From a virus (lineage: Duplodnaviria; Heunggongvirae; Uroviricota; Caudoviricetes), in the IMG/VR virus record IMGVR_UViG_2695420380_000013: a stretch of DNA of 10,347 nucleotides; one strand, given 5' to 3'. The position numbers and the translations under genes are program-made. Below are positions 1 through 10,347 of this stretch, one piece after another; positions within the stretch are counted from its first letter, which is position 1; every line of letters starts with the position of its first letter. The notes under the pieces were generated by a model. It saw nothing but the letters and a program-made list of their open reading frames with translations, was not told where the DNA came from and made no database searches.

Positions 1-31
1 TACACTAAATCAGTAAGTTGGCAGCATCACC
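1..31 (-). mobile_element. IS1 terminus (IRL end; body of the element lies left of the window)
   Basis: nt 1-31 tacactaaatcagtaagttggcagcatcacc is the reverse complement of the IS1 left inverted repeat (GGTGATGCTGCCAACTTACTGAT...). The same 31-mer recurs at 4097-4127, where it terminates the internal IS1 fragment. Confidence 0.85.
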
Positions 32-117
32 CCGCCACAGAACAATTATTGCTTTTGCCGTTGATGACAATAAAGTTTTTATCGCAGTGTCAGGGCGTGG
101 CGGATATCAAACTTTGG

Positions 118-1200
118 TCATTTTCTCTGGCTGATCTTTACCGGATAACCATCCCGAAGATCAATTAAGTGCTCCGGTTCAGAAGCAAACCATGCATAAG
201 ATCCCCACGCCAATTCTGGTATTGCCTTTTTAAAAGGCAGAGCACTTCTGTCCATAAATGCCGTAAGGAATGCAAGATTTTTCTCGCTGAACCCAGCGTC
301 AATAGCCAAATGAGTGAGAGTAACTTTTCGTTCCCTGTTTATAGGCCCATCTGTCGCAACTACTTCAGTGAAAACTACAAGCATGTCCGAACCCGTTCGG
401 TCCTCTCCCAAATCAATCAAAATAATATCTGGAAGTGCTTTTGAGGCATCAATATTCAGCCCCAATGCTTTTGCCAATACATCATCCTGAGCAACAACTT
501 TATTCCCGGATTCAGACAACCAGAGCACAGTTGGATTCTTAAGAAAATTAGGAGCAAAAACTTCGATGACGGCCTTAGCTATTGTACTTGACGGGCCCGG
601 AGCTAAAGTTCTCTTCTCTCCATTTGGGAAAGTGACGACTACGGCATCAGCAGCAATCACTGCCCCTGATTTCAATAAACGCAACCTAGCAAGAGCGGCT
701 TTGTTCAAATGATTTTCTTGCCAGGAACTTATTGCACTCAGCAGCGAATCTCCTTCAAGCCCGGCATCAAAGAGTGCTGCAAAAGAGCGATTCAAACTGT
801 AACGAGGACGAGAGGATGTGGTGGGTATACCTTTACGCTCAACAATTGCATTGCAAGGTATTAGGCCATTTTTTATAGTTTCATCACGTATTGGCTCACG
901 CGTATTTTCCGCATACCATGCATCAGCAGGCCTTATCTTTTGTTTAGAGAAAGTCATCTTTACCCAGCTTTCTCTGGACGCATCATCAGTAAGAGCAGCC
1001 TGCGAATCTCCCATACTTACAACCTGGCTGGGCCTTATCCATCGCCCCAGCCCCTCAACCGCACCAGCATAAAACATGACAAAAATTGTTTTTGCAGCTA
1101 TTTCCCGAATTAAATATCCACGATTCTCAGTCCCTTCAGGGAAAATTAATTGTAATCTTTCCCGGATAACATTCAATGGGGGAACAACAGGCAGATTCAT
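118..1200 (-). CDS. Candidate Type II restriction endonuclease (360 aa), partner of the upstream methyltransferase; family not established (possibly BsuBI/PstI-like)
   Basis: Long minus-strand ORF whose ATG (1200-1198) overlaps the methyltransferase stop (1199-1197) as ATGA, indicating translational coupling in an M-then-R operon. No ATPase or methyltransferase motifs. AT-rich like the methyltransferase gene. The endonuclease call rests on context; the family guess is from memory of the N-terminal region and is unverified. Confidence 0.55.
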   Translation of the reverse strand: MNLPVVPPLNVIRERLQLIFPEGTENRGYLIREIAAKTIFVMFYAGAVEGLGRWIRPSQVVSMGDSQAALTDDASRESWVKMTFSKQKIRPADAWYAENTREPIRDETIKNGLIPCNAIVERKGIPTTSSRPRYSLNRSFAALFDAGLEGDSLLSAISSWQENHLNKAALARLRLLKSGAVIAADAVVVTFPNGEKRTLAPGPSSTIAKAVIEVFAPNFLKNPTVLWLSESGNKVVAQDDVLAKALGLNIDASKALPDIILIDLGEDRTGSDMLVVFTEVVATDGPINRERKVTLTHLAIDAGFSEKNLAFLTAFMDRSALPFKKAIPELAWGSYAWFASEPEHLIDLRDGYPVKISQRK

Positions 1201-3029
1201 GCAATCATCACTCCATAGAAACCAGCGATAGTTCTCTCAATAATCCGTCTGTGGACGCCAGCATCAATTAACGATTGAATCTCCATCACCTGCTCCAGAG
1301 AAGGCAACGGGATTGAATTCAATTCATAGGCCGAAACAGCAACACTTCCGCTTATACACCTGAACGCCCGATCGACAACATGCGAATTAAGTAGCATATC
1401 AATAACATCAGGGCGAACCGCAGAGAACAATCCGTTTGAATATACAATATTAATATGGTTTTCAACTACTACGCCACCAGTTTCATCTATAAATCCCTGA
1501 GGTAAAATTGCCGCTAAAATCCTTCTGTCCTGTTCCTTCGATGTTGTCCGCTGAACAAGCACACATTCAGATTTTGTCACAAGGAAACCCTGTTGTGGGG
1601 TTATATCGATATAGGGAACATGATTTTTTCTGTCTGCACTAAAACGAAAACCAGCTGAAGTTATTGATTCCGCCCAGACTAATGGGTAGCTATTTTTTCC
1701 TTTCGTCGTACGCAACTGCGACTTAAATCGATTCCAGACTAACTGACCTGTAGAGACTGAGTATCCCAGATCAGCTAAACGCGTAGACATCTGTTTTAAT
1801 ACATTAAGAAAACAGGCATCATCTTTAACGCGTGGCAAAAGCCACGTTGCTCCACCTTTTTCTATATCAACATTACCTATTTTCTCAATTTTTGCTTTGT
1901 TCAACCCCTTAGGGACAAGTGAGGATACCTGGGCCCGAACTTTATGTTCTCCCGCCTTGAATGCTGTCAACATTGTTTCCTGGAGAACATCGTCAAAGAC
2001 CCCATCCCTGTCAGTGACGAAATCAAGGGCATACGGAGTAGTTTTTTCGGTCAAAAGGGTTCGCAGCGCGGTGAAATACTGCCCACCAAGAAAAGAAGTT
2101 GGCGTAAGAAATGCAATAACTCCTGTTTTCTCTTTAACCATGCGAACAGCTAAGTCGGTGAACAATCCATATAGATTTGCATGACCAAATAACGAACGAG
2201 AATATTTTTCTCTCGTTTTAATATCGAGAGTGACACGTCCGTAAGGCGGATTCCCTACCACAAGATCATAACCAGAAAATTTATCTTGCTGAAGCGCATC
2301 AGCAACAATAATTGTATCTTCAGGCAATCTACGTTTTACCTTTACACATAGTGGCATTAGTACAGATTCGAGCAATACCAAACTCATCCAAGCCGCAAAT
2401 GGATCGATTTCTATCCCCTTTAAACGACGACTGATTCTCCTCAACATCCATTCAGGGGAAGACCCCTTGTCTTTTTTTAACATTCGAATGGCTACTGGTG
2501 CCAAAAATGCACCGCCACCACACGCAGGATCAATAACCGATGCATGAGAAAAATCAACACCAGACTTTTCAGCCAGGTCCAAGAGACGCGCTACCAAAGG
2601 TGGGGGGGTATAGTAAGCCCCCAATTCCGAACGGTAAGCGGATGGCAGCATTACCGTATAAATTGACCCAATCAGATATCCAGCGTCCTCCGCCGGAAAT
2701 TGAGCAATAAGCTCACCTGTTCGTTCAGCGAGCTCGCGTGCATCACATGGAATGTCTTCTATGTAAACAGTGTGCGGTACTGCCCTCATTTTAATGCTGC
2801 TTTTTTGCTTTTTTGCAAGGGTATCCCAATATGCAGCTACGATGCTGAAGCAGTATGAGCGGGCATGCATCAACCTTGACTGCCCGGTTTTGTAATTGCC
2901 CGCATAACCTTTGGCCATGGCTTTACAAGTTTGATATCTTTCCAGATTAGAAAACTCATTATCTGTAAAAAAATCAAAATGTTGCACATTCATAATGTAA
3001 AATCCTAATGTATCAAACATGCGGGCCAT
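1197..3029 (-). CDS. N6-adenine-specific DNA methyltransferase, gamma-like motif order (610 aa from the first ATG; an alternative start at 2993 has a better-placed AGGA)
   Basis: Translation contains GAYYTPPPLVARLL (motif X-like), VIDPACGGGAFL (AdoMet-binding motif I) and VVGNPPYGR (catalytic NPPY motif IV), followed by a ~350-aa C-terminal region consistent with a target-recognition domain. Single uninterrupted ORF. Confidence 0.9.
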   Translation of the reverse strand: MARMFDTLGFYIMNVQHFDFFTDNEFSNLERYQTCKAMAKGYAGNYKTGQSRLMHARSYCFSIVAAYWDTLAKKQKSSIKMRAVPHTVYIEDIPCDARELAERTGELIAQFPAEDAGYLIGSIYTVMLPSAYRSELGAYYTPPPLVARLLDLAEKSGVDFSHASVIDPACGGGAFLAPVAIRMLKKDKGSSPEWMLRRISRRLKGIEIDPFAAWMSLVLLESVLMPLCVKVKRRLPEDTIIVADALQQDKFSGYDLVVGNPPYGRVTLDIKTREKYSRSLFGHANLYGLFTDLAVRMVKEKTGVIAFLTPTSFLGGQYFTALRTLLTEKTTPYALDFVTDRDGVFDDVLQETMLTAFKAGEHKVRAQVSSLVPKGLNKAKIEKIGNVDIEKGGATWLLPRVKDDACFLNVLKQMSTRLADLGYSVSTGQLVWNRFKSQLRTTKGKNSYPLVWAESITSAGFRFSADRKNHVPYIDITPQQGFLVTKSECVLVQRTTSKEQDRRILAAILPQGFIDETGGVVVENHINIVYSNGLFSAVRPDVIDMLLNSHVVDRAFRCISGSVAVSAYELNSIPLPSLEQVMEIQSLIDAGVHRRIIERTIAGFYGVMIA

Positions 3030-3089
3030 AACATCTCATGGTGGCGCATAGCAAACTGGCCCGAAGAATATCACGCACCAAGTCGATCT

Positions 3090-3103
3090 CATAACCCGTT
3101 ATG
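3090..3103. promoter_or_regulatory. Perfect 6-2-6 palindrome CATAAC-CC-GTTATG about 60 bp upstream of the methyltransferase start; candidate operator
   Basis: Read directly from the sequence (cataacccgttatg). Position between the upstream small ORF and the methyltransferase start codon. No recognisable sigma70 -35/-10 pair could be placed confidently nearby. Confidence 0.25.
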
Positions 3104-3243
3104 ACAATAAATCTTTGTAGCTGAACTCACTTGGTGATTTGTCAATCATTCCTGGCCTCCAGTTCGTCCTGAATCTCTTTATCGAGTTCACCGTATTTGT
3201 TAGTCCTCATCACTCACGACTTGACTTCCAGAAATAACCTTGA

Positions 3244-3600
3244 TTATTCGGGGCTATATTTTGTCACCCTGCGTATCCGCGCTTTCGCATTACGCTCAAT
3301 CTGGATTAGCTTTTCTATATTTTTTCGCCTTTCCCGCTCCTCCTGGCGCAAGAGCCTTACATCATCTGCCAGTCTGGTTTCTCTTTTCGCCACAGAGAGC
3401 ATCCAGTCAAATGGCTCCACAACTGCACCGCAAATTTTACAGCGGACCTGACGCTCTTTTTCGTCAACCCGGACAGAGGCGTGATGGCAATATGGTCTTT
3501 CCGATGGCTCATAAAGAAAATTAACCTGATTACGAGGGTTATCCTCTTTTACCGGAAATAAAACAATATTGCTTAACTCATCTTCTGGTTTTATTTCCAT
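3244..3600 (-). CDS. Hypothetical small protein (119 aa) with a zinc-ribbon-like CHH...CxxC motif and a basic coiled-coil-like C-terminus
   Basis: ATG at 3600 is preceded by a strong Shine-Dalgarno (AAGGAGAGGAGC then ATG). Translation MEIKPEDEL...YCHHASVRVDEKERQVRCKICGAVV...RLLRQEERERRKNIEKLIQIERNAKARIRR. Same strand as, and directly upstream of, the methyltransferase. The ORF track extends it to 3657, but that start lacks an RBS. Confidence 0.6.
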   Translation of the reverse strand: MEIKPEDELSNIVLFPVKEDNPRNQVNFLYEPSERPYCHHASVRVDEKERQVRCKICGAVVEPFDWMLSVAKRETRLADDVRLLRQEERERRKNIEKLIQIERNAKARIRRVTKYSPE

Positions 3601-3657
3601 GCTCCTCTCCTTTGATGCGAATGCCAGCGGTAATTGAAGCCTGATAGCTAATTTCAC

Positions 3658-3780
3658 TCACAGTACCGCCTCCTGAAAATCACCCTGATAGAAAGCCGGT
3701 ACACGCTGCATAACTTCACTCTTCCGGCACTCGCGACAGATTATGTTCTGATGTCTGTCGTAGCGGCGTATTTCTCCGTC
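3658..3780 (-). pseudogene. 3' remnant of a paralog of the hypothetical gene at 4200-4771, cut off at the N-run/IS1 junction
   Basis: Encodes DGEIRRYDRHQNIICRECRKSEVMQRVPAFYQGDFQEAVL, which matches the C-terminus of the 4200-4538 ORF (DGEIRRYDRRQNIICSECRKSEAMQRVLAFYQGNFQKVLL). The DNA at 3658-3780 aligns with 4200-4322 at roughly 85-90 percent identity. The upstream part is replaced by NNNNNNNN plus IS1 interior sequence. Confidence 0.6.
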
Positions 3781-3788
3781 NNNNNNNN
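3781..3788. other. Run of 8 N (unresolved bases or scaffold join) exactly at the junction between the phage-gene remnant and IS1 interior
   Basis: Literal n characters in the sequence. Confidence 0.95.
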
Positions 3789-4127
3789 GCCAGCGCTGGC
3801 GCGATTTAGCCCCGACATAGCCCCACTGTTCGTCCATTTCCGCGCAGACGATGACGTCACTGCCCGGCTGTATGCGCGAGGTTACCGACTGCGGCCTGAG
3901 TTTTTTAAGTGACGTAAAATCGTGTTGAGGCCAACGCCCATAATGCGTGCAGTTGCCATGTTTTACGGCAGTGAGAGCAGAGATAGCGCTGATGTCCGGC
4001 AGTGCTTTTGCCGTTACGCACCACCCCGTCAGTAGCTGAACAGGAGGGACAGCTGATAGAAACAGAAGCCACTGGAGCACCTCAAAAACACCATCATACA
4101 CTAAATCAGTAAGTTGGCAGCATCACC
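3789..4127 (-). mobile_element. IS1 fragment: IRL end plus insA region and 5' part of insB; truncated on the insB/IRR side, with an apparent internal deletion inside insA
   Basis: Ends with the IS1 IRL reverse complement at 4097-4127. The minus-strand translation contains the InsA N-terminus ([41 protein letters not shown]) and InsB residues ([52 protein letters not shown]). Relative to IS1 as I recall it, about 85 bp between ...GGCAACTGCA and CGCATTATGGGCG... are missing, which would frameshift insA. Only about 339 of 768 bp are present. Confidence 0.85.
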
Positions 4128-4199
4128 ACAGTGCTGAACTTAATTATTCAGATTTTGGATTATGCTTTCTCTTCACGAAGTTCCGATTGTTAATTTGGC

Positions 4200-4771
4200 T
4201 CACAACAGCACCTTCTGAAAATTACCCTGATAGAAAGCCAGTACACGCTGCATAGCTTCGCTCTTCCGGCACTCGCTACAGATTATGTTTTGACGCCTGT
4301 CGTAGCGGCGTATTTCTCCGTCTGGTAATGACCAGATAAGGTCAGGATCAACCACAGATGGTTTCTTCAGATTTGCCCTTGAGAGTTTTTTGCGGGCGTT
4401 TTGCCAGTCCTTACGCGCCTGTTCAGACGGGAATAACCCGTAACCAGAGTTGTATACATCGCCACTGGCAACCAGCTCTCTGGCGAGAACACTCATCAGA
4501 TATCTTGTCGCACCTGTCTTGGCTTCCAGTTGCCGCAACGTCTCGCGACCGCTCAGACGTACAAGTTCAACAACCTGCCCTTNNNNNNNNNNNNNNAGTT
4601 GTATACATCCCCACTGGCAACCAGCTCTCTGGCGAGAACGCTTATTAAATATCTTGTCGCCCCGGTTTTAGCTTCCAGTTGTCGTAACGTCTCGCGCCCA
4701 CTCTGGCGTACGAGTTCAACAACCTGCCCCTTAATTTTTTCCCGCTCTTCCTGTGTAAATACTTTTGCCAT
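4200..4771 (-). CDS. Hypothetical phage protein (gene X), reading frame interrupted by a diverged tandem duplication and a 14-N run
   Basis: ATG at 4771 (MAKVFTQEEREKIKGQVVELVRQSGRETLRQLEAKTGATRYLISVLARELVASGDVYN...), then the N-run, then a second copy of the same segment (RQLEAKTGATRYLMSVLARELVASGDVYNSGYGLFPSEQARKDW...NFQKVLL) ending at 4200. If the duplication were collapsed, a continuous protein of about 148 aa would result. No family recognised. Confidence 0.45.
4448..4732. repeat. Tandem duplication of a ~135-bp segment (4448-4582 and 4597-4732), copies roughly 88 percent identical, separated by 14 N
   Basis: Both units begin agttgtatacatc(g/c)ccactggcaaccagctctctggcgagaac and end ...gttcaacaacctgccc(c)tt. 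About 16 scattered mismatches, so not a simple read-level duplication. Confidence 0.75.
4583..4596. other. Run of 14 N at the junction of the two tandem repeat units
   Basis: Literal n characters. Confidence 0.95.
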
Positions 4772-4786
4772 AAGCGCCCCCGGCAA

Positions 4787-5512
4787 TCACTTTTCCGACA
4801 CAATACGACCGGAGGAATCGACAATCTGTCGAACAATATCCCGGTGCTTGTTCAGCTCCCGCAACGCGGCGCAGACACGCTCCCACTTCTGGACATGACT
4901 TTTCGCCCGACGCAGTTCGCGGTTTGCCATATGCAGCGATGGTAAAACCAGGTCATCCGCTTGCGTTTCGGTGAACGATGGCAACGACTGCACAATGTCC
5001 GCCACAGTTTCTGTTTTAATTTCTTCCTGTGTTGCAGCTTCCTGTACCGGTAACGCAACACCTGCTGGCTGAGGAAAGACTTTACCATCCGTTTCCGCTA
5101 TGGATGCGGCTTTCGGCTCTGCCGGTAAATCAGCGCCCGGTATGCAGTACCGAAATTTACCGCCCTGATTCACGCGAATCAGACGCCCTTTGCTGATTGC
5201 CATGGCCAGCGATGAATTCGCCCGGCGGGAGGTAATCCCGAACATCAGTGCCAGCTCATCCGCCGTTTGTGGGCCATGTTGTTCAATCGCCTCAGTCAGC
5301 ATTTGCGCTGTCACTTTCGGTACCGGTGACACTGGTTCACTTTCACCAGCCTGAATCAGCCACCACATCGAACCCTTGTTATCCGCTTCACCACGGCGCT
5401 TCAGTTTCCACAGTTCGTTGACCGCATCTTCACGGCTGATTCCAAGGCGGGACGCCACCACATGTGAAGAGGCTCTTTTCAGTGCTTTCAGTGCGTCAAA
5501 TACAGTTTCCAT
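4787..5512 (-). CDS. Prophage protein (241 aa), DUF1627/YdaW-like, immediately downstream of the DnaC-like gene
   Basis: ATG at 5512 with GGAGG 8 nt upstream. Translation [41 protein letters not shown]... with a second similar helix-rich segment ([28 protein letters not shown]). Position after the DnaC-like gene matches Rac-like prophages. Family assignment is from memory and not verified. Confidence 0.55.
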
Positions 5513-5533
5513 TAAAACATCCTCCAACAAAAA

Positions 5534-5824
5534 TTACTTCACAACTCCCGGAAAGCTGACATTTGAACGCCAGCTATCCCAGTTAAACGTCACCCACCGA
5601 CAACCGTTCATGGTCATGCGGTCCATAATCCTCTCACCAAGAAGCGTGCTCATTGCGGCATGATTCAGGTTTGTTAACATCCCGACACTGCACAGTGATG
5701 CTGTCCGGCGATCAATTATCTGGTGCAATACCACCTGCTCGTTTTTCGTCTCCCGCTGAATGCCTATTTCATCCAGGACCAGCAAATCAACCCCGCAAAG
5801 CTCCTGTAAAAATTTTTCACCGGA
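5534..5824 (-). CDS. DnaC-like replicative helicase loader, C-terminal part only (5' portion lies in the 593-N run)
   Basis: Translation ...LLVLDEIGIQRETKNEQVVLHQIIDRRTASLCSVGMLTNLNHAAMSTLLGERIMDRMTMNGCRWVTFNWDSWRSNVSF closely parallels the E. coli DnaC C-terminus (Walker B LLVIDEIG, NQIVDRR, GMLTNSN, LGERVMDRM, FNWDSYR). Stop at 5534-5536. Confidence 0.85.
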   Translation of the reverse strand, partial: SGEKFLQELCGVDLLVLDEIGIQRETKNEQVVLHQIIDRRTASLCSVGMLTNLNHAAMSTLLGERIMDRMTMNGCRWVTFNWDSWRSNVSFPGVVK

Positions 5825-6417
5825 NNNNNNNNNNNNNNNNNNNNNNNNNNNNNNNNNNNNNNNNNNNNNNNNNNNNNNNNNNNNNNNNNNNNNNNNNNNN
5901 NNNNNNNNNNNNNNNNNNNNNNNNNNNNNNNNNNNNNNNNNNNNNNNNNNNNNNNNNNNNNNNNNNNNNNNNNNNNNNNNNNNNNNNNNNNNNNNNNNNN
6001 NNNNNNNNNNNNNNNNNNNNNNNNNNNNNNNNNNNNNNNNNNNNNNNNNNNNNNNNNNNNNNNNNNNNNNNNNNNNNNNNNNNNNNNNNNNNNNNNNNNN
6101 NNNNNNNNNNNNNNNNNNNNNNNNNNNNNNNNNNNNNNNNNNNNNNNNNNNNNNNNNNNNNNNNNNNNNNNNNNNNNNNNNNNNNNNNNNNNNNNNNNNN
6201 NNNNNNNNNNNNNNNNNNNNNNNNNNNNNNNNNNNNNNNNNNNNNNNNNNNNNNNNNNNNNNNNNNNNNNNNNNNNNNNNNNNNNNNNNNNNNNNNNNNN
6301 NNNNNNNNNNNNNNNNNNNNNNNNNNNNNNNNNNNNNNNNNNNNNNNNNNNNNNNNNNNNNNNNNNNNNNNNNNNNNNNNNNNNNNNNNNNNNNNNNNNN
6401 NNNNNNNNNNNNNNNNN
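5825..6417. other. Run of 593 N (gap or masked segment) covering the 5' part of the DnaC-like gene
   Basis: Literal n characters. ORF-track entries crossing it are artefacts of translating N as X. Confidence 0.95.
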
Positions 6418-6560
6418 AGAAATATGATTCACACAACGCTGGTTGTTCGTGCCGCTTACCGGGAGCAACCAGGGGTTTTCAAAATTCCGGTCCGGCCCAA
6501 AAAACGTCGTCGCTCGCTGAACAAATTCCGTTCCCGCTTTCCCGGTCGCCGCCAGGTATC

Positions 6561-6910
6561 NNNNNNNNNNNNNNNNNNNNNNNNNNNNNNNNNNNNNNNN
6601 NNNNNNNNNNNNNNNNNNNNNNNNNNNNNNNNNNNNNNNNNNNNNNNNNNNNNNNNNNNNNNNNNNNNNNNNNNNNNNNNNNNNNNNNNNNNNNNNNNNN
6701 NNNNNNNNNNNNNNNNNNNNNNNNNNNNNNNNNNNNNNNNNNNNNNNNNNNNNNNNNNNNNNNNNNNNNNNNNNNNNNNNNNNNNNNNNNNNNNNNNNNN
6801 NNNNNNNNNNNNNNNNNNNNNNNNNNNNNNNNNNNNNNNNNNNNNNNNNNNNNNNNNNNNNNNNNNNNNNNNNNNNNNNNNNNNNNNNNNNNNNNNNNNN
6901 NNNNNNNNNN
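6561..6910. other. Run of 350 N (gap or masked segment) covering the 3' part of the O-like replication gene
   Basis: Literal n characters. The 143-bp island at 6418-6560 between the two runs is open in two minus-strand frames, so the true reading frame and gene boundary cannot be decided. Confidence 0.95.
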
Positions 6911-7510
6911 ATCGGCTTTCAGCGCATACGCTGAATCGGCTTCCGGTGTCGAGCCTGCTGGCTGACCAGGATTGACGGTCTGAACATCCCCTGCCTGGTT
7001 CGTGGCGTTTTTTACGCCATGGACCATAGTGTTTTGATCTTCTTTATCTGTATCTTTATCTGTATCTGTCGTGACTCGTCGTGACATGTGCGTGACATTT
7101 CGTGACGCGCCGTGACAATCGCCATTTTGTTCCCGCTTTCTTTCCCTCTCTCGCTGCGCCCTCTTGCGCTCTGCAGGAGATTTTGCGGTTTGCGAAATAT
7201 TGCCGTTGTCCTCTTTAAGCACCTGGCGTTTTTCCCATCCAGTGATTAAATCACCATCAAGTACCCGCCCCTGCATCGTCTGCAAAATTGAATCAATTAC
7301 CTCTTCTGTCACGTCGAGCGCACTTGCCAAATCTTCTGTCGTGACATCAATGTGACCTCGCGTGACATTTCGTGACGCGCTCACCAGGAGGTGGATATAC
7401 ACTGCCATCACTGTTGCAATTGGCTGCCCTGACACCCTGGCAATTGTTCGCCACTTAGGGTCATTTGGCATGTCATGCCATAATCTGAGCCAGGCGTTAG
7501 CCATACTCAC
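6911..7510 (-). CDS. Lambdoid replication initiation protein (O-like replisome organizer), N-terminal part; 3' end unresolved in the N-run
   Basis: Minus-strand ORF starting GTG 7510 or ATG 7504 (MANAWLRLWHDMPNDPKWRTIARVSGQPIATVMAVYIHLLVSASRNVTRGHIDVTTEDLASALDVTEEVIDSILQ...). Sits directly upstream of the DnaC-like gene and downstream of the cro-like/YdaT-like genes. Contains iteron-like DNA repeats that encode a repetitive acidic linker (VTTDTDKDTDKED), as in lambda O. Confidence 0.65.
7041..7116. repeat. Iteron-like repeat cluster inside the O-like gene: 12-bp tandem tctttatctgta x2, then five CGTGAC hexamers; candidate phage replication origin
   Basis: Direct reading: tctttatctgtatctttatctgta at 7041-7064, and cgtgac at 7070, 7080, 7091, 7101 and 7111. 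The 21-mer gcgtgacatttcgtgacgcgc at 7090-7110 is repeated exactly at 7360-7380. AT-rich tract immediately adjacent (7031-7068). Confidence 0.5.
7340..7380. repeat. Second CGTGAC/TGTGAC hexamer cluster, including an exact 21-bp copy of 7090-7110
   Basis: cgtgac at 7340, tgtgac at 7351, cgtgac at 7361 and 7371. The 21-mer gcgtgacatttcgtgacgcgc at 7360-7380 is identical to 7090-7110. Lies in the 5' part of the O-like gene (the encoded ASRNVT peptide is repeated too). Confidence 0.45.
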
Positions 7511-7575
7511 CTCTTCTGATACCGAATCTTTTTACTCACGAGTTGCCGGGAGCGATTCGATATGGCTATTGTCAG

Positions 7576-8001
7576 TCAATGTACTGCCACAGCATTTCCT
7601 GCCGGGCCACCACGGTTCATCTGATTGAAACCGGCGATTGCCACTGCGACAAAATCATCAGCGTCTCTCACCAGTCGTTCATGCGTCTCCACCAGTTCCC
7701 GAAAATAAGCTGAACTGTGGCTGCGCATTCGAGCCACCAGCGGAGGTGGCATTGCCCTTTCGATCGCAGGTAACAACGCCTGAATTTTTTCAACAGCGTC
7801 AGGGGTGTCTTTATCCAGCCAACGGAAAATCTTTTGGGTGTTGAGATAAAGCGTGTTGTGCTTGCTGTCGTTATGCAGAACCGGAAACGTCATTCCCAGT
7901 TCGAAATAAACCCTGGTTATTTCAGCTGCCGGAACTTTTTCACCGTCCGGATGCGCCCAGGCTTTCATCGCCATGCGGATGTGTTCATGCTTGATTTTCA
8001 T
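7576..8001 (-). CDS. YdaT-like prophage protein (141 aa; occupies the cII position of the early-right operon)
   Basis: ATG at 8001 overlaps the stop of the upstream cro-like gene (ATGA). Translation MKIKHEHIRMAMKAWAHPDGEKVPAAEITRVYFELGMTFPV... Gene order cro-like, this gene, O-like, DnaC-like mirrors ydaS-ydaT-ydaU-ydaV of Rac-type prophages. Family name is from memory. Confidence 0.55.
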   Translation of the reverse strand: MKIKHEHIRMAMKAWAHPDGEKVPAAEITRVYFELGMTFPVLHNDSKHNTLYLNTQKIFRWLDKDTPDAVEKIQALLPAIERAMPPPLVARMRSHSSAYFRELVETHERLVRDADDFVAVAIAGFNQMNRGGPAGNAVAVH

Positions 8002-8261
8002 GAATCAACCCCCGCCGATGGTTGTGTGTTAGCCTGAAACTCAGCAGGCAAGCCGTCAGTTGGGTTGGGGTAGGTTTTACTGTCAATCTCATGTGGGGTC
8101 ACCACCCATCCCGTTGCTTCACACCAACGTAATATTTTTTCTCCTGTAAGTTTTGCACGCCCCGTTATAACGTGGCTGACCATCCCTTGGGATGCGCCAA
8201 CAATCTCAGCAAATGAACTCTGGGTTATATGAAAATGATGCAAATATTCTCCAAGATTCAT
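7998..8261 (-). CDS. Cro-like HTH DNA-binding protein (YdaS-like), 87 aa from the ATG at 8261 (ORF track extends to a TTG at 8288)
   Basis: ATG at 8261 preceded by AGGG about 6 nt upstream. Translation MNLGEYLHHFHITQSSFAEIVGASQGMVSHVITGRAKLTGEKILRWCEATG... contains a helix-turn-helix signature (QSSFAEIVGASQGMVSHVITGR). Transcribed divergently from the cI-like repressor gene. Confidence 0.75.
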   Translation of the reverse strand: MNLGEYLHHFHITQSSFAEIVGASQGMVSHVITGRAKLTGEKILRWCEATGWVVTPHEIDSKTYPNPTDGLPAEFQANTQPSAGVDS

Positions 8262-8297
8262 AATCCGCCCTATGTGATGTGTTACCAATGCATAATT

Positions 8298-8337
8298 AAT
8301 AGCACTGTTATTTTTAAAAGTAAATAGTGATGCTATT
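8298..8337. promoter_or_regulatory. Operator pair in the cro-like/cI-like divergent intergenic region: two 15-bp palindromes AATAG-N5-(C/T)TATT
   Basis: aatagcactgttatt at 8298-8312 and aatagtgatgctatt at 8323-8337. The same palindrome family recurs twice at 9434-9474. Located between divergent start codons at 8261 and 8373. Confidence 0.55.
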
Positions 8338-8372
8338 TCAAAGTGATTAGCAATCTTATTAGAATTGGATGT

Positions 8373-8873
8373 ATGAAAAGAAAATCATTGTCAGACACCG
8401 ACCTCAACGCCGCCAGAAGACTGAAAGAAATCTGGATGGCAAAGAAATCTCAGTTGGGATTGACTCAGGAACGTGCGGCGGAAATTATGGGGTTTTCAAC
8501 ACAAGGGGCGGTAAGTCACTACCTAAATGGTCAAACCCCACTAAACCTTGAGGCTGTTCTAAAGTTTGCTGGCTTACTGAAAGTTCCCCCTGAGTCAATC
8601 AGGCCAGACATGGTAGATTTGCTGCAAATTGCAAGGATGTATTGTCGAGAACCACAGCAAGATAACATAGTCGCATTACCAGCAGACACAGAACAAACAG
8701 AGGATGAACTACCGTTTGCCGTAGAGCCGATGGAACGAGATTTAATCCATACGTTCAGAGCTTTTCCGAAAGAAGATCAAGAACACATGCTTCAGGAGAT
8801 GAAAGATAAAAAAGAATCAATGGATCGTACGGTTGCGCGGTGGTTAGCTGCACAAAAAGGCCGTCGCGCCTAA
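8373..8873 (+). CDS. cI-like HTH (XRE-family) repressor without a peptidase S24 domain (RacR/PaaR-like), 166 aa from the ATG at 8373
   Basis: Translation MKRKSLSDTDLNAARRLKEIWMAKKSQLGLTQERAAEIMGFSTQGAVSHYLNGQTPLNLEAVLKFAGLL... has a classic HTH (LGLTQERAAEIMGFSTQGAVSHYLNG) and an acidic C-terminal tail. No Ser/Lys autocleavage motifs seen. Divergent from the cro-like gene and directly upstream of the antitoxin/toxin pair. Confidence 0.8.
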   Translation: MKRKSLSDTDLNAARRLKEIWMAKKSQLGLTQERAAEIMGFSTQGAVSHYLNGQTPLNLEAVLKFAGLLKVPPESIRPDMVDLLQIARMYCREPQQDNIVALPADTEQTEDELPFAVEPMERDLIHTFRAFPKEDQEHMLQEMKDKKESMDRTVARWLAAQKGRRA

Positions 8874-8892
8874 ATCAGAGGAGATATGTAAA

Positions 8893-9087
8893 ATGAGTAC
8901 AGTCCTTTCCCCAATGGTTTCAGAATTTGAGACAGTTGAGCAAGAAAATAGTTACAACGAATGGCTGCGGGCCAAAGTAGCAGCAAGCCTCGCGGATCCC
9001 CGCCCGGCGATTCCGCATGATGAGGTAATGGCGGAAATGGAACAAATTATTGCCCAAATTGCTGCTGCAACTCACAGAGGTGAATAA
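8893..9087 (+). CDS. Small antitoxin (64 aa) partnered with the ParE-family toxin; ParE-associated (PaaA-like) antitoxin candidate
   Basis: ATG at 8893 with a GAGGAG Shine-Dalgarno upstream. Its stop TAA (9085-9087) overlaps the toxin ATG (9087-9089) as TAATG. Size and position are typical of type II antitoxins. No clear ribbon-helix-helix signature, so the family is inferred from context. Confidence 0.65.
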   Translation: MSTVLSPMVSEFETVEQENSYNEWLRAKVAASLADPRPAIPHDEVMAEMEQIIAQIAAATHRGE

Positions 9088-9377
9088 TGTTACCCGTTTT
9101 ATGGCTACCATCTGCTCGTGATGATTTGCGCCAGATCGTAGCCTACATAGCTAAAGAAAATCCCGCGGCAGCACGCAGAATGAAAATTCGAATTGAAACA
9201 TCCGTTTTGCCGCTCACAGAGCATCCTTACCTGTATCCTCCAAGCGAGCGAGTTCTTGGTCTTCGTGAAATTGTAACTCATCCTAACTACATCATCCTTT
9301 ACCGAGTAACAGCATCAAGCATAGAAGTAGTAAATATTGTGCATTCTCGAAGACAGTATCCAGGCAAAAACAGTTAA
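9087..9377 (+). CDS. parE: ParE/RelE-superfamily toxin (96 aa)
   Basis: Translation MLPVLWLPSARDDLRQIVAYIAKENPAAARRMKIRIETSV...YIILYRVTASSIEVVNIVHSRRQ matches the conserved ParE pattern (DL..I..YIA..NP.AA.R....I......YRV.....EI.RVLH.R). Translationally coupled to the upstream antitoxin. Confidence 0.85.
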   Translation: MLPVLWLPSARDDLRQIVAYIAKENPAAARRMKIRIETSVLPLTEHPYLYPPSERVLGLREIVTHPNYIILYRVTASSIEVVNIVHSRRQYPGKNS

Positions 9378-9393
9378 TTATTCCCGCCGACAG

Positions 9394-9418
9394 AACCACC
9401 TTAGGGTGGTTTTTTCTT
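9394..9418 (+). terminator. Rho-independent terminator downstream of the toxin gene
   Basis: Stem accacc (9395-9400), loop ttag, stem ggtggt (9405-9410), followed by a T-run (tttttcttg) starting 17 nt after the parE stop. Confidence 0.65.
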
Positions 9419-9433
9419 GCCCCAACAAAAAAC

Positions 9434-9474
9434 AATAGCGATGCTATTTACATCAAAAAAATAATGATGCTATT
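9434..9474. promoter_or_regulatory. Second operator pair (two 15-bp palindromes of the same AATAG-N5-CTATT family) overlapping a candidate plus-strand promoter
   Basis: aatagcgatgctatt at 9434-9448 and aataatgatgctatt at 9460-9474. A possible -35 tttaca (9448-9453) and -10 tattgt (9471-9476) with a 17-nt spacer would drive the downstream small genes. Confidence 0.5.
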
Positions 9475-9655
9475 GTTTCAGGCGTCAACCCACCCCGCCC
9501 CACAGAATGCAGGGCAATACTTCGAGTTACCAGACAGTGGTCAGGGGTTAAGTAGCCAGCCCGAGGCGTAAGAACATGACGGCAGGGTTCAATCTTTAAC
9601 TATGCAGCAGGTTTTTTGTTCCGCCACCCCGGCGTTAAGGGGAAATGAGGTCAGC

Positions 9656-9808
9656 ATGGATACTATCGATCTTGGCAACAACGAATCTCTGGTGTGCGGC
9701 GTGTTCCCTAACCAGGATGGAACGTTTACCGCCATGACGTATACCAAAAGCAAAACGTTTAAAACCGAATCTGGCGCGCGTTGCTGGTTAGCCAGAAACA
9801 CTGACTGA
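9656..9808 (+). CDS. Small prophage protein (50 aa), YdaF-like (DUF1391-like)
   Basis: ATG at 9656 preceded by GAGG 5 nt upstream. Translation MDTIDLGNNESLVCGVFPNQDGTFTAMTYTKSKTFKTESGARCWLARNTD. Family recalled from Rac-type prophages, unverified. The ORF track's longer start at 9602 lacks an RBS. Confidence 0.55.
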   Translation: MDTIDLGNNESLVCGVFPNQDGTFTAMTYTKSKTFKTESGARCWLARNTD

Positions 9809-9819
9809 TGAGGCTGACG

Positions 9820-10185
9820 ATGGAATTTAAAGATTTACCGTCTGATGTACAGAAAACAGCAGCTCATACATTGCATTCTGTGCTGCGAGAAATCGGGAAA
9901 GATATTGCAAGCGAGCCAGCAAAAGATCTGGCCCGGAAAATCAAGACCGCTTTCGTTGAGCTTTATAATGTTGGCACTGACTCTGAAACTGTCGAGACCA
10001 AGACCGTAAGTTCACCAATATTCTCACTTGAGCCAAGCGTATTATCAGGTGAAATATGCACCGAGATTTCCAGCGAACTGCTTCCGGTAATACGAGAAGC
10101 AATTCGCCGTCGCGGTTTGGATGGAAGTTATGATCATGACGTTCTGCAAGTTCTCAGGACAATGGTGACTTCACTGGGGATTTGA
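9820..10185 (+). CDS. Hypothetical prophage protein (121 aa from the ATG at 9820)
   Basis: ATG at 9820 preceded by GAGG (9810-9813) with a 6-nt spacer. Translation MEFKDLPSDVQKTAAHTLHSVLREIGKDIASEPAKDLARKIKTAFVELYNVG... No recognisable motif. Confidence 0.5.
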   Translation: MEFKDLPSDVQKTAAHTLHSVLREIGKDIASEPAKDLARKIKTAFVELYNVGTDSETVETKTVSSPIFSLEPSVLSGEICTEISSELLPVIREAIRRRGLDGSYDHDVLQVLRTMVTSLGI

Positions 10186-10315
10186 TCCCTGCGTCCTCTA
10201 AGCTTTTGATATAGCGGTCCTCCAAGAAGCGGTAAATTTTGTCGAAATCATCTTTTCCCTCTGGTTTATTCAGAGGATTACAGGACCCGTAAGTAGCGGC
10301 ATACATTTCAACCGT
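10154..10315 (-). pseudogene. Possible 3' remnant of a gene truncated by the right-hand IS1
   Basis: Minus-strand frame is open from the IS1 junction (10315) to a TGA at 10156-10154 (...TVEMYAATYGSCNPLNKPEGKDDFDKIYRFLEDRYIKSLEDAGIKSPVKSPLS). No start codon with an RBS inside the window. Overlaps the 3' end of the 9820-10185 gene by about 30 nt. Confidence 0.25.
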
Positions 10316-10317
10316 TT

Positions 10318-10347
10318 GGTAATGACTCCAACTTATTGATAGTGTTT
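10318..10347 (-). mobile_element. IS1 terminus (IRR end; body of the element lies right of the window)
   Basis: nt 10318-10347 ggtaatgactccaacttattgatagtgttt is the IS1 right inverted repeat (GGTAATGACTCCAACTTATTGAT...). Same orientation as the IS1 terminus at 1-31 and the internal fragment. Confidence 0.85.

Follow-up and report, generated by a model that had tools for sequence, protein, structure and literature searches.

Probable central remnant of a decayed lambdoid prophage between direct IS1 copies, carried on a draft Shigella scaffold

Results

Gene content of the window

The window (the whole stretch of DNA analysed here, 10,347 nt) carries the features below, each given with its coordinates, strand and basis of assignment.

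1–31, minus: left flanking IS1, last 31 nt (IRL end), at the scaffold end; exact match, full 768-bp IS1 in 12 complete genomes
32–89, plus: remnant of a parE-family toxin gene, 3′ part, with the IS1 junction inside the gene; window 32–87 corresponds to L001 5877–5932
118–1200, minus: BsuBI/PstI-family type II restriction endonuclease, 360 aa; Pfam PF06616 and PF17728, PADLOC REase_II 2.8e-128
1197–3029, minus: N6-adenine DNA methyltransferase partner, 610 aa; Pfam N6_Mtase/Eco57I, PADLOC MTase_II 1.8e-300
3244–3657, minus: small phage protein, called as 118 or 137 aa; gene calls, with a sub-threshold zinc-ribbon match only
3658–3780, minus: resident DUF977 gene, 3′ part, end of scaffold contig 1; L003 4694–4816, within the 99.9% block 90–3780
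3781–3788, no strand: scaffold gap, 8 N in the public record
3789–4127, minus: partial IS1, interior to IRL end, without the 75 nt between two TGCAGTTGCC repeats
4128–4582, minus: island of 455 nt, comprising an intergenic stretch and a DUF977 gene from another prophage that is cut short at its N-terminal end
4583–4596, no strand: scaffold gap, 14 N
4597–4771, minus: resident DUF977 gene, 5′ part, first part of scaffold contig 3; window 4597 aligns with L003 4942
4787–5512, minus: DUF1627 phage protein; Pfam 3.9e-93 and gene calls
5534–7504, minus: replication module, DnaC-like ATPase and O-like replisome organiser; Pfam IstB_IS21/Bac_DnaA, gene calls
7576–8261, minus: ydaT (CII analogue) and ydaS/cro-like genes; Pfam YdaT_toxin, HTH_3
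8373–9377, plus: three-gene toxin–antitoxin module of paaR2-like CI repressor, PaaA2 antitoxin and ParE toxin; Pfam HTH_3, PaaA2 3e-23, ParE_toxin 1.8e-17
9656–10185, plus: DUF1391 (YdfA-like) gene and a 125-aa gene; gene calls
10154–10317, minus: 66-aa ORF, 3′ part, split by the right IS1; intact in L005 and L009
10309–10317: left copy of the right-IS1 target-site duplication, CAACCGTTT; duplicated in 5 genomes
10318–10347, minus: right flanking IS1, first 30 nt (IRR end), at the scaffold end; exact match, full 768-bp IS1 in 12 complete genomes

The adjacent endonuclease and N6-adenine methyltransferase genes form a predicted type II restriction–modification (R-M) system of the BsuBI/PstI family. 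The replication module, which is interrupted by the scaffold gaps at 5825–6417 and 6561–6910, contains GTGAC iteron-like repeats at 7078–7116 and 7338–7376, and the 125-aa product encoded within 9656–10185 has no Pfam match. The closest counterpart by position is Qin of E. coli K-12, which occupies the same site, flanked by the gene series dcp-ydfG-ydfH-ydfZ-ydfI and, across the prophage, ynfEFGH-dmsD-clcB, and carries ydfA/dicB-type genes. The immunity set (ydaS, ydaT, paaR2-paaA2-parE2) is that of CP-933P from E. coli O157:H7 (PMC8630535, PMC9986795): the paaR2, paaA2 and parE2 genes are consecutive at 8373–9377, with ydaS/ydaT divergent, as in PMC8630535, and the functional assignment of ydaT/ydaS follows PMC8630535 and PMC9986795. 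Unlike Qin and CP-933P, the segment has a PstI/BsuBI-family R-M pair in its nin region and has lost both arms at IS1 copies. We consider it very likely that the segment is the ~9.5-kb central remnant of a decayed lambdoid prophage, lying between direct, identical IS1 copies, and that the window itself is a draft scaffold.

Both window ends are assembly breaks within IS1

Window positions 1–31 reproduce the IRL end of IS1 exactly (reverse complement of GGTGATGCTGCCAACTTACTGATTTAGTGTA, 0 mismatches) and positions 10318–10347 its IRR end, likewise exactly (GGTAATGACTCCAACTTATTGATAGTGTTT, expected by chance 0), placing IS1 terminal inverted repeats at both window ends (IRL GGTGATGCTGCCAACTTACTGAT, IRR GGTAATGACTCCAACTTATTGAT); the only other IRL-end match in the window lies at 4097–4127 (expected 0, 200 shuffles). 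Gene calls in complete genomes (L008) put the transposase of both terminal copies on the minus strand, so the direct orientation claimed in the original prediction holds, as do the termini themselves.

Reverse-complemented, the whole of record CXCT01000150.1 (L024; 10,347 nt; GCA_001249045.1) is identical to the window, Ns included, and since the window coincides with a complete database entry, both of its ends are assembly breaks. The 31- and 30-nt stubs mark where contigs stopped in a multi-copy repeat, a reading already proposed at the outset and now borne out by this identity and by sister drafts, which break at both window-end junctions (draft contigs L009 and L022 begin at window 36–37, L010–L012 stop at 10312, and contigs with the two genes are mostly 2–10 kb long). 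The assembler would have halted about one k-mer (30–31 nt) inside each IS1 copy, since the IS1 copy number of Shigella is very high; here we infer both the assembler and k. With overhangs of 31 nt on the left and 30 nt on the right, no one k value fits both ends exactly.

Four N runs lie in the window (3781–3788, 4583–4596, 5825–6417 and 6561–6910), and the two larger ones, of 593 and 350 nt, take the place of stretches that measure 501 and 289 nt in all relatives; the runs are therefore gap estimates rather than exact masks. The window would be a single short-read Shigella sonnei scaffold of five contigs with N-estimated joins. Its isolate probably comes from the Holt 2012 S. sonnei collection, to which the neighbouring accession prefixes CXCU and CXCY belong. 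Short-read repeat breaks and mis-joins of the Velvet, SSPACE and GapFiller type likewise leave ends about one k-mer into a repeat, N gaps of the wrong size and a small repeat-flanked contig placed into a paralogous-gene gap, SSPACE and GapFiller being greedy and capable of false joins (PMC5320598). The window departs from this pattern in the asymmetry of its overhangs and in the loss of 75 nt from its IS1 piece.

With just 30–31 nt of IS1 visible at either end, the stubs might be read as isolated remnants of IS1 ends, or as similarity by chance. We give that reading a negligible probability, as the matches are exact against a chance expectation of 0, and for this lineage it is refuted by 12 complete genomes, in which full 768-bp copies occupy these very junctions.

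Complete chromosomes link the segment to full IS1 copies

The complete-genome set comprises 12 chromosome-sized contigs (at least 4.78 Mb), two of which are confirmed from papers as S. sonnei (CP010829, CP060117), with the other 10 assigned by near-identity and shared junctions. These chromosomes match window positions 1–87, 90–3780, 4597–5824, 6418–6560 and 6911–10347 at 99.9–100% identity, with the exception of L007, which is without window 2609–5146. In all 12, the segment occupies the ydfI...ynfE/F (Qin-type) prophage site and a full 768-bp IS1 stands in direct orientation at both window-end junctions; the flanking copies are 768 bp long (one is 767), left and right differ by 0–1 nt, and their insA/insB′ frames are open. 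The full-length copies at both junctions prove the linkage of the segment to real IS1 elements, which had been called unproven beyond the window ends. They match the IS1 family (768 bp, insA/insB′, 9-bp target duplication) in terminal sequences, length and open frames, the window itself holding just 30–31 nt of each. The IS1-bracketed layout described earlier accordingly stands as far as these two copies are concerned; the third, internal copy appears foreign to the locus.

An internal IS1 piece probably mis-scaffolded from the ompW locus

A third, truncated IS1 had been reported inside the window, and a partial IS1 is literally present at 3789–4127, spanning IS1 positions 345–768 (window orientation) minus 75 nt. 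Complete E. coli genomes did not show this 75-nt deletion, their best matches all coming as two pieces, and the 8-N gap on the left of the piece means that it has no defined truncation junction. The 455-nt island beside it is just 90% identical to the resident DUF977 copy, against 99.6–99.8% to other E. coli prophages, and recurs as an orphan contig of 432–707 nt in other drafts. Window 3781–4596 as a whole stands in place of 125 nt present in all relatives (L003 4817–4941).

An identical IS1/island junction occurs in L028–L030 (including S. sonnei 3226-85), where it sits beside ompW with IS600 on one side and IS1 on the other; there the island runs 9 nt beyond window 4582 and then abuts IS600. 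The recurrence of this junction at ompW in other S. sonnei assemblies leads us to regard the internal piece as a scaffolding error: by sequence it appears to belong to the ompW-locus IS1 and to have been mis-scaffolded here, and is probably not of this locus. The IS1 fragment and its 455-nt neighbour would derive from another prophage remnant at ompW, and greedy scaffolding or gap filling probably put them into the gap of the paralogous DUF977 gene.

The sequence does stand in the public record, and IS copies do rearrange Shigella genomes (PMC7373316), so we weighed a real strain-specific rearrangement, such as IS1-mediated transfer of the ompW island into the resident DUF977 gene. Against it, N gaps lie at both junctions, and the piece stops no more than 9 nt from its ompW-locus IS600 boundary without reading into the resident gene; such an event would also need out-of-register joins, with ~135 nt of paralogous duplication and 125 nt of loss. 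The piece is absent from 12 of 12 complete genomes and from four long draft contigs. The two larger gaps of the same scaffold, moreover, are wrong by 61–92 nt, marking the scaffolding as approximate only. A genuine rearrangement is in our judgement improbable, and we retain the mis-scaffolded ompW piece as the preferred explanation.

The two flanking IS1 copies probably have separate histories

A 9-bp duplication, CAACCGTTT, flanks the right IS1 on both sides in five of the 12 genomes (L003, L007, L016, L019 and L020), and an empty site with a single CAACCGTTT and an intact ORF is seen in L005 and L009. Having its own 9-bp target-site duplication (TSD) and a matching empty site, the right IS1 inserted alone; it would represent a plain insertion that interrupted a small phage ORF. 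The next IS1 downstream also has a 9-bp TSD, and both copies thus conform to the IS1 family in this respect, unlike the left copy, which has none. The outer right flank varies by strain, being CAACCGTTT, TTTCCGGTT or CGACCCGTG, and these three junction types are interconvertible through IS1–IS1 recombination or deletion. IS1–IS1 deletions that differ among strains are visible just right of the segment, which lends plausibility to the earlier suggestion that IS1 could delete the region.

On the left, the IS1 is flanked by TGTTATATG (outer) and CCGCCACAG (inner) in all 12 genomes, with no TSD; the search for duplications at the complete copies, proposed in the original prediction, thus found one at the right copy (in the five genomes above) and none at the left. 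The inner flank sits inside the parE gene of the intact prophage: the RelE/ParE toxin gene of L001 is annotated at 5677–5988, a span containing the match to window 32–87. The left IS1 is a deletion junction between sequence upstream of ydfI and the interior of parE, and its lack of a TSD is as expected after an IS1-mediated deletion. The event, whether deletion or IS1–IS1 recombination, would have removed all DNA between a point upstream of ydfI and mid-parE, the entire late region of the prophage included. The two flanking copies would then have arrived separately.

At window 88–89, the dinucleotide "tg" stands for 68 nt found in every relative, a loss of 66 nt. This loss and the 75-nt loss in the internal IS1 weigh against the preferred reading.

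The block shows no sign of movement as a composite transposon

Two direct, full IS1 copies around a block constitute the formal composite layout of Tn9 and of the r-determinant of R100/NR1, and direct IS1 copies likewise flank the argF segment of E. coli K-12. As in those elements, a multi-kilobase accessory block lies between the copies here and could in principle be deleted, amplified or moved via IS1. Two full, identical and potentially active direct copies around a 9.5-kb block in complete genomes might thus suggest a composite transposon of the Tn9 or r-determinant type, arriving or leaving as a unit with its R-M genes and its immunity/toxin–antitoxin region. In contrast to the known composites, the right IS1 is flanked by a 9-bp TSD of its own and its empty site is known, the left IS1 has no TSD, and the outer flanks (TGTTATATG versus CAACCGTTT, TTTCCGGTT or CGACCCGTG) show no duplication around the whole unit, differing from each other in the 12 complete genomes. 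The block is also colinear with the intact prophage of relatives, at the same position.

Nor does the IS1-flanked unit occur among the plasmids, phage records and E. coli genomes searched: 5,426 complete E. coli genomes contained neither junction, 72,556 plasmids and 50,697 phage records yielded no copy of the R-M cassette, and no second genomic context beyond ydfI...ynfE/F was found in these collections (the longest contigs being read for context). Shigella reference chromosomes carry 229–348 IS insertions, 46–73% of them IS1 (PMC7373316), and at such abundance chance alone should leave blocks with IS1 on both sides; such a block is unremarkable and is by itself no sign of a transposon. We therefore regard a composite transposon as very improbable. 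The claim that a composite element mobilises the cassette finds no support, given the TSD of the right copy alone, the unlike outer flanks and the one chromosomal site; as far as sequence comparison can tell, the block shows no sign of ever having moved as a transposon, and a composite transposon is not demonstrated. The flanking IS1 copies of the prophage remnant would be substrates for further IS1–IS1 deletions, not the ends of a transposed unit.

Discussion

Is the extent of the remnant accidental? Two addictive modules, the PstI-family R-M system and paaA2-parE2, might hold the block in place: were cells that lose it by IS1–IS1 recombination killed, this would explain why its flanks have eroded differently among S. 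sonnei strains and the block is nonetheless kept in 12 of 12 closed genomes. A stabilising role has been proposed for paaA2-parE2 in CP-933P (PMC8630535). L007, having lost the first 141 methylase codons and carrying an endonuclease with one substitution, argues against a still-active R-M system, and we offer the idea tentatively, as a doubtful one.

A record that ends on either side in a k-mer-long IS stub bears the mark of an assembly break and calls for caution in genome scans, where N-flanked inserts within scaffolds may likewise be foreign pieces. As an IS1-bounded prophage remnant the segment is ordinary for Shigella and of an already known kind, the process of IS1-driven decay being well described for this group (PMC7373316). 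The locus provides a clean, small case of stepwise prophage decay by IS1, in which independent insertions with target-site duplications are followed by strain-specific IS1–IS1 deletions.

The window is a complete scaffold broken at IS1 repeats

Both ends of the window match IS1 exactly, the IRL end over 31 nt on the left and the IRR end over 30 nt on the right, where shuffled sequence would be expected to give no match of this kind. The stubs share one orientation, in agreement with the original prediction, which makes the flanking IS1 copies direct repeats whose transposase is encoded on the minus strand.

Features of the record:
1–31, minus strand: IS1 IRL end
3781–3788: N run
3789–4127: partial IS1
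4128–4582: 455-nt DUF977-like island
4583–4596: N run
5825–6417: N run (593 N)
6561–6910: N run (350 N)
10318–10347, plus strand: IS1 IRR end

Looking up the window's truncated products by exact match led to NCBI record CXCT01000150.1 (assembly GCA_001249045.1; 10,347 nt), the reverse complement of which equals the window exactly, Ns included. The window is therefore the whole scaffold and both of its ends are assembly ends, so that the technical half of the original prediction (a record broken at IS1 repeats) was correct. The two long N runs, which stand against 501 and 289 nt in every relative, are gap-size estimates; we rejected the idea that the N runs are masks added to the data set, as the runs already occur in the NCBI record and differ in length from the corresponding stretches of every relative. 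A literature search for the accession CXCT01000150.1 found no paper. The neighboring accession prefixes CXCU and CXCY are those of S. sonnei from the Holt 2012 collection (PMC5447701), and the window isolate is probably also S. sonnei, a reading supported by its sequence identities to complete genomes; the assembly presumably came from a pipeline of the Velvet/SSPACE/GapFiller type (PMC5320598).

Full IS1 copies flank the block in complete genomes

The original prediction cautioned that linkage beyond the ends was unproven from the window itself; this linkage is now established. Context look-ups with the restriction endonuclease (REase) and a 125-aa protein of the block yielded 12 different chromosome-sized contigs (4.78–5.03 Mb), two of which, CP010829 (FORC_011) and CP060117 (UKMCC1015), are identified as S. 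sonnei in papers. Window segments 1–87, 90–3780, 4597–5824, 6418–6560, and 6911–10347 are present at 99.9–100% identity in all 12, the one exception being the UKMCC1015 locus (L007), which is without 2609–5146. In all 12, both junctions carry a complete IS1 of 768 bp; the left copy differs from the right by 0–1 nt, with insA and insB’ open; the IS1-to-IS1 distance is 9,509 nt in L003, one of the loci fetched for comparison. On one side of the block lie dcp, ydfG, ydfH, ydfZ, and a Mannitol_dh gene, and on the other ynfE/F-type molybdopterin genes, ynfG, ynfH, dmsD, and clcB, placing the block at the Qin-type prophage site (the gene names follow K-12 order).

The block itself represents the central part of a lambdoid prophage, with the following content:
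BsuBI/PstI-family REase and its N6-adenine methylase
small gene of unknown function, DUF977, DUF1627
DnaC-like ATPase and O-like replisome organizer
ydaT and a cro-like (ydaS) gene
CI-like regulator, then PaaA2 and ParE, divergent from ydaT/ydaS
DUF1391 (YdfA-like) gene and a gene for the 125-aa protein of unknown function

The immunity region is arranged as in CP-933P, in which PaaR2 plays the part of CI, YdaS that of Cro, and YdaT that of CII (PMC8630535, PMC9986795). An AATAG(T/C)GATGCTATT-like motif occurs in three copies flanking the paaR2–paaA2–parE2 operon, one in the cro/CI intergenic region (8316–8338) and two downstream of parE (9427–9449 and 9453–9475). These would fit putative OR-/OL-type operators, under which reading the toxin–antitoxin genes occupy the position of lambda rexAB. 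Within the replisome-organizer gene, clusters of GTGAC(A) repeats (7078–7116 and 7338–7376) resemble origin iterons such as those of lambda O. The L007 deletion (~1.85 kb at 5492/5493, with GTA microhomology) takes the first 141 methylase codons, the small gene, DUF977, and most of DUF1627, and leaves the REase gene full length with one amino-acid change; this suggests that UKMCC1015 can do without the restriction–modification (R-M) system or has it inactivated.

The two flanking IS1 copies have different histories

Target-site duplications (TSDs), which the original prediction had proposed to seek around the complete IS1 copies, are found at the right copy and are absent from the left. The right IS1 is flanked on both sides by the 9-bp CAACCGTTT in five of the 12 genomes, and two further loci (L005 and L009) retain an uninterrupted site with a single CAACCGTTT; the right IS1 is thus a simple, independent insertion into a 66-aa ORF. 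Another IS1, 1.24 kb rightwards, is bounded by a TSD of its own, TTTCCGGTT, in L007, and its site is empty in L009. Two genomes have the right IS1 directly followed by TTTCCGGTT, a junction that is the recombination product of these two copies, and in the remaining state (5/12) it is followed by CGACCCGTG, adjoining a truncated ynfE/F-type molybdopterin gene, which represents a larger deletion into that gene.

In every one of the 12 genomes the left IS1 lies between TGTTATATG and CCGCCACAG, with no TSD. Its outer flank is located 48 nt upstream of Mannitol_dh, and its inner flank within a parE toxin gene of the intact prophage. Intact relatives without IS1 (E. coli FDAARGOS_943, L017) continue leftwards of the REase with parD–parE, DUF968, rusA, Q, lysis genes, and head genes. 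The left IS1 marks a deletion or recombination junction at which the late half of the prophage was removed. Close to this end, window 88–89 reads "tg" vs 68 nt of parE remnant in all ~18 relatives (L003 1058–1125), 100%-identical S. sonnei included. The difference is due either to a 66-nt deletion specific to this strain or to an assembly error lying 57 nt from the scaffold end; its junction had no match in the genome-contig collection scanned, which evidently lacks S. sonnei drafts.

The original prediction also read the arrangement as the layout of an IS1 composite element, and the formal layout of a composite transposon is indeed present. This reading is not supported: The outer flanks of the IS1–block–IS1 unit are not a duplication, one of the flanking copies has its own TSD, and the unit was seen only at the ydfI…ynfE/F site. 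Searches of 5,426 complete E. coli genomes found neither the left nor the right junction, and 72,556 plasmids and 50,697 phage records contain no copy of the R-M cassette. Shigella reference chromosomes carry 229–348 IS insertions, 46–73% of them IS1 (PMC7373316), and the fetched loci have another IS1 ~8 kb beyond the left copy, so that bracketing by IS1 is expected by chance.

The internal IS1 belongs to another locus

The third, truncated IS1 noticed in the original prediction does exist as sequence in the record, within an 816-nt stretch (3781–4596: 8 N, partial IS1, 455-nt island, 14 N) that stands in for 125 nt (L003 4817–4941) present in all relatives. The IS1 piece corresponds to IS1 positions 345–768 minus 75 nt between two TGCAGTTGCC direct repeats (window 3948–3957). 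A natural IS1 variant was considered for this 75-nt loss, but no single-piece counterpart is found among the best matches listed in complete E. coli genomes, all of which are two-piece; the loss is probably a gap-filling artefact. Together with the unequal overhangs and the "tg" at 88–89, it may reflect assembly or gap-filling errors near contig ends.

The island shares only 90% identity with the resident DUF977 but 99.6–99.8% with the DUF977 regions that other E. coli prophages carry; the reconstructed full-length DUF977 protein is present in E. coli and S. boydii records by cluster look-up. Searching for protein homologues of the partial DUF977 product retrieved only 90%-cluster representatives, none above 96% identity, and did not locate its source, and the internal IS1/flank junction had no match in the genome-contig or viral-contig collections scanned (S. 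sonnei drafts evidently not being in them). The exact look-up of truncated products did reach copies at the ompW locus. In L028–L030 (S. sonnei 3226-85 among them) the IS1/flank junction recurs base for base, and the island adjoins ompW–yciC–yciB, between a full IS1 and IS600, the IS600 end beginning 9 nt past the stop of the window's piece. Other drafts have the island as an orphan contig of 432–707 nt. A greedy scaffolder placing this small repeat-flanked contig into the gap of a paralogous gene accounts for everything seen, whereas a real strain-specific rearrangement, needing out-of-register paralogue joins, is very improbable. The internal IS1 copy is an artefact.

The ompW–yciC–yciB locus (L028 3650–6140, L029, L030) carries a second S. 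sonnei lambdoid prophage remnant, a 464-nt DUF977 fragment between IS600 and IS1, with two adjacent IS1 copies in L028; the size of this fragment indicates the extent of IS-mediated decay there.

Implications for S. sonnei

Structures such as this IS1-bracketed prophage remnant are already known, and the organism is well studied. At the ydfI…ynfE/F locus, IS1 copies demonstrably mediate deletions, and the three right-junction states across the 12 closed genomes (5 TSD intact, 2 recombinant, 5 deletion; loci L003, L006, L007, L008, and L013–L021) might be used to mark S. sonnei lineages.

What the first reader, a model, noticed from the sequence alone, without database searches (positions are those of the whole stretch)
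118..3029. IS1-adjacent, AT-rich restriction-modification cassette (N6A methyltransferase coupled to a 360-aa candidate endonuclease)
The methyltransferase is unambiguous: motif I DPACGGGAF and motif IV NPPY are both present. Its stop overlaps the start of a 360-aa ORF by ATGA, the classic arrangement of a co-translated M-then-R Type II system. The cassette is clearly AT-richer than the neighbouring prophage DNA and is bracketed by IS1 sequence (terminus at 1-31, fragment at 3789-4127), which suggests mobile defence cargo. The endonuclease family and the recognition site are unknown from sequence alone.
Basis: partly seen in the sequence, partly recalled or inferred. Interest (0 to 1): 0.6.

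Follow-up and report, generated by a model that had tools for sequence, protein, structure and literature searches.

The report
Prophage-borne PstI-family restriction-modification gene pair
This is an ordinary, already-annotated two-gene restriction-modification system (a DNA adenine methyltransferase followed by a PstI/BsuBI-family cutting enzyme). It is carried by a lambda-like prophage remnant found in essentially all Shigella sonnei, and the only real unknown is which DNA sequence it recognises.

Summary
A 610-aa gamma-class N6-adenine DNA methyltransferase (1197-3029, minus strand; DPACGGGAF and NPPY) overlaps by ATGA a 360-aa ORF (118-1200). That ORF is a BsuBI/PstI-family Type II restriction endonuclease: both Pfam domains match, SdaI is the only solved relative, and the PD...ExV catalytic core is intact.

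The M-then-R arrangement is kept in about 77 of 80 homologous loci across Proteobacteria. Both exact proteins occur on at least 1000 contigs, almost all Shigella sonnei, but in only 2 of 5426 complete E. coli genomes.

IS1 is not the vehicle. An E. coli prophage carries the same 3.7 kb at 99.4-99.8% identity without IS1. Kluyvera and Citrobacter lambdoid prophages carry 86-89% relatives in the same slot, after the replication genes and before RusA/DUF968. A related E. coli prophage has three small ORFs there instead. In S. sonnei, IS1 has cut off the neighbouring parE and the phage late genes.

Both proteins are only about 26% identical to the CTGCAG system EcoGIII, so the recognition site is undetermined; a TGCA-core site is my guess.

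Verdict: a known kind, already annotated, low novelty.

The parts
1197..3029 (-). M gene: gamma-class N6-adenine DNA methyltransferase, 610 aa. An alternative start at 2993 would give 598 aa and is preceded by AGGA. Motif I is DPACGGGAF (residue 167) and motif IV is NPPY (residue 260). The C-terminal target-recognition region is homologous to that of M.EcoGIII.
   Evidence: Pfam Eco57I 1.7e-13 and N6_Mtase 2.1e-9. PADLOC MTase_II PDLC03338, 996 bits, residues 7-608 against profile positions 2-602 of 604. Motifs. 26% identity to M.EcoGIII over residues 248-584, E 7e-27. 598-aa gene calls in other assemblies.
118..1200 (-). R gene: BsuBI/PstI-family Type II restriction endonuclease, 360 aa. It has an N-terminal HTH DNA-binding domain and a C-terminal PD-(D/E)XK-variant nuclease domain with P257-D258 ... 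E279-x-V281.
   Evidence: Pfam PF17728 1.2e-30 (residues 10-172) and PF06616 9.3e-45 (residues 188-349). PADLOC REase_II PDLC03589, 426 bits, full length. SdaI 2ixs E 1.8e-16 by sequence and E 1.7e-15 by fold. Catalytic columns invariant in 200 sequences, and the query keeps every column conserved at 97% or more.
1197..1200 (-). ATGA overlap of the M stop and the R start. A GGAG ribosome-binding site lies at 1211-1214 inside the end of M.
   Evidence: Read directly from the sequence. The end of M lies within 0-50 nt of the R start in nearly all of 80 homologous loci.
3030..3135 (-). Conserved non-coding leader upstream of M. It contains a possible extended -10 element, TGATATTCT (3074-3066). 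This is an inferred promoter region, not a demonstrated one.
   Evidence: About 100 nt are nearly invariant between S. sonnei, Kluyvera and Citrobacter cassettes whose proteins differ by 11-14%. The consensus two-hexamer scan found no promoter here.
91..3239 (.). Extent of the exchangeable cargo cassette (about 3.15 kb): R, M and the leader, including a 22-aa ORF at 3143-3211 on the minus strand.
   Evidence: Homology to a related E. coli prophage (L002) stops at window 90 and resumes at 3240. L002 has three small ORFs (DUF7167 plus two hypothetical proteins) in between.
32..117 (+). 3' remnant of a parE toxin gene, cut by IS1 at 31/32. This is flank, not part of the R-M system.
   Evidence: Aligns to the 3' end of the RelE/ParE toxin CDS in L001 and L002. 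The intact ParD-ParE pair is present where IS1 is absent.
1..31 (-). Terminal inverted repeat of a complete IS1 that lies to the left of the window. This is a secondary insertion.
   Evidence: Window 1-87, which runs from the IS1 end into the junction, matches seven complete S. sonnei chromosomes at 100%. In those chromosomes a full IS1 is followed by a mannitol-dehydrogenase gene.
3789..4127 (-). 5' fragment of IS1, in the same orientation as the copy at 1-31. It lies in a block (3781-4596) that is absent from complete S. sonnei genomes. It is not part of the R-M system.

Best explanation
The two genes form a Type II restriction-modification system of the PstI/BsuBI/SdaI lineage, carried as cargo in the early-right region of a lambdoid prophage.

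How it most likely works:
- The methyltransferase (gamma class: motif I, then NPPY, then a C-terminal recognition domain) puts m6A on a short, probably palindromic site in the host and prophage DNA.
- The endonuclease binds the same site through its N-terminal HTH domain. It cuts unmethylated DNA with a C-terminal PD...ExV nuclease domain.
- M and R are transcribed together, M first. The ATGA overlap couples R translation to that of M, so R is not made without M.
- The lysogen thereby restricts incoming phage and plasmid DNA. Loss of the pair should be penalised by post-segregational cutting.

History in S. sonnei: IS1 removed the phage late genes and the parE next to the pair, leaving the R-M fixed in the lineage.

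What is shown: gene identities, family membership, an intact catalytic core, conserved M-R linkage, the prophage slot, and the secondary nature of IS1. What is inferred: enzymatic activity, translational coupling, the promoter, and the defence and addiction roles. Not determined: the recognition sequence. My best guess is a TGCA-core site such as CTGCAG, at about 0.5.
For: - Family assignment of R and M.
- All 87 invariant columns of a 43-sequence alignment, and all columns conserved at 97% or more in 200 sequences, are kept in the query. These include P257, D258, E279, V281, G285 and R291, which are shared with the active EcoGIII enzyme and with SdaI.
- A homologous M lies immediately upstream on the same strand in about 77 of 80 loci. 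M and R diverge in parallel (M 40-67%, R 47-70% identity).
- Both exact proteins occur on at least 1000 contigs, mostly S. sonnei. The R protein is listed in 4192 blocks of the contig collection.
- A published survey counts 982 Type II systems in 994 S. sonnei genomes (PMC13293514).
- The same cassette occurs without IS1 in E. coli FDAARGOS_943, and 86-89% relatives occupy the same prophage slot in Kluyvera and Citrobacter.
- The phage-borne relative EcoGIII is biochemically active and methylates CTGCAG (PMC3893438).
Against: - No experiment or methylome for this system was found in the searchable literature.
- No consensus sigma-70 promoter was found upstream of M.
- Identity to the characterised CTGCAG enzymes is only about 26%.
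- CTGCAG is not depleted in DNA flanking 80 homologues (O/E 0.97), although that test had no control set.
- One S. sonnei assembly (L086) shows M split in two with R intact. Several other genes are also shortened there compared with the other assemblies, which suggests sequencing error.
Confidence: 0.85

Rival explanations
1. The methyltransferase is effectively solitary. The 360-aa gene is an inactive or silent relic, so the locus only methylates DNA (an epigenetic or anti-restriction role for the prophage) and does not restrict.
For: S. sonnei is a lineage with heavy gene decay, and IS1 sits 86 nt from the R stop. No promoter or activity data are available. The residue equivalent to SdaI K251 is Ala in this protein.
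Against: The same position is Thr in the biochemically active EcoGIII enzyme and Ala or His throughout the subfamily, so it is not diagnostic (PMC3893438). R is full length and keeps every highly conserved residue. The identical protein is kept across thousands of S. sonnei assemblies. M-R linkage is conserved across phyla.
Confidence: 0.08
2. The cassette is the passenger of an IS1 composite transposon, and it moves between genomes as an IS1-flanked unit.
For: An IS1 end lies at 1-31 and an IS1 fragment at 3789-4127.
Against: The same 3.7 kb occurs at 99.4-99.8% identity with no IS1 in E. coli FDAARGOS_943, in a further E. coli genome (VL7S7) and in assembly GCA_900450175.1. The right-hand IS1 piece is an incomplete fragment, and complete S. 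sonnei genomes do not have it at this position. Both pieces have the same orientation, with only one true IS1 end adjoining the segment. Relatives in Kluyvera and Citrobacter sit in the homologous prophage slot without IS1.
Confidence: 0.03
3. The pair is active, but its main selected role is as an addiction module that stabilises the prophage remnant through post-segregational killing, rather than defence against phage.
For: It persists in nearly all S. sonnei even though the surrounding prophage is degraded and truncated by IS1. It sits next to toxin-antitoxin pairs (ParDE in L001; PaaA2-ParE at 8893-9377), which occupy similar stabilising niches.
Against: S. sonnei is a young clone, so persistence may simply be inheritance. 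Nothing here separates the two roles, and they are not exclusive. The relatives are carried by intact-looking temperate phages in Kluyvera and Citrobacter, where superinfection exclusion is the usual reading.
Confidence: 0.25

Closest known systems
EcoGIII (R.EcoGIII / M.EcoGIII) of Stx2 prophages of E. coli O104:H4, O145 and O103; recognises CTGCAG
   Same: It is a prophage-borne Type II pair with the same gene order: M then R, with the R start overlapping the M end. R has the same two Pfam domains, and M is a gamma-class m6A enzyme. R aligns over residues 78-348 and M over residues 248-584 (PMC3893438).
   Different: Identity is only 26% for both proteins. R is 360 aa against 317, and M is 610 aa against 489, with an extra N-terminal region of about 120 aa. 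The position in the phage genome differs: next to cI in the Stx phages, and after the replication genes here. There is no DNA-level similarity. The specificity of the present pair is unknown.
PstI (Providencia stuartii) and BsuBI (Bacillus subtilis), the founders of Pfam PF06616/PF17728
   Same: Family membership is well above the gathering scores. The partner is an adenine methyltransferase.
   Different: PADLOC places this pair in a separate profile cluster: PDLC03589 at 426 bits, against 97 bits for PDLC03420, the next-best REase profile, whose 317 positions match the length of R.EcoGIII. I did not have the PstI or BsuBI sequences to compare directly.
SdaI (PDB 2ixs), CCTGCAGG
   Same: It is the only solved relative, by sequence (E 1.8e-16) and by fold (E 1.7e-15). 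It shares the two-domain layout, the PD...E.V core, and the N-domain residues Y96, R101, E102, R105, S129 and Y134.
   Different: Identity is 22%. The whole-chain TM-score is only 0.40-0.44 because the predicted domain arrangement differs and the model is of moderate confidence (pLDDT 76.7, pTM 0.49). SdaI K251 has no equivalent here.
Plasmid and chromosomal pairs of the same ~360-aa/~600-aa subfamily in Burkholderia, Xanthomonas phaseoli, Sphingomonas, Pseudomonas and others
   Same: R is 47-70% identical and M 40-67%. They have the same lengths and the same M-R adjacency.
   Different: They are carried on plasmids or chromosomes rather than in lambdoid prophages. None had a published specificity that I could find.

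Membership tests
BsuBI/PstI family Type II restriction endonuclease (Pfam PF17728 + PF06616) | Both the N-terminal HTH domain and the C-terminal nuclease domain score above Pfam's gathering thresholds | tested here: met
   PF17728 scores 106.6 bits (cut-off 27) and PF06616 scores 152.2 bits (cut-off 27).
BsuBI/PstI family Type II restriction endonuclease (Pfam PF17728 + PF06616) | Catalytic PD ... E-x-V core of the PD-(D/E)XK variant is present | tested here: met
   P257, D258, E279 and V281 are invariant in 200 aligned sequences, including EcoGIII R and SdaI.
BsuBI/PstI family Type II restriction endonuclease (Pfam PF17728 + PF06616) | Two-domain fold like SdaI | tested here: met
   SdaI (2ixs_A) is the only PDB match to the AlphaFold2 model at E <= 0.001 (E 1.7e-15, probability 1.00). 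The model is of moderate confidence.
BsuBI/PstI family Type II restriction endonuclease (Pfam PF17728 + PF06616) | Site-specific double-strand cleavage of unmethylated DNA | not testable with these tools
   This needs purified enzyme or in vivo restriction assays.
Gamma-class N6-adenine DNA methyltransferase | SAM-binding motif I precedes catalytic motif IV (NPPY), followed by a C-terminal recognition domain | tested here: met
   DPACGGGAF is at residue 167 and NPPY at residue 260. Residues 285-588 align to the Alw26I-family model, and residues 248-584 align to M.EcoGIII.
Gamma-class N6-adenine DNA methyltransferase | Pfam N6_Mtase / Eco57I domains score above the gathering thresholds | tested here: met
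   Eco57I scores 51.4 bits (cut-off 25.3) and N6_Mtase scores 37.6 bits (cut-off 20.4).
Gamma-class N6-adenine DNA methyltransferase | m6A is formed at a defined motif | not testable with these tools
   No methylome for S. sonnei or for the two E. coli carriers was found.
PstI isoschizomer (recognises CTGCAG) | Close sequence similarity to an enzyme shown to act on CTGCAG, or avoidance or methylation of CTGCAG | tested here: inconclusive
   Identity to EcoGIII R and M is 26%. Several N-domain residues are shared with EcoGIII and SdaI. CTGCAG has O/E 0.97 in 889 kb flanking the homologues, in a test without a control set.
IS1 composite transposon | Two complete IS1 copies bound the passenger, and the unit is found with them elsewhere | tested here: not met
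   The right-hand copy is a fragment that complete S. sonnei genomes lack at this position. IS1-free copies of the cassette exist in an identical context.
C-protein-controlled Type II R-M | A small HTH controller gene lies upstream of, or between, M and R | tested here: not met
   No ORF of 50 aa or more lies on the coding strand between 3030 and 3243. M and R overlap. Only a 22-aa ORF lies in the leader (sequence).
Type I, Type IIG or BREX methyltransferase | A fused nuclease, or HsdS/HsdR or PglZ-type partners, and a full-length match to those models | tested here: not met
   NCBIfam BREX PglX models score 17-37 bits against cut-offs of 400-900. The best PADLOC profile is Type II, full length. 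The only partner is a separate Type II REase.

The most novel reading that the evidence does not exclude
The ~360-aa/~600-aa subfamily to which this pair belongs recognises a sequence other than CTGCAG. It could be another TGCA-core site or something unrelated. Because the pair is fixed in S. sonnei and nearly absent from E. coli, it would then act as a lineage-specific barrier that shapes which phages and plasmids can enter this pathogen.
Probability: 0.35. Interest if true: 0.4.

Novelty: already known. Interest (0 to 1): 0.2.

Why it matters
There is little conceptual novelty. This is a textbook Type II R-M pair, and RefSeq already annotates it as a 'BsuBI/PstI family type II restriction endonuclease' next to an N-6 DNA methylase. 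Defence-system profile libraries detect it, and a published survey presumably counts it.

Its practical interest is local.
- It appears to be the one Type II system that almost every S. sonnei carries and almost no E. coli does.
- It could therefore affect phage therapy, phage typing, transformation efficiency and plasmid flow into S. sonnei.
- It may be the 'methylase gene' used as a species-specific PCR marker. I could not verify that.

Knowing its recognition site would let people pre-methylate DNA or choose phages that lack the site.

Tried and rejected
- Megablast of the cassette against 50,697 phage records found nothing for 90-3239. Only the backbone gene at 3240-3700 and the IS1 end matched.
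- tblastn against phages found only the 27%-identical EcoGIII-type gene of Stx phages. The pair is therefore not EcoGIII.
- The genome-contig scan (one genome per species) returned homologues at 70% identity or less and did not recover the source genome.
- Nine successful literature searches and one rejected query and six papers opened found no methylome or biochemical work on this system. The SdaI structure paper is not held.
- The palindrome-avoidance test on 889 kb flanking 80 homologues did not point to CTGCAG. It singled out CTCGAG (O/E 0.39). Without non-carrier controls from the same taxa I do not treat this as evidence of specificity.
- The consensus promoter and terminator scan gave nothing useful upstream of M or downstream of R.
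- Rfam found no RNA family in the window.
- I considered using the absence of the SdaI K251 equivalent as a sign of an inactive nuclease. I rejected this because the active EcoGIII enzyme also lacks it.
Full report
**What is in the sequence.** On the minus strand, 1197-3029 encodes a 610-aa protein and 118-1200 a 360-aa protein. The longer protein carries DPACGGGAF at residue 167 and NPPY at residue 260. Its TGA stop and the ATG of the shorter ORF share the four bases ATGA at 1197-1200, and a GGAG lies 10 nt upstream of that ATG. A second in-frame start at 2993, preceded by AGGA, would give 598 aa; some public gene calls use it. Window 1-31 is the exact terminal inverted repeat of IS1, and 3789-4127 is a 5' fragment of IS1A. 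The cassette has 43.6% G+C (GC3 35-37%). Adjacent prophage segments have 46.6-51%, but the far end of the window has only 45.4%.

**What the two proteins are.** The 610-aa protein matches Pfam Eco57I and N6_Mtase above threshold. It also matches a PADLOC Type II methyltransferase profile end to end at 996 bits. BREX, Type I and Type IIG models match only locally, far below their cut-offs. The closest solved structures are TaqI-type and Type I M subunits, through the catalytic domain only.

The 360-aa protein matches both domains of the BsuBI/PstI restriction-endonuclease family (PF17728 at 1.2e-30, PF06616 at 9.3e-45) and a PADLOC Type II REase profile over its full length at 426 bits. The only solved relative is SdaI, at E 1.8e-16 by sequence. 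SdaI is also the only significant fold match to an AlphaFold2 model (E 1.7e-15; model pLDDT 76.7, pTM 0.49).

**Is the nuclease intact?** I aligned 200 sequences: database homologues, translated loci, the EcoGIII enzyme and SdaI. P257, D258, E279, V281, G285 and R291 are invariant, and the query departs from no column conserved at 97% or more. All 87 invariant columns of a 43-sequence alignment include the query. The residue aligned with SdaI K251 is Ala. It is Thr in the EcoGIII enzyme, which has been reported as biochemically active (PMC3893438), and Ala or His throughout the subfamily. I therefore do not read it as a defect.

**Are the two genes a unit?** I examined 80 loci from one-genome-per-species contigs that encode a relative of R (47-70% identity; Burkholderia, Pseudomonas, Sphingomonas, Caulobacter-type organisms and others). 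About 77 of them encode a homologue of M (40-67% identity) immediately upstream on the same strand, usually ending within 0-50 nt of the R start. The same pairs occur on plasmids of Burkholderia glumae and Xanthomonas phaseoli. This linkage across phyla, with parallel divergence, is what a cognate R-M pair looks like.

**Where it lives and how it moves.** Both exact proteins are on at least 1000 contigs, named almost entirely Shigella sonnei. R is listed in 4192 blocks of the contig collection. A published survey reports 982 Type II systems in 994 S. sonnei genomes and calls the species uniform in R-M content (PMC13293514). That this is the system counted there is my inference.

Only 2 of 5426 complete E. 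coli genomes have the cassette. In one of them, FDAARGOS_943, 3.7 kb matches the window at 99.4-99.8% with no IS1. There it lies in a complete-looking lambdoid prophage, between a ParD-ParE pair and a small conserved gene, DUF977 and the replication genes. A related E. coli prophage has the same flanks but three small ORFs instead of the R-M pair, which fixes the exchangeable cassette at about 91-3239. Kluyvera huaxiensis and Citrobacter sedlakii carry 86-89% identical pairs in the equivalent slot of their own lambdoid prophages: after the replication genes and small early genes, before RusA (Kluyvera only), DUF968 and the lysis genes.

In seven complete S. sonnei chromosomes, a full IS1 follows R. 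Chromosomal genes come next (a mannitol dehydrogenase gene and a ydfZ homologue). The late half of the prophage and most of parE are therefore gone. IS1 is thus a later scar, not the carrier. The second IS1 piece in the window lies in a block that complete S. sonnei genomes do not have at this position.

**Expression.** The consensus scan finds no two-hexamer promoter upstream of M. However, about 100 nt upstream of M are almost invariant between the S. sonnei, Kluyvera and Citrobacter cassettes, even though the proteins differ by 11-14%. That stretch contains TGATATTCT (3074-3066, minus strand), which could serve as an extended -10 element. This is inference. No controller (C) gene is present.

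**Comparison with known systems and specificity.** To my knowledge, every biochemically characterised member of this family recognises CTGCAG or a site containing it (PstI, BsuBI, EcoGIII, SdaI). For EcoGIII this is documented in PMC3893438. The present R and M are each only about 26% identical to the EcoGIII pair of phage P13374, although the alignments span the DNA-binding part of R and the recognition part of M. Thirty columns are shared by the subfamily consensus, EcoGIII R and SdaI. They include the N-domain residues Y96, R101, E102, R105, S129 and Y134, which fits a related core site but does not prove one.

A palindrome-avoidance test on 889 kb flanking the 80 homologues showed no depletion of CTGCAG (O/E 0.97). 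CTCGAG was the most depleted six-base palindrome (O/E 0.39). There was no control set of non-carriers, so I record this as unexplained. The recognition site remains open. I put about 0.5 on a TGCA-core site.

**Verdict.** The IS1 'bracketing' is incidental, and the vehicle is a lambdoid prophage. The system is already annotated in RefSeq under exactly this family name and is recognised by defence-system profile libraries. It may also be the 'methylase gene unique to S. sonnei' used as a PCR marker (Cho et al. 2012, cited in PMC4943565 and PMC8767346), though I did not verify this. Novelty is low. The one open and easily testable question is its recognition sequence.

Noticed in passing
window 1-117; L001 8538-9112; L084 11084-11988: IS1 has cut the parE toxin gene of a ParD-ParE pair that is intact in the IS1-free E. 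coli prophage. In complete S. sonnei chromosomes this IS1 is followed directly by chromosomal genes, so the late half of the prophage has been deleted.
   Followed up: yes
window 87-90: All seven complete S. sonnei chromosomes examined, and E. coli FDAARGOS_943, have 68 bp here (the end of parE). The window has only 2 bp. This is either a strain-specific deletion or an edit or masking of the window.
   Followed up: partly
window 3781-4596: This block replaces 125 bp of the complete S. sonnei genomes. It consists of 8 N, an IS1 5' fragment with an internal 75-bp gap, a second copy of the DUF977 region (90% identical to the local copy, 99.8% to other E. coli prophages), and 14 N. It looks like a scaffold join or masking, or else a strain-specific rearrangement between two prophages.
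   Followed up: partly
window 5825-6417 and 6561-6910: Long N runs mask most of the DnaC/IstB-like gene and part of the replication-initiator gene of the prophage.
   Followed up: no
window 8893-9377 (+): A second toxin-antitoxin pair lies next to the prophage repressor: PaaA2-type antitoxin (64 aa, E 3e-23) and ParE toxin (96 aa, E 1.8e-17), whose genes overlap by one base. A YdaT-family gene lies at 7576-8001 (-).
   Followed up: partly
L003-L082 (flanks of 80 homologous R-M pairs): CTCGAG is the most depleted six-base palindrome (172 observed against 443 expected, and none at all in 28 of 80 loci). CTGCAG is at expectation. The test is uncontrolled for taxon.
   Followed up: partly
window 3030-3135 (-); L092 about 6100-6207; L094 about 6100-6171: About 100 nt of non-coding leader upstream of M are almost invariant across three genera. 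They include TGATATTCT, a possible extended -10 element. A 22-aa ORF (3143-3211, minus strand) lies just upstream.
   Followed up: partly
L086 8209-10004: One S. sonnei assembly (GCA_040189005.1) has the M gene split into 133-aa and 428-aa pieces while R is intact. The YdaT-family gene and the replication-initiator gene are also shortened there compared with the other assemblies, so assembly errors are the likelier cause. If the split is real, it would argue that R is silent.
   Followed up: no
window 3244-3600 (-): A conserved 118-aa prophage backbone gene has a weak zinc-ribbon signal (TFIIB-type, E 2e-4, below Pfam's cut-off). It is present in all related prophages regardless of the cargo next to it.
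   Followed up: no

Follow-up and report, generated by a model that had tools for sequence, protein, structure and literature searches.

A small zinc-ribbon-like gene next to a PstI-family restriction-modification cassette: a probable case of lambdoid prophage mosaicism

The window analyzed here, a 10,347-nucleotide stretch of tailed-virus DNA (IMG/VR record IMGVR_UViG_2695420380_000013), carries on its minus strand a short open reading frame (hereafter, the ORF) followed by the two genes of a Type II restriction-modification (R-M) system, with an inverted repeat in the intervening region. In the most likely interpretation, to which we assign a probability of about 0.85, the ORF is an older backbone gene of lambdoid prophages, the R-M pair is inserted cargo, and the adjacency of the two is historical. 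The ORF belongs to a conserved phage protein family, is delimited by mosaic boundaries and shows no linkage to R-M systems; a role in regulating the R-M system next to it is almost certainly excluded. A preliminary description of this DNA had singled out the ORF and the repeat beside the R-M genes and had proposed an unconventional regulator, an accessory defense component, or an unrelated phage moron; the observation is partly confirmed and the interpretation is partly supported. The inference of a controller from the combination of a small ORF, a palindrome, and R-M genes is tempting; in the present case, this combination emerges as a by-product of lambdoid mosaicism, and the ORF should not be passed on as a candidate for a new R-M regulator.

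The ORF and its predicted product

The features of the ORF are as follows:
3244..3600, minus strand: zinc-ribbon-like ORF, ATG start, 118 aa (ORF list and full-length match to phrog_1621)
3602..3612, minus strand: Shine-Dalgarno region AAGGAGAGGAG of the ORF (direct reading of the sequence)
3430..3489, minus strand: zinc-knuckle pair C-x-H...C-x-x-C (predicted zinc-ribbon hairpin), codons 38-57 (conservation, weak Pfam match, structural model)
3256..3414, minus strand: predicted long amphipathic basic helix, codons 63-115, with the motif NIEKLIQIERNAKARIRR (AF2 model, invariant residues)

Mechanical translation of the frame from 3657 to 3244 opens at a GTG codon and yields 137 aa; an internal ATG at 3600 yields 118 aa plus the stop codon. 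We take ATG 3600 to be the start because the homology block begins at 3630 in several unrelated prophages and because the N-terminus, M-x-x-E-T-E-x-E-L-S-N-V-V-x-F-P, is kept across genera (conserved residues M1, E6, E8, L9, N11, F15, and P16). The 137-aa form starting at GTG 3657 was rejected, given that neither the homology block nor the conserved N-terminus extends upstream of 3630. The ORF that was described previously is real, except that its stated length of 119 aa corresponds to 119 codons including the stop codon and the protein consists of 118 aa. The strong ribosome-binding site is confirmed, with AGGAG at 3611-3607 and a spacing of 6 nt to the ATG, as is the location of the ORF 5' of the R-M genes on the same strand, with 214 nt separating it from the methyltransferase gene.

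The protein is a member of phrog_1621 (profile match with E = 1.1e-54, residues 1-115 aligned to profile positions 1-118 of 134), a family that has phrog_8538 and phrog_4865 as relatives and shares with the ORF its length and its phage context. Thus, the ORF is already catalogued as a phage family, albeit one that carries no assigned function, and all homologs of the ORF are annotated as hypothetical. A profile search matches 1,625 representative clusters (50% identity) at E ≤ 0.001, and the homologs span Enterobacterales. We found nothing in the literature on phrog_1621, WP_000403785, WP_005140877, or any lambdoid zinc-ribbon protein of the nin region.

The CHH-X14-CxxC motif of the preliminary description is present, with a spacing of X13 instead of X14: the pattern is C38-H39-H40-X13-C54-x-x-C57, in which the four putative ligands C38, H40, C54, and C57 show no variation among 26 homologs and are conserved to at least 90% across 33 distant members, and H39 is not conserved. 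The AlphaFold model (mean pLDDT 71.5) consists of a disordered acidic N-terminus, a small hairpin formed by strands 43-46 and 51-54 between the two knuckles, and a single 53-residue helix (residues 63-115, pLDDT up to 95), in which hydrophobic residues occupy 10 of the 15 a/d positions of the heptad register. The basic helical tail reported earlier is borne out, with 12 K+R vs 6 D+E in the C-terminal 35 residues, that is, a net charge of +6. Distant members (~30% identity) retain C-x-H…C-x-x-C-G, with [DE]-P-F-[DE] directly after the second knuckle, as well as, toward the end of the helix, E-R-N-x-K-A-R-[IL]-R-R. The signature of the family is clear, namely C-x-H…C-x-x-C-G-x-x-[IVL]-[DE]-P-F plus E-R-N-x-K-A-R-[IL]-R-R.

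Profile and structure searches, which the preliminary description had suggested, identified the family and yielded no significant fold match. The best Pfam match is Zn_Ribbon_TF (PF08271; E = 1.6e-4, 21.6 bits, under the gathering cut-off of 29 bits), and the best Foldseek match in the PDB is 1pft, the N-terminal domain of TFIIB (E = 0.19, probability 0.82, in a region of the model with a pLDDT of only ~72-77). Foldseek searches of the PDB and BFVD returned no match at E <= 0.001, a long helix with a tiny zinc ribbon producing low-information matches, and the sequence search of the PDB gave non-significant hits only (S27e, E = 0.57; bS21m, E = 0.85). As in the TFIIB-type zinc ribbon (PF08271) and S27e, the two knuckles flank a beta-hairpin; unlike the TFIIB-type ribbon, the first knuckle is C-x-H rather than C-x-x-C, and what follows is a long basic helix without cyclin-fold domains. 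None of the NCBIfam and PADLOC models match the ORF. The absence of a helix-turn-helix (HTH) domain, as described previously, holds both for Pfam, where no HTH family and no Lar restriction-alleviation family (PF14354) match at E <= 0.1, and for the model, which comprises a beta-hairpin and a single helix. Pfam scans of longer distant members of the family produced only weak, sub-threshold matches to DUF6118, and single-protein scans of viral sequences with P0150, P0134, P0164, and P0137 found no relatives.

The protein would combine a Cys-His-Cys-Cys zinc ribbon with an amphipathic helix of ~50 residues that probably oligomerizes as a coiled coil and would present the invariant basic patch E-R-N-x-K-A-R-I-R-R. 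We infer zinc binding, oligomerization, a binding activity, and expression from pR for this product, which probably acts early, as a zinc-ribbon oligomer with nucleic acid or a host protein as its binding partner. A scheme in which the helix oligomerizes and, in early lytic growth, contacts nucleic acid or a host protein through the basic patch, alone or together with the zinc ribbon, is put forward tentatively and may well not hold. The large and well-conserved phrog_1621 family appears to be a reasonable, low-priority target for functional work.

Read on its minus strand, the window looks like the early rightward operon of a lambdoid prophage of the Rac/Qin type:
8343-8873, plus strand: cI-like repressor gene, facing the minus-strand early genes
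7998-8288, minus strand: cro-like gene
7576-8001, minus strand: YdaT-like gene
6479-7510, minus strand: replisome organizer gene
5534-6436, minus strand: gene for a DnaC/P-like ATPase
4787-5530, minus strand: DUF1627 gene

DUF977 and Ren-like pieces lie between the DUF1627 gene and the ORF on the minus strand, where they are followed by the ORF, the methyltransferase gene, and the endonuclease gene, in this order. The ORF would be an accessory early gene of the rightward operon, located after cro, the YdaT-like gene, the O/P replication genes, DUF1627, and DUF977, and would predate the R-M genes. Divergent homologs reside between NinG/NinH/RusA/YbcO and antiterminator Q or, in the early-left region, behind ead/Ea22 genes; these are the usual settings in Klebsiella, Yersinia, Serratia, Salmonella, and metagenomic phages, and members of the family apparently are often encoded just upstream of Q. 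Recurrent fusions of the homologs to Ead/Ea22-like N-termini (P0006, P0270, P0271, P0273) fit the frequent location directly after ead/Ea22 genes.

The R-M cassette and the mosaic boundaries

The following features define the R-M genes and their junctions:
1197..3029, minus strand: Type II N6-adenine methyltransferase, Eco57I/N6_Mtase type (Pfam; PADLOC MTase_II PDLC03338, E = 1.8e-300)
118..1200, minus strand: BsuBI/PstI-family Type II endonuclease (Pfam BsuBI_PstI_RE_N and BsuBI_PstI_RE; PADLOC REase_II, E = 2.8e-128)
3030..3243, minus strand: 5' leader/promoter region of the R-M genes, assigned to the cassette rather than to the backbone
90..3228, minus strand: approximate extent of the apparently inserted R-M cargo cassette (alignment with R-M-free relatives)
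3244..3630, minus strand: mosaic module, the ORF with its ribosome-binding site, common to many R-M-free prophages

PADLOC calls the methyltransferase and the endonuclease as a standard Type II pair, and the family assignment suggests that this pair recognizes CTGCAG. The start of the endonuclease gene overlaps the stop of the methyltransferase gene by 4 nt. An alternative methyltransferase start is available at ATG 2993; homologs align from residue 7-13, and some gene calls correspond to the 598-aa form. We compared this system with 54 homologous loci from other bacteria and archaea, with methyltransferases that are 40-67% identical (two weaker partial matches aside). The endonuclease gene is directly downstream of the methyltransferase gene (M→R) in 44 of these 54 loci. 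None of the 54 contains a homolog of the ORF within ±4 kb of the R-M genes (best tblastn E = 0.068) or the CATAAC…GTTATG repeat upstream of the methyltransferase gene, and no alternative repeat is shared; nor is any upstream ORF conserved across the 51 usable homologous loci. Therefore, this R-M family works as a bare M→R operon. The conservation of the palindrome upstream of homologous methyltransferases, which the preliminary description had raised as a check, is contradicted by its absence from all 54 loci of other taxa.

The converse comparison, starting from the ORF, gives the same picture. The DNA of positions 2900-3720 has matches in 1,933 of the 5,426 complete Escherichia coli genomes, and the match extends over 80% or more of the query at just two places; the 5' region of the methyltransferase gene is found in just the same two E. 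coli genomes. In the other E. coli matches listed, the similarity ends at query positions 481-495, that is, window positions 3240-3226, just past the stop codon of the ORF. Both E. coli genomes with the methyltransferase have the ORF directly upstream, with different genes further upstream. In a typical R-M-free locus (L002), the ORF is followed by DUF7167, small hypothetical genes, and hokD. Among the viral contigs, 78 close loci with at least 600 nt of downstream sequence were counted, and this sequence falls into eight unrelated classes. The R-M cassette is one of these classes, with five loci, all carrying a 99-100% identical allele; the first downstream genes in the other classes encode DUF7167, a protein with a weak Mom-like match, and unannotated proteins. 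The census of neighbors is a sample of about 18 independent contexts. The exact allele of the ORF that is joined to the R-M genes occurs in about 2,190 collection blocks, which come from one IS1-rich, ~4.8-Mb clone named Shigella sonnei, and the window is 99.9-100% identical to the loci of this clone; because these blocks represent a single clone, we counted the linkage of the ORF with the R-M genes as a single evolutionary event. Co-occurrence of the ORF with the R-M genes, on which the preliminary description had wanted its proposal to be checked, therefore amounts to 2/1,933 E. coli genomes, 0/54 R-M loci, and 1/8 viral downstream contexts. Essentially, the homologs are found in prophage early and nin regions without R-M neighbors, which is the distribution that had been named in advance as arguing against a functional link.

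The mosaic boundaries coincide with gene edges. Around the ORF, exactly 3630..3244 of the window is similar to the R-M-free prophages L072, L073, and L060, and the stretch that resembles L002, L074, and L075 reaches to 3229-3218, so that the left junction of the cassette lies at 3244-3218. The right junction is near position 90: positions 82..32 of the window match the ParE-side backbone of the same R-M-free prophages, L072, L073, and L060. Accordingly, the cassette has the ORF module (3630-3244) as one neighbor and, as the other, the ParE side of a ParDE module also present in R-M-free prophages.

One of the E. coli loci (strain VL7S7, L003) differs from the window in that DUF4406 and ead/Ea22 are upstream of the ORF. 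Compared with the window, this locus shows the following divergence:
ORF module, 3630-3244: 15/387 differences, 96.1% identity
leader, 3243-3030: 0/214 differences, 100% identity
methyltransferase gene: 13/1833 differences, 99.3% identity
endonuclease gene: 8/1079 differences, 99.3% identity

The contrast in divergence between the ORF module and the cassette (odds ratio 6.0, Fisher p = 1.9e-6) points, therefore, to a recombination junction at the stop codon of the ORF. These alignments indicate that the cassette and the repeat within it have traveled separately from the ORF allele. We propose that a self-contained ~3.1-kb PstI-family Type II cassette, with its 214-nt leader and the repeat, was inserted by recombination into a variable cargo slot between the ORF and the ParDE module, and that this insertion would have occurred in a single lineage, which includes the S. 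sonnei clone and two E. coli genomes. If the cassette was inserted beside a pre-existing ORF, the juxtaposition is historical and not functional. Of the earlier proposal of an unrelated phage moron, the unrelated phage gene survives with the roles exchanged: the moron is the R-M cassette, and the ORF belongs to the older backbone. A further outcome is the location of a cargo slot in Rac/Qin-like prophages, between the ORF and the ParDE module. Depending on the strain, this slot contains an R-M system, HNH genes, P4-cII-like/Beta_protein genes, hok genes, or others.

The inverted repeat and alternative explanations

The repeat is located within the leader:
3089..3104, no strand assigned: interrupted inverted repeat TCATAAC-CC-GTTATGA, arms of 7+7 nt

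The distance from the repeat to the annotated start codon of the methyltransferase gene downstream (ATG 3029) is about 60 nt. It was previously described as the perfect palindrome CATAAC-CC-GTTATG; the repeat exists and is slightly longer than described, and since its 2-nt center, CC, is not self-complementary, it should be called an interrupted inverted repeat instead of a perfect palindrome. Counting all inverted repeats with arms of at least 7 nt and loops of at most 8 nt, the window contains nine, vs 6.0 ± 3.0 in dinucleotide shuffles, and 9% of the shuffled 214-nt intergenic regions hold at least one such repeat; the full pattern, at <=3 mismatches, occurs once in the window. The repeat is, then, at the level expected by chance and lineage-specific. 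The half-site CATAAC/GTTATG was seen eight times vs 4.0 ± 1.8 expected, and 9 of the 200 shuffles reach eight, a marginal local excess that was spotted post hoc. The leader is 100% identical in L001 and L003 and absent from R-M-free prophages; it has no Rfam match, and its RNA fold is no better than that of shuffles (z = +0.25). A scan of positions 2900-3750 detected no consensus sigma-70 promoter and no minus-strand terminator. The possibility that the repeat itself serves as the terminator of the ORF was rejected, given its 2-nt loop, its AT-rich stem, and the lack of a T-run. Without a terminator between the ORF and the methyltransferase gene, read-through co-transcription is possible, an observation that runs counter to the main interpretation.

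Several alternatives to historical juxtaposition have to be considered. The zinc-ribbon protein could bind the repeat and time or tune the expression of the methyltransferase and the endonuclease in the manner of a C protein, that is, be an unconventional R-M controller that uses the palindrome, as envisaged in the preliminary description. Such a role would agree with the placement of the ORF on the same strand, 214 nt upstream of the methyltransferase gene with no detected terminator between them, with the position of the repeat close to the methyltransferase ATG, with the basic helix as a plausible nucleic acid-binding element, and with the presence of the ORF in both E. coli genomes that carry the methyltransferase. 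However, the ORF almost never adjoins R-M genes and homologous R-M pairs never come with the ORF or the repeat, the histories of the cassette and the ORF differ, the repeat is at chance level, and the layout is wrong for a C protein, with no HTH, an ORF that precedes M and not R, and a sole repeat downstream of the ORF. Furthermore, an ORF in the pR operon would be repressed in the lysogen while the R-M system must be on; the cassette would have to use its own leader to protect the lysogen, which further argues against a controller. We consider such a role highly improbable. A lineage-specific variant, in which read-through of the early operon combined with binding of the helix to the repeat was co-opted to couple R-M expression to prophage induction, seems to us a very long shot as well. 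Should co-option prove true, it would reveal a non-HTH, zinc-ribbon type of R-M regulator and, more broadly, the family of 1,625 clusters could be an unrecognized class of phage nucleic acid-binding regulators.

It is also conceivable, if quite unlikely, that the ORF encodes an accessory defense or anti-defense factor tied to DNA methylation, for example, a Lar/Ral-like restriction alleviation protein, and is kept near methyltransferases. Lar is a small zinc-binding early protein, and the product of the ORF is likewise a small, predicted zinc-binding early protein. In the locus of a distant homolog (L171), an orphan N6_N4 methyltransferase directly follows the ORF; in another lineage (L167-170), two methyltransferases are encoded 2-3 genes upstream; in L175, Dam is encoded five genes upstream; and in L179, a weak Lar_restr_allev match is directly upstream. 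Nevertheless, the ORF itself has no PADLOC or Pfam Lar match, most of its contexts include no nearby methyltransferase, and those methyltransferases that are nearby belong to four unrelated classes, at varying distances and on different sides. Methyltransferase genes are common in phage early regions. Given the unrelated classes, the variable positions, and this general abundance, we treated the methyltransferases near the ORF homologs as background. Finally, the repeat could be an operator of the cassette itself, independent of the ORF, overlapping a promoter and mediating autoregulation by the methyltransferase or by the N-terminal HTH domain of the endonuclease. The repeat is inside the leader, which is 100% conserved in all copies, the endonuclease does contain a Pfam 'HTH domain', and a further copy of the half-site GTTATG is found where the methyltransferase gene is annotated to start. 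In addition, the right arm of the repeat is about 17-18 nt upstream of TGaTATTCT, which, as read by eye, may be an extended -10-like element. Against this role stand the absence of the repeat from all 54 homologous systems, its chance-level occurrence, the lack of a consensus promoter in the scan, and the marginal, post hoc character of the half-site excess, and the copies of the cassette are too alike to reveal selective constraint; on balance, we regard an operator function as unlikely.

Comparison with known systems

Classical C proteins form dimers, contain an HTH of the Xre type, and are co-transcribed with the endonuclease gene (PMC2175313). They act on paired C-boxes upstream of their own gene, with the C-box GACT-N3-AGTC (PMC2175313). 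The ORF resembles C proteins such as C.PvuII, C.AhdI, and C.Esp1396I in its small size, its location upstream of R-M genes in the same orientation, and the proximity of a palindromic sequence. Unlike these, its product has no HTH, its gene precedes M and not R, and the ORF does not co-occur with R-M systems; unlike the C-boxes, the repeat at 3089-3104 is single, follows the ORF instead of preceding it, and bears no relation to GACT-N3-AGTC. The statement of the preliminary description that this is not a classical C protein is upheld on each of these counts: HTH, position before the endonuclease gene, paired C-boxes, and R-M co-occurrence.

Another parallel is provided by the accessory genes of the lambdoid nin and exo-xis regions (NinE/F/G/H, YlcG, Ea22, orf63, orf73), with which the ORF shares the neighborhood, just upstream of Q or beside ead/Ea22, as well as the small size, the dispensable appearance, and the exchange as a mosaic module. 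At the sequence level, no relationship between the ORF and any of the named nin or exo-xis proteins could be detected.

The presence of PstI-family R-M cargo in lambdoid prophages is already documented: the pair EcoGIII (CTGCAG) is carried as cargo by lambdoid Stx2a prophages (PMC3893438). Like EcoGIII, the system described here is an M+R pair of the PstI family residing as cargo in a lambdoid prophage; unlike in EcoGIII, the methyltransferase occupies another position in the prophage, and the two methyltransferases are ~25% identical over about half the length of the protein. In Stx2a phages with EcoGIII, a homolog of the ORF is located ~9.5 kb from the R-M genes.

The zinc-ribbon protein and the restriction-modification family in other genomes

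Stx2a-converting phages encode both a homolog of the zinc-ribbon ORF product (95% identical) and a distantly related methyltransferase, which is probably an EcoGIII-type PstI-family gene. In these phages, the two genes are not adjacent but lie about 9.5 kb apart, as exemplified by Stx2_112991.

Features in Stx2a phage Stx2_112991 (LC645442.1)
6811-7164, homolog of the zinc-ribbon ORF
16662-17681, methyltransferase

A recurrent arrangement among the homologous proteins combines, in one ORF, an Ead/Ea22-like N-terminal domain with the zinc-ribbon protein (P0006, P0010, P0122, P0270, P0271, and P0273). These fusion proteins are about 200-256 aa long, and one of them is plasmid-borne. The fusions may be frameshift artefacts or may be genuine, in which case they would be a hint of some functional connection to Ead/Ea22.

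When the upstream 1.2 kb was compared, homologous restriction-modification pairs of marine gammaproteobacteria (loci L005, L007, L009, L010, L014, L017, and L019) were found to have upstream sequence in common. In L007, as well as in L047, another locus with homologous genes, an upstream ORF looks, by our reading of the sequence, like the C-terminal portion of a tyrosine recombinase, a hint that this cassette family may have a mobile or integron-like setting. CTGCAG, the presumed recognition sequence of a PstI-family system, occurs at a single site in the 10.3-kb window, at 7171.

The methyltransferase gene and the CATAAC/GTTATG half-site

The start of the methyltransferase, within 2991-3029 of the window, is ambiguous. 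The PGAP start is the ATG at 3029, yielding a protein of 610 aa; some gene calls place the start at the ATG at 2993 (598 aa), with AGGA 9 nt upstream, and the alignment of homologs to the methyltransferase begins only at residues 7-13. The annotated start codon is overlapped by a copy of the CATAAC/GTTATG half-site (3027-3032). Altogether, the window contains 8 copies of this half-site vs 4.0 +/- 1.8 expected, 5 of them in 2903-3714; 8 copies were reached in 9 of 200 shuffles. The excess, which was spotted post hoc, is marginal.

In two assemblies of the Shigella sonnei clone, L064 (4608-6403) and L066 (4572-6402), the methyltransferase is broken into two ORFs, of 133 and 428 aa and of 145 and 416 aa, respectively. 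Despite the split, the endonuclease is intact in both (360 aa). Either the split results from a sequencing error, or the endonuclease is inactive or tolerated.

Surroundings and edges of the cassette

Comparison of the loci indicates that the interval between DUF977 and the zinc-ribbon ORF is longer in the window than in the clonal S. sonnei loci L062 and L065.

Extra material and N runs in the window
3781-3788, N run
3789-4127, sequence
4185-4580, sequence
4583-4596, N run
5825-6417, N run
6561-6910, N run

Part of the extra material consists of IS1 fragments, matching the IS1 that is present 3' of the endonuclease in L062; the extra material also holds a second copy of DUF977 (90% identity), and short N runs lie at its edges. 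It may have arisen as an artefact of scaffolding or masking, or through a rearrangement mediated by IS1.

A toxin-antitoxin pair lies beyond the cI-like gene:
8893-9377, + strand, ParD-like antitoxin and RelE/ParE toxin

Related prophages carry a second ParE/ParD pair on the far side of the restriction-modification cassette (9641-10215 in the cassette-bearing prophage locus L001). At this cassette/ParE-side junction (region 32-90), about 68 nt of L001 are missing from the window between positions 90 and 87, and in the S. sonnei loci, IS1 lies shortly beyond the junction.

Reading by eye shows a 22-codon ORF in the cassette leader, at its left end:
3141-3209, - strand, MRTNKYGELDKEIQDELEARND

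This short ORF may be what is left of a gene that was displaced.

Follow-up and report, generated by a model that had tools for sequence, protein, structure and literature searches.

The insertion sequence IS1, known in Shigella and E. coli from IS1A-type copies of 768 bp, is the described element that the internal IS1 piece of the present sequence most closely resembles. S. sonnei copies match this piece at 100% over its 339 nt, the IRL terminus and the start of insA among them; the piece differs from those copies in lacking nt 181-265 and everything past nt 424, with most of insB′ and IRR. As written, this copy is neither complete nor functional, whereas the corresponding copy is complete in other assemblies. 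Repeat-induced mis-scaffolding, as encountered in IS-rich Shigella drafts, is the closest counterpart of its surroundings: contig ends lie at the boundaries of IS1, IS600 or prophage paralogs, N runs of variable length serve as estimates of gap size, a small contig related to the repeats has been interleaved into a gap, and the complete genomes are colinear across it. The locus departs from this pattern only in the internal 85-bp loss of the inserted contig, which falls at a 10-nt repeat. In its default setting, the gap closer GapFiller regards a gap as closed once the two extensions share an overlap of 10 nt or more; closure is tested after each added base, and edges are trimmed by 10 nt (PMC3446322). 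The junction resembles a false closure of the GapFiller type (PMC3446322) in that it keeps exactly one copy of the 10-nt repeat and in that it lies in a stretch necessarily built by extension through a high-copy repeat, but the match to the default setting is circumstantial. Type II restriction-modification systems carried as morons by lambdoid prophages, between the replication genes and Q, are the relevant comparison for the neighbouring cassette, which occupies the same stretch in two E. coli prophages; the S. sonnei prophage differs from these in that an IS1 within the ParE gene cuts it off just past the endonuclease.

The window, by which we mean the whole stretch of 10,347 nucleotides that was analysed (IMG/VR record IMGVR_UViG_2695420380_000013), carries IS1 termini at both ends and therefore appears to be one entire short-read draft scaffold of a Shigella sonnei-type genome, with IS1 copies at both limits (Table 1). 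The position of the left edge is occupied in complete S. sonnei genomes by a full IS1 (L008 9065 onward), which divides the prophage remnant from the chromosomal genes ydfI, ydfZ, ydfH and ydfG.

Table 1. Coordinates of the features discussed, given in the window unless a locus is named.
Feature	Position	Strand	Remarks
IS1 terminal 31 nt (IRL end), left scaffold edge	1..31	-	identical to 4097-4127
Cassette and its homologues	118-3029; L016 9019-11930; L017 7019-9930		
BsuBI/PstI-family endonuclease	118-1200	-	Pfam PF06616/PF17728 on identical protein
N6-adenine methyltransferase	1197-3029	-	Pfam PF02384/PF07669 on identical protein
118-aa hypothetical prophage gene, between DUF977 and methyltransferase	3244..3600	-	called in L004-L008; hypothetical protein in L002, L003, L016
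DUF977 allele 1, last 123 nt including stop	3658..3780	-	end of contig A
8-N scaffold gap	3781..3788		false adjacency; flanks from different loci
IS1 nt 424 to 1 without nt 181-265	3789..4127	-	339 bp; IRL terminus at 4127
Deletion junction, one retained 10-mer	3948..3957	-	GGCAACTGCA (TGCAGTTGCC on + strand)
72-bp spacer, IS1 to paralogous DUF977 (second locus)	4128..4199		100% identical to L012, L014, L015
DUF977 allele 2 (paralog), nt 41-423	4200..4582	-	right end of misplaced contig B
14-N scaffold gap	4583..4596		second false adjacency
DUF977 allele 1, first 175 nt	4597..4771	-	start of contig C
593-N run	5825-6417		
350-N run	6561-6910		
IS1 first 30 nt (IRR end), right scaffold edge	10318..10347	+	

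The locus in finished genomes shows no IS1 at this place. An exact-protein look-up with the 610-aa methyltransferase retrieved complete S. sonnei chromosomes, including Ss046 (CP000038), and thousands of draft contigs; the comparison set consisted of five complete chromosomes (L004-L008), standing for 28 contigs of the same neighbourhood, and the drafts L009 and L010. The gene order in the five chromosome groups runs from ParE/PaaA2 through cI-like, YdaT, the replication initiator, DnaC-like and DUF1627, and continues with DUF977, the 118-aa gene, the methyltransferase, the BsuBI/PstI-family endonuclease, IS1 and the chromosomal ydf genes. DUF977 is intact (140 aa) between DUF1627 and the 118-aa gene in all five and in both drafts. 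When aligned by BLAST, window 90-3780 equals L008 8940-5250 at 99.97% identity and window 4597-5824 equals L008 5124-3897 at 100%; the two blocks are just 125 bp apart in L008, a distance that is the middle of its DUF977 gene (4950-5372), and no IS1 lies between them. The scaffold places 8 + 794 + 14 = 816 positions where the finished genomes have 125. Judged from other strains and from the internal logic of the sequence, the true locus of this strain would read IS1, ParE remnant, endonuclease, methyltransferase, 118-aa gene, intact DUF977, DUF1627 and replication genes.

The piece enclosed by the two short N runs (3789-4582) has a documented home elsewhere. The 112-aa ORF that can be read in the paralog of the window is on record in four assemblies. 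In L012 (AKND01000032.1, a 133-kb contig) and L013 (ADUU01000022.1), which we take from their accession prefixes to be S. sonnei drafts, an IS600, a 5′-truncated DUF977, 72 bp and a full 768-bp IS1 follow one another. Window 3948-4582 is 100% identical to L012 8591-7957 over 635 bp, window 3789-3957 is 100% identical to L012 8835-8667, and the IS600 of this home locus is 99.9% identical to annotated copies. In two further short-read drafts (L014 and L015) the same island stands alone as an orphan contig, 625 or 481 bp long, and the middle contig of the window ends 7-8 nt before the IS600 that cuts DUF977 in L012 and L014. Only 27 contigs, from S. boydii and E. coli and none of them named S. 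sonnei, carry the guessed full-length paralog protein, and this rarity suggested that S. sonnei carries a truncated copy; the home locus escaped a homologue search with the DUF977 paralog, in which all hits were cluster representatives of ≤96% identity. In E. coli ATCC 25922 the insertion site of the L012 IS1 is uninterrupted, and the sequence 4128-4582 is 99.6% identical to that genome (L003 6256 onward, without the inserted IS1). Of a possible 8-9 bp target-site duplication, a single flank is contained in the window, and the two flanks in L012, CAGCACTGT and CGGCACTGT, match at 8 of 9 positions. The IRL-side junction at 4127/4128 reads as an ordinary simple IS1 insertion, one that would belong to the other locus. 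The two flanks of the 8-N run, the left one up to 3780 and the right one at 3789-4582, accordingly come from different loci in other S. sonnei assemblies, a situation that the initial annotation had itself named as one that would speak against its reading.

The two DUF977 copies explain the gene fragment seen across the 8 N, which had been described as the 3′ remnant of a paralog of a "gene X". A 3′ end is indeed present there, and gene X is DUF977; the word remnant has to be corrected, since the gene to which this 3′ end belongs also has its 5′ 175 nt in the window, at 4597-4771. The segments 3658-3780 and 4200-4322 are 87.7% identical, the second DUF977 (4128-4582) as a whole is 90.5% identical to the DUF977 of this locus, and the flanks of the 14-N run, 4448-4580 and 4597-4729, represent the same gene segment from the two paralogs, with 88% identity. 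Contig A ends at the first allele-discriminating SNP that follows a 26-nt run of identity with the paralog, and the missing 125 bp are the stretch in which the paralogs are most similar (6 differences, ~95% identity). An exact look-up of the chimeric ORF of 147 aa that spans the N run found no record of it.

These comparisons make it very probable that the IS1 piece is a misplaced contig from another locus and that the scaffold reflects an assembly artefact, with no rearrangement. The assembler would have failed on the middle 125 bp of DUF977, which is ~95% identical to the second chromosomal copy, a degree of similarity at which a short-read graph would become tangled. The second copy, on a ~460-bp island between IS600 and a full-length IS1, would have ended up as a tiny orphan contig, and the scaffolder may then have placed this island together with some IS1 inside the 125-bp gap, because the island shares sequence with both gap edges, filling the joins with runs of 8 and 14 N. 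Several marks of a misplaced contig are present, namely joins through N runs of wrong lengths, flanks that are colinear and close together in finished genomes, and a documented home locus elsewhere, and all contig ends coincide with repeat boundaries of a prophage paralog, IS1 or IS600.

Two other explanations of the placement have to be weighed against the misplaced contig. If the scaffold were correct, an IS1-associated event would have inserted a partial IS1 and a part of the second DUF977 into the DUF977 on the cassette side; the scaffolder did link these contigs, presumably on some read-pair evidence, and IS1 is very active in Shigella. Such an origin is nevertheless highly improbable, for it requires several unrelated events. 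The new junction of an IS1-mediated adjacent deletion, inversion or cointegrate falls exactly at a terminus of the element; the disputed junction lies at IS1 nt 424, across 8 N, which is not a terminus of IS1, and the join is therefore not a product of IS1 transposition. Exactly the 125 bp most alike between the paralogs would have to be lost, diverged copies would have to undergo a 133-bp partial tandem duplication, which is impossible by homologous recombination, and allele 2 would have to end 7-8 nt from the position of IS600 in other genomes; that every contig end sits at a repeat boundary also argues against it, and the arrangement occurs in none of ~30 other S. sonnei contigs. Of the two possibilities between which the initial annotation had hesitated, a scaffolding join is thus strongly supported, and an IS1-mediated rearrangement is not. 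Some collections do mask stretches of sequence as N, and the N runs could in principle be masks of the database provider over real sequence with truly adjacent flanks, but this has next to no likelihood, given that the lengths do not fit. By BLAST against complete S. sonnei, the run of 593 N corresponds to 501 real bp and that of 350 N to 289 real bp, and 8 + 794 + 14 positions face 125; the flanks of the 14-N run, moreover, overlap as paralogs. As their lengths differ from the true distances, the N runs are gap-size estimates, and neither masks nor measured sequence.

The IS1 piece itself matches in every detail what had been read from the sequence without a reference. Only the IRL-proximal part of IS1 is present, its length of 339 bp agreeing with the earlier estimate, and the proposed deletion of about 85 bp in insA proved, on alignment to a reference IS1, to be exactly 85 bp (IS1 nt 181-265). 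The fragment consists of IS1 nt 1-180 and nt 266-424 and is 100% identical to the 768-bp IS1 of the S. sonnei plasmid pSS_046 and to that of L012; in the alignment to the pSS_046 copy this takes the form of two 100% blocks, nt 1-180 and nt 256-424, with a 10-nt overlap. The IRL GGTGATGCTGCCAACTTACTGAT is matched exactly at window 4127-4105 on the minus strand, and IRR, expected ~768 bp away, is absent, the fragment ending at nt 424 beside the N run and within the insB′ part, in agreement with the earlier view that the other end stops inside insB. Neither of the reading frames that together, through the A6C frameshift site, give the InsAB′ transposase is intact, as insB′ is cut at nt 424 and insA is shifted after codon 42, which upholds the predicted frameshift and leaves a 55-aa product. 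The missing 85 bp are flanked by the 10-mer GGCAACTGCA, of which IS1 has exactly two copies (nt 171 and nt 256).

The same IS1 copy is intact in L012, where the 85 bp are present (window 3789-4127 against L012 8412-8835), and also in L013. The search for the deletion junction used a 44-mer, each half of which is shorter than the 28-nt seed length, so that ordinary IS1 cannot seed a match; a 70-mer had been uninformative, its ranking being filled by ordinary IS1 copies that align to it in two joined pieces. A full match to the 44-mer was found neither among 5,426 complete E. coli genomes, with ~70,000 IS1 places, nor among 72,556 plasmids, nor among the species representatives of GTDB, and an exact look-up of the 55-aa truncated InsA among the gene products of the collection found none on record. 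We consider it likely that the 85-bp loss is an assembly or gap-closing artefact and not a mutation. The outer ends of the scaffold carry only 30-31 nt of IS1, against 339 nt at the internal end, and the extra IS1 was therefore probably added after the primary assembly, most likely through read-walking in gap closure; the 85 bp would then most likely have been lost by a false closure on the sole repeated 10-mer in that part of IS1. The full stepwise path to an N-flanked island with an internal 10-nt closure could not be reconstructed, and we infer the history of the gap closer, like the other software steps, around a colinearity, a second locus and a junction uniqueness that were demonstrated.

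Slippage is well known to delete sequence in nature between direct repeats of this kind, 10 bp long and 85 bp apart, and the placement could be artefactual while the deletion is genuine, having arisen by slippage between the GGCAACTGCA repeats in the IS1 beside the truncated DUF977 paralog. The end-points of the deletion are the only two copies of the 10-bp direct repeat, which is the classical signature of slippage, and the rest of the sequence on both sides is perfect IS1. We regard a genuine deletion as unlikely, though its probability is not negligible. It has to contend with the intact state of the same IS1 copy in L012 and L013 and with a junction that was not seen among the ~70,000 IS1 places of complete E. 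coli, the plasmids and the GTDB representatives. A short-read assembler is normally unable to read 180 nt of a high-copy IS from its flank, and this, taken with the 30-31 nt of IS1 at the scaffold ends, indicates that the stretch was built by a later, less reliable step. An overlap of 10 nt is the default closure rule of a common gap closer (PMC3446322), and the same scaffold has a second unique loss, of 68 bp, near an IS1 end. Were slippage the cause, the window would hold a defective IS1 with a frameshifted insA that had also lost the sole CTGCAG (PstI-type) site of the element, and its placement beside the cassette would still be an artefact; that a real slippage deletion removed CTGCAG in a genome with a BsuBI/PstI-family restriction-modification system is doubtful. 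Intact IS1 has its single CTGCAG (PstI/BsuBI-type) at nt 176, the deletion junction turns it into CTGCAC, and the whole window contains one CTGCAG, at 7171. The loss of this site beside the cassette of a putative BsuBI/PstI-family endonuclease is probably a coincidence.

The initial annotation had made the membership of the restriction-modification cassette in this prophage depend on the nature of the IS1 join. This dependence does not hold, for complete S. sonnei genomes read from the cassette to the replication genes without interruption. Nor was the cassette put beside the prophage by IS1, as it has the same position in prophages of two complete E. coli genomes, FDAARGOS_943 (L016) and VL7S7 (L017), with 99.0-99.4% identity and with both cassette proteins named by RefSeq. 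In both genomes the 118-aa gene immediately precedes the cassette, with ParDE, DUF968, RusA and Q further downstream; DUF977 adjoins the 118-aa gene in FDAARGOS_943 and is two genes further away in VL7S7. The FDAARGOS_943 prophage extends from integrase, excisionase and exonuclease through holin, lysozyme, terminase and portal genes, and in VL7S7, within the stretch retrieved, the late region ends at a holin gene that abuts IS911. The IS1 that cuts the S. sonnei prophage does so inside the ParE gene, window 32-87 being equivalent to L016 8867-8922 within ParE. As the cassette stands beside the same genes in E. coli lambdoid prophages, it belongs to the prophage, and on this comparative evidence it is a genuine cargo pair of this lambdoid prophage lineage, whichever way the IS1 join is read. 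The type II pair is carried between the replication genes and Q of lambdoid prophages, beside the ParDE toxin-antitoxin genes. It was found in 2 of the 5,426 complete E. coli genomes, against thousands of S. sonnei assemblies (3,929 blocks in the index).

The main import of these results is one of annotation hygiene. Taken at face value, the scaffold would lead a reader to an IS1-mediated rearrangement, a defective variant of IS1 and a pair of DUF977 pseudogenes, none of which the organism is likely to contain. It illustrates that small islands between IS elements, if they carry paralogous sequence in common with a gap, can be interleaved into the scaffolds of IS-rich genomes. The question of whether the cassette belongs to the prophage is settled: it does, and IS1 did not bring it there.

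Several minor features of the window and its relatives deserve mention. At window 85-90, 68 bp are missing that all ten other assemblies in the comparison have, namely complete and draft genomes of S. sonnei together with FDAARGOS_943 and VL7S7 of E. coli; they comprise the 3′ end of the ParE-toxin gene remnant and 12 bp. The junction, which had no match in a scan of the GTDB representative genomes, contains two unmatched bases (TG) and lies ~56 nt from the IS1 end, and the loss could be due to an error at the contig edge or to a true deletion specific to this strain. The long runs of 593 and 350 N lie within the DnaC-like and replication-initiator genes and leave a 143-bp island (6418-6560) between them, presumably a further case of prophage-paralog collapse. 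The closest paralog to 4200-4582, in E. coli ATCC 25922 (L003 6327-6749), has an internal stop, CAA to TAA; the copy in the window is open at this site, yet it is truncated by IS600 at its home locus. E. coli RM9088 was considered as a precedent for an IS1 near the same genes and set aside, as its IS1 occupies a different site, downstream of the 118-aa gene. In this genome, a related prophage carries an independent full IS1 (L002 3428-4125), 44 bp downstream of the homologue of the 118-aa gene, which suggests that the region is a recurrent target of IS1, the RM9088 site being unlike any in the window.

What the first reader, a model, noticed from the sequence alone, without database searches (positions are those of the whole stretch)
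7041..7380. Iteron-like CGTGAC repeats and an exact 21-bp direct repeat inside the O-like replication gene: candidate ori
There are five CGTGAC hexamers within 47 bp next to an AT-rich tract with a 12-bp tandem repeat, plus a second hexamer cluster about 270 bp away that includes an exact 21-bp copy (7090-7110 and 7360-7380). In lambda the origin lies inside gene O as iterons plus an AT-rich region. This gene appears to copy that architecture, with the repeats encoding a repetitive linker peptide.
Basis: partly seen in the sequence, partly recalled or inferred. Interest (0 to 1): 0.5.

Follow-up and report, generated by a model that had tools for sequence, protein, structure and literature searches.

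The report
Phage replication origin inside initiator gene
The repeated CGTGAC hexamers are real, selected as DNA rather than as protein code, and together with the neighbouring AT-rich tract almost certainly form the prophage's replication origin inside its own initiator gene: a lambda-like layout in an unrelated, previously unmapped protein family.

Summary
All nine CGTGAC copies in the 10.3-kb window lie in 7070-7376: array A has 5 copies, array B has 3 plus one TGTGAC, and one copy is inverted. The 21-bp repeat is exact.

The gene (7504 down to about 6380, minus strand, partly N-masked) encodes a winged-helix "phage replisome organizer". It is not a lambda O homologue.

In 52 homologous loci from gamma- and beta-proteobacteria, two arrays sit at the same gene positions with 10/11-bp spacing. 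The hexamer falls in all three reading frames. Synonymous sites inside it are 98% conserved, against 56% elsewhere (p = 8e-6). More distant homologues carry GTAACG or CGAACG at the same two positions, and the type tracks a basic helix encoded just upstream of array A. Array A is followed by a (GATAAA/GATACA)n AT-rich tract (70% vs 45% AT) and, in the window, by a stable hairpin. Neighbouring genes are not conserved; only the initiator travels with the repeats.

Best reading, confidence about 0.8: an iteron-type phage origin embedded in its initiator gene. It resembles ori-lambda in O and SPP1 oriL in gene 38 in function. No replication assay exists for this family. I rate it a new member of a known kind, of moderate interest.

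The parts
6418..7504 (-). Replication initiator gene ('phage replisome organizer', phrog_3729). ATG at 7504; 6561-6910 is N-masked, and the 3' end runs into the N-run at 6417.
   Evidence: Translation. It is 98% nt identical to phage Evi's 356-aa gene. phrog_3729 matches at E 1e-256. NCBI names are listed. The ORF listing end at 6479 is an artefact of reading through the Ns.
7235..7504 (-). Coding region of the N-terminal winged-helix domain (aa 1-90).
7340..7376 (+). Iteron array B: CGTGAC at 7340, TGTGAC at 7351, CGTGAC at 7361 and 7371. It encodes aa 43-55 (ASRNVTRGHIDVT), the alpha1-alpha2 loop of the winged helix.
   Evidence: The position is conserved at gene nt ~129-160 in homologues. 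The array has 6 copies, adding 7 aa, in the 80%-identity E. coli variants.
7308..7313 (-). Single inverted iteron copy (GTCACG on the + strand; encodes D-V-T).
   Evidence: It is conserved at gene nt 193 in most GTCAC-type homologues. The Val codon is GTG in 17 of 17 sequences.
7124..7183 (-). Coding region of the conserved basic helix (aa 108-127, AERKRAQRERERKRE). This is a candidate iteron-specificity determinant.
   Evidence: Helix H110-127 in the model. Its signature tracks iteron type in 41 of 42 typed loci.
7070..7116 (+). Iteron array A: five CGTGAC copies at 10/11-bp spacing. It encodes aa 130-145 of the interdomain linker.
7031..7069 (+). AT-rich tract, (GATAAA/GATACA)n on the coding strand, including the 12-bp tandem repeat at 7041-7067. 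This is the putative DNA-unwinding element; it encodes TDTDKDTDKED.
   Evidence: An equivalent tract follows array A in 38 of 41 homologous loci. Copy number varies between phages.
6996..7026 (.). 13-bp-stem inverted repeat (TGGTTCGTGGCGT / ACGCCATGGACCA) flanking the AT-rich tract.
   Evidence: I5. Folded as DNA it gives dG -10.9 kcal/mol and z -5.3. Its function is inferred only.
5534..5824 (-). C-terminal part of a DnaC/IstB-like helicase-loader gene directly downstream; its 5' part is N-masked.
   Evidence: Pfam IstB_IS21, E 2.4e-5.

Best explanation
The region 6996-7380 is the replication origin of a lambdoid-type prophage, embedded in the gene of its own initiator. Shown: the sequence layout and the selection acting on it. 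Two arrays of a 6-bp iteron (GTCACG on the coding strand) are spaced one helical turn apart. One array sits in the interdomain linker and abuts an AT-rich (GATAAA/GATACA)n tract and a hairpin. The other lies about 230 bp upstream, inside the winged-helix coding region. Inferred: the mechanism. The initiator's N-terminal region (winged helix plus the adjacent basic helix) binds the phased iterons cooperatively on one face of the DNA, possibly bridging the two arrays. This would form an O-some-like nucleoprotein complex that melts the adjacent AT-rich tract. The variable C-terminal domain, here carrying a DnaT-like SEPDxxIPPGFRG tail, together with the DnaC/IstB-like protein encoded downstream, would then bring in host DnaB. 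Array B may additionally serve copy control or autoregulation.
For: (1) Clustering is far beyond chance and unique in the genome. (2) 41 of 52 homologous loci from many gamma- and beta-proteobacterial genera have two arrays at the same gene positions. Spacing is 10 bp in 145 cases and 11 bp in 37. (3) Selection acts on the DNA. The hexamers occupy all three frames (81/54/59). The modal-codon fraction is 0.98 at synonymous sites inside iterons against 0.56 elsewhere, across 19 genes of 42-68% GC (p = 8e-6). In the 80%-identity E. coli variants the spacers diverge while the hexamers do not. (4) Iteron type switches (GTCACG, GTAACG, CGAACG) at unchanged positions, always the same in both arrays, and tracks the basic-helix signature in 41 of 42 loci. 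(5) An AT-rich tract directly follows array A in 38 of 41 loci. (6) Only the initiator N-terminus is co-inherited with the repeats; neighbouring genes occur in 2-5 of 52 loci, and C-terminal domains and loaders are swapped. (7) The protein is a winged-helix replisome organizer with a helicase loader downstream. (8) There is precedent for origins inside initiator genes: lambda O (PMC7466680; annotated iterons) and SPP1 gene 38 (PMC6316719). Iteron copy-number changes add residues to the protein here, as in Stx-phage O.
Against: There is no experimental evidence, such as replication, binding or unwinding assays, for any member of this family, and no paper on it was found. The association between iteron type and the basic helix is confounded by phylogeny and by physical linkage, since the helix is encoded about 10-40 bp from array A. 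One locus (L029) breaks the association. About 8-10 distant homologues have weak or no recognisable arrays. The winged-helix recognition helix is acidic/hydrophobic, so the DNA-reading surface is not obvious. No DnaA box was found within one mismatch.
Confidence: 0.8

Rival explanations
1. The hexamer arrays are initiator-binding operators used only for autoregulation, copy control or incompatibility (handcuffing or titration), as with plasmid control iterons, and the true origin lies elsewhere in the prophage.
For: There are two separated arrays, one of them (B) with no AT-rich neighbour. Array B is lost in L041 while array A is kept, so the two arrays may have different roles.
Against: Array A is consistently coupled to an AT-rich tract. 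There is only one cluster in the whole phage Evi genome. The position in the interdomain linker matches ori-lambda.
Confidence: 0.1
2. The repeats are binding sites for some other protein, such as a host factor, the YdaT/cII-like regulator, or a terminase (a pac-like site), and not for the initiator.
For: No binding data exist. Hexamer clusters are also known from pac sites such as P1 pac (my own knowledge, not tested here).
Against: Neighbouring genes are not conserved with the repeats. Iteron type differs between phages of related hosts and changes together with a segment of the initiator. The repeats always sit inside the initiator gene.
Confidence: 0.06
3. The repeats are merely coding repeats for a repetitive peptide, or a recent internal duplication, with no function at the DNA level.
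For: Both copies of the exact 21-bp repeat encode ASRNVT. Slippage-type copy-number variation exists.
Against: The hexamers lie in all three reading frames. Synonymous sites are almost invariant across 19 diverged genes. The 10/11-bp period is not a multiple of 3. The arrangement is conserved down to 57% protein identity.
Confidence: 0.01

Closest known systems
ori-lambda inside gene O of phage lambda and the Stx phages
   Same: The origin lies in the initiator gene, in the linker between the DNA-binding N-domain and the loader-binding C-domain. Iterons are followed by an AT-rich tract and then an inverted repeat. Iteron copy-number changes add residues to the protein. The N-domain plus ori behaves as a module with exchangeable C-domains (here).
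   Different: The protein is not homologous. Iterons here have a 6-bp core as phased direct repeats, not 18-bp palindromes. A second array lies inside the DNA-binding-domain coding region. The loader here is DnaC/IstB-like rather than P.
SPP1 G38P replisome organizer and oriL within gene 38 (and similar origins in lactococcal phage replisome-organizer genes, the latter from my own knowledge)
   Same: An origin-binding 'replisome organizer' binds direct repeats next to an AT-rich unwinding element located within its own gene, and a helicase loader is encoded downstream (PMC6316719). NCBI annotates the present protein as a phage replisome organizer.
   Different: The match to Phage_rep_org_N is only sub-threshold (E 0.12 and 0.015). 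The hosts are Proteobacteria. There are two arrays within one gene rather than two distant origins. There is no phage-encoded DnaB here.
Iteron-regulated plasmid origins (P1, F, R6K, pPS10)
   Same: Short, phased direct repeats are bound by a cis-encoded winged-helix initiator next to an AT-rich tract. A second iteron set may be used for control (my own knowledge).
   Different: Here both arrays lie inside the coding sequence. There is no significant structural or sequence match to RepA/Pi-type initiators beyond the generic winged-helix fold.
Rac prophage ydaU region (oriJ replicon)
   Same: The operon context is the same (HTH, YdaT, initiator, DnaC-like). The C-terminal IPPGFRG tail is shared (E 6e-6). 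ydaU contains TGTTCAA-type direct repeats followed by (GATAAA)n and a C7-N5-C7-G5 element, which is the same layout. Rac is reported to have an active origin, oriJ (PMC3945230).
   Different: The YdaU N-terminal domain is DUF1376 and is not homologous, and its repeats are different. The exact position of oriJ was not available to me.

Membership tests
Lambda O / ori-lambda | Initiator N-terminal domain belongs to Pfam Phage_rep_O (PF04492) or is homologous to lambda O | tested here: not met
   There is no PF04492 hit at E <= 1. BLASTP against lambda O gives a best E of 0.04, and only over the low-complexity linker.
Lambda O / ori-lambda | Four or more iterons of about 18 bp, each an inverted repeat | tested here: not met
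   The iterons here have a 6-bp core and a 10/11-bp period, and are direct repeats. The lambda iterons are shown for comparison.
Lambda O / ori-lambda | [quoted passage not shown] | tested here: met
   Array A covers aa 130-145 and the AT-rich tract follows directly. The lambda layout is described.
Phage replisome organizer (Phage_rep_org_N, SPP1 G38P type) | N-terminal domain matches PF09681 / TIGR01714 | tested here: inconclusive
Phage replisome organizer (Phage_rep_org_N, SPP1 G38P type) | Direct repeats plus an AT-rich unwinding element within the organizer's own gene | tested here: met
.
Phage replisome organizer (Phage_rep_org_N, SPP1 G38P type) | Helicase loader encoded immediately downstream | tested here: met
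   An IstB/DnaC-like ORF lies at 5534-5824 and beyond. Variants have a lambda-P-like protein or no loader.
Iteron-type replication origin (general) | At least 3 phased direct repeats, an adjacent AT-rich tract and a cis-encoded initiator | tested here: met
Iteron-type replication origin (general) | Iteron sequence co-varies with the initiator | tested here: met
   There are three iteron types at fixed positions. Both arrays always share the type, and the basic-helix signature matches the type in 41 of 42 loci. This is confounded by phylogeny and linkage.
Iteron-type replication origin (general) | Initiator binds the iterons, and the fragment replicates autonomously when the initiator is supplied | not testable with these tools
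   Requires EMSA or footprinting and a plasmid replication assay.
Rac YdaU (DUF1376) replicon / oriJ | Initiator N-terminal domain homologous to YdaU | tested here: not met
   BLASTP aligns only the last 19 residues (E 6e-6) and the low-complexity linker.

The most novel reading that the evidence does not exclude
The iteron DNA and part of its reader may be the same nucleotides. Array B encodes the alpha1-alpha2 loop of the winged helix (ASRNVTRGHxDVT, ASNATERGRTQ or CNAVKRGETQCNA, according to iteron type). Apart from the basic helix, this loop is the only part of the N-terminal domain that changes with iteron type. If the loop contributes to iteron recognition, a change of iteron would rewrite both the site and its reader at once. 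That would be a self-referential route to new origin specificities and to replicon incompatibility groups.
Probability: 0.07. Interest if true: 0.85.

Novelty: new member of a known kind. Interest (0 to 1): 0.45.

Why it matters
This initiator family is very common. Part of the query region matches 3,069 of 5,426 complete E. coli genomes, though most of those matches cover only ydaT. The family itself occurs in Shigella, Salmonella, Pseudomonas, Bordetella and Aeromonas phages and many others. Its genes are annotated only as 'hypothetical', 'primosomal protein I' or 'replisome organizer', with no origin marked.

The result gives a precise, testable origin map: core hexamer, two arrays, unwinding tract. 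It also gives a simple rule for finding the origin in hundreds of prophages.

The three natural iteron types on an otherwise conserved domain offer a compact system for studying how initiator-origin specificity evolves when the site is constrained by also having to encode the protein. Practically, it helps interpret prophage induction, replication and incompatibility in pathogenic E. coli and Shigella.

Tried and rejected
- Pfam, NCBIfam and BLASTP tests for homology with lambda O were negative.
- A sequence search of the PDB found only the DnaT-like C-terminal tail.
- The first AF2 run, with 11 sequences and the disordered tail included, was poor (pLDDT 58). It was repeated on aa 1-130 with 50 sequences.
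- A DnaA-box search found no match within one mismatch.
- Literature searches on Stx-phage 'Eru' replication modules, replisome organizer plus iterons, the hexamer itself, and oriJ/ydaU found no description of this origin.
- The hypothesis that the repeats belong to a neighbouring gene product was rejected, because the neighbours are not conserved.
- Peptide repeat and chance were both rejected.
- The ORF listing gene end at 6479 was rejected as an artefact of the N-mask. The true frame continues to 6418 and beyond.

Full report
**Observation.** CGTGAC starts at 7070, 7080, 7091, 7101 and 7111, giving 5 copies in 47 bp. It also starts at 7340, 7361 and 7371, with a one-mismatch copy (TGTGAC) at 7351, and one inverted copy lies at 7308. 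These nine are the only copies in the 10,347-base window, where 3.3 +/- 1.8 are expected. In 300 dinucleotide-preserving shuffles, no hexamer of any sequence reached more than 3 non-overlapping copies in 50 bp, against 5 observed. The 21-bp repeat at 7090-7110 and 7360-7380 is exact, and an 11-bp TCTGTCGTGAC is also exact at the left edge of each array (D8). The 12-bp tandem at 7041-7067 is perfect and sits in a tract of 28% GC. The window contains N-masked runs at 5825-6417 and 6561-6910 that hide the middle of the gene and the start of the next one.

**The gene.** The repeats lie in a minus-strand gene that starts with the ATG at 7504 (MANAWLRLWHDMPNDPKWRT...). The ORF end given by the ORF listing (6479) is an artefact of reading through the Ns. 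In the correct frame the unmasked fragment 6418-6560 encodes ...ATGKAGTEFVQRATTFFGPDRNFENPWLLPVSGTNNQRCVNHIS, which matches the C-terminal region of the 356-aa protein of phage Evi. That phage is 98% identical over 6911-7575.

The protein is phrog_3729, 'replication initiation protein' (E 1e-256), and NCBI names it 'phage replisome organizer'. It does not match Pfam Phage_rep_O and has no significant BLASTP similarity to lambda O. The match to Phage_rep_org_N is sub-threshold.

The operon context runs, in order: a cI/PaaR-like repressor (plus strand), then on the minus strand a Cro-like HTH, a YdaT-like protein, the initiator, a DnaC/IstB-like loader, DUF1627 and DUF977.

**Related sequences.** An alignment-based scan of one genome per species returned 52 loci encoding relatives with 39-97% identity. 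They come from Shigella, E. albertii, Rahnella, Serratia, Pantoea, Erwinia, Enterobacter, Pseudomonas, Aquitalea, Chromobacterium, Bordetella, Acidovorax, Variovorax, Gilvimarinus, Sphingomonas and others. In coding orientation the repeat is GTCACG.

In 29 genes of this type the arrangement is almost the same as in the window. Four copies start at gene nt ~129, 139, 149 and 160, one inverted copy lies at nt 193, and three to five copies lie at nt ~387-430. Start-to-start spacing over 41 non-redundant loci of all types is 10 bp in 145 cases and 11 bp in 37, which is one helical turn.

In E. coli variants that are only about 80% identical at the DNA level, all hexamers are kept while the spacers between them have changed. 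Array B has six copies there, adding seven residues (TCHGVSL) to the protein. One protein (P0001) carries a tandem duplication of the whole array A and AT-tract segment.

**DNA-level selection.** The hexamer is read in all three frames: GTCAC falls in frames 0/1/2 at 81/54/59 occurrences, giving VT, G/C-H and S-R. This excludes a peptide repeat.

In a codon alignment of 19 diverged GTCAC-type genes (GC 42-68%), I compared columns with conserved amino acids. The fraction of sequences using the modal codon is 0.98 at the eight third positions inside iterons: GTC 19/19, ACG 19/19, GGT 19/19, CAC 19/19, TCA 18/19. At 48 comparable columns outside iterons it is 0.56 (Mann-Whitney p = 8e-6). The inverted copy is likewise fixed, with Val GTG in 17 of 17.

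**Specificity switching.** Homologues below about 55% identity lack GTCAC entirely. At the same two gene positions and the same 10-bp spacing they carry GTAACG (5 loci) or CGAACG(C) (12 loci). Both arrays of a gene always share the type.

Apart from the loop that array B itself encodes, the winged-helix domain is nearly constant across types. The basic helix encoded just upstream of array A, by contrast, has a type-specific signature:
- xRKRxQR goes with GTCAC in 24 of 24 loci.
- RaKxWR goes with CGAACG in 12 loci, plus 5 with degenerate repeats.
- RvxxYRE goes with GTAAC in 5 loci, with one exception (L029).

Locus L041 has a winged helix resembling the CGAACG clade, but an ERKRQQR helix and GTCAC iterons in array A only. 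This fits a helix-plus-array-A module. The association is suggestive rather than decisive, because the helix and array A are physically linked and the clades are related.

**Flanking elements.** Array A is followed immediately by a purine-rich, AT-rich tract of (GATAAA/GATACA)n. The first 36 nt are 70% AT against 45% for the genes, and 38 of 41 loci exceed the gene mean by more than 10 points. Its repeat number varies between close relatives.

In the window the tract is followed by a 13-bp-stem inverted repeat at 6996-7026 (dG -10.9 kcal/mol, z = -5.3). In nine other loci, and in Rac ydaU, the corresponding place holds a C5-7/N/C5-7/G4-6 element that is otherwise very rare (0.008 per kb in the flanks).

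**Linkage to the initiator.** Within +/-2.5 kb of the 52 loci, the window's YdaT-like, Cro-like, DnaC-like and DUF1627 genes occur in only 5, 3, 4 and 2 loci respectively. The initiator's own C-terminal domain and its downstream partner are also exchanged between relatives: a DnaT-like PF17948 domain with a lambda-P-like protein, an IPPGFRG tail with no loader, or an IPPGFRG tail with a DnaC-like loader. The only thing consistently inherited with the arrays is the N-terminal DNA-binding part of the initiator. In the full 40-kb genome of phage Evi there is a single cluster, with 9 of 26 copies in the initiator gene and the rest scattered singly.

**Interpretation.** Taken together, this is the signature of an iteron-type origin embedded in its initiator gene. 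The placement of array A and the AT-rich tract, in the linker after the DNA-binding domain, parallels ori-lambda in gene O. There the iterons lie at aa ~117-145 and are followed by an AT-rich tract. It also parallels SPP1 oriL in gene 38.

I infer that initiator molecules bind the phased hexamers on one face of the helix, oligomerise (perhaps bridging arrays A and B, about 230 bp apart), and open the AT-rich tract. The C-terminal domain and the DnaC-like protein would then recruit host DnaB. Array B may also act in copy control or autoregulation.

The sequence architecture and the selection on it are shown. Binding, unwinding and replication are inferred. No publication on this family's origin was found.

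**Comparison with Rac.** Rac YdaU has an unrelated DUF1376 N-terminal domain; only the last 19 residues and the linker composition align. However, ydaU contains its own TGTTCAA-type direct repeats, followed by AATAAAGATACAGATAAAGATC and a C7-TAAAT-C7-G5 element. Rac is reported to have an active origin, oriJ. This suggests that a common 'AT-tract plus C-terminal domain' cassette is combined with different 'DNA-binding domain plus iteron' modules.

**Verdict.** This is a new member of a known kind of element. Interest is moderate: the architecture is expected by analogy, but the family is widespread and unmapped, and the three natural iteron types make a neat system for studying specificity evolution.

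Noticed in passing
window 6418-6480 (minus strand); L001:3530-3600: The initiator ends in a tail (…NHISEPDTEIPPGFRG in phage Evi) that matches the extreme C-terminus of the host replication-restart protein DnaT (PDB 6aep, 2ru8, 9zbt; NCBIfam DnaT E 1.4e-3). The same tail is on Rac YdaU (E 6e-6). Phage initiators with different DNA-binding domains seem to share a DnaT-like tail, perhaps to engage the host helicase-loading machinery.
   Followed up: partly
L008, L011, L014, L018, L020, L024, L027, L045, L046 (gene nt ~435-720) and L059:3130-3160 (Rac ydaU): A C5-7 / N4-7 / C5-7 / N0-8 / G4-6 element lies 25-40 nt after the (GATAAA)n tract. It encodes PPLxPPRG using the rare codon CCC repeatedly. 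Background frequency in the flanks is 0.008 per kb. It could be a further origin element. It is absent from the window, which has a hairpin at that place instead.
   Followed up: partly
L046 gene nt 320-370; L054 gene nt 325-375: In two distant homologues the winged-helix domain is fused to a different downstream domain (YVYYV…GISRNPWAR). Array A is replaced by palindromic ACTACGTAGT-type repeats, and there is no array B.
   Followed up: no
window 118-3029 (minus strand): A BsuBI/PstI-type restriction endonuclease (360 aa) and an Eco57I/N6-type methyltransferase (610 aa) are encoded next to the replication module. This is probably a prophage-borne restriction-modification (defence) cassette. 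A PstI site (CTGCAG) lies inside the initiator gene at about 7171-7176.
   Followed up: no
window 8343-9377 (plus strand): An HTH repressor-like ORF (176 aa) is followed by PaaA2 (stability determinant) and a ParE toxin. This resembles the three-gene paaR2-paaA2-parE2 toxin-antitoxin system described in an O157:H7 cryptic prophage, so the 'cI-like' gene may be the TA regulator rather than, or as well as, the prophage repressor.
   Followed up: no
window 3658-4538 (minus strand): There are two DUF977 (Ren-like) ORF fragments. One is fused to the first 24 residues of an IS1 transposase profile, which suggests an IS1 insertion scar. Small N-runs lie nearby at 3781-3788 and 4583-4596.
   Followed up: no
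P0001 (E. coli protein; alignment A2 columns ~150-190): This is a natural variant with a tandem duplication of the whole segment encoding array A plus the AT-rich tract (ERERKREQNGDCH.ASRNVTHMSRRVTTDKDTDK twice). It would be a duplicated origin core within one gene.
   Followed up: no
window 5825-6417 and 6561-6910: Long N-masked runs remove the middle of the initiator gene and the 5' part of the DnaC-like gene. The ORF listing reads through them and reports misleading ORFs, for example 6479-7510 and 5653-6975.
   Followed up: yes

Follow-up and report, generated by a model that had tools for sequence, protein, structure and literature searches.

What reads the short palindromes that lie on either side of the repressor and toxin genes in this stretch of DNA? 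Across the window (the whole stretch analysed, 10,347 nucleotides), they fall into two clusters. The first lies within the 111-bp gap between the divergent start codons of a Cro-like gene (ATG at 8261) and a repressor gene (ATG at 8373), both of which encode helix-turn-helix (HTH) products, and the second lies past the terminator that follows the toxin gene. The reading that we favor, at a probability of roughly 85%, is that a lambda-type bistable immunity switch, run by the CI-like repressor and Cro, has its operators at five such sites. Very probably, a lambda-like prophage repressor and Cro bind the palindromes and thereby switch three promoters. The design is ordinary and well understood, but the operator DNA sequence of this version is previously undescribed.

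The palindrome and its five copies

The motif AATAG-N5-CTATT occurs exactly twice in the window, at 8323-8337 (AATAGTGATGCTATT) and 9434-9448 (AATAGCGATGCTATT), where 0.01 matches are expected. Allowing up to one mismatch raises the count to four (0.19 expected), a number reached in 0 of 200 shuffles. The two additional copies, at 8298-8312 (AATAGCACTGTTATT) and 9460-9474 (AATAATGATGCTATT), each carry a single half-site mismatch. An earlier note on this DNA had listed these four copies, and a motif search of the window finds all of its coordinates correct, although only two of the four are exact. The note had also counted two sites in the divergent cro/cI region; the location is right, but the region holds three, the one missed being a weaker site at 8346-8360 (ATTAGCAATCTTATT) with two mismatches to the motif. 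At the homologous position, the related loci L004, L007, and L010 have ATTAGTAAAACTATT, with one mismatch. Only two of the five sites are therefore perfect palindromes. From start to start, the sites are 25 and 23 nt apart in the first cluster (OR1 to OR3) and 26 nt apart in the second (OL2 and OL1). A third OL site was sought in the window and not found; three downstream sites occur in L090 only.

Three predicted promoters under the sites

On the minus strand, a PR-like promoter (8296-8324) can be read by hand from the sequence: a -35 element TTTACT (8324-8319), a 17-nt spacer, an extended TG (8304-8303), and a -10 element TATTAA (8301-8296). It would drive the Cro-like, YdaT-like, O, and P genes. 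It is not among the promoter-scan output for the window because its -10 has no T at position 6. The predicted operator OR1 (8298-8312) covers the PR spacer and 4 nt of the PR -10, and almost every related locus has a counterpart at -75 relative to the repressor start codon. The predicted operator OR2 (8323-8337) is a perfect palindrome with its center 43 nt from the start codon of the repressor gene; it shares 2 nt with the PR -35 and lies immediately next to the -35 of a PRM-like promoter. This PRM-like promoter (TTCAAA-17-TAGAAT, 8337-8365, plus strand) was returned by the promoter scan, and OR3 (8346-8360), predicted to be a weak operator, spans its spacer and reaches one base into its -10. 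The PRM -10 stops 7 nt short of the repressor ATG, so that a leaderless repressor mRNA is predicted, and a -10 placed 6-7 nt ahead of this ATG is conserved in all related loci.

The second cluster lies on a PL-like promoter, the equivalent of dicBp or PL933P, which the scan places at 9447-9476 on the plus strand (TTTACA-18-TATTGT with an extended TG). The predicted operator OL2 (9434-9448, perfect), distal to the start site, overlaps the PL -35 by 2 nt. Its proximal neighbor, the predicted operator OL1 (9460-9474), extends over the PL spacer and into the PL -10 by 4 nt; the L002 counterpart of OL1 is a perfect AATAGCAGTGCTATT. The PR and PL regions are thus built alike, the proximal site covering the -10 and the distal site touching the -35. 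Upstream of PL, the plus-strand operon of repressor, antitoxin, and toxin genes ends in an intrinsic terminator (9392-9420), a 9-bp stem followed by a U-run. It is not listed by the scan and was read by hand and checked by folding, which gives the hairpin at 9392-9413 a free energy of -15.1 kcal/mol (z -3.2); the terminator is conserved in L001 and L002. The earlier placement of the second cluster past a toxin terminator and on a candidate promoter is thereby confirmed.

The repressor and its Cro-like partner

The CI-like repressor (166 aa; 8373-8873, plus strand; HTH domain at residues 27-74) has an N-terminal domain homologous to that of lambda CI, N-terminal arm included (E=3e-9). An S24 peptidase domain is not found by Pfam, which returns only HTH_3 and HTH_31, so direct induction by RecA is not expected. 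Resemblance to PaaR2 and DicA is seen in the last 44 aa. With no S24 domain and with this C-terminus, the protein belongs, as judged from its sequence, with the non-cleavable repressors of the DicA/PaaR2 type. Its recognition helix reads TQGAVSHYLN, without a change in seven relatives whose identity is 68-84%.

The Cro-like HTH protein (87 aa; 7998-8261, minus strand) has homologues of 44-83% identity in every locus that carries a related repressor, and these Cro-like proteins share QG(M/Y)VSH. The starts of both genes were taken from the RefSeq annotation of L001 and L002. Longer reading frames (repressor from GTG 8343, Cro from TTG 8288) were rejected for these RefSeq starts; GTG 8343 falls within the operator region.

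One could consider that the AATAGY sites are read by the Cro-like protein only and that the CI-like repressor recognizes something else in the same regions. The motif is tied to the Cro-like genes no less strictly than to the repressor N-terminal domain, so that comparative evidence by itself does not tell the two proteins apart, and the related module of CP-933P, a cryptic prophage of E. coli O157:H7, does have two overlapping repeat classes (PMC8630535). Yet the two recognition helices are near-identical (QGAVSH in the repressor and QGMVSH in the Cro-like protein), a second conserved repeat class is not visible in 37 unique OR regions, and a prophage would gain nothing from OL sites to which its repressor did not bind. 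A site set that serves Cro alone is accordingly quite improbable.

Neighboring genes

The genes next to the switch are those of a known kind of module. On the minus strand, the Cro-like gene is followed by a YdaT (CII-like) regulator gene (141 aa; 7576-8001; PF06254), whose product is 77% identical to the YdaT of CP-933P. An exact copy of the YdaT operator, for which the consensus is TTGATT-N6-AATCAA (PMC9986795), is found at 7991-8008, at the ydaT start in the PRE-type region, and the sequence there matches the PRE933P primer. On the plus strand, the repressor gene directly precedes that of a PaaA2-type antitoxin (64 aa; 8893-9087; PF21217, E=3e-23; PDB 3zbe, E=1e-23). A ParE2-type toxin gene comes next (96 aa; 9087-9377; PF05016, E=2e-17; PDB 5cw7, E=7e-37), and a single terminator stands after parE.

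Beyond PL, a conserved leader (9487-9655) and ydfA (DUF1391; 9656-9808) form the plus-strand start of an early-left operon, which in L001 runs on to ydfB, ydfC, and dicB; the window stops short of dicB. The earlier note had placed a group of small genes under the second cluster. They do lie next to PL and OL, but they are the beginning of a ydfA...dicB-type early-left operon and not a stand-alone set. As a put/nut-type structured RNA, the leader (9483-9660) folds no better than shuffled sequences (z +1.4), and an alignment of five leaders, one of them 75% identical, gives a covariation term of about 0 with one compensatory pair. Scanned against Rfam at E up to 1, the window gave a chance match to a CRISPR repeat only, with nothing in the PL leader, and HK022 was not among the matches when a phage collection was searched with the leader.

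Conservation across related prophages

The palindrome search across related prophages that the earlier note had proposed was carried out with that note's own pattern on 76 loci (612 kb) with a repressor N-terminal domain of at least 55% identity, and it finds the motif conserved. A match lies upstream of the repressor gene in 75 of the 76, at least two OR matches are present in 63, and the downstream pair is also present in 63, counts that exceed the number of independent events because the loci share kinship (about 6-8 distinct lineages). Elsewhere in these 612 kb there are only 14 matches. In 36 control loci (290 kb), there are 11 scattered matches and no pair.

Since the scan used a set pattern, the half-site columns of the resulting site profile are biased by selection. 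Positions 6 and 10, however, lie outside the search pattern, and they are C or T in 71/71 sites and G or A in 71/71 sites, respectively, which is dyad-symmetric. Among 19 unique E. coli-type OR sequences, none of the 10 half-site columns of OR2 varies, compared to all 5 of its center columns, and L002, with a repressor 80% identical, retains the half-sites while the centers differ. The sites support an operator code of the form AATAGY-N3-RCTATT, with a predicted half-site AATAGY and a center of 3 bp.

Because the motif is A+T-rich and embedded in promoter elements, part of this conservation could reflect promoter function. Taken to its limit, this would mean that the palindromes are promoter DNA only, PR and PL being paralogous copies, and that no protein binds them. 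The two promoters do share the build of their -35, TG, and -10, and the 'TGcTATT' of both proximal sites forms part of the extended -10. On the other hand, the center and left arm of OR2 lie outside any hexamer, yet its half-sites are invariant while the center varies. Also, OR3 sits in another promoter, PRM, and the dyad symmetry reaches as far as positions 6 and 10. Finally, heteroimmune loci have similar -35 and -10 positions but entirely different repeats. Promoter copying as the whole explanation is thus very unlikely, and we return to the sites as predicted operators.

The motif stays with the repressor and Cro whatever the cargo may be: PaaA2-ParE, HipA_2/DUF3037, HigB/HTH, or nothing. 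At the loci with a downstream pair, the DNA between the clusters can hold a toxin-antitoxin pair, defense genes, or nothing at all. This bears on the idea that the sites are autoregulatory operators of the PaaA2-ParE complex, as in classical type II systems, which is attractive insofar as the clusters flank the toxin-antitoxin operon. The same layout, however, is found with no toxin-antitoxin pair in L007 and L014-L016 and with unrelated cargo in L004 and L010. Besides, PaaA2 matches only the PaaA2 family in Pfam and no DNA-binding family, and in CP-933P the regulation is assigned to PaaR2, YdaS, and YdaT (PMC8630535). Control by the toxin-antitoxin complex is extremely improbable.

The AATAG motif is missing from heteroimmune loci that share the flanking DNA, namely CP-933P, Qin, and the phages 666R9 and pPE4, and it is absent from lambda as well. 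A host nucleoid or architectural protein of the IHF, Fis, or H-NS type might be expected at A+T-rich promoter DNA such as this. But the motif is absent at the same junctions of those four elements, which have the same or similar hosts and the shared leader, and it tracks a phage-encoded DNA-binding domain across genera, leaving a host protein with hardly any likelihood. The predicted operator sequence instead covaries with the DNA-binding domains of repressor and Cro, as immunity specificity requires. This immunity type is common in prophages of E. coli and Shigella, and it is also found in Citrobacter, Yersinia, Rouxiella, and Salmonella. In the phage collection searched, no sequenced phage has a repressor with more than 60% N-terminal-domain identity.

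Comparison with known switches

The closest tested system is that of CP-933P, in which EMSA, footprinting, and GFP reporters established the OR operators and a repressed PL (PMC8630535, Jurenas et al. 2021). There, PaaR2 and YdaS leave footprints on OR and repress PR, PRM, and the PL beyond parE2, and paaR2 is proven to be leaderless (PMC8630535). The gene order is common to both: O, ydaT, cro-like gene, OR, repressor, paaA2, parE2, terminator, PL/OL, leader, and early-left genes. PaaA2 and ParE2 are homologous, the YdaT proteins are alike and come with the exact operator, the repressor start is of the leaderless type, and the PL past parE2, which occupies the position of the tested PL933P just ahead of the shared leader, carries operators resembling those at OR.

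Sequence is shared with CP-933P up to about 8010 (ydaT) and again from about 9487 (leader), whereas the two elements differ in Cro, in the repressor N-terminal domain, and in both operator segments. Only residues 123-166 (44 aa) of the repressor align with PaaR2, at 52% identity; the N-terminal domain is unrelated and, unlike that of PaaR2, lambda-CI-like. No similarity to YdaS was detected in the Cro-like protein. The control regions differ as well, with AATAGY-N3-RCTATT here in place of GTTTAGTAA-type repeats and with three OR and two OL sites compared to four inverted repeats and three operators in CP-933P; L003 lacks the AATAG motif. Since the DNA-binding domain, Cro, and operators all differ, a different immunity specificity is predicted. 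Of the features of a PaaR2-PaaA2-ParE2-type module, the locus has the antitoxin-toxin pair, the upstream regulator in the same operon, and the neighboring YdaT with its operator, and it lacks a PaaR2-like DNA-binding domain and operators of the CP-933P type.

Compared to lambda, the geometry is nearly the same: the site centers are 20, 43, and 68 nt from the repressor ATG here and 19, 42, and 66 nt in lambda. Both have three OR sites near a leaderless repressor start, and PRM and PL have the same orientation. The locus has the layout of a lambdoid CI/Cro switch: divergent genes, spaced dyad sites on PR and PRM, and a second set on PL. In contrast to lambda, the sites are shorter (15 bp, as against 17 bp) and of different sequence, OL has two sites rather than three, and 1.1 kb separates OR from OL, where lambda has 2.3 kb. 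The cargo between the repressor gene and OL is a toxin-antitoxin pair in place of rexAB, a YdaT-type regulator stands in place of CII, and the repressor has no S24 autocleavage domain. The likeness to the OR/OL sets of lambdoid phages drawn in the earlier note gains support from this geometry, from the motif traveling with the repressor domain and Cro, and from the tested homologous module of CP-933P.

In the DicA/DicC system of the cryptic prophage Qin of E. coli K-12, DicA represses dicBp (PMC10448788). Like Qin, the locus has a short repressor with no cleavage site, a divergent Cro-like gene, and, just ahead of ydfA, a PL-equivalent promoter that carries paired operators. The similarity of the repressor to DicA is weak and confined to the C-terminal tail (29% over 51 aa), and the HTH domain and TGTTAG-type operators of Qin are different. 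Qin also has no toxin-antitoxin pair between dicA and dicBp, and most of the long conserved leader is missing.

The Stx-converting phage Lyz12581Vzw offers a further comparison. The N-terminal domain of its CI, a LexA-family protein, is 52% identical to that of the repressor here, with a similar recognition helix (TQGAVSQ), and the Cro proteins are homologous. The only clear motif match found is one exact AATAGTCTAGCTATT, at -53 from the cI start of this phage. Unlike the repressor here, this CI has a C-terminal S24 peptidase domain; the cargo of the phage consists of a methyltransferase and a BsuBI-type endonuclease.

A model of the switch and its significance

In a prophage, repressor dimers would bind OR1 and OR2 and shut PR, and with it the Cro-like, YdaT, O, and P genes. 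The repressor on OR2, about 42-43 nt upstream of the predicted PRM start, would stimulate its own leaderless transcript, which would also carry PaaA2-ParE. At high concentration, the repressor would fill the weak OR3 and shut PRM. At OL2 and OL1, 1.1 kb away, it would silence the ydfA...dicB/kil-type early-left operon from PL, and oligomerization via the PaaR2/DicA-like C-terminal tail may loop OR to OL. With its near-identical recognition helix, the Cro-like protein would read the same sites with the opposite preference.

The analysis leaves the current understanding of lambdoid switches unchanged. What it offers is a predicted operator code and a full promoter-operator map for a previously undescribed immunity type. 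It also points to a clean natural specificity swap, in which the same flanks enclose a different Cro, a different repressor N-terminal domain, and two different operator sets. The PaaA2-ParE2 pair would be expressed from more than one heteroimmune repressor cassette, and so the conclusions drawn in CP-933P on toxin-antitoxin pairs embedded in a lysis-lysogeny switch may extend further.

A last observation concerns the A-run in the PL spacer between OL2 and OL1, which varies among prophages whose repressor N-terminal domains are 99-100% identical. The gap between the two sites is 9, 10, 11 (as in the window), 12, or 13 nt, and the length of the run changes how the two operators are phased as well as the PL -35/-10 spacing (16-20 nt). 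It is conceivable, if rather unlikely, that the run is a slipped-strand, phase-variable setting of how the early-left (kil/dicB-type) operon fires and is repressed.

Sites, genes and promoters

Comparison with related loci supports the view that five sites in the window form a lambda-type operator set of an undescribed immunity variant in the PaaR2/DicA class. In a motif scan of the window, the exact palindrome AATAG-N5-CTATT occurs at 8323-8337 (OR2) and 9434-9448 (OL2), two matches against 0.01 expected, and copies with one mismatch lie at 8298-8312 (OR1) and 9460-9474 (OL1). With up to one mismatch allowed there are thus four matches against 0.19 expected, a number reached in none of 200 shuffles. 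Allowing two mismatches adds a site at 8346-8360 (ATTAGCAATCTTATT; OR3), 23 nt beyond OR2, so that the first cluster has three members. The earlier note had placed four copies at the first four positions, in two clusters of two; the positions and the clusters stand, but two of the four carry a mismatch and the first cluster is not a pair.

The first cluster lies in a 111-bp control region. On one side of it are the minus-strand genes for an 87-aa Cro-like helix-turn-helix (HTH) protein (7998-8261), YdaT, which is CII-like (7576-8001), and an O-like replication protein (6479-7510). On the other is the plus-strand gene for a 166-aa HTH repressor (8373-8873), followed by genes for a PaaA2-family antitoxin (8893-9087) and a ParE toxin (9087-9377), both similar to E. 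coli O157:H7 proteins of solved structure, PaaA2 (E=1e-23) and ParE2 (E=7e-37), respectively. Next comes a terminator hairpin (9392-9413; -15.1 kcal/mol, z -3.2), and the second cluster lies between this hairpin and a 170-nt leader preceding ydfA (DUF1391).

A promoter scan found TTCAAA-17-TAGAAT at 8337-8365 (PRM-like) and TTTACA-18-TATTGT with an extended TG at 9447-9476 (PL-like). The latter overlaps the second cluster, which, as first proposed, sits downstream of the toxin terminator on a candidate promoter. A PR-like promoter was read by eye on the minus strand: TTTACT (8324-8319), a 17-nt spacer, TG and TATTAA (8301-8296). The PR-like and PL-like promoters have a common build and therefore follow one plan, pointing outward to the Cro-like gene and ydfA, respectively. 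On each, the proximal operator (OR1 or OL1) covers the spacer and four -10 bases, and the distal one (OR2 or OL2) shares two bases with the -35. The inward promoter, PRM, has OR3 across its spacer, and its -10 ends 7 nt short of the repressor ATG, so that a leaderless repressor mRNA is predicted. The centres of the OR sites are 20, 43 and 68 nt away from this ATG, compared to 19, 42 and 66 in the annotated lambda record.

Conservation across related loci

In an E. coli locus whose repressor is 99% identical (L001), the aligned sites are the same as in the window. In another (L002; repressor 80% identical, DNA about 83%), all half-sites are kept while the centres are altered (OR2 is AATAGCATAGCTATT, OL2 is AATAGCATTACTATT), and OL1 is a perfect AATAGCAGTGCTATT. 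A protein search found relatives of the N-terminal domain joined to different C-terminal parts and neighbor genes, and their contigs all have three sites 5' of the repressor gene and a pair 3' of the repressor module. The cargo between repressor gene and pair is HipA_2 with DUF3037 in L004, HigB with an HTH protein in L010 and nothing in L007. Autoregulation by the toxin-antitoxin complex, with the sites as its operators, is excluded since they persist in loci without any toxin-antitoxin pair.

Genome and viral contig collections were scanned for loci with a repressor N-terminal domain at least 55% identical, giving 76 from E. coli/Shigella, Citrobacter, Yersinia, Rouxiella, Salmonella and metagenomes, which through shared kinship represent perhaps 6-8 independent lineages. 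The motif is conserved in these loci: 75 of the 76 have at least one match within 150 bp 5' of the repressor start (63 at least two), 73 have a downstream match and 63 a downstream pair, and only 14 matches fall elsewhere in 612 kb. The 36 control loci (unrelated-HTH loci, CP-933P, Qin, two phages of other immunity types and lambda) have 11 scattered matches in 290 kb and no match pair.

Across 19 unique control regions of the E. coli type, the 10 half-site columns of OR2 are invariant and all five centre columns vary; this centre lies beyond all promoter hexamers. The 71 unique clustered sites all have C or T at position 6 and G or A at position 10. Both positions are outside the search pattern, so the dyad extends to a 6-bp half-site, AATAGY, around a 3-bp centre. 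Mere paralogy of the two promoters does not explain the sites, as it leaves unaccounted for OR2 arms that stay fixed while the centre drifts, the existence of OR3 and a dyad that takes in positions 6 and 10.

The CP-933P-type locus (L003) is almost identical in sequence to the window as far as about 8010, at the ydaT start, a stretch that takes in the exact YdaT operator (7991-8008), and again from about 9487, in the leader. Between these points it has a different Cro-like gene, control region, repressor N-terminal domain and terminator-to-PL segment, and the AATAG motif is absent. With shared flanks and a differing interior, two unlinked DNA segments change together with two DNA-binding domains. 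The PL junctions of phage 666R9, phage pPE4 and Qin follow this pattern too, each with its own repeats directly 5' of a common "CATCAAC..." start. Binding of a host factor is excluded as the origin of the sites, since the motif is missing from heteroimmune loci with common flanks.

Candidate binding proteins

Repressor residues 2-81 match the lambda CI N-terminal domain, including its N-terminal arm (E=3e-9). No S24 peptidase domain was found in the 166-aa protein. The C-terminal 44 residues share 52% identity with the end of PaaR2, and their similarity to the DicA C-terminus is weaker. The recognition helix TQGAVSHYLN is unchanged in seven relatives of 68-84% identity. Every related locus encodes a homologue of the Cro-like protein (44-83% identity) with an almost identical helix, QG(M/Y)VSH, the pattern expected of a repressor and a Cro with common operators. 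While comparison alone cannot tell which of the two proteins binds, or whether both do, the common helix makes it likely that both do.

The same DNA-binding domain occurs with at least three C-terminal parts: the PaaR2/DicA-like tail by itself (166 aa), the same tail with a second HTH (240-255 aa) and an S24 peptidase domain. Examples are proteins P0018, P0020 and P0022 (244-255 aa) and loci L014 (5001-5723) and L090 (4968-5711).

Relation to known systems

In CP-933P, of E. coli O157:H7, the footprints of PaaR2 and YdaS lie in the intergenic region and the two proteins repress PR933P and PRM933P, low PaaR2 activates PRM, and paaR2 is leaderless; PL933P, beyond parE2, has similar operators, and both proteins repress it about 100-fold (Jurenas et al., PMC8630535). 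In Qin, of E. coli K-12, DicA acts as the repressor of dicBp and, together with DicC, makes up a bistable switch (PMC10448788). The model of the earlier note is thus the established one for such prophages. Its OR/OL-like reading is supported by comparison (geometry, co-occurrence in the 76 loci and these precedents) and appears correct and near-complete. The new element is the specificity: a lambda-CI-like DNA-binding domain, an unrelated Cro and an operator sequence of which no description was found in the literature searched. In the phage collection searched, no record exceeded 60% identity in the repressor N-terminal domain; the nearest was CI of Stx phage Lyz12581Vzw (52%), a repressor of the S24 type, with a single exact AATAGTCTAGCTATT located at -53 relative to its start.

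Other features of the region

The slot from repressor gene to OL, which resembles the position of rexAB in lambda, contains PaaA2-ParE in the window and other cargo elsewhere: HipA_2/DUF3037, the PADLOC candidate PDC-M66 A/B (L004, 3787-5360); HigB plus HTH, PD-Lambda-2 A/B (L010, 3612-4339); and two unknown ORFs (L090, 5774-6912). In the Stx phage (L111, 3810-6229), a methylase and a BsuBI-type endonuclease come after cI, and the OL position was not located. They resemble a pair at the left end of the window (118-3029, minus), a BsuBI/PstI-type restriction endonuclease (360 aa) and an Eco57I/N6-type methylase (610 aa).

In loci whose repressor N-terminal domains agree to 99-100% (L030-L038, L001), the OL2-OL1 gap is 9, 10, 11, 12 or 13 nt, solely through the length of an A-run (window 9453-9461), which alters the PL spacer (16-20 nt) and operator phasing. 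Slippage, homopolymer sequencing error or drift could account for this. A lone one-mismatch match, AATAGGTGCAATATT, recurs outside the window, at a fixed place about 4.4-5.2 kb past the repressor start, in many E. coli-type loci (L038 9799, L051 10081) and is probably a chance match within a conserved gene.

The leader after PL (window 9487-9655; L003 3608-3775; also L109 and L110) is conserved above its neighbor genes and is found behind at least four immunity types, including that of an Actinobacillus phage whose copy is 75% identical; it gave no Rfam match, stable global fold or covariation. At the ydaT start codon, 7991-8008 is an exact TTGATT-N6-AATCAA, the published YdaT operator, and the surrounding sequence agrees with the PRE933P primer from the CP-933P study. 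Within the O-like gene, CGTGAC repeats about 10 nt apart form two clusters (7070-7116 and 7351-7376; five matches against 0.01 expected) that look like origin iterons. Finally, 3658-4786 and 5534-6975 contain masked-N runs, along with ORF fragments that recur and encode stretches of almost the same peptide (for example, DGEIRRYDR.QNIIC.ECRKSE in 3658-4101 and again in 4200-4538), which suggest insertion-sequence or duplication damage in that part of the prophage.

What the first reader, a model, noticed from the sequence alone, without database searches (positions are those of the whole stretch)
8373..9377. Three-gene module: cI-like repressor, small antitoxin and ParE toxin embedded in the prophage immunity region
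The HTH repressor gene that is divergent from cro (so positionally the prophage immunity repressor) is followed after 19 nt by a 64-aa antitoxin and a translationally coupled ParE-family toxin, then a terminator. Three-component regulator/antitoxin/ParE systems are known from E. coli O157 prophages (paaR-paaA-parE type). Here the regulator position coincides with the immunity repressor, implying that prophage maintenance and toxin control may share one repressor and one operator set.
Basis: partly seen in the sequence, partly recalled or inferred. Interest (0 to 1): 0.6.

Follow-up and report, generated by a model that had tools for sequence, protein, structure and literature searches.

The report
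Prophage repressor–PaaA–ParE operon, known type
The three genes are real and form a repressor–antitoxin–ParE toxin operon inside a lambda-like prophage switch, but this arrangement was already worked out experimentally in E. coli O157:H7, so this is a new immunity variant of a known system.

Summary
There is a 166-aa HTH repressor (8373-8873), a 19-nt gap, a 64-aa PaaA-family antitoxin (8893-9087), a ParE toxin overlapping it by TAATG (9087-9377) and a terminator hairpin (9392-9418). Paired 15-bp operators, AATAGC-N3-GCTATT, flank the operon at 8298-8337 and 9434-9474.

Jurenas et al. 2021 (PMC8630535) showed exactly this for paaR2-paaA2-parE2 in prophage CP-933P. There PaaR2 acts as CI, YdaS as Cro and YdaT as CII, with OR and OL operators and a leaderless repressor mRNA.

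This window holds a heteroimmune allele, probably from Shigella sonnei. Its TA pair is closest to the CP-933M (paaR1-type) copy. The repressor shares only its C-terminal 44-64 residues with PaaR1/PaaR2. Its N-terminal domain is a true lambda cI N-terminal-domain homologue with its own operators.

In 80 prophage loci, repressor N-domain, Cro-like gene and operator motif co-vary perfectly, while the TA genes stay constant.

Binding, toxicity and neutralisation remain untested for this allele. Interest is low to moderate.

The parts
7576..8001 (-). ydaT-like gene, the CII analogue (141 aa)
   Evidence: Pfam YdaT_toxin, E 5e-9. PHROG 163 'CII-like transcriptional activator', E 3e-40. 87% identical to CP-933P YdaT.
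7991..8008 (.). YdaT box TTGATTTTCATGAATCAA at the ydaS end / ydaT start, the likely PRE control site
   Evidence: Exact match to the published YdaT site 5'-TTGATTN6AATCAA-3'. It is the only match in the window (0.06 expected) and sits at the same position as OM in CP-933P (PMC9986795).
7998..8261 (-). Cro-like HTH gene (ydaS position, 87 aa)
   Evidence: Pfam HTH_3 and PHROG 35, E 8e-17. Annotated with this start in the near-identical E. coli locus L001. Unrelated to CP-933P YdaS.
8296..8324 (-). PR-like promoter for the cro-like gene: TTTACT (8324->8319), 17-nt spacer, TATTAA (8301->8296)
   Evidence: Read by eye. The automatic scan did not report it. Its layout is parallel to the PL-like promoter, with operators over both hexamers.
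8298..8312 (.). Operator OR1, AATAGCACTGTTATT, over the PR -10
   Evidence: Conserved in L001, L002 and 45 IMG/VR loci.
8323..8337 (.). Operator OR2, AATAGTGATGCTATT; centre is 43 bp upstream of the repressor ATG
   Evidence: It overlaps the PR -35 and abuts the PRM -35.
8346..8360 (.). Possible weak OR3, ATTAGCAATCTTATT (11 of 15), inside the PRM spacer
   Evidence: 4 mismatches. The assignment is an inference.
8337..8365 (+). PRM-like promoter: TTCAAA, 17-nt spacer, TAGAAT. The expected start is at 8372-8373, i.e. at the ATG, giving a leaderless mRNA
   Evidence: Promoter scan. No Shine-Dalgarno sequence precedes 8373. paaR2 and lambda cI are leaderless (PMC8630535).
8373..8873 (+). Immunity repressor (166 aa): lambda-cI-type N-terminal domain, disordered linker, PaaR/DicA-type two-helix C-terminal domain
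8893..9087 (+). PaaA-family antitoxin (64 aa), no DNA-binding domain
   Evidence: Pfam PF21217, E 3e-23. PDB PaaA2 3zbe, E 1.4e-23. NCBIfam NF050103.
9087..9377 (+). ParE-family toxin (96 aa), start overlaps the antitoxin stop (TAATG)
   Evidence: Pfam PF05016. PDB ParE2 5cw7_B, E 6.7e-37.
9392..9418 (+). Intrinsic terminator of the operon: 9-bp stem, UUAG loop, U-run
   Evidence: RNA fold -15.1 kcal/mol, z = -3.3. Inverted repeat I24.
9434..9448 (.). Operator OL2, AATAGCGATGCTATT (perfect consensus)
9460..9474 (.). Operator OL1, AATAATGATGCTATT, over the PL -10
9447..9476 (+). PL-like promoter (TTTACA, 18-nt spacer, TG-TATTGT) reading into the ydfA (DUF1391) early operon
   Evidence: Promoter scan. 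Downstream DUF1391 gene. Analogous to PL933P in PMC8630535.

Best explanation
This is the immunity region of a lambdoid, Qin/CP-933-type prophage. A paaA-parE toxin-antitoxin pair is carried as cargo in the repressor operon, in the slot where lambda carries rexAB.

Proposed mechanism:
1. The 166-aa repressor binds the 15-bp AATAGC-N3-GCTATT operators through a lambda-cI-like N-terminal domain.
2. It self-associates through a short helical PaaR/DicA-type C-terminal domain.
3. At OR it shuts off the leftward PR, which drives the Cro-like and YdaT/CII-like genes.
4. At OL it shuts off the rightward PL, which drives ydfA and the downstream kil/dicB-type genes.
5. It sets its own level at a leaderless PRM. 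That same transcript carries paaA and translationally coupled parE through to the terminator at 9392-9418.
6. YdaT, binding its box at 7991-8008, provides a second, PRE-like route into the operon.
7. PaaA neutralises ParE by direct binding. Loss of the region would leave the stable toxin unopposed (addiction).

Shown here: the gene families, the anatomy, the operator motif with its statistics, and its co-variation with the repressor domain.

Inferred from the experimentally studied homologue (CP-933P): DNA binding, promoter activity, leaderless start, toxicity, neutralisation and addiction.
For: Gene families.

Regulatory anatomy:
- PRM-like and PL-like promoters.
- Terminator.
- Operators enriched 7 versus 0.28 expected, and confined to the two intergenic sites that flank the operon.
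- OR2 and the putative OR3 centres lie 43 and 20 bp upstream of the repressor ATG. From my own knowledge, not tested here, lambda has about -42 and -19 relative to PRM.
- An exact YdaT box at the ydaS/ydaT junction, matching PMC9986795.

Mosaic structure:
- Against CP-933M and CP-933P, ydaT, the repressor 3' end, paaA, parE and the post-PL leader are homologous.
- Window 8073-8745 (versus CP-933M) or 8013-8807 (versus CP-933P) is unrelated. In CP-933P the OL region is also unrelated.
- Each variant carries its own repeat motif at both OR and OL.

Distribution in 80 IMG/VR prophage loci:
- 45 have the cI-type N-domain, the window-type Cro-like gene and the AATAGC motif at both OR and OL.
- 35 have a PaaR1-type N-domain and another Cro-like gene, and lack the motif at OL and as an OR pair (L065 has a single OR-position hit).
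- All 80 keep the repressor C-terminal domain, paaA, parE and divergent ydaS/ydaT.

Other support:
- Purifying selection on all three genes.
- AF2 model: a 5-helix N-domain, a disordered linker (93-111) and a 2-helix C-domain. The N-domain superposes on lambda cI NTD with target TM 0.83-0.93 and 34-40% identity.
- Experimental precedent for the whole circuit: PMC8630535.
Against: - No experiment exists for this allele.
- The PR promoter was found only by eye, not by the scan.
- OR3 is degenerate (11 of 15), and only two OL sites are seen.
- Promoter-like matches in the region are no more frequent than in shuffles (4 found versus 4.2 expected), so the promoter calls rest on position and on homology of layout.
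- The prophage is probably defective (IS1 fragment, duplicated gene pieces), so 'immunity' may now mean only silencing of residual early genes.
- In CP-933P no ParE2 activity was detected in either transcriptional state, so the biological role of the toxin is still open.
Confidence: 0.85

Rival explanations
1. The locus is a self-contained three-component TA system. The HTH protein would be only the DNA-binding third of a 'split antitoxin', regulating its own operon with no role in prophage immunity.
For: PaaA has no DNA-binding domain.
Against: - A second pair of the same operators lies over a rightward promoter outside the operon, upstream of the ydfA early genes.
- The divergent partner genes are Cro-like and CII-like.
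- The same repressor scaffold occupies this position without any TA in Qin (dicA), and with different or no cargo in the loci of the 244-255-aa tandem-HTH forms, which share both its N- and C-terminal domains.
- PMC8630535 rejected this reading experimentally for PaaR2.
Confidence: 0.05
2. The regulation is the same, but the main role of paaA-parE is anti-phage defence or superinfection exclusion expressed from the lysogen's repressor transcript, a functional counterpart of lambda rexAB, rather than addiction or stabilisation.
For: - The pair occupies the rexAB position between the repressor gene and OL.
- The slot is a variable cargo site. It holds HipA_2 + DUF3037 genes in L087-L089, nothing in L090-L092 and nothing in Qin.
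- The same prophage carries a type II restriction-modification system.
Against: - PaaA and ParE have no PADLOC match.
- Published data show plasmid stabilisation by post-segregational killing for the homologue, and no defence assay is reported.
- The two roles are not mutually exclusive.
Confidence: 0.15
3. The module is an inert remnant of a decayed prophage. The genes are intact by chance and no longer function.
For: The neighbourhood is damaged: an IS1 InsA fragment at 3905-4072 and duplicated DUF977 pieces.
Against: - dN/dS is 0.05-0.16 for all three genes at saturated dS.
- The ParE protein is identical in nine IMG/VR loci, eight of them with identical PaaA, and all nine with conserved operators.
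- Start signals, coupling and terminator are intact.
Confidence: 0.05

Closest known systems
paaR2-paaA2-parE2 with ydaS-ydaT in cryptic prophage CP-933P of E. coli O157:H7 (Hallez 2010; Jurenas 2021, PMC8630535; YdaT structure, PMC9986795)
   Same: - Same gene order and orientation, and the same position in a lambdoid immunity region.
- PaaA 75% identical over residues 1-56, ParE 67%, YdaT 87%.
- Repressor C-terminal 44 residues 52% identical.
- Same exact YdaT box.
- Operators at both OR and OL, a PL-like promoter and a likely leaderless repressor mRNA.
- A 160-nt stretch downstream of PL is 94% identical.
   Different: - The repressor N-terminal DNA-binding domain, the Cro-like protein and the operator sequences are unrelated: AATAGC-N3-GCTATT here, GTTTAGT-type repeats there.
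- The repressor is 166 aa here and 123 aa there.
- The PaaA C-terminal helix and the ParE N-terminal helices are divergent.
paaR1-paaA1-parE1-type locus in CP-933M of E. coli O157:H7 (EDL933/ATCC 43894 locus L003)
   Same: - This is the closest TA pair: PaaA 77-78%, ParE 83-86%.
- It has the same type of PaaA C-terminus.
- The repressor C-terminal 64 residues are 56% identical, and YdaT is 81% identical.
   Different: - Different repressor HTH domain (133 aa protein), different Cro-like N-terminus, different operator repeats (AAAAACTGT / ACAGTTTTT).
- L003 is identified as paaR1 by elimination. It is the second of two places in O157 genomes, and the paper places the homologue in CP-933M.
Bacteriophage lambda cI-rexA-rexB with OR/OL, PRM, PR and PL
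   Same: - The N-terminal domain is a true homologue: phmmer E 3e-9; Foldseek 34-40% identity, target TM 0.83-0.93.
- It keeps the basic N-terminal arm and acidic residues at the positions of lambda E34 and D38. These are read from the alignment; their role in PRM activation is from my own knowledge.
- Operator spacing of 23-26 bp, OR2 about 43 bp upstream of the repressor start, a leaderless repressor mRNA, and cargo genes between the repressor and OL.
   Different: - No S24 peptidase / RecA-cleavable C-terminal domain, so no SOS induction by autocleavage is expected.
- Different recognition helix and operator sequence.
- OL-OR distance is about 1.1 kb.
- The cargo is a ParE TA pair, not RexAB.
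dicA-dicC immunity region of cryptic prophage Qin (E. coli K-12)
   Same: - Same layout, and the same downstream ydfA-ydfB-ydfC...dicB operon. The ydfA region is 90% identical over 182 nt.
- The repressor C-terminal domain matches the DicA C-terminus: NCBIfam NF007257, E 7e-8; BLASTP 29% over 51 aa, E 2e-6.
   Different: - Qin has no TA genes between dicA and the ydfA promoter.
- The DNA-binding domains are unrelated.

Membership tests
paaR-paaA-parE three-gene locus of lambdoid prophage immunity regions | PaaA-family antitoxin without a DNA-binding domain | tested here: met
   Pfam PF21217, E 3e-23. PDB PaaA2, E 1.4e-23. 75% identity over residues 1-56.
paaR-paaA-parE three-gene locus of lambdoid prophage immunity regions | ParE-family toxin immediately downstream, in the same operon | tested here: met
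   Pfam PF05016, E 1.8e-17. ParE2 5cw7_B, E 6.7e-37, 67% identity. TAATG overlap.
paaR-paaA-parE three-gene locus of lambdoid prophage immunity regions | Upstream co-oriented HTH regulator homologous to PaaR | tested here: inconclusive
   Only the C-terminal 44 residues (PaaR2, 52%, E 5e-15) or 64 residues (CP-933M protein, 56%, E 6e-23) are homologous. The N-terminal DNA-binding domain is not. This makes it a domain-swapped relative.
paaR-paaA-parE three-gene locus of lambdoid prophage immunity regions | Located divergent from ydaS/ydaT in an immunity region, with a YdaT box | tested here: met
   All 80 related IMG/VR loci have this layout.
paaR-paaA-parE three-gene locus of lambdoid prophage immunity regions | Repressor operators at both OR and OL, controlling PR, PRM and PL | tested here: inconclusive
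   Repeated motif at both sites, over predicted promoters, and co-varying with the repressor N-domain. Binding and repression cannot be tested with these tools.
paaR-paaA-parE three-gene locus of lambdoid prophage immunity regions | Toxin toxic; antitoxin neutralises it and is protease-labile; locus addictive | not testable with these tools
   Known for ParE2/PaaA2 only (PMC8630535).
Lambda cI-type repressor (HTH N-domain plus S24 autopeptidase C-domain) | Lambda-cI-like five-helix N-terminal DNA-binding domain | tested here: met
   phmmer E 3e-9 to 1lmb. Foldseek target TM 0.83-0.93, rmsd 1-3 A.
Lambda cI-type repressor (HTH N-domain plus S24 autopeptidase C-domain) | S24 peptidase C-terminal domain permitting RecA-stimulated autocleavage | tested here: not met
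   No Peptidase_S24 hit. The C-terminal 50 residues form two helices and match the DicA/PaaR C-terminus instead.
RacR repressor family (Rac prophage) | Sequence similarity to RacR | tested here: not met
   BLASTP finds no hit at E <= 10.
Canonical two-gene ParD-ParE system | Antitoxin carries its own DNA-binding domain and autoregulates | tested here: not met
   The antitoxin matches only the PaaA2 family. That family is described as lacking a DNA-binding domain.

The most novel reading that the evidence does not exclude
The block 'repressor C-terminal domain + paaA + parE' behaves as a fixed unit, around which at least three different DNA-binding domains, Cro-like genes and OR/OL operator sets have been exchanged.

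If the TA pair itself enforces this pattern by killing recombinants that lose it, this family would be a natural record of an addiction module shaping where heteroimmune recombination can occur. Jurenas et al. proposed this but did not test it comparatively.

A stronger version is that the conserved repressor C-domain is functionally coupled to PaaA/ParE.
Probability: 0.15. Interest if true: 0.5.

Novelty: new member of a known kind. Interest (0 to 1): 0.25.

Why it matters
It adds little that is new in principle. The three-gene system and its embedding in the prophage switch were published in 2010 and 2021.

Its value is comparative.
- PaaR2 was called a CI analogue 'despite lacking sequence similarity'. 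This allele puts a genuine lambda-cI N-terminal domain on the PaaR scaffold at the same position, with lambda-like operator geometry.
- The three heteroimmune variants, with perfectly co-varying operators, give a clean natural test set for the proposed operators.
- They also bear on the idea that the TA pair stabilises the immunity region against replacement.

Tried and rejected
- **PaaR2 in the PDB:** the sequence search found only lambda cI domains. I obtained the PaaR2 sequence from phage Evi, which carries the CP-933P immunity region.
- **Rfam scan of 7400-10347** at E <= 0.1: nothing.
- **Fold of the conserved post-PL leader 9483-9660:** no more stable than shuffles (z = +1.4).
- **PADLOC:** no defence-system match for the three proteins.
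- **Automatic terminator scan:** it missed the parE terminator and listed four weak sites inside genes, at the level of the shuffles. RNA folding recovered the real one.
- **Promoter-like site inside the repressor gene** (8460-8488): treated as chance, because the total number of sites equals the shuffle expectation.
- **GTG 8343 as the repressor start** (176 aa): rejected. It lies upstream of the PRM -10, and relatives are annotated from the ATG. One database entry does extend upstream as a partial protein (P0001).

Full report
**What is there**

The ORF list and sequence show three co-oriented genes on the plus strand:
- a 166-aa protein from ATG 8373 to 8873;
- after a 19-nt gap containing AGAGGAG, a 64-aa protein at 8893-9087;
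- overlapping its stop by one base (TAATG), a 96-aa protein at 9087-9377.

A 9-bp hairpin with a U-run follows at 9392-9418 (-15.1 kcal/mol, z = -3.3).

Family assignments:

| Protein | Pfam | Closest solved relative |
|---|---|---|
| 166 aa | HTH_3 | lambda cI N-terminal domain, E 3e-9 |
| 64 aa | PaaA2 (PF21217, E 3e-23) | PaaA2, E 1.4e-23 |
| 96 aa | ParE_toxin (E 1.8e-17) | ParE2, E 6.7e-37 |

On the other strand lie a Cro-like HTH gene (7998-8261) and a YdaT/CII-like gene (7576-8001). Downstream lies a DUF1391 ydfA-type gene.

**Regulatory anatomy**

One 15-bp motif, AATAGC-N3-GCTATT, occurs twice between the divergent genes (8298-8312, 8323-8337). It occurs twice again just after the terminator (9434-9448, 9460-9474). 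At up to 3 mismatches there are 7 strand-matches against 0.28 expected, and no shuffle reached 7. A degenerate fifth copy sits at 8346-8360.

The promoter scan places two promoters:
- a PRM-like promoter (TTCAAA-17-TAGAAT, 8337-8365) whose expected start falls on the repressor ATG, with no Shine-Dalgarno sequence, so the mRNA would be leaderless;
- a rightward PL-like promoter (TTTACA-18-TATTGT, 9447-9476) overlapped by the two downstream operators.

By eye, a PR-like promoter on the minus strand (TTTACT-17-TATTAA, 8324-8296) has the same operator-over-hexamer layout.

OR2 and the putative OR3 are centred 43 and 20 bp upstream of the repressor start. From my own knowledge, not tested here, this resembles lambda PRM geometry.

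An exact copy of the published YdaT site TTGATTN6AATCAA lies at 7991-8008. It is at the ydaS/ydaT junction, the same place as in CP-933P (PMC9986795).

**Literature**

Jurenas et al. 2021 (PMC8630535) studied paaR2-paaA2-parE2 in CP-933P. They reported that:
- the locus lies in the prophage immunity region;
- PaaR2 is a CI analogue with a leaderless mRNA;
- PaaR2 and YdaS (the Cro analogue) bind overlapping operators at OR;
- both repress PR, PRM and a PL with matching OL operators;
- YdaT activates a PRE-like promoter;
- the locus is bistable and addictive.

A paralogue lies in CP-933M. PaaA1 and PaaA2 do not cross-neutralise the other toxin (PMC4803016).

**How this allele relates to the known ones**

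I recovered both O157 loci: the CP-933M-type from EDL933/ATCC 43894 (L003) and the CP-933P-type from phage Evi (L004). The Evi repressor starts MQKKE, as the paper reports for PaaR2.

| Window protein | vs CP-933M copy | vs CP-933P copy |
|---|---|---|
| PaaA | 77-78% | 75% over residues 1-56 |
| ParE | 83-86% | 67% |
| YdaT | 81% | 87% |
| Repressor | C-terminal 64 residues only (56%) | C-terminal 44 residues only (52%) |
| Cro-like protein | 36% over 67 residues (30% in a global alignment) | no BLASTP hit |

DNA comparison gives sharp mosaic borders. Window 8073-8745 has no counterpart in CP-933M. Window 8013-8807 and the OL stretch have none in CP-933P. The flanks, including 9486-9645, are 76-94% identical. 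Each variant carries its own repeat at both OR and OL.

A scan of IMG/VR with ParE returned 80 prophage loci.
- 45 have the cI-type N-domain, the window-type Cro-like gene and the AATAGC motif at both OR and OL.
- 35 have a PaaR1-type N-domain and a different Cro-like gene, and lack the motif at OL and as an OR pair (L065 has one hit at the OR1 position).
- All 80 keep the repressor C-domain, paaA, parE and divergent ydaS/ydaT.

This co-variation is the strongest evidence obtainable here that these sites are the operators of this repressor/Cro pair.

**The repressor**

The homologue search finds the identical protein in Shigella sonnei, so the window is probably from S. sonnei. Only two of 5,426 complete E. 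coli genomes carry this TA allele at 99% identity or more, while 842 carry some paaA-parE relative.

The AF2 model (pLDDT 79.6) has three parts:
- a five-helix N-domain (residues 8-90);
- a disordered linker (93-111);
- two C-terminal helices (119-165).

Foldseek places the N-domain on lambda cI NTD, with target TM 0.83-0.93 and 34-40% identity. The C-terminus matches DicA (29% over 51 residues) and PaaR1/PaaR2.

There is no S24 peptidase domain, so RecA-driven autocleavage is not expected. The same was noted for PaaR2. RacR is unrelated.

**Function**

dN/dS of 0.05-0.16 for all three genes argues that they are maintained by selection. The pair sits where lambda carries rexAB.

The slot varies in relatives. 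It is empty in Qin. It holds HipA_2 + DUF3037 genes, or nothing, behind longer tandem-HTH repressors. paaA-parE is therefore best seen as cargo in the repressor transcript.

Addiction is the published role. A defence role is not excluded, although PADLOC has no match.

**Verdict**

This is a real, well-formed and correctly interpreted feature. It is a heteroimmune member of an already characterised system, and all functional statements for this allele remain inference.

Noticed in passing
P0013-P0023; loci L087-L092: Some relatives of the repressor are 240-255 aa. They carry the same cI-like N-domain, then a second complete HTH domain of the PaaR1 type, then the shared C-domain. The window's 166-aa form looks like this form minus the inner HTH (alignment A1). 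They also sit divergent from HTH + YdaT genes. The slot after them holds HipA_2 + DUF3037 genes (L087-L089) or no cargo (L090-L092).
   Followed up: partly
window 9486-9645: The roughly 160-nt stretch just downstream of the PL-like promoter is 94% identical to CP-933P, although the operators beside it are swapped. It has no Rfam match and no unusual fold. It could be a conserved leader, for example an antitermination site, or a small ORF.
   Followed up: partly
window 118-3029 (minus strand): A type II restriction-modification pair: a BsuBI/PstI-family endonuclease (118-1200) and an Eco57I/N6-type methyltransferase (1197-3029) with overlapping stop/start. It appears to be carried by the same prophage region.
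   Followed up: partly
window 3643-4786, also 1-31 and 4097-4127: An IS1 InsA fragment (3905-4072) lies among duplicated DUF977 gene pieces: 3643-3780 versus 4185-4322, and 4448-4580 versus 4597-4729, both about 88% identical. Bases 1-31 repeat exactly at 4097-4127. This suggests IS-mediated rearrangement of the prophage.
   Followed up: no
window 3781-3788, 4583-4596, 5825-6417, 6561-6910: Runs of N mask parts of the replication-gene region, so the O/P-like genes at 5534-7510 cannot be fully read.
   Followed up: no
L004 (Escherichia phage Evi LR597642.1) 3001-3276: Phage Evi carries the complete CP-933P immunity region, with a ParE2 100% identical to the crystallised protein, but the parE2 gene is not annotated in the record.
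   Followed up: no
L001 3745-4307 (E. coli RMDEC465 prophage): The near-identical E. coli prophage carries a second, separate ParD/ParE-type pair about 5 kb from the immunity region.
   Followed up: no
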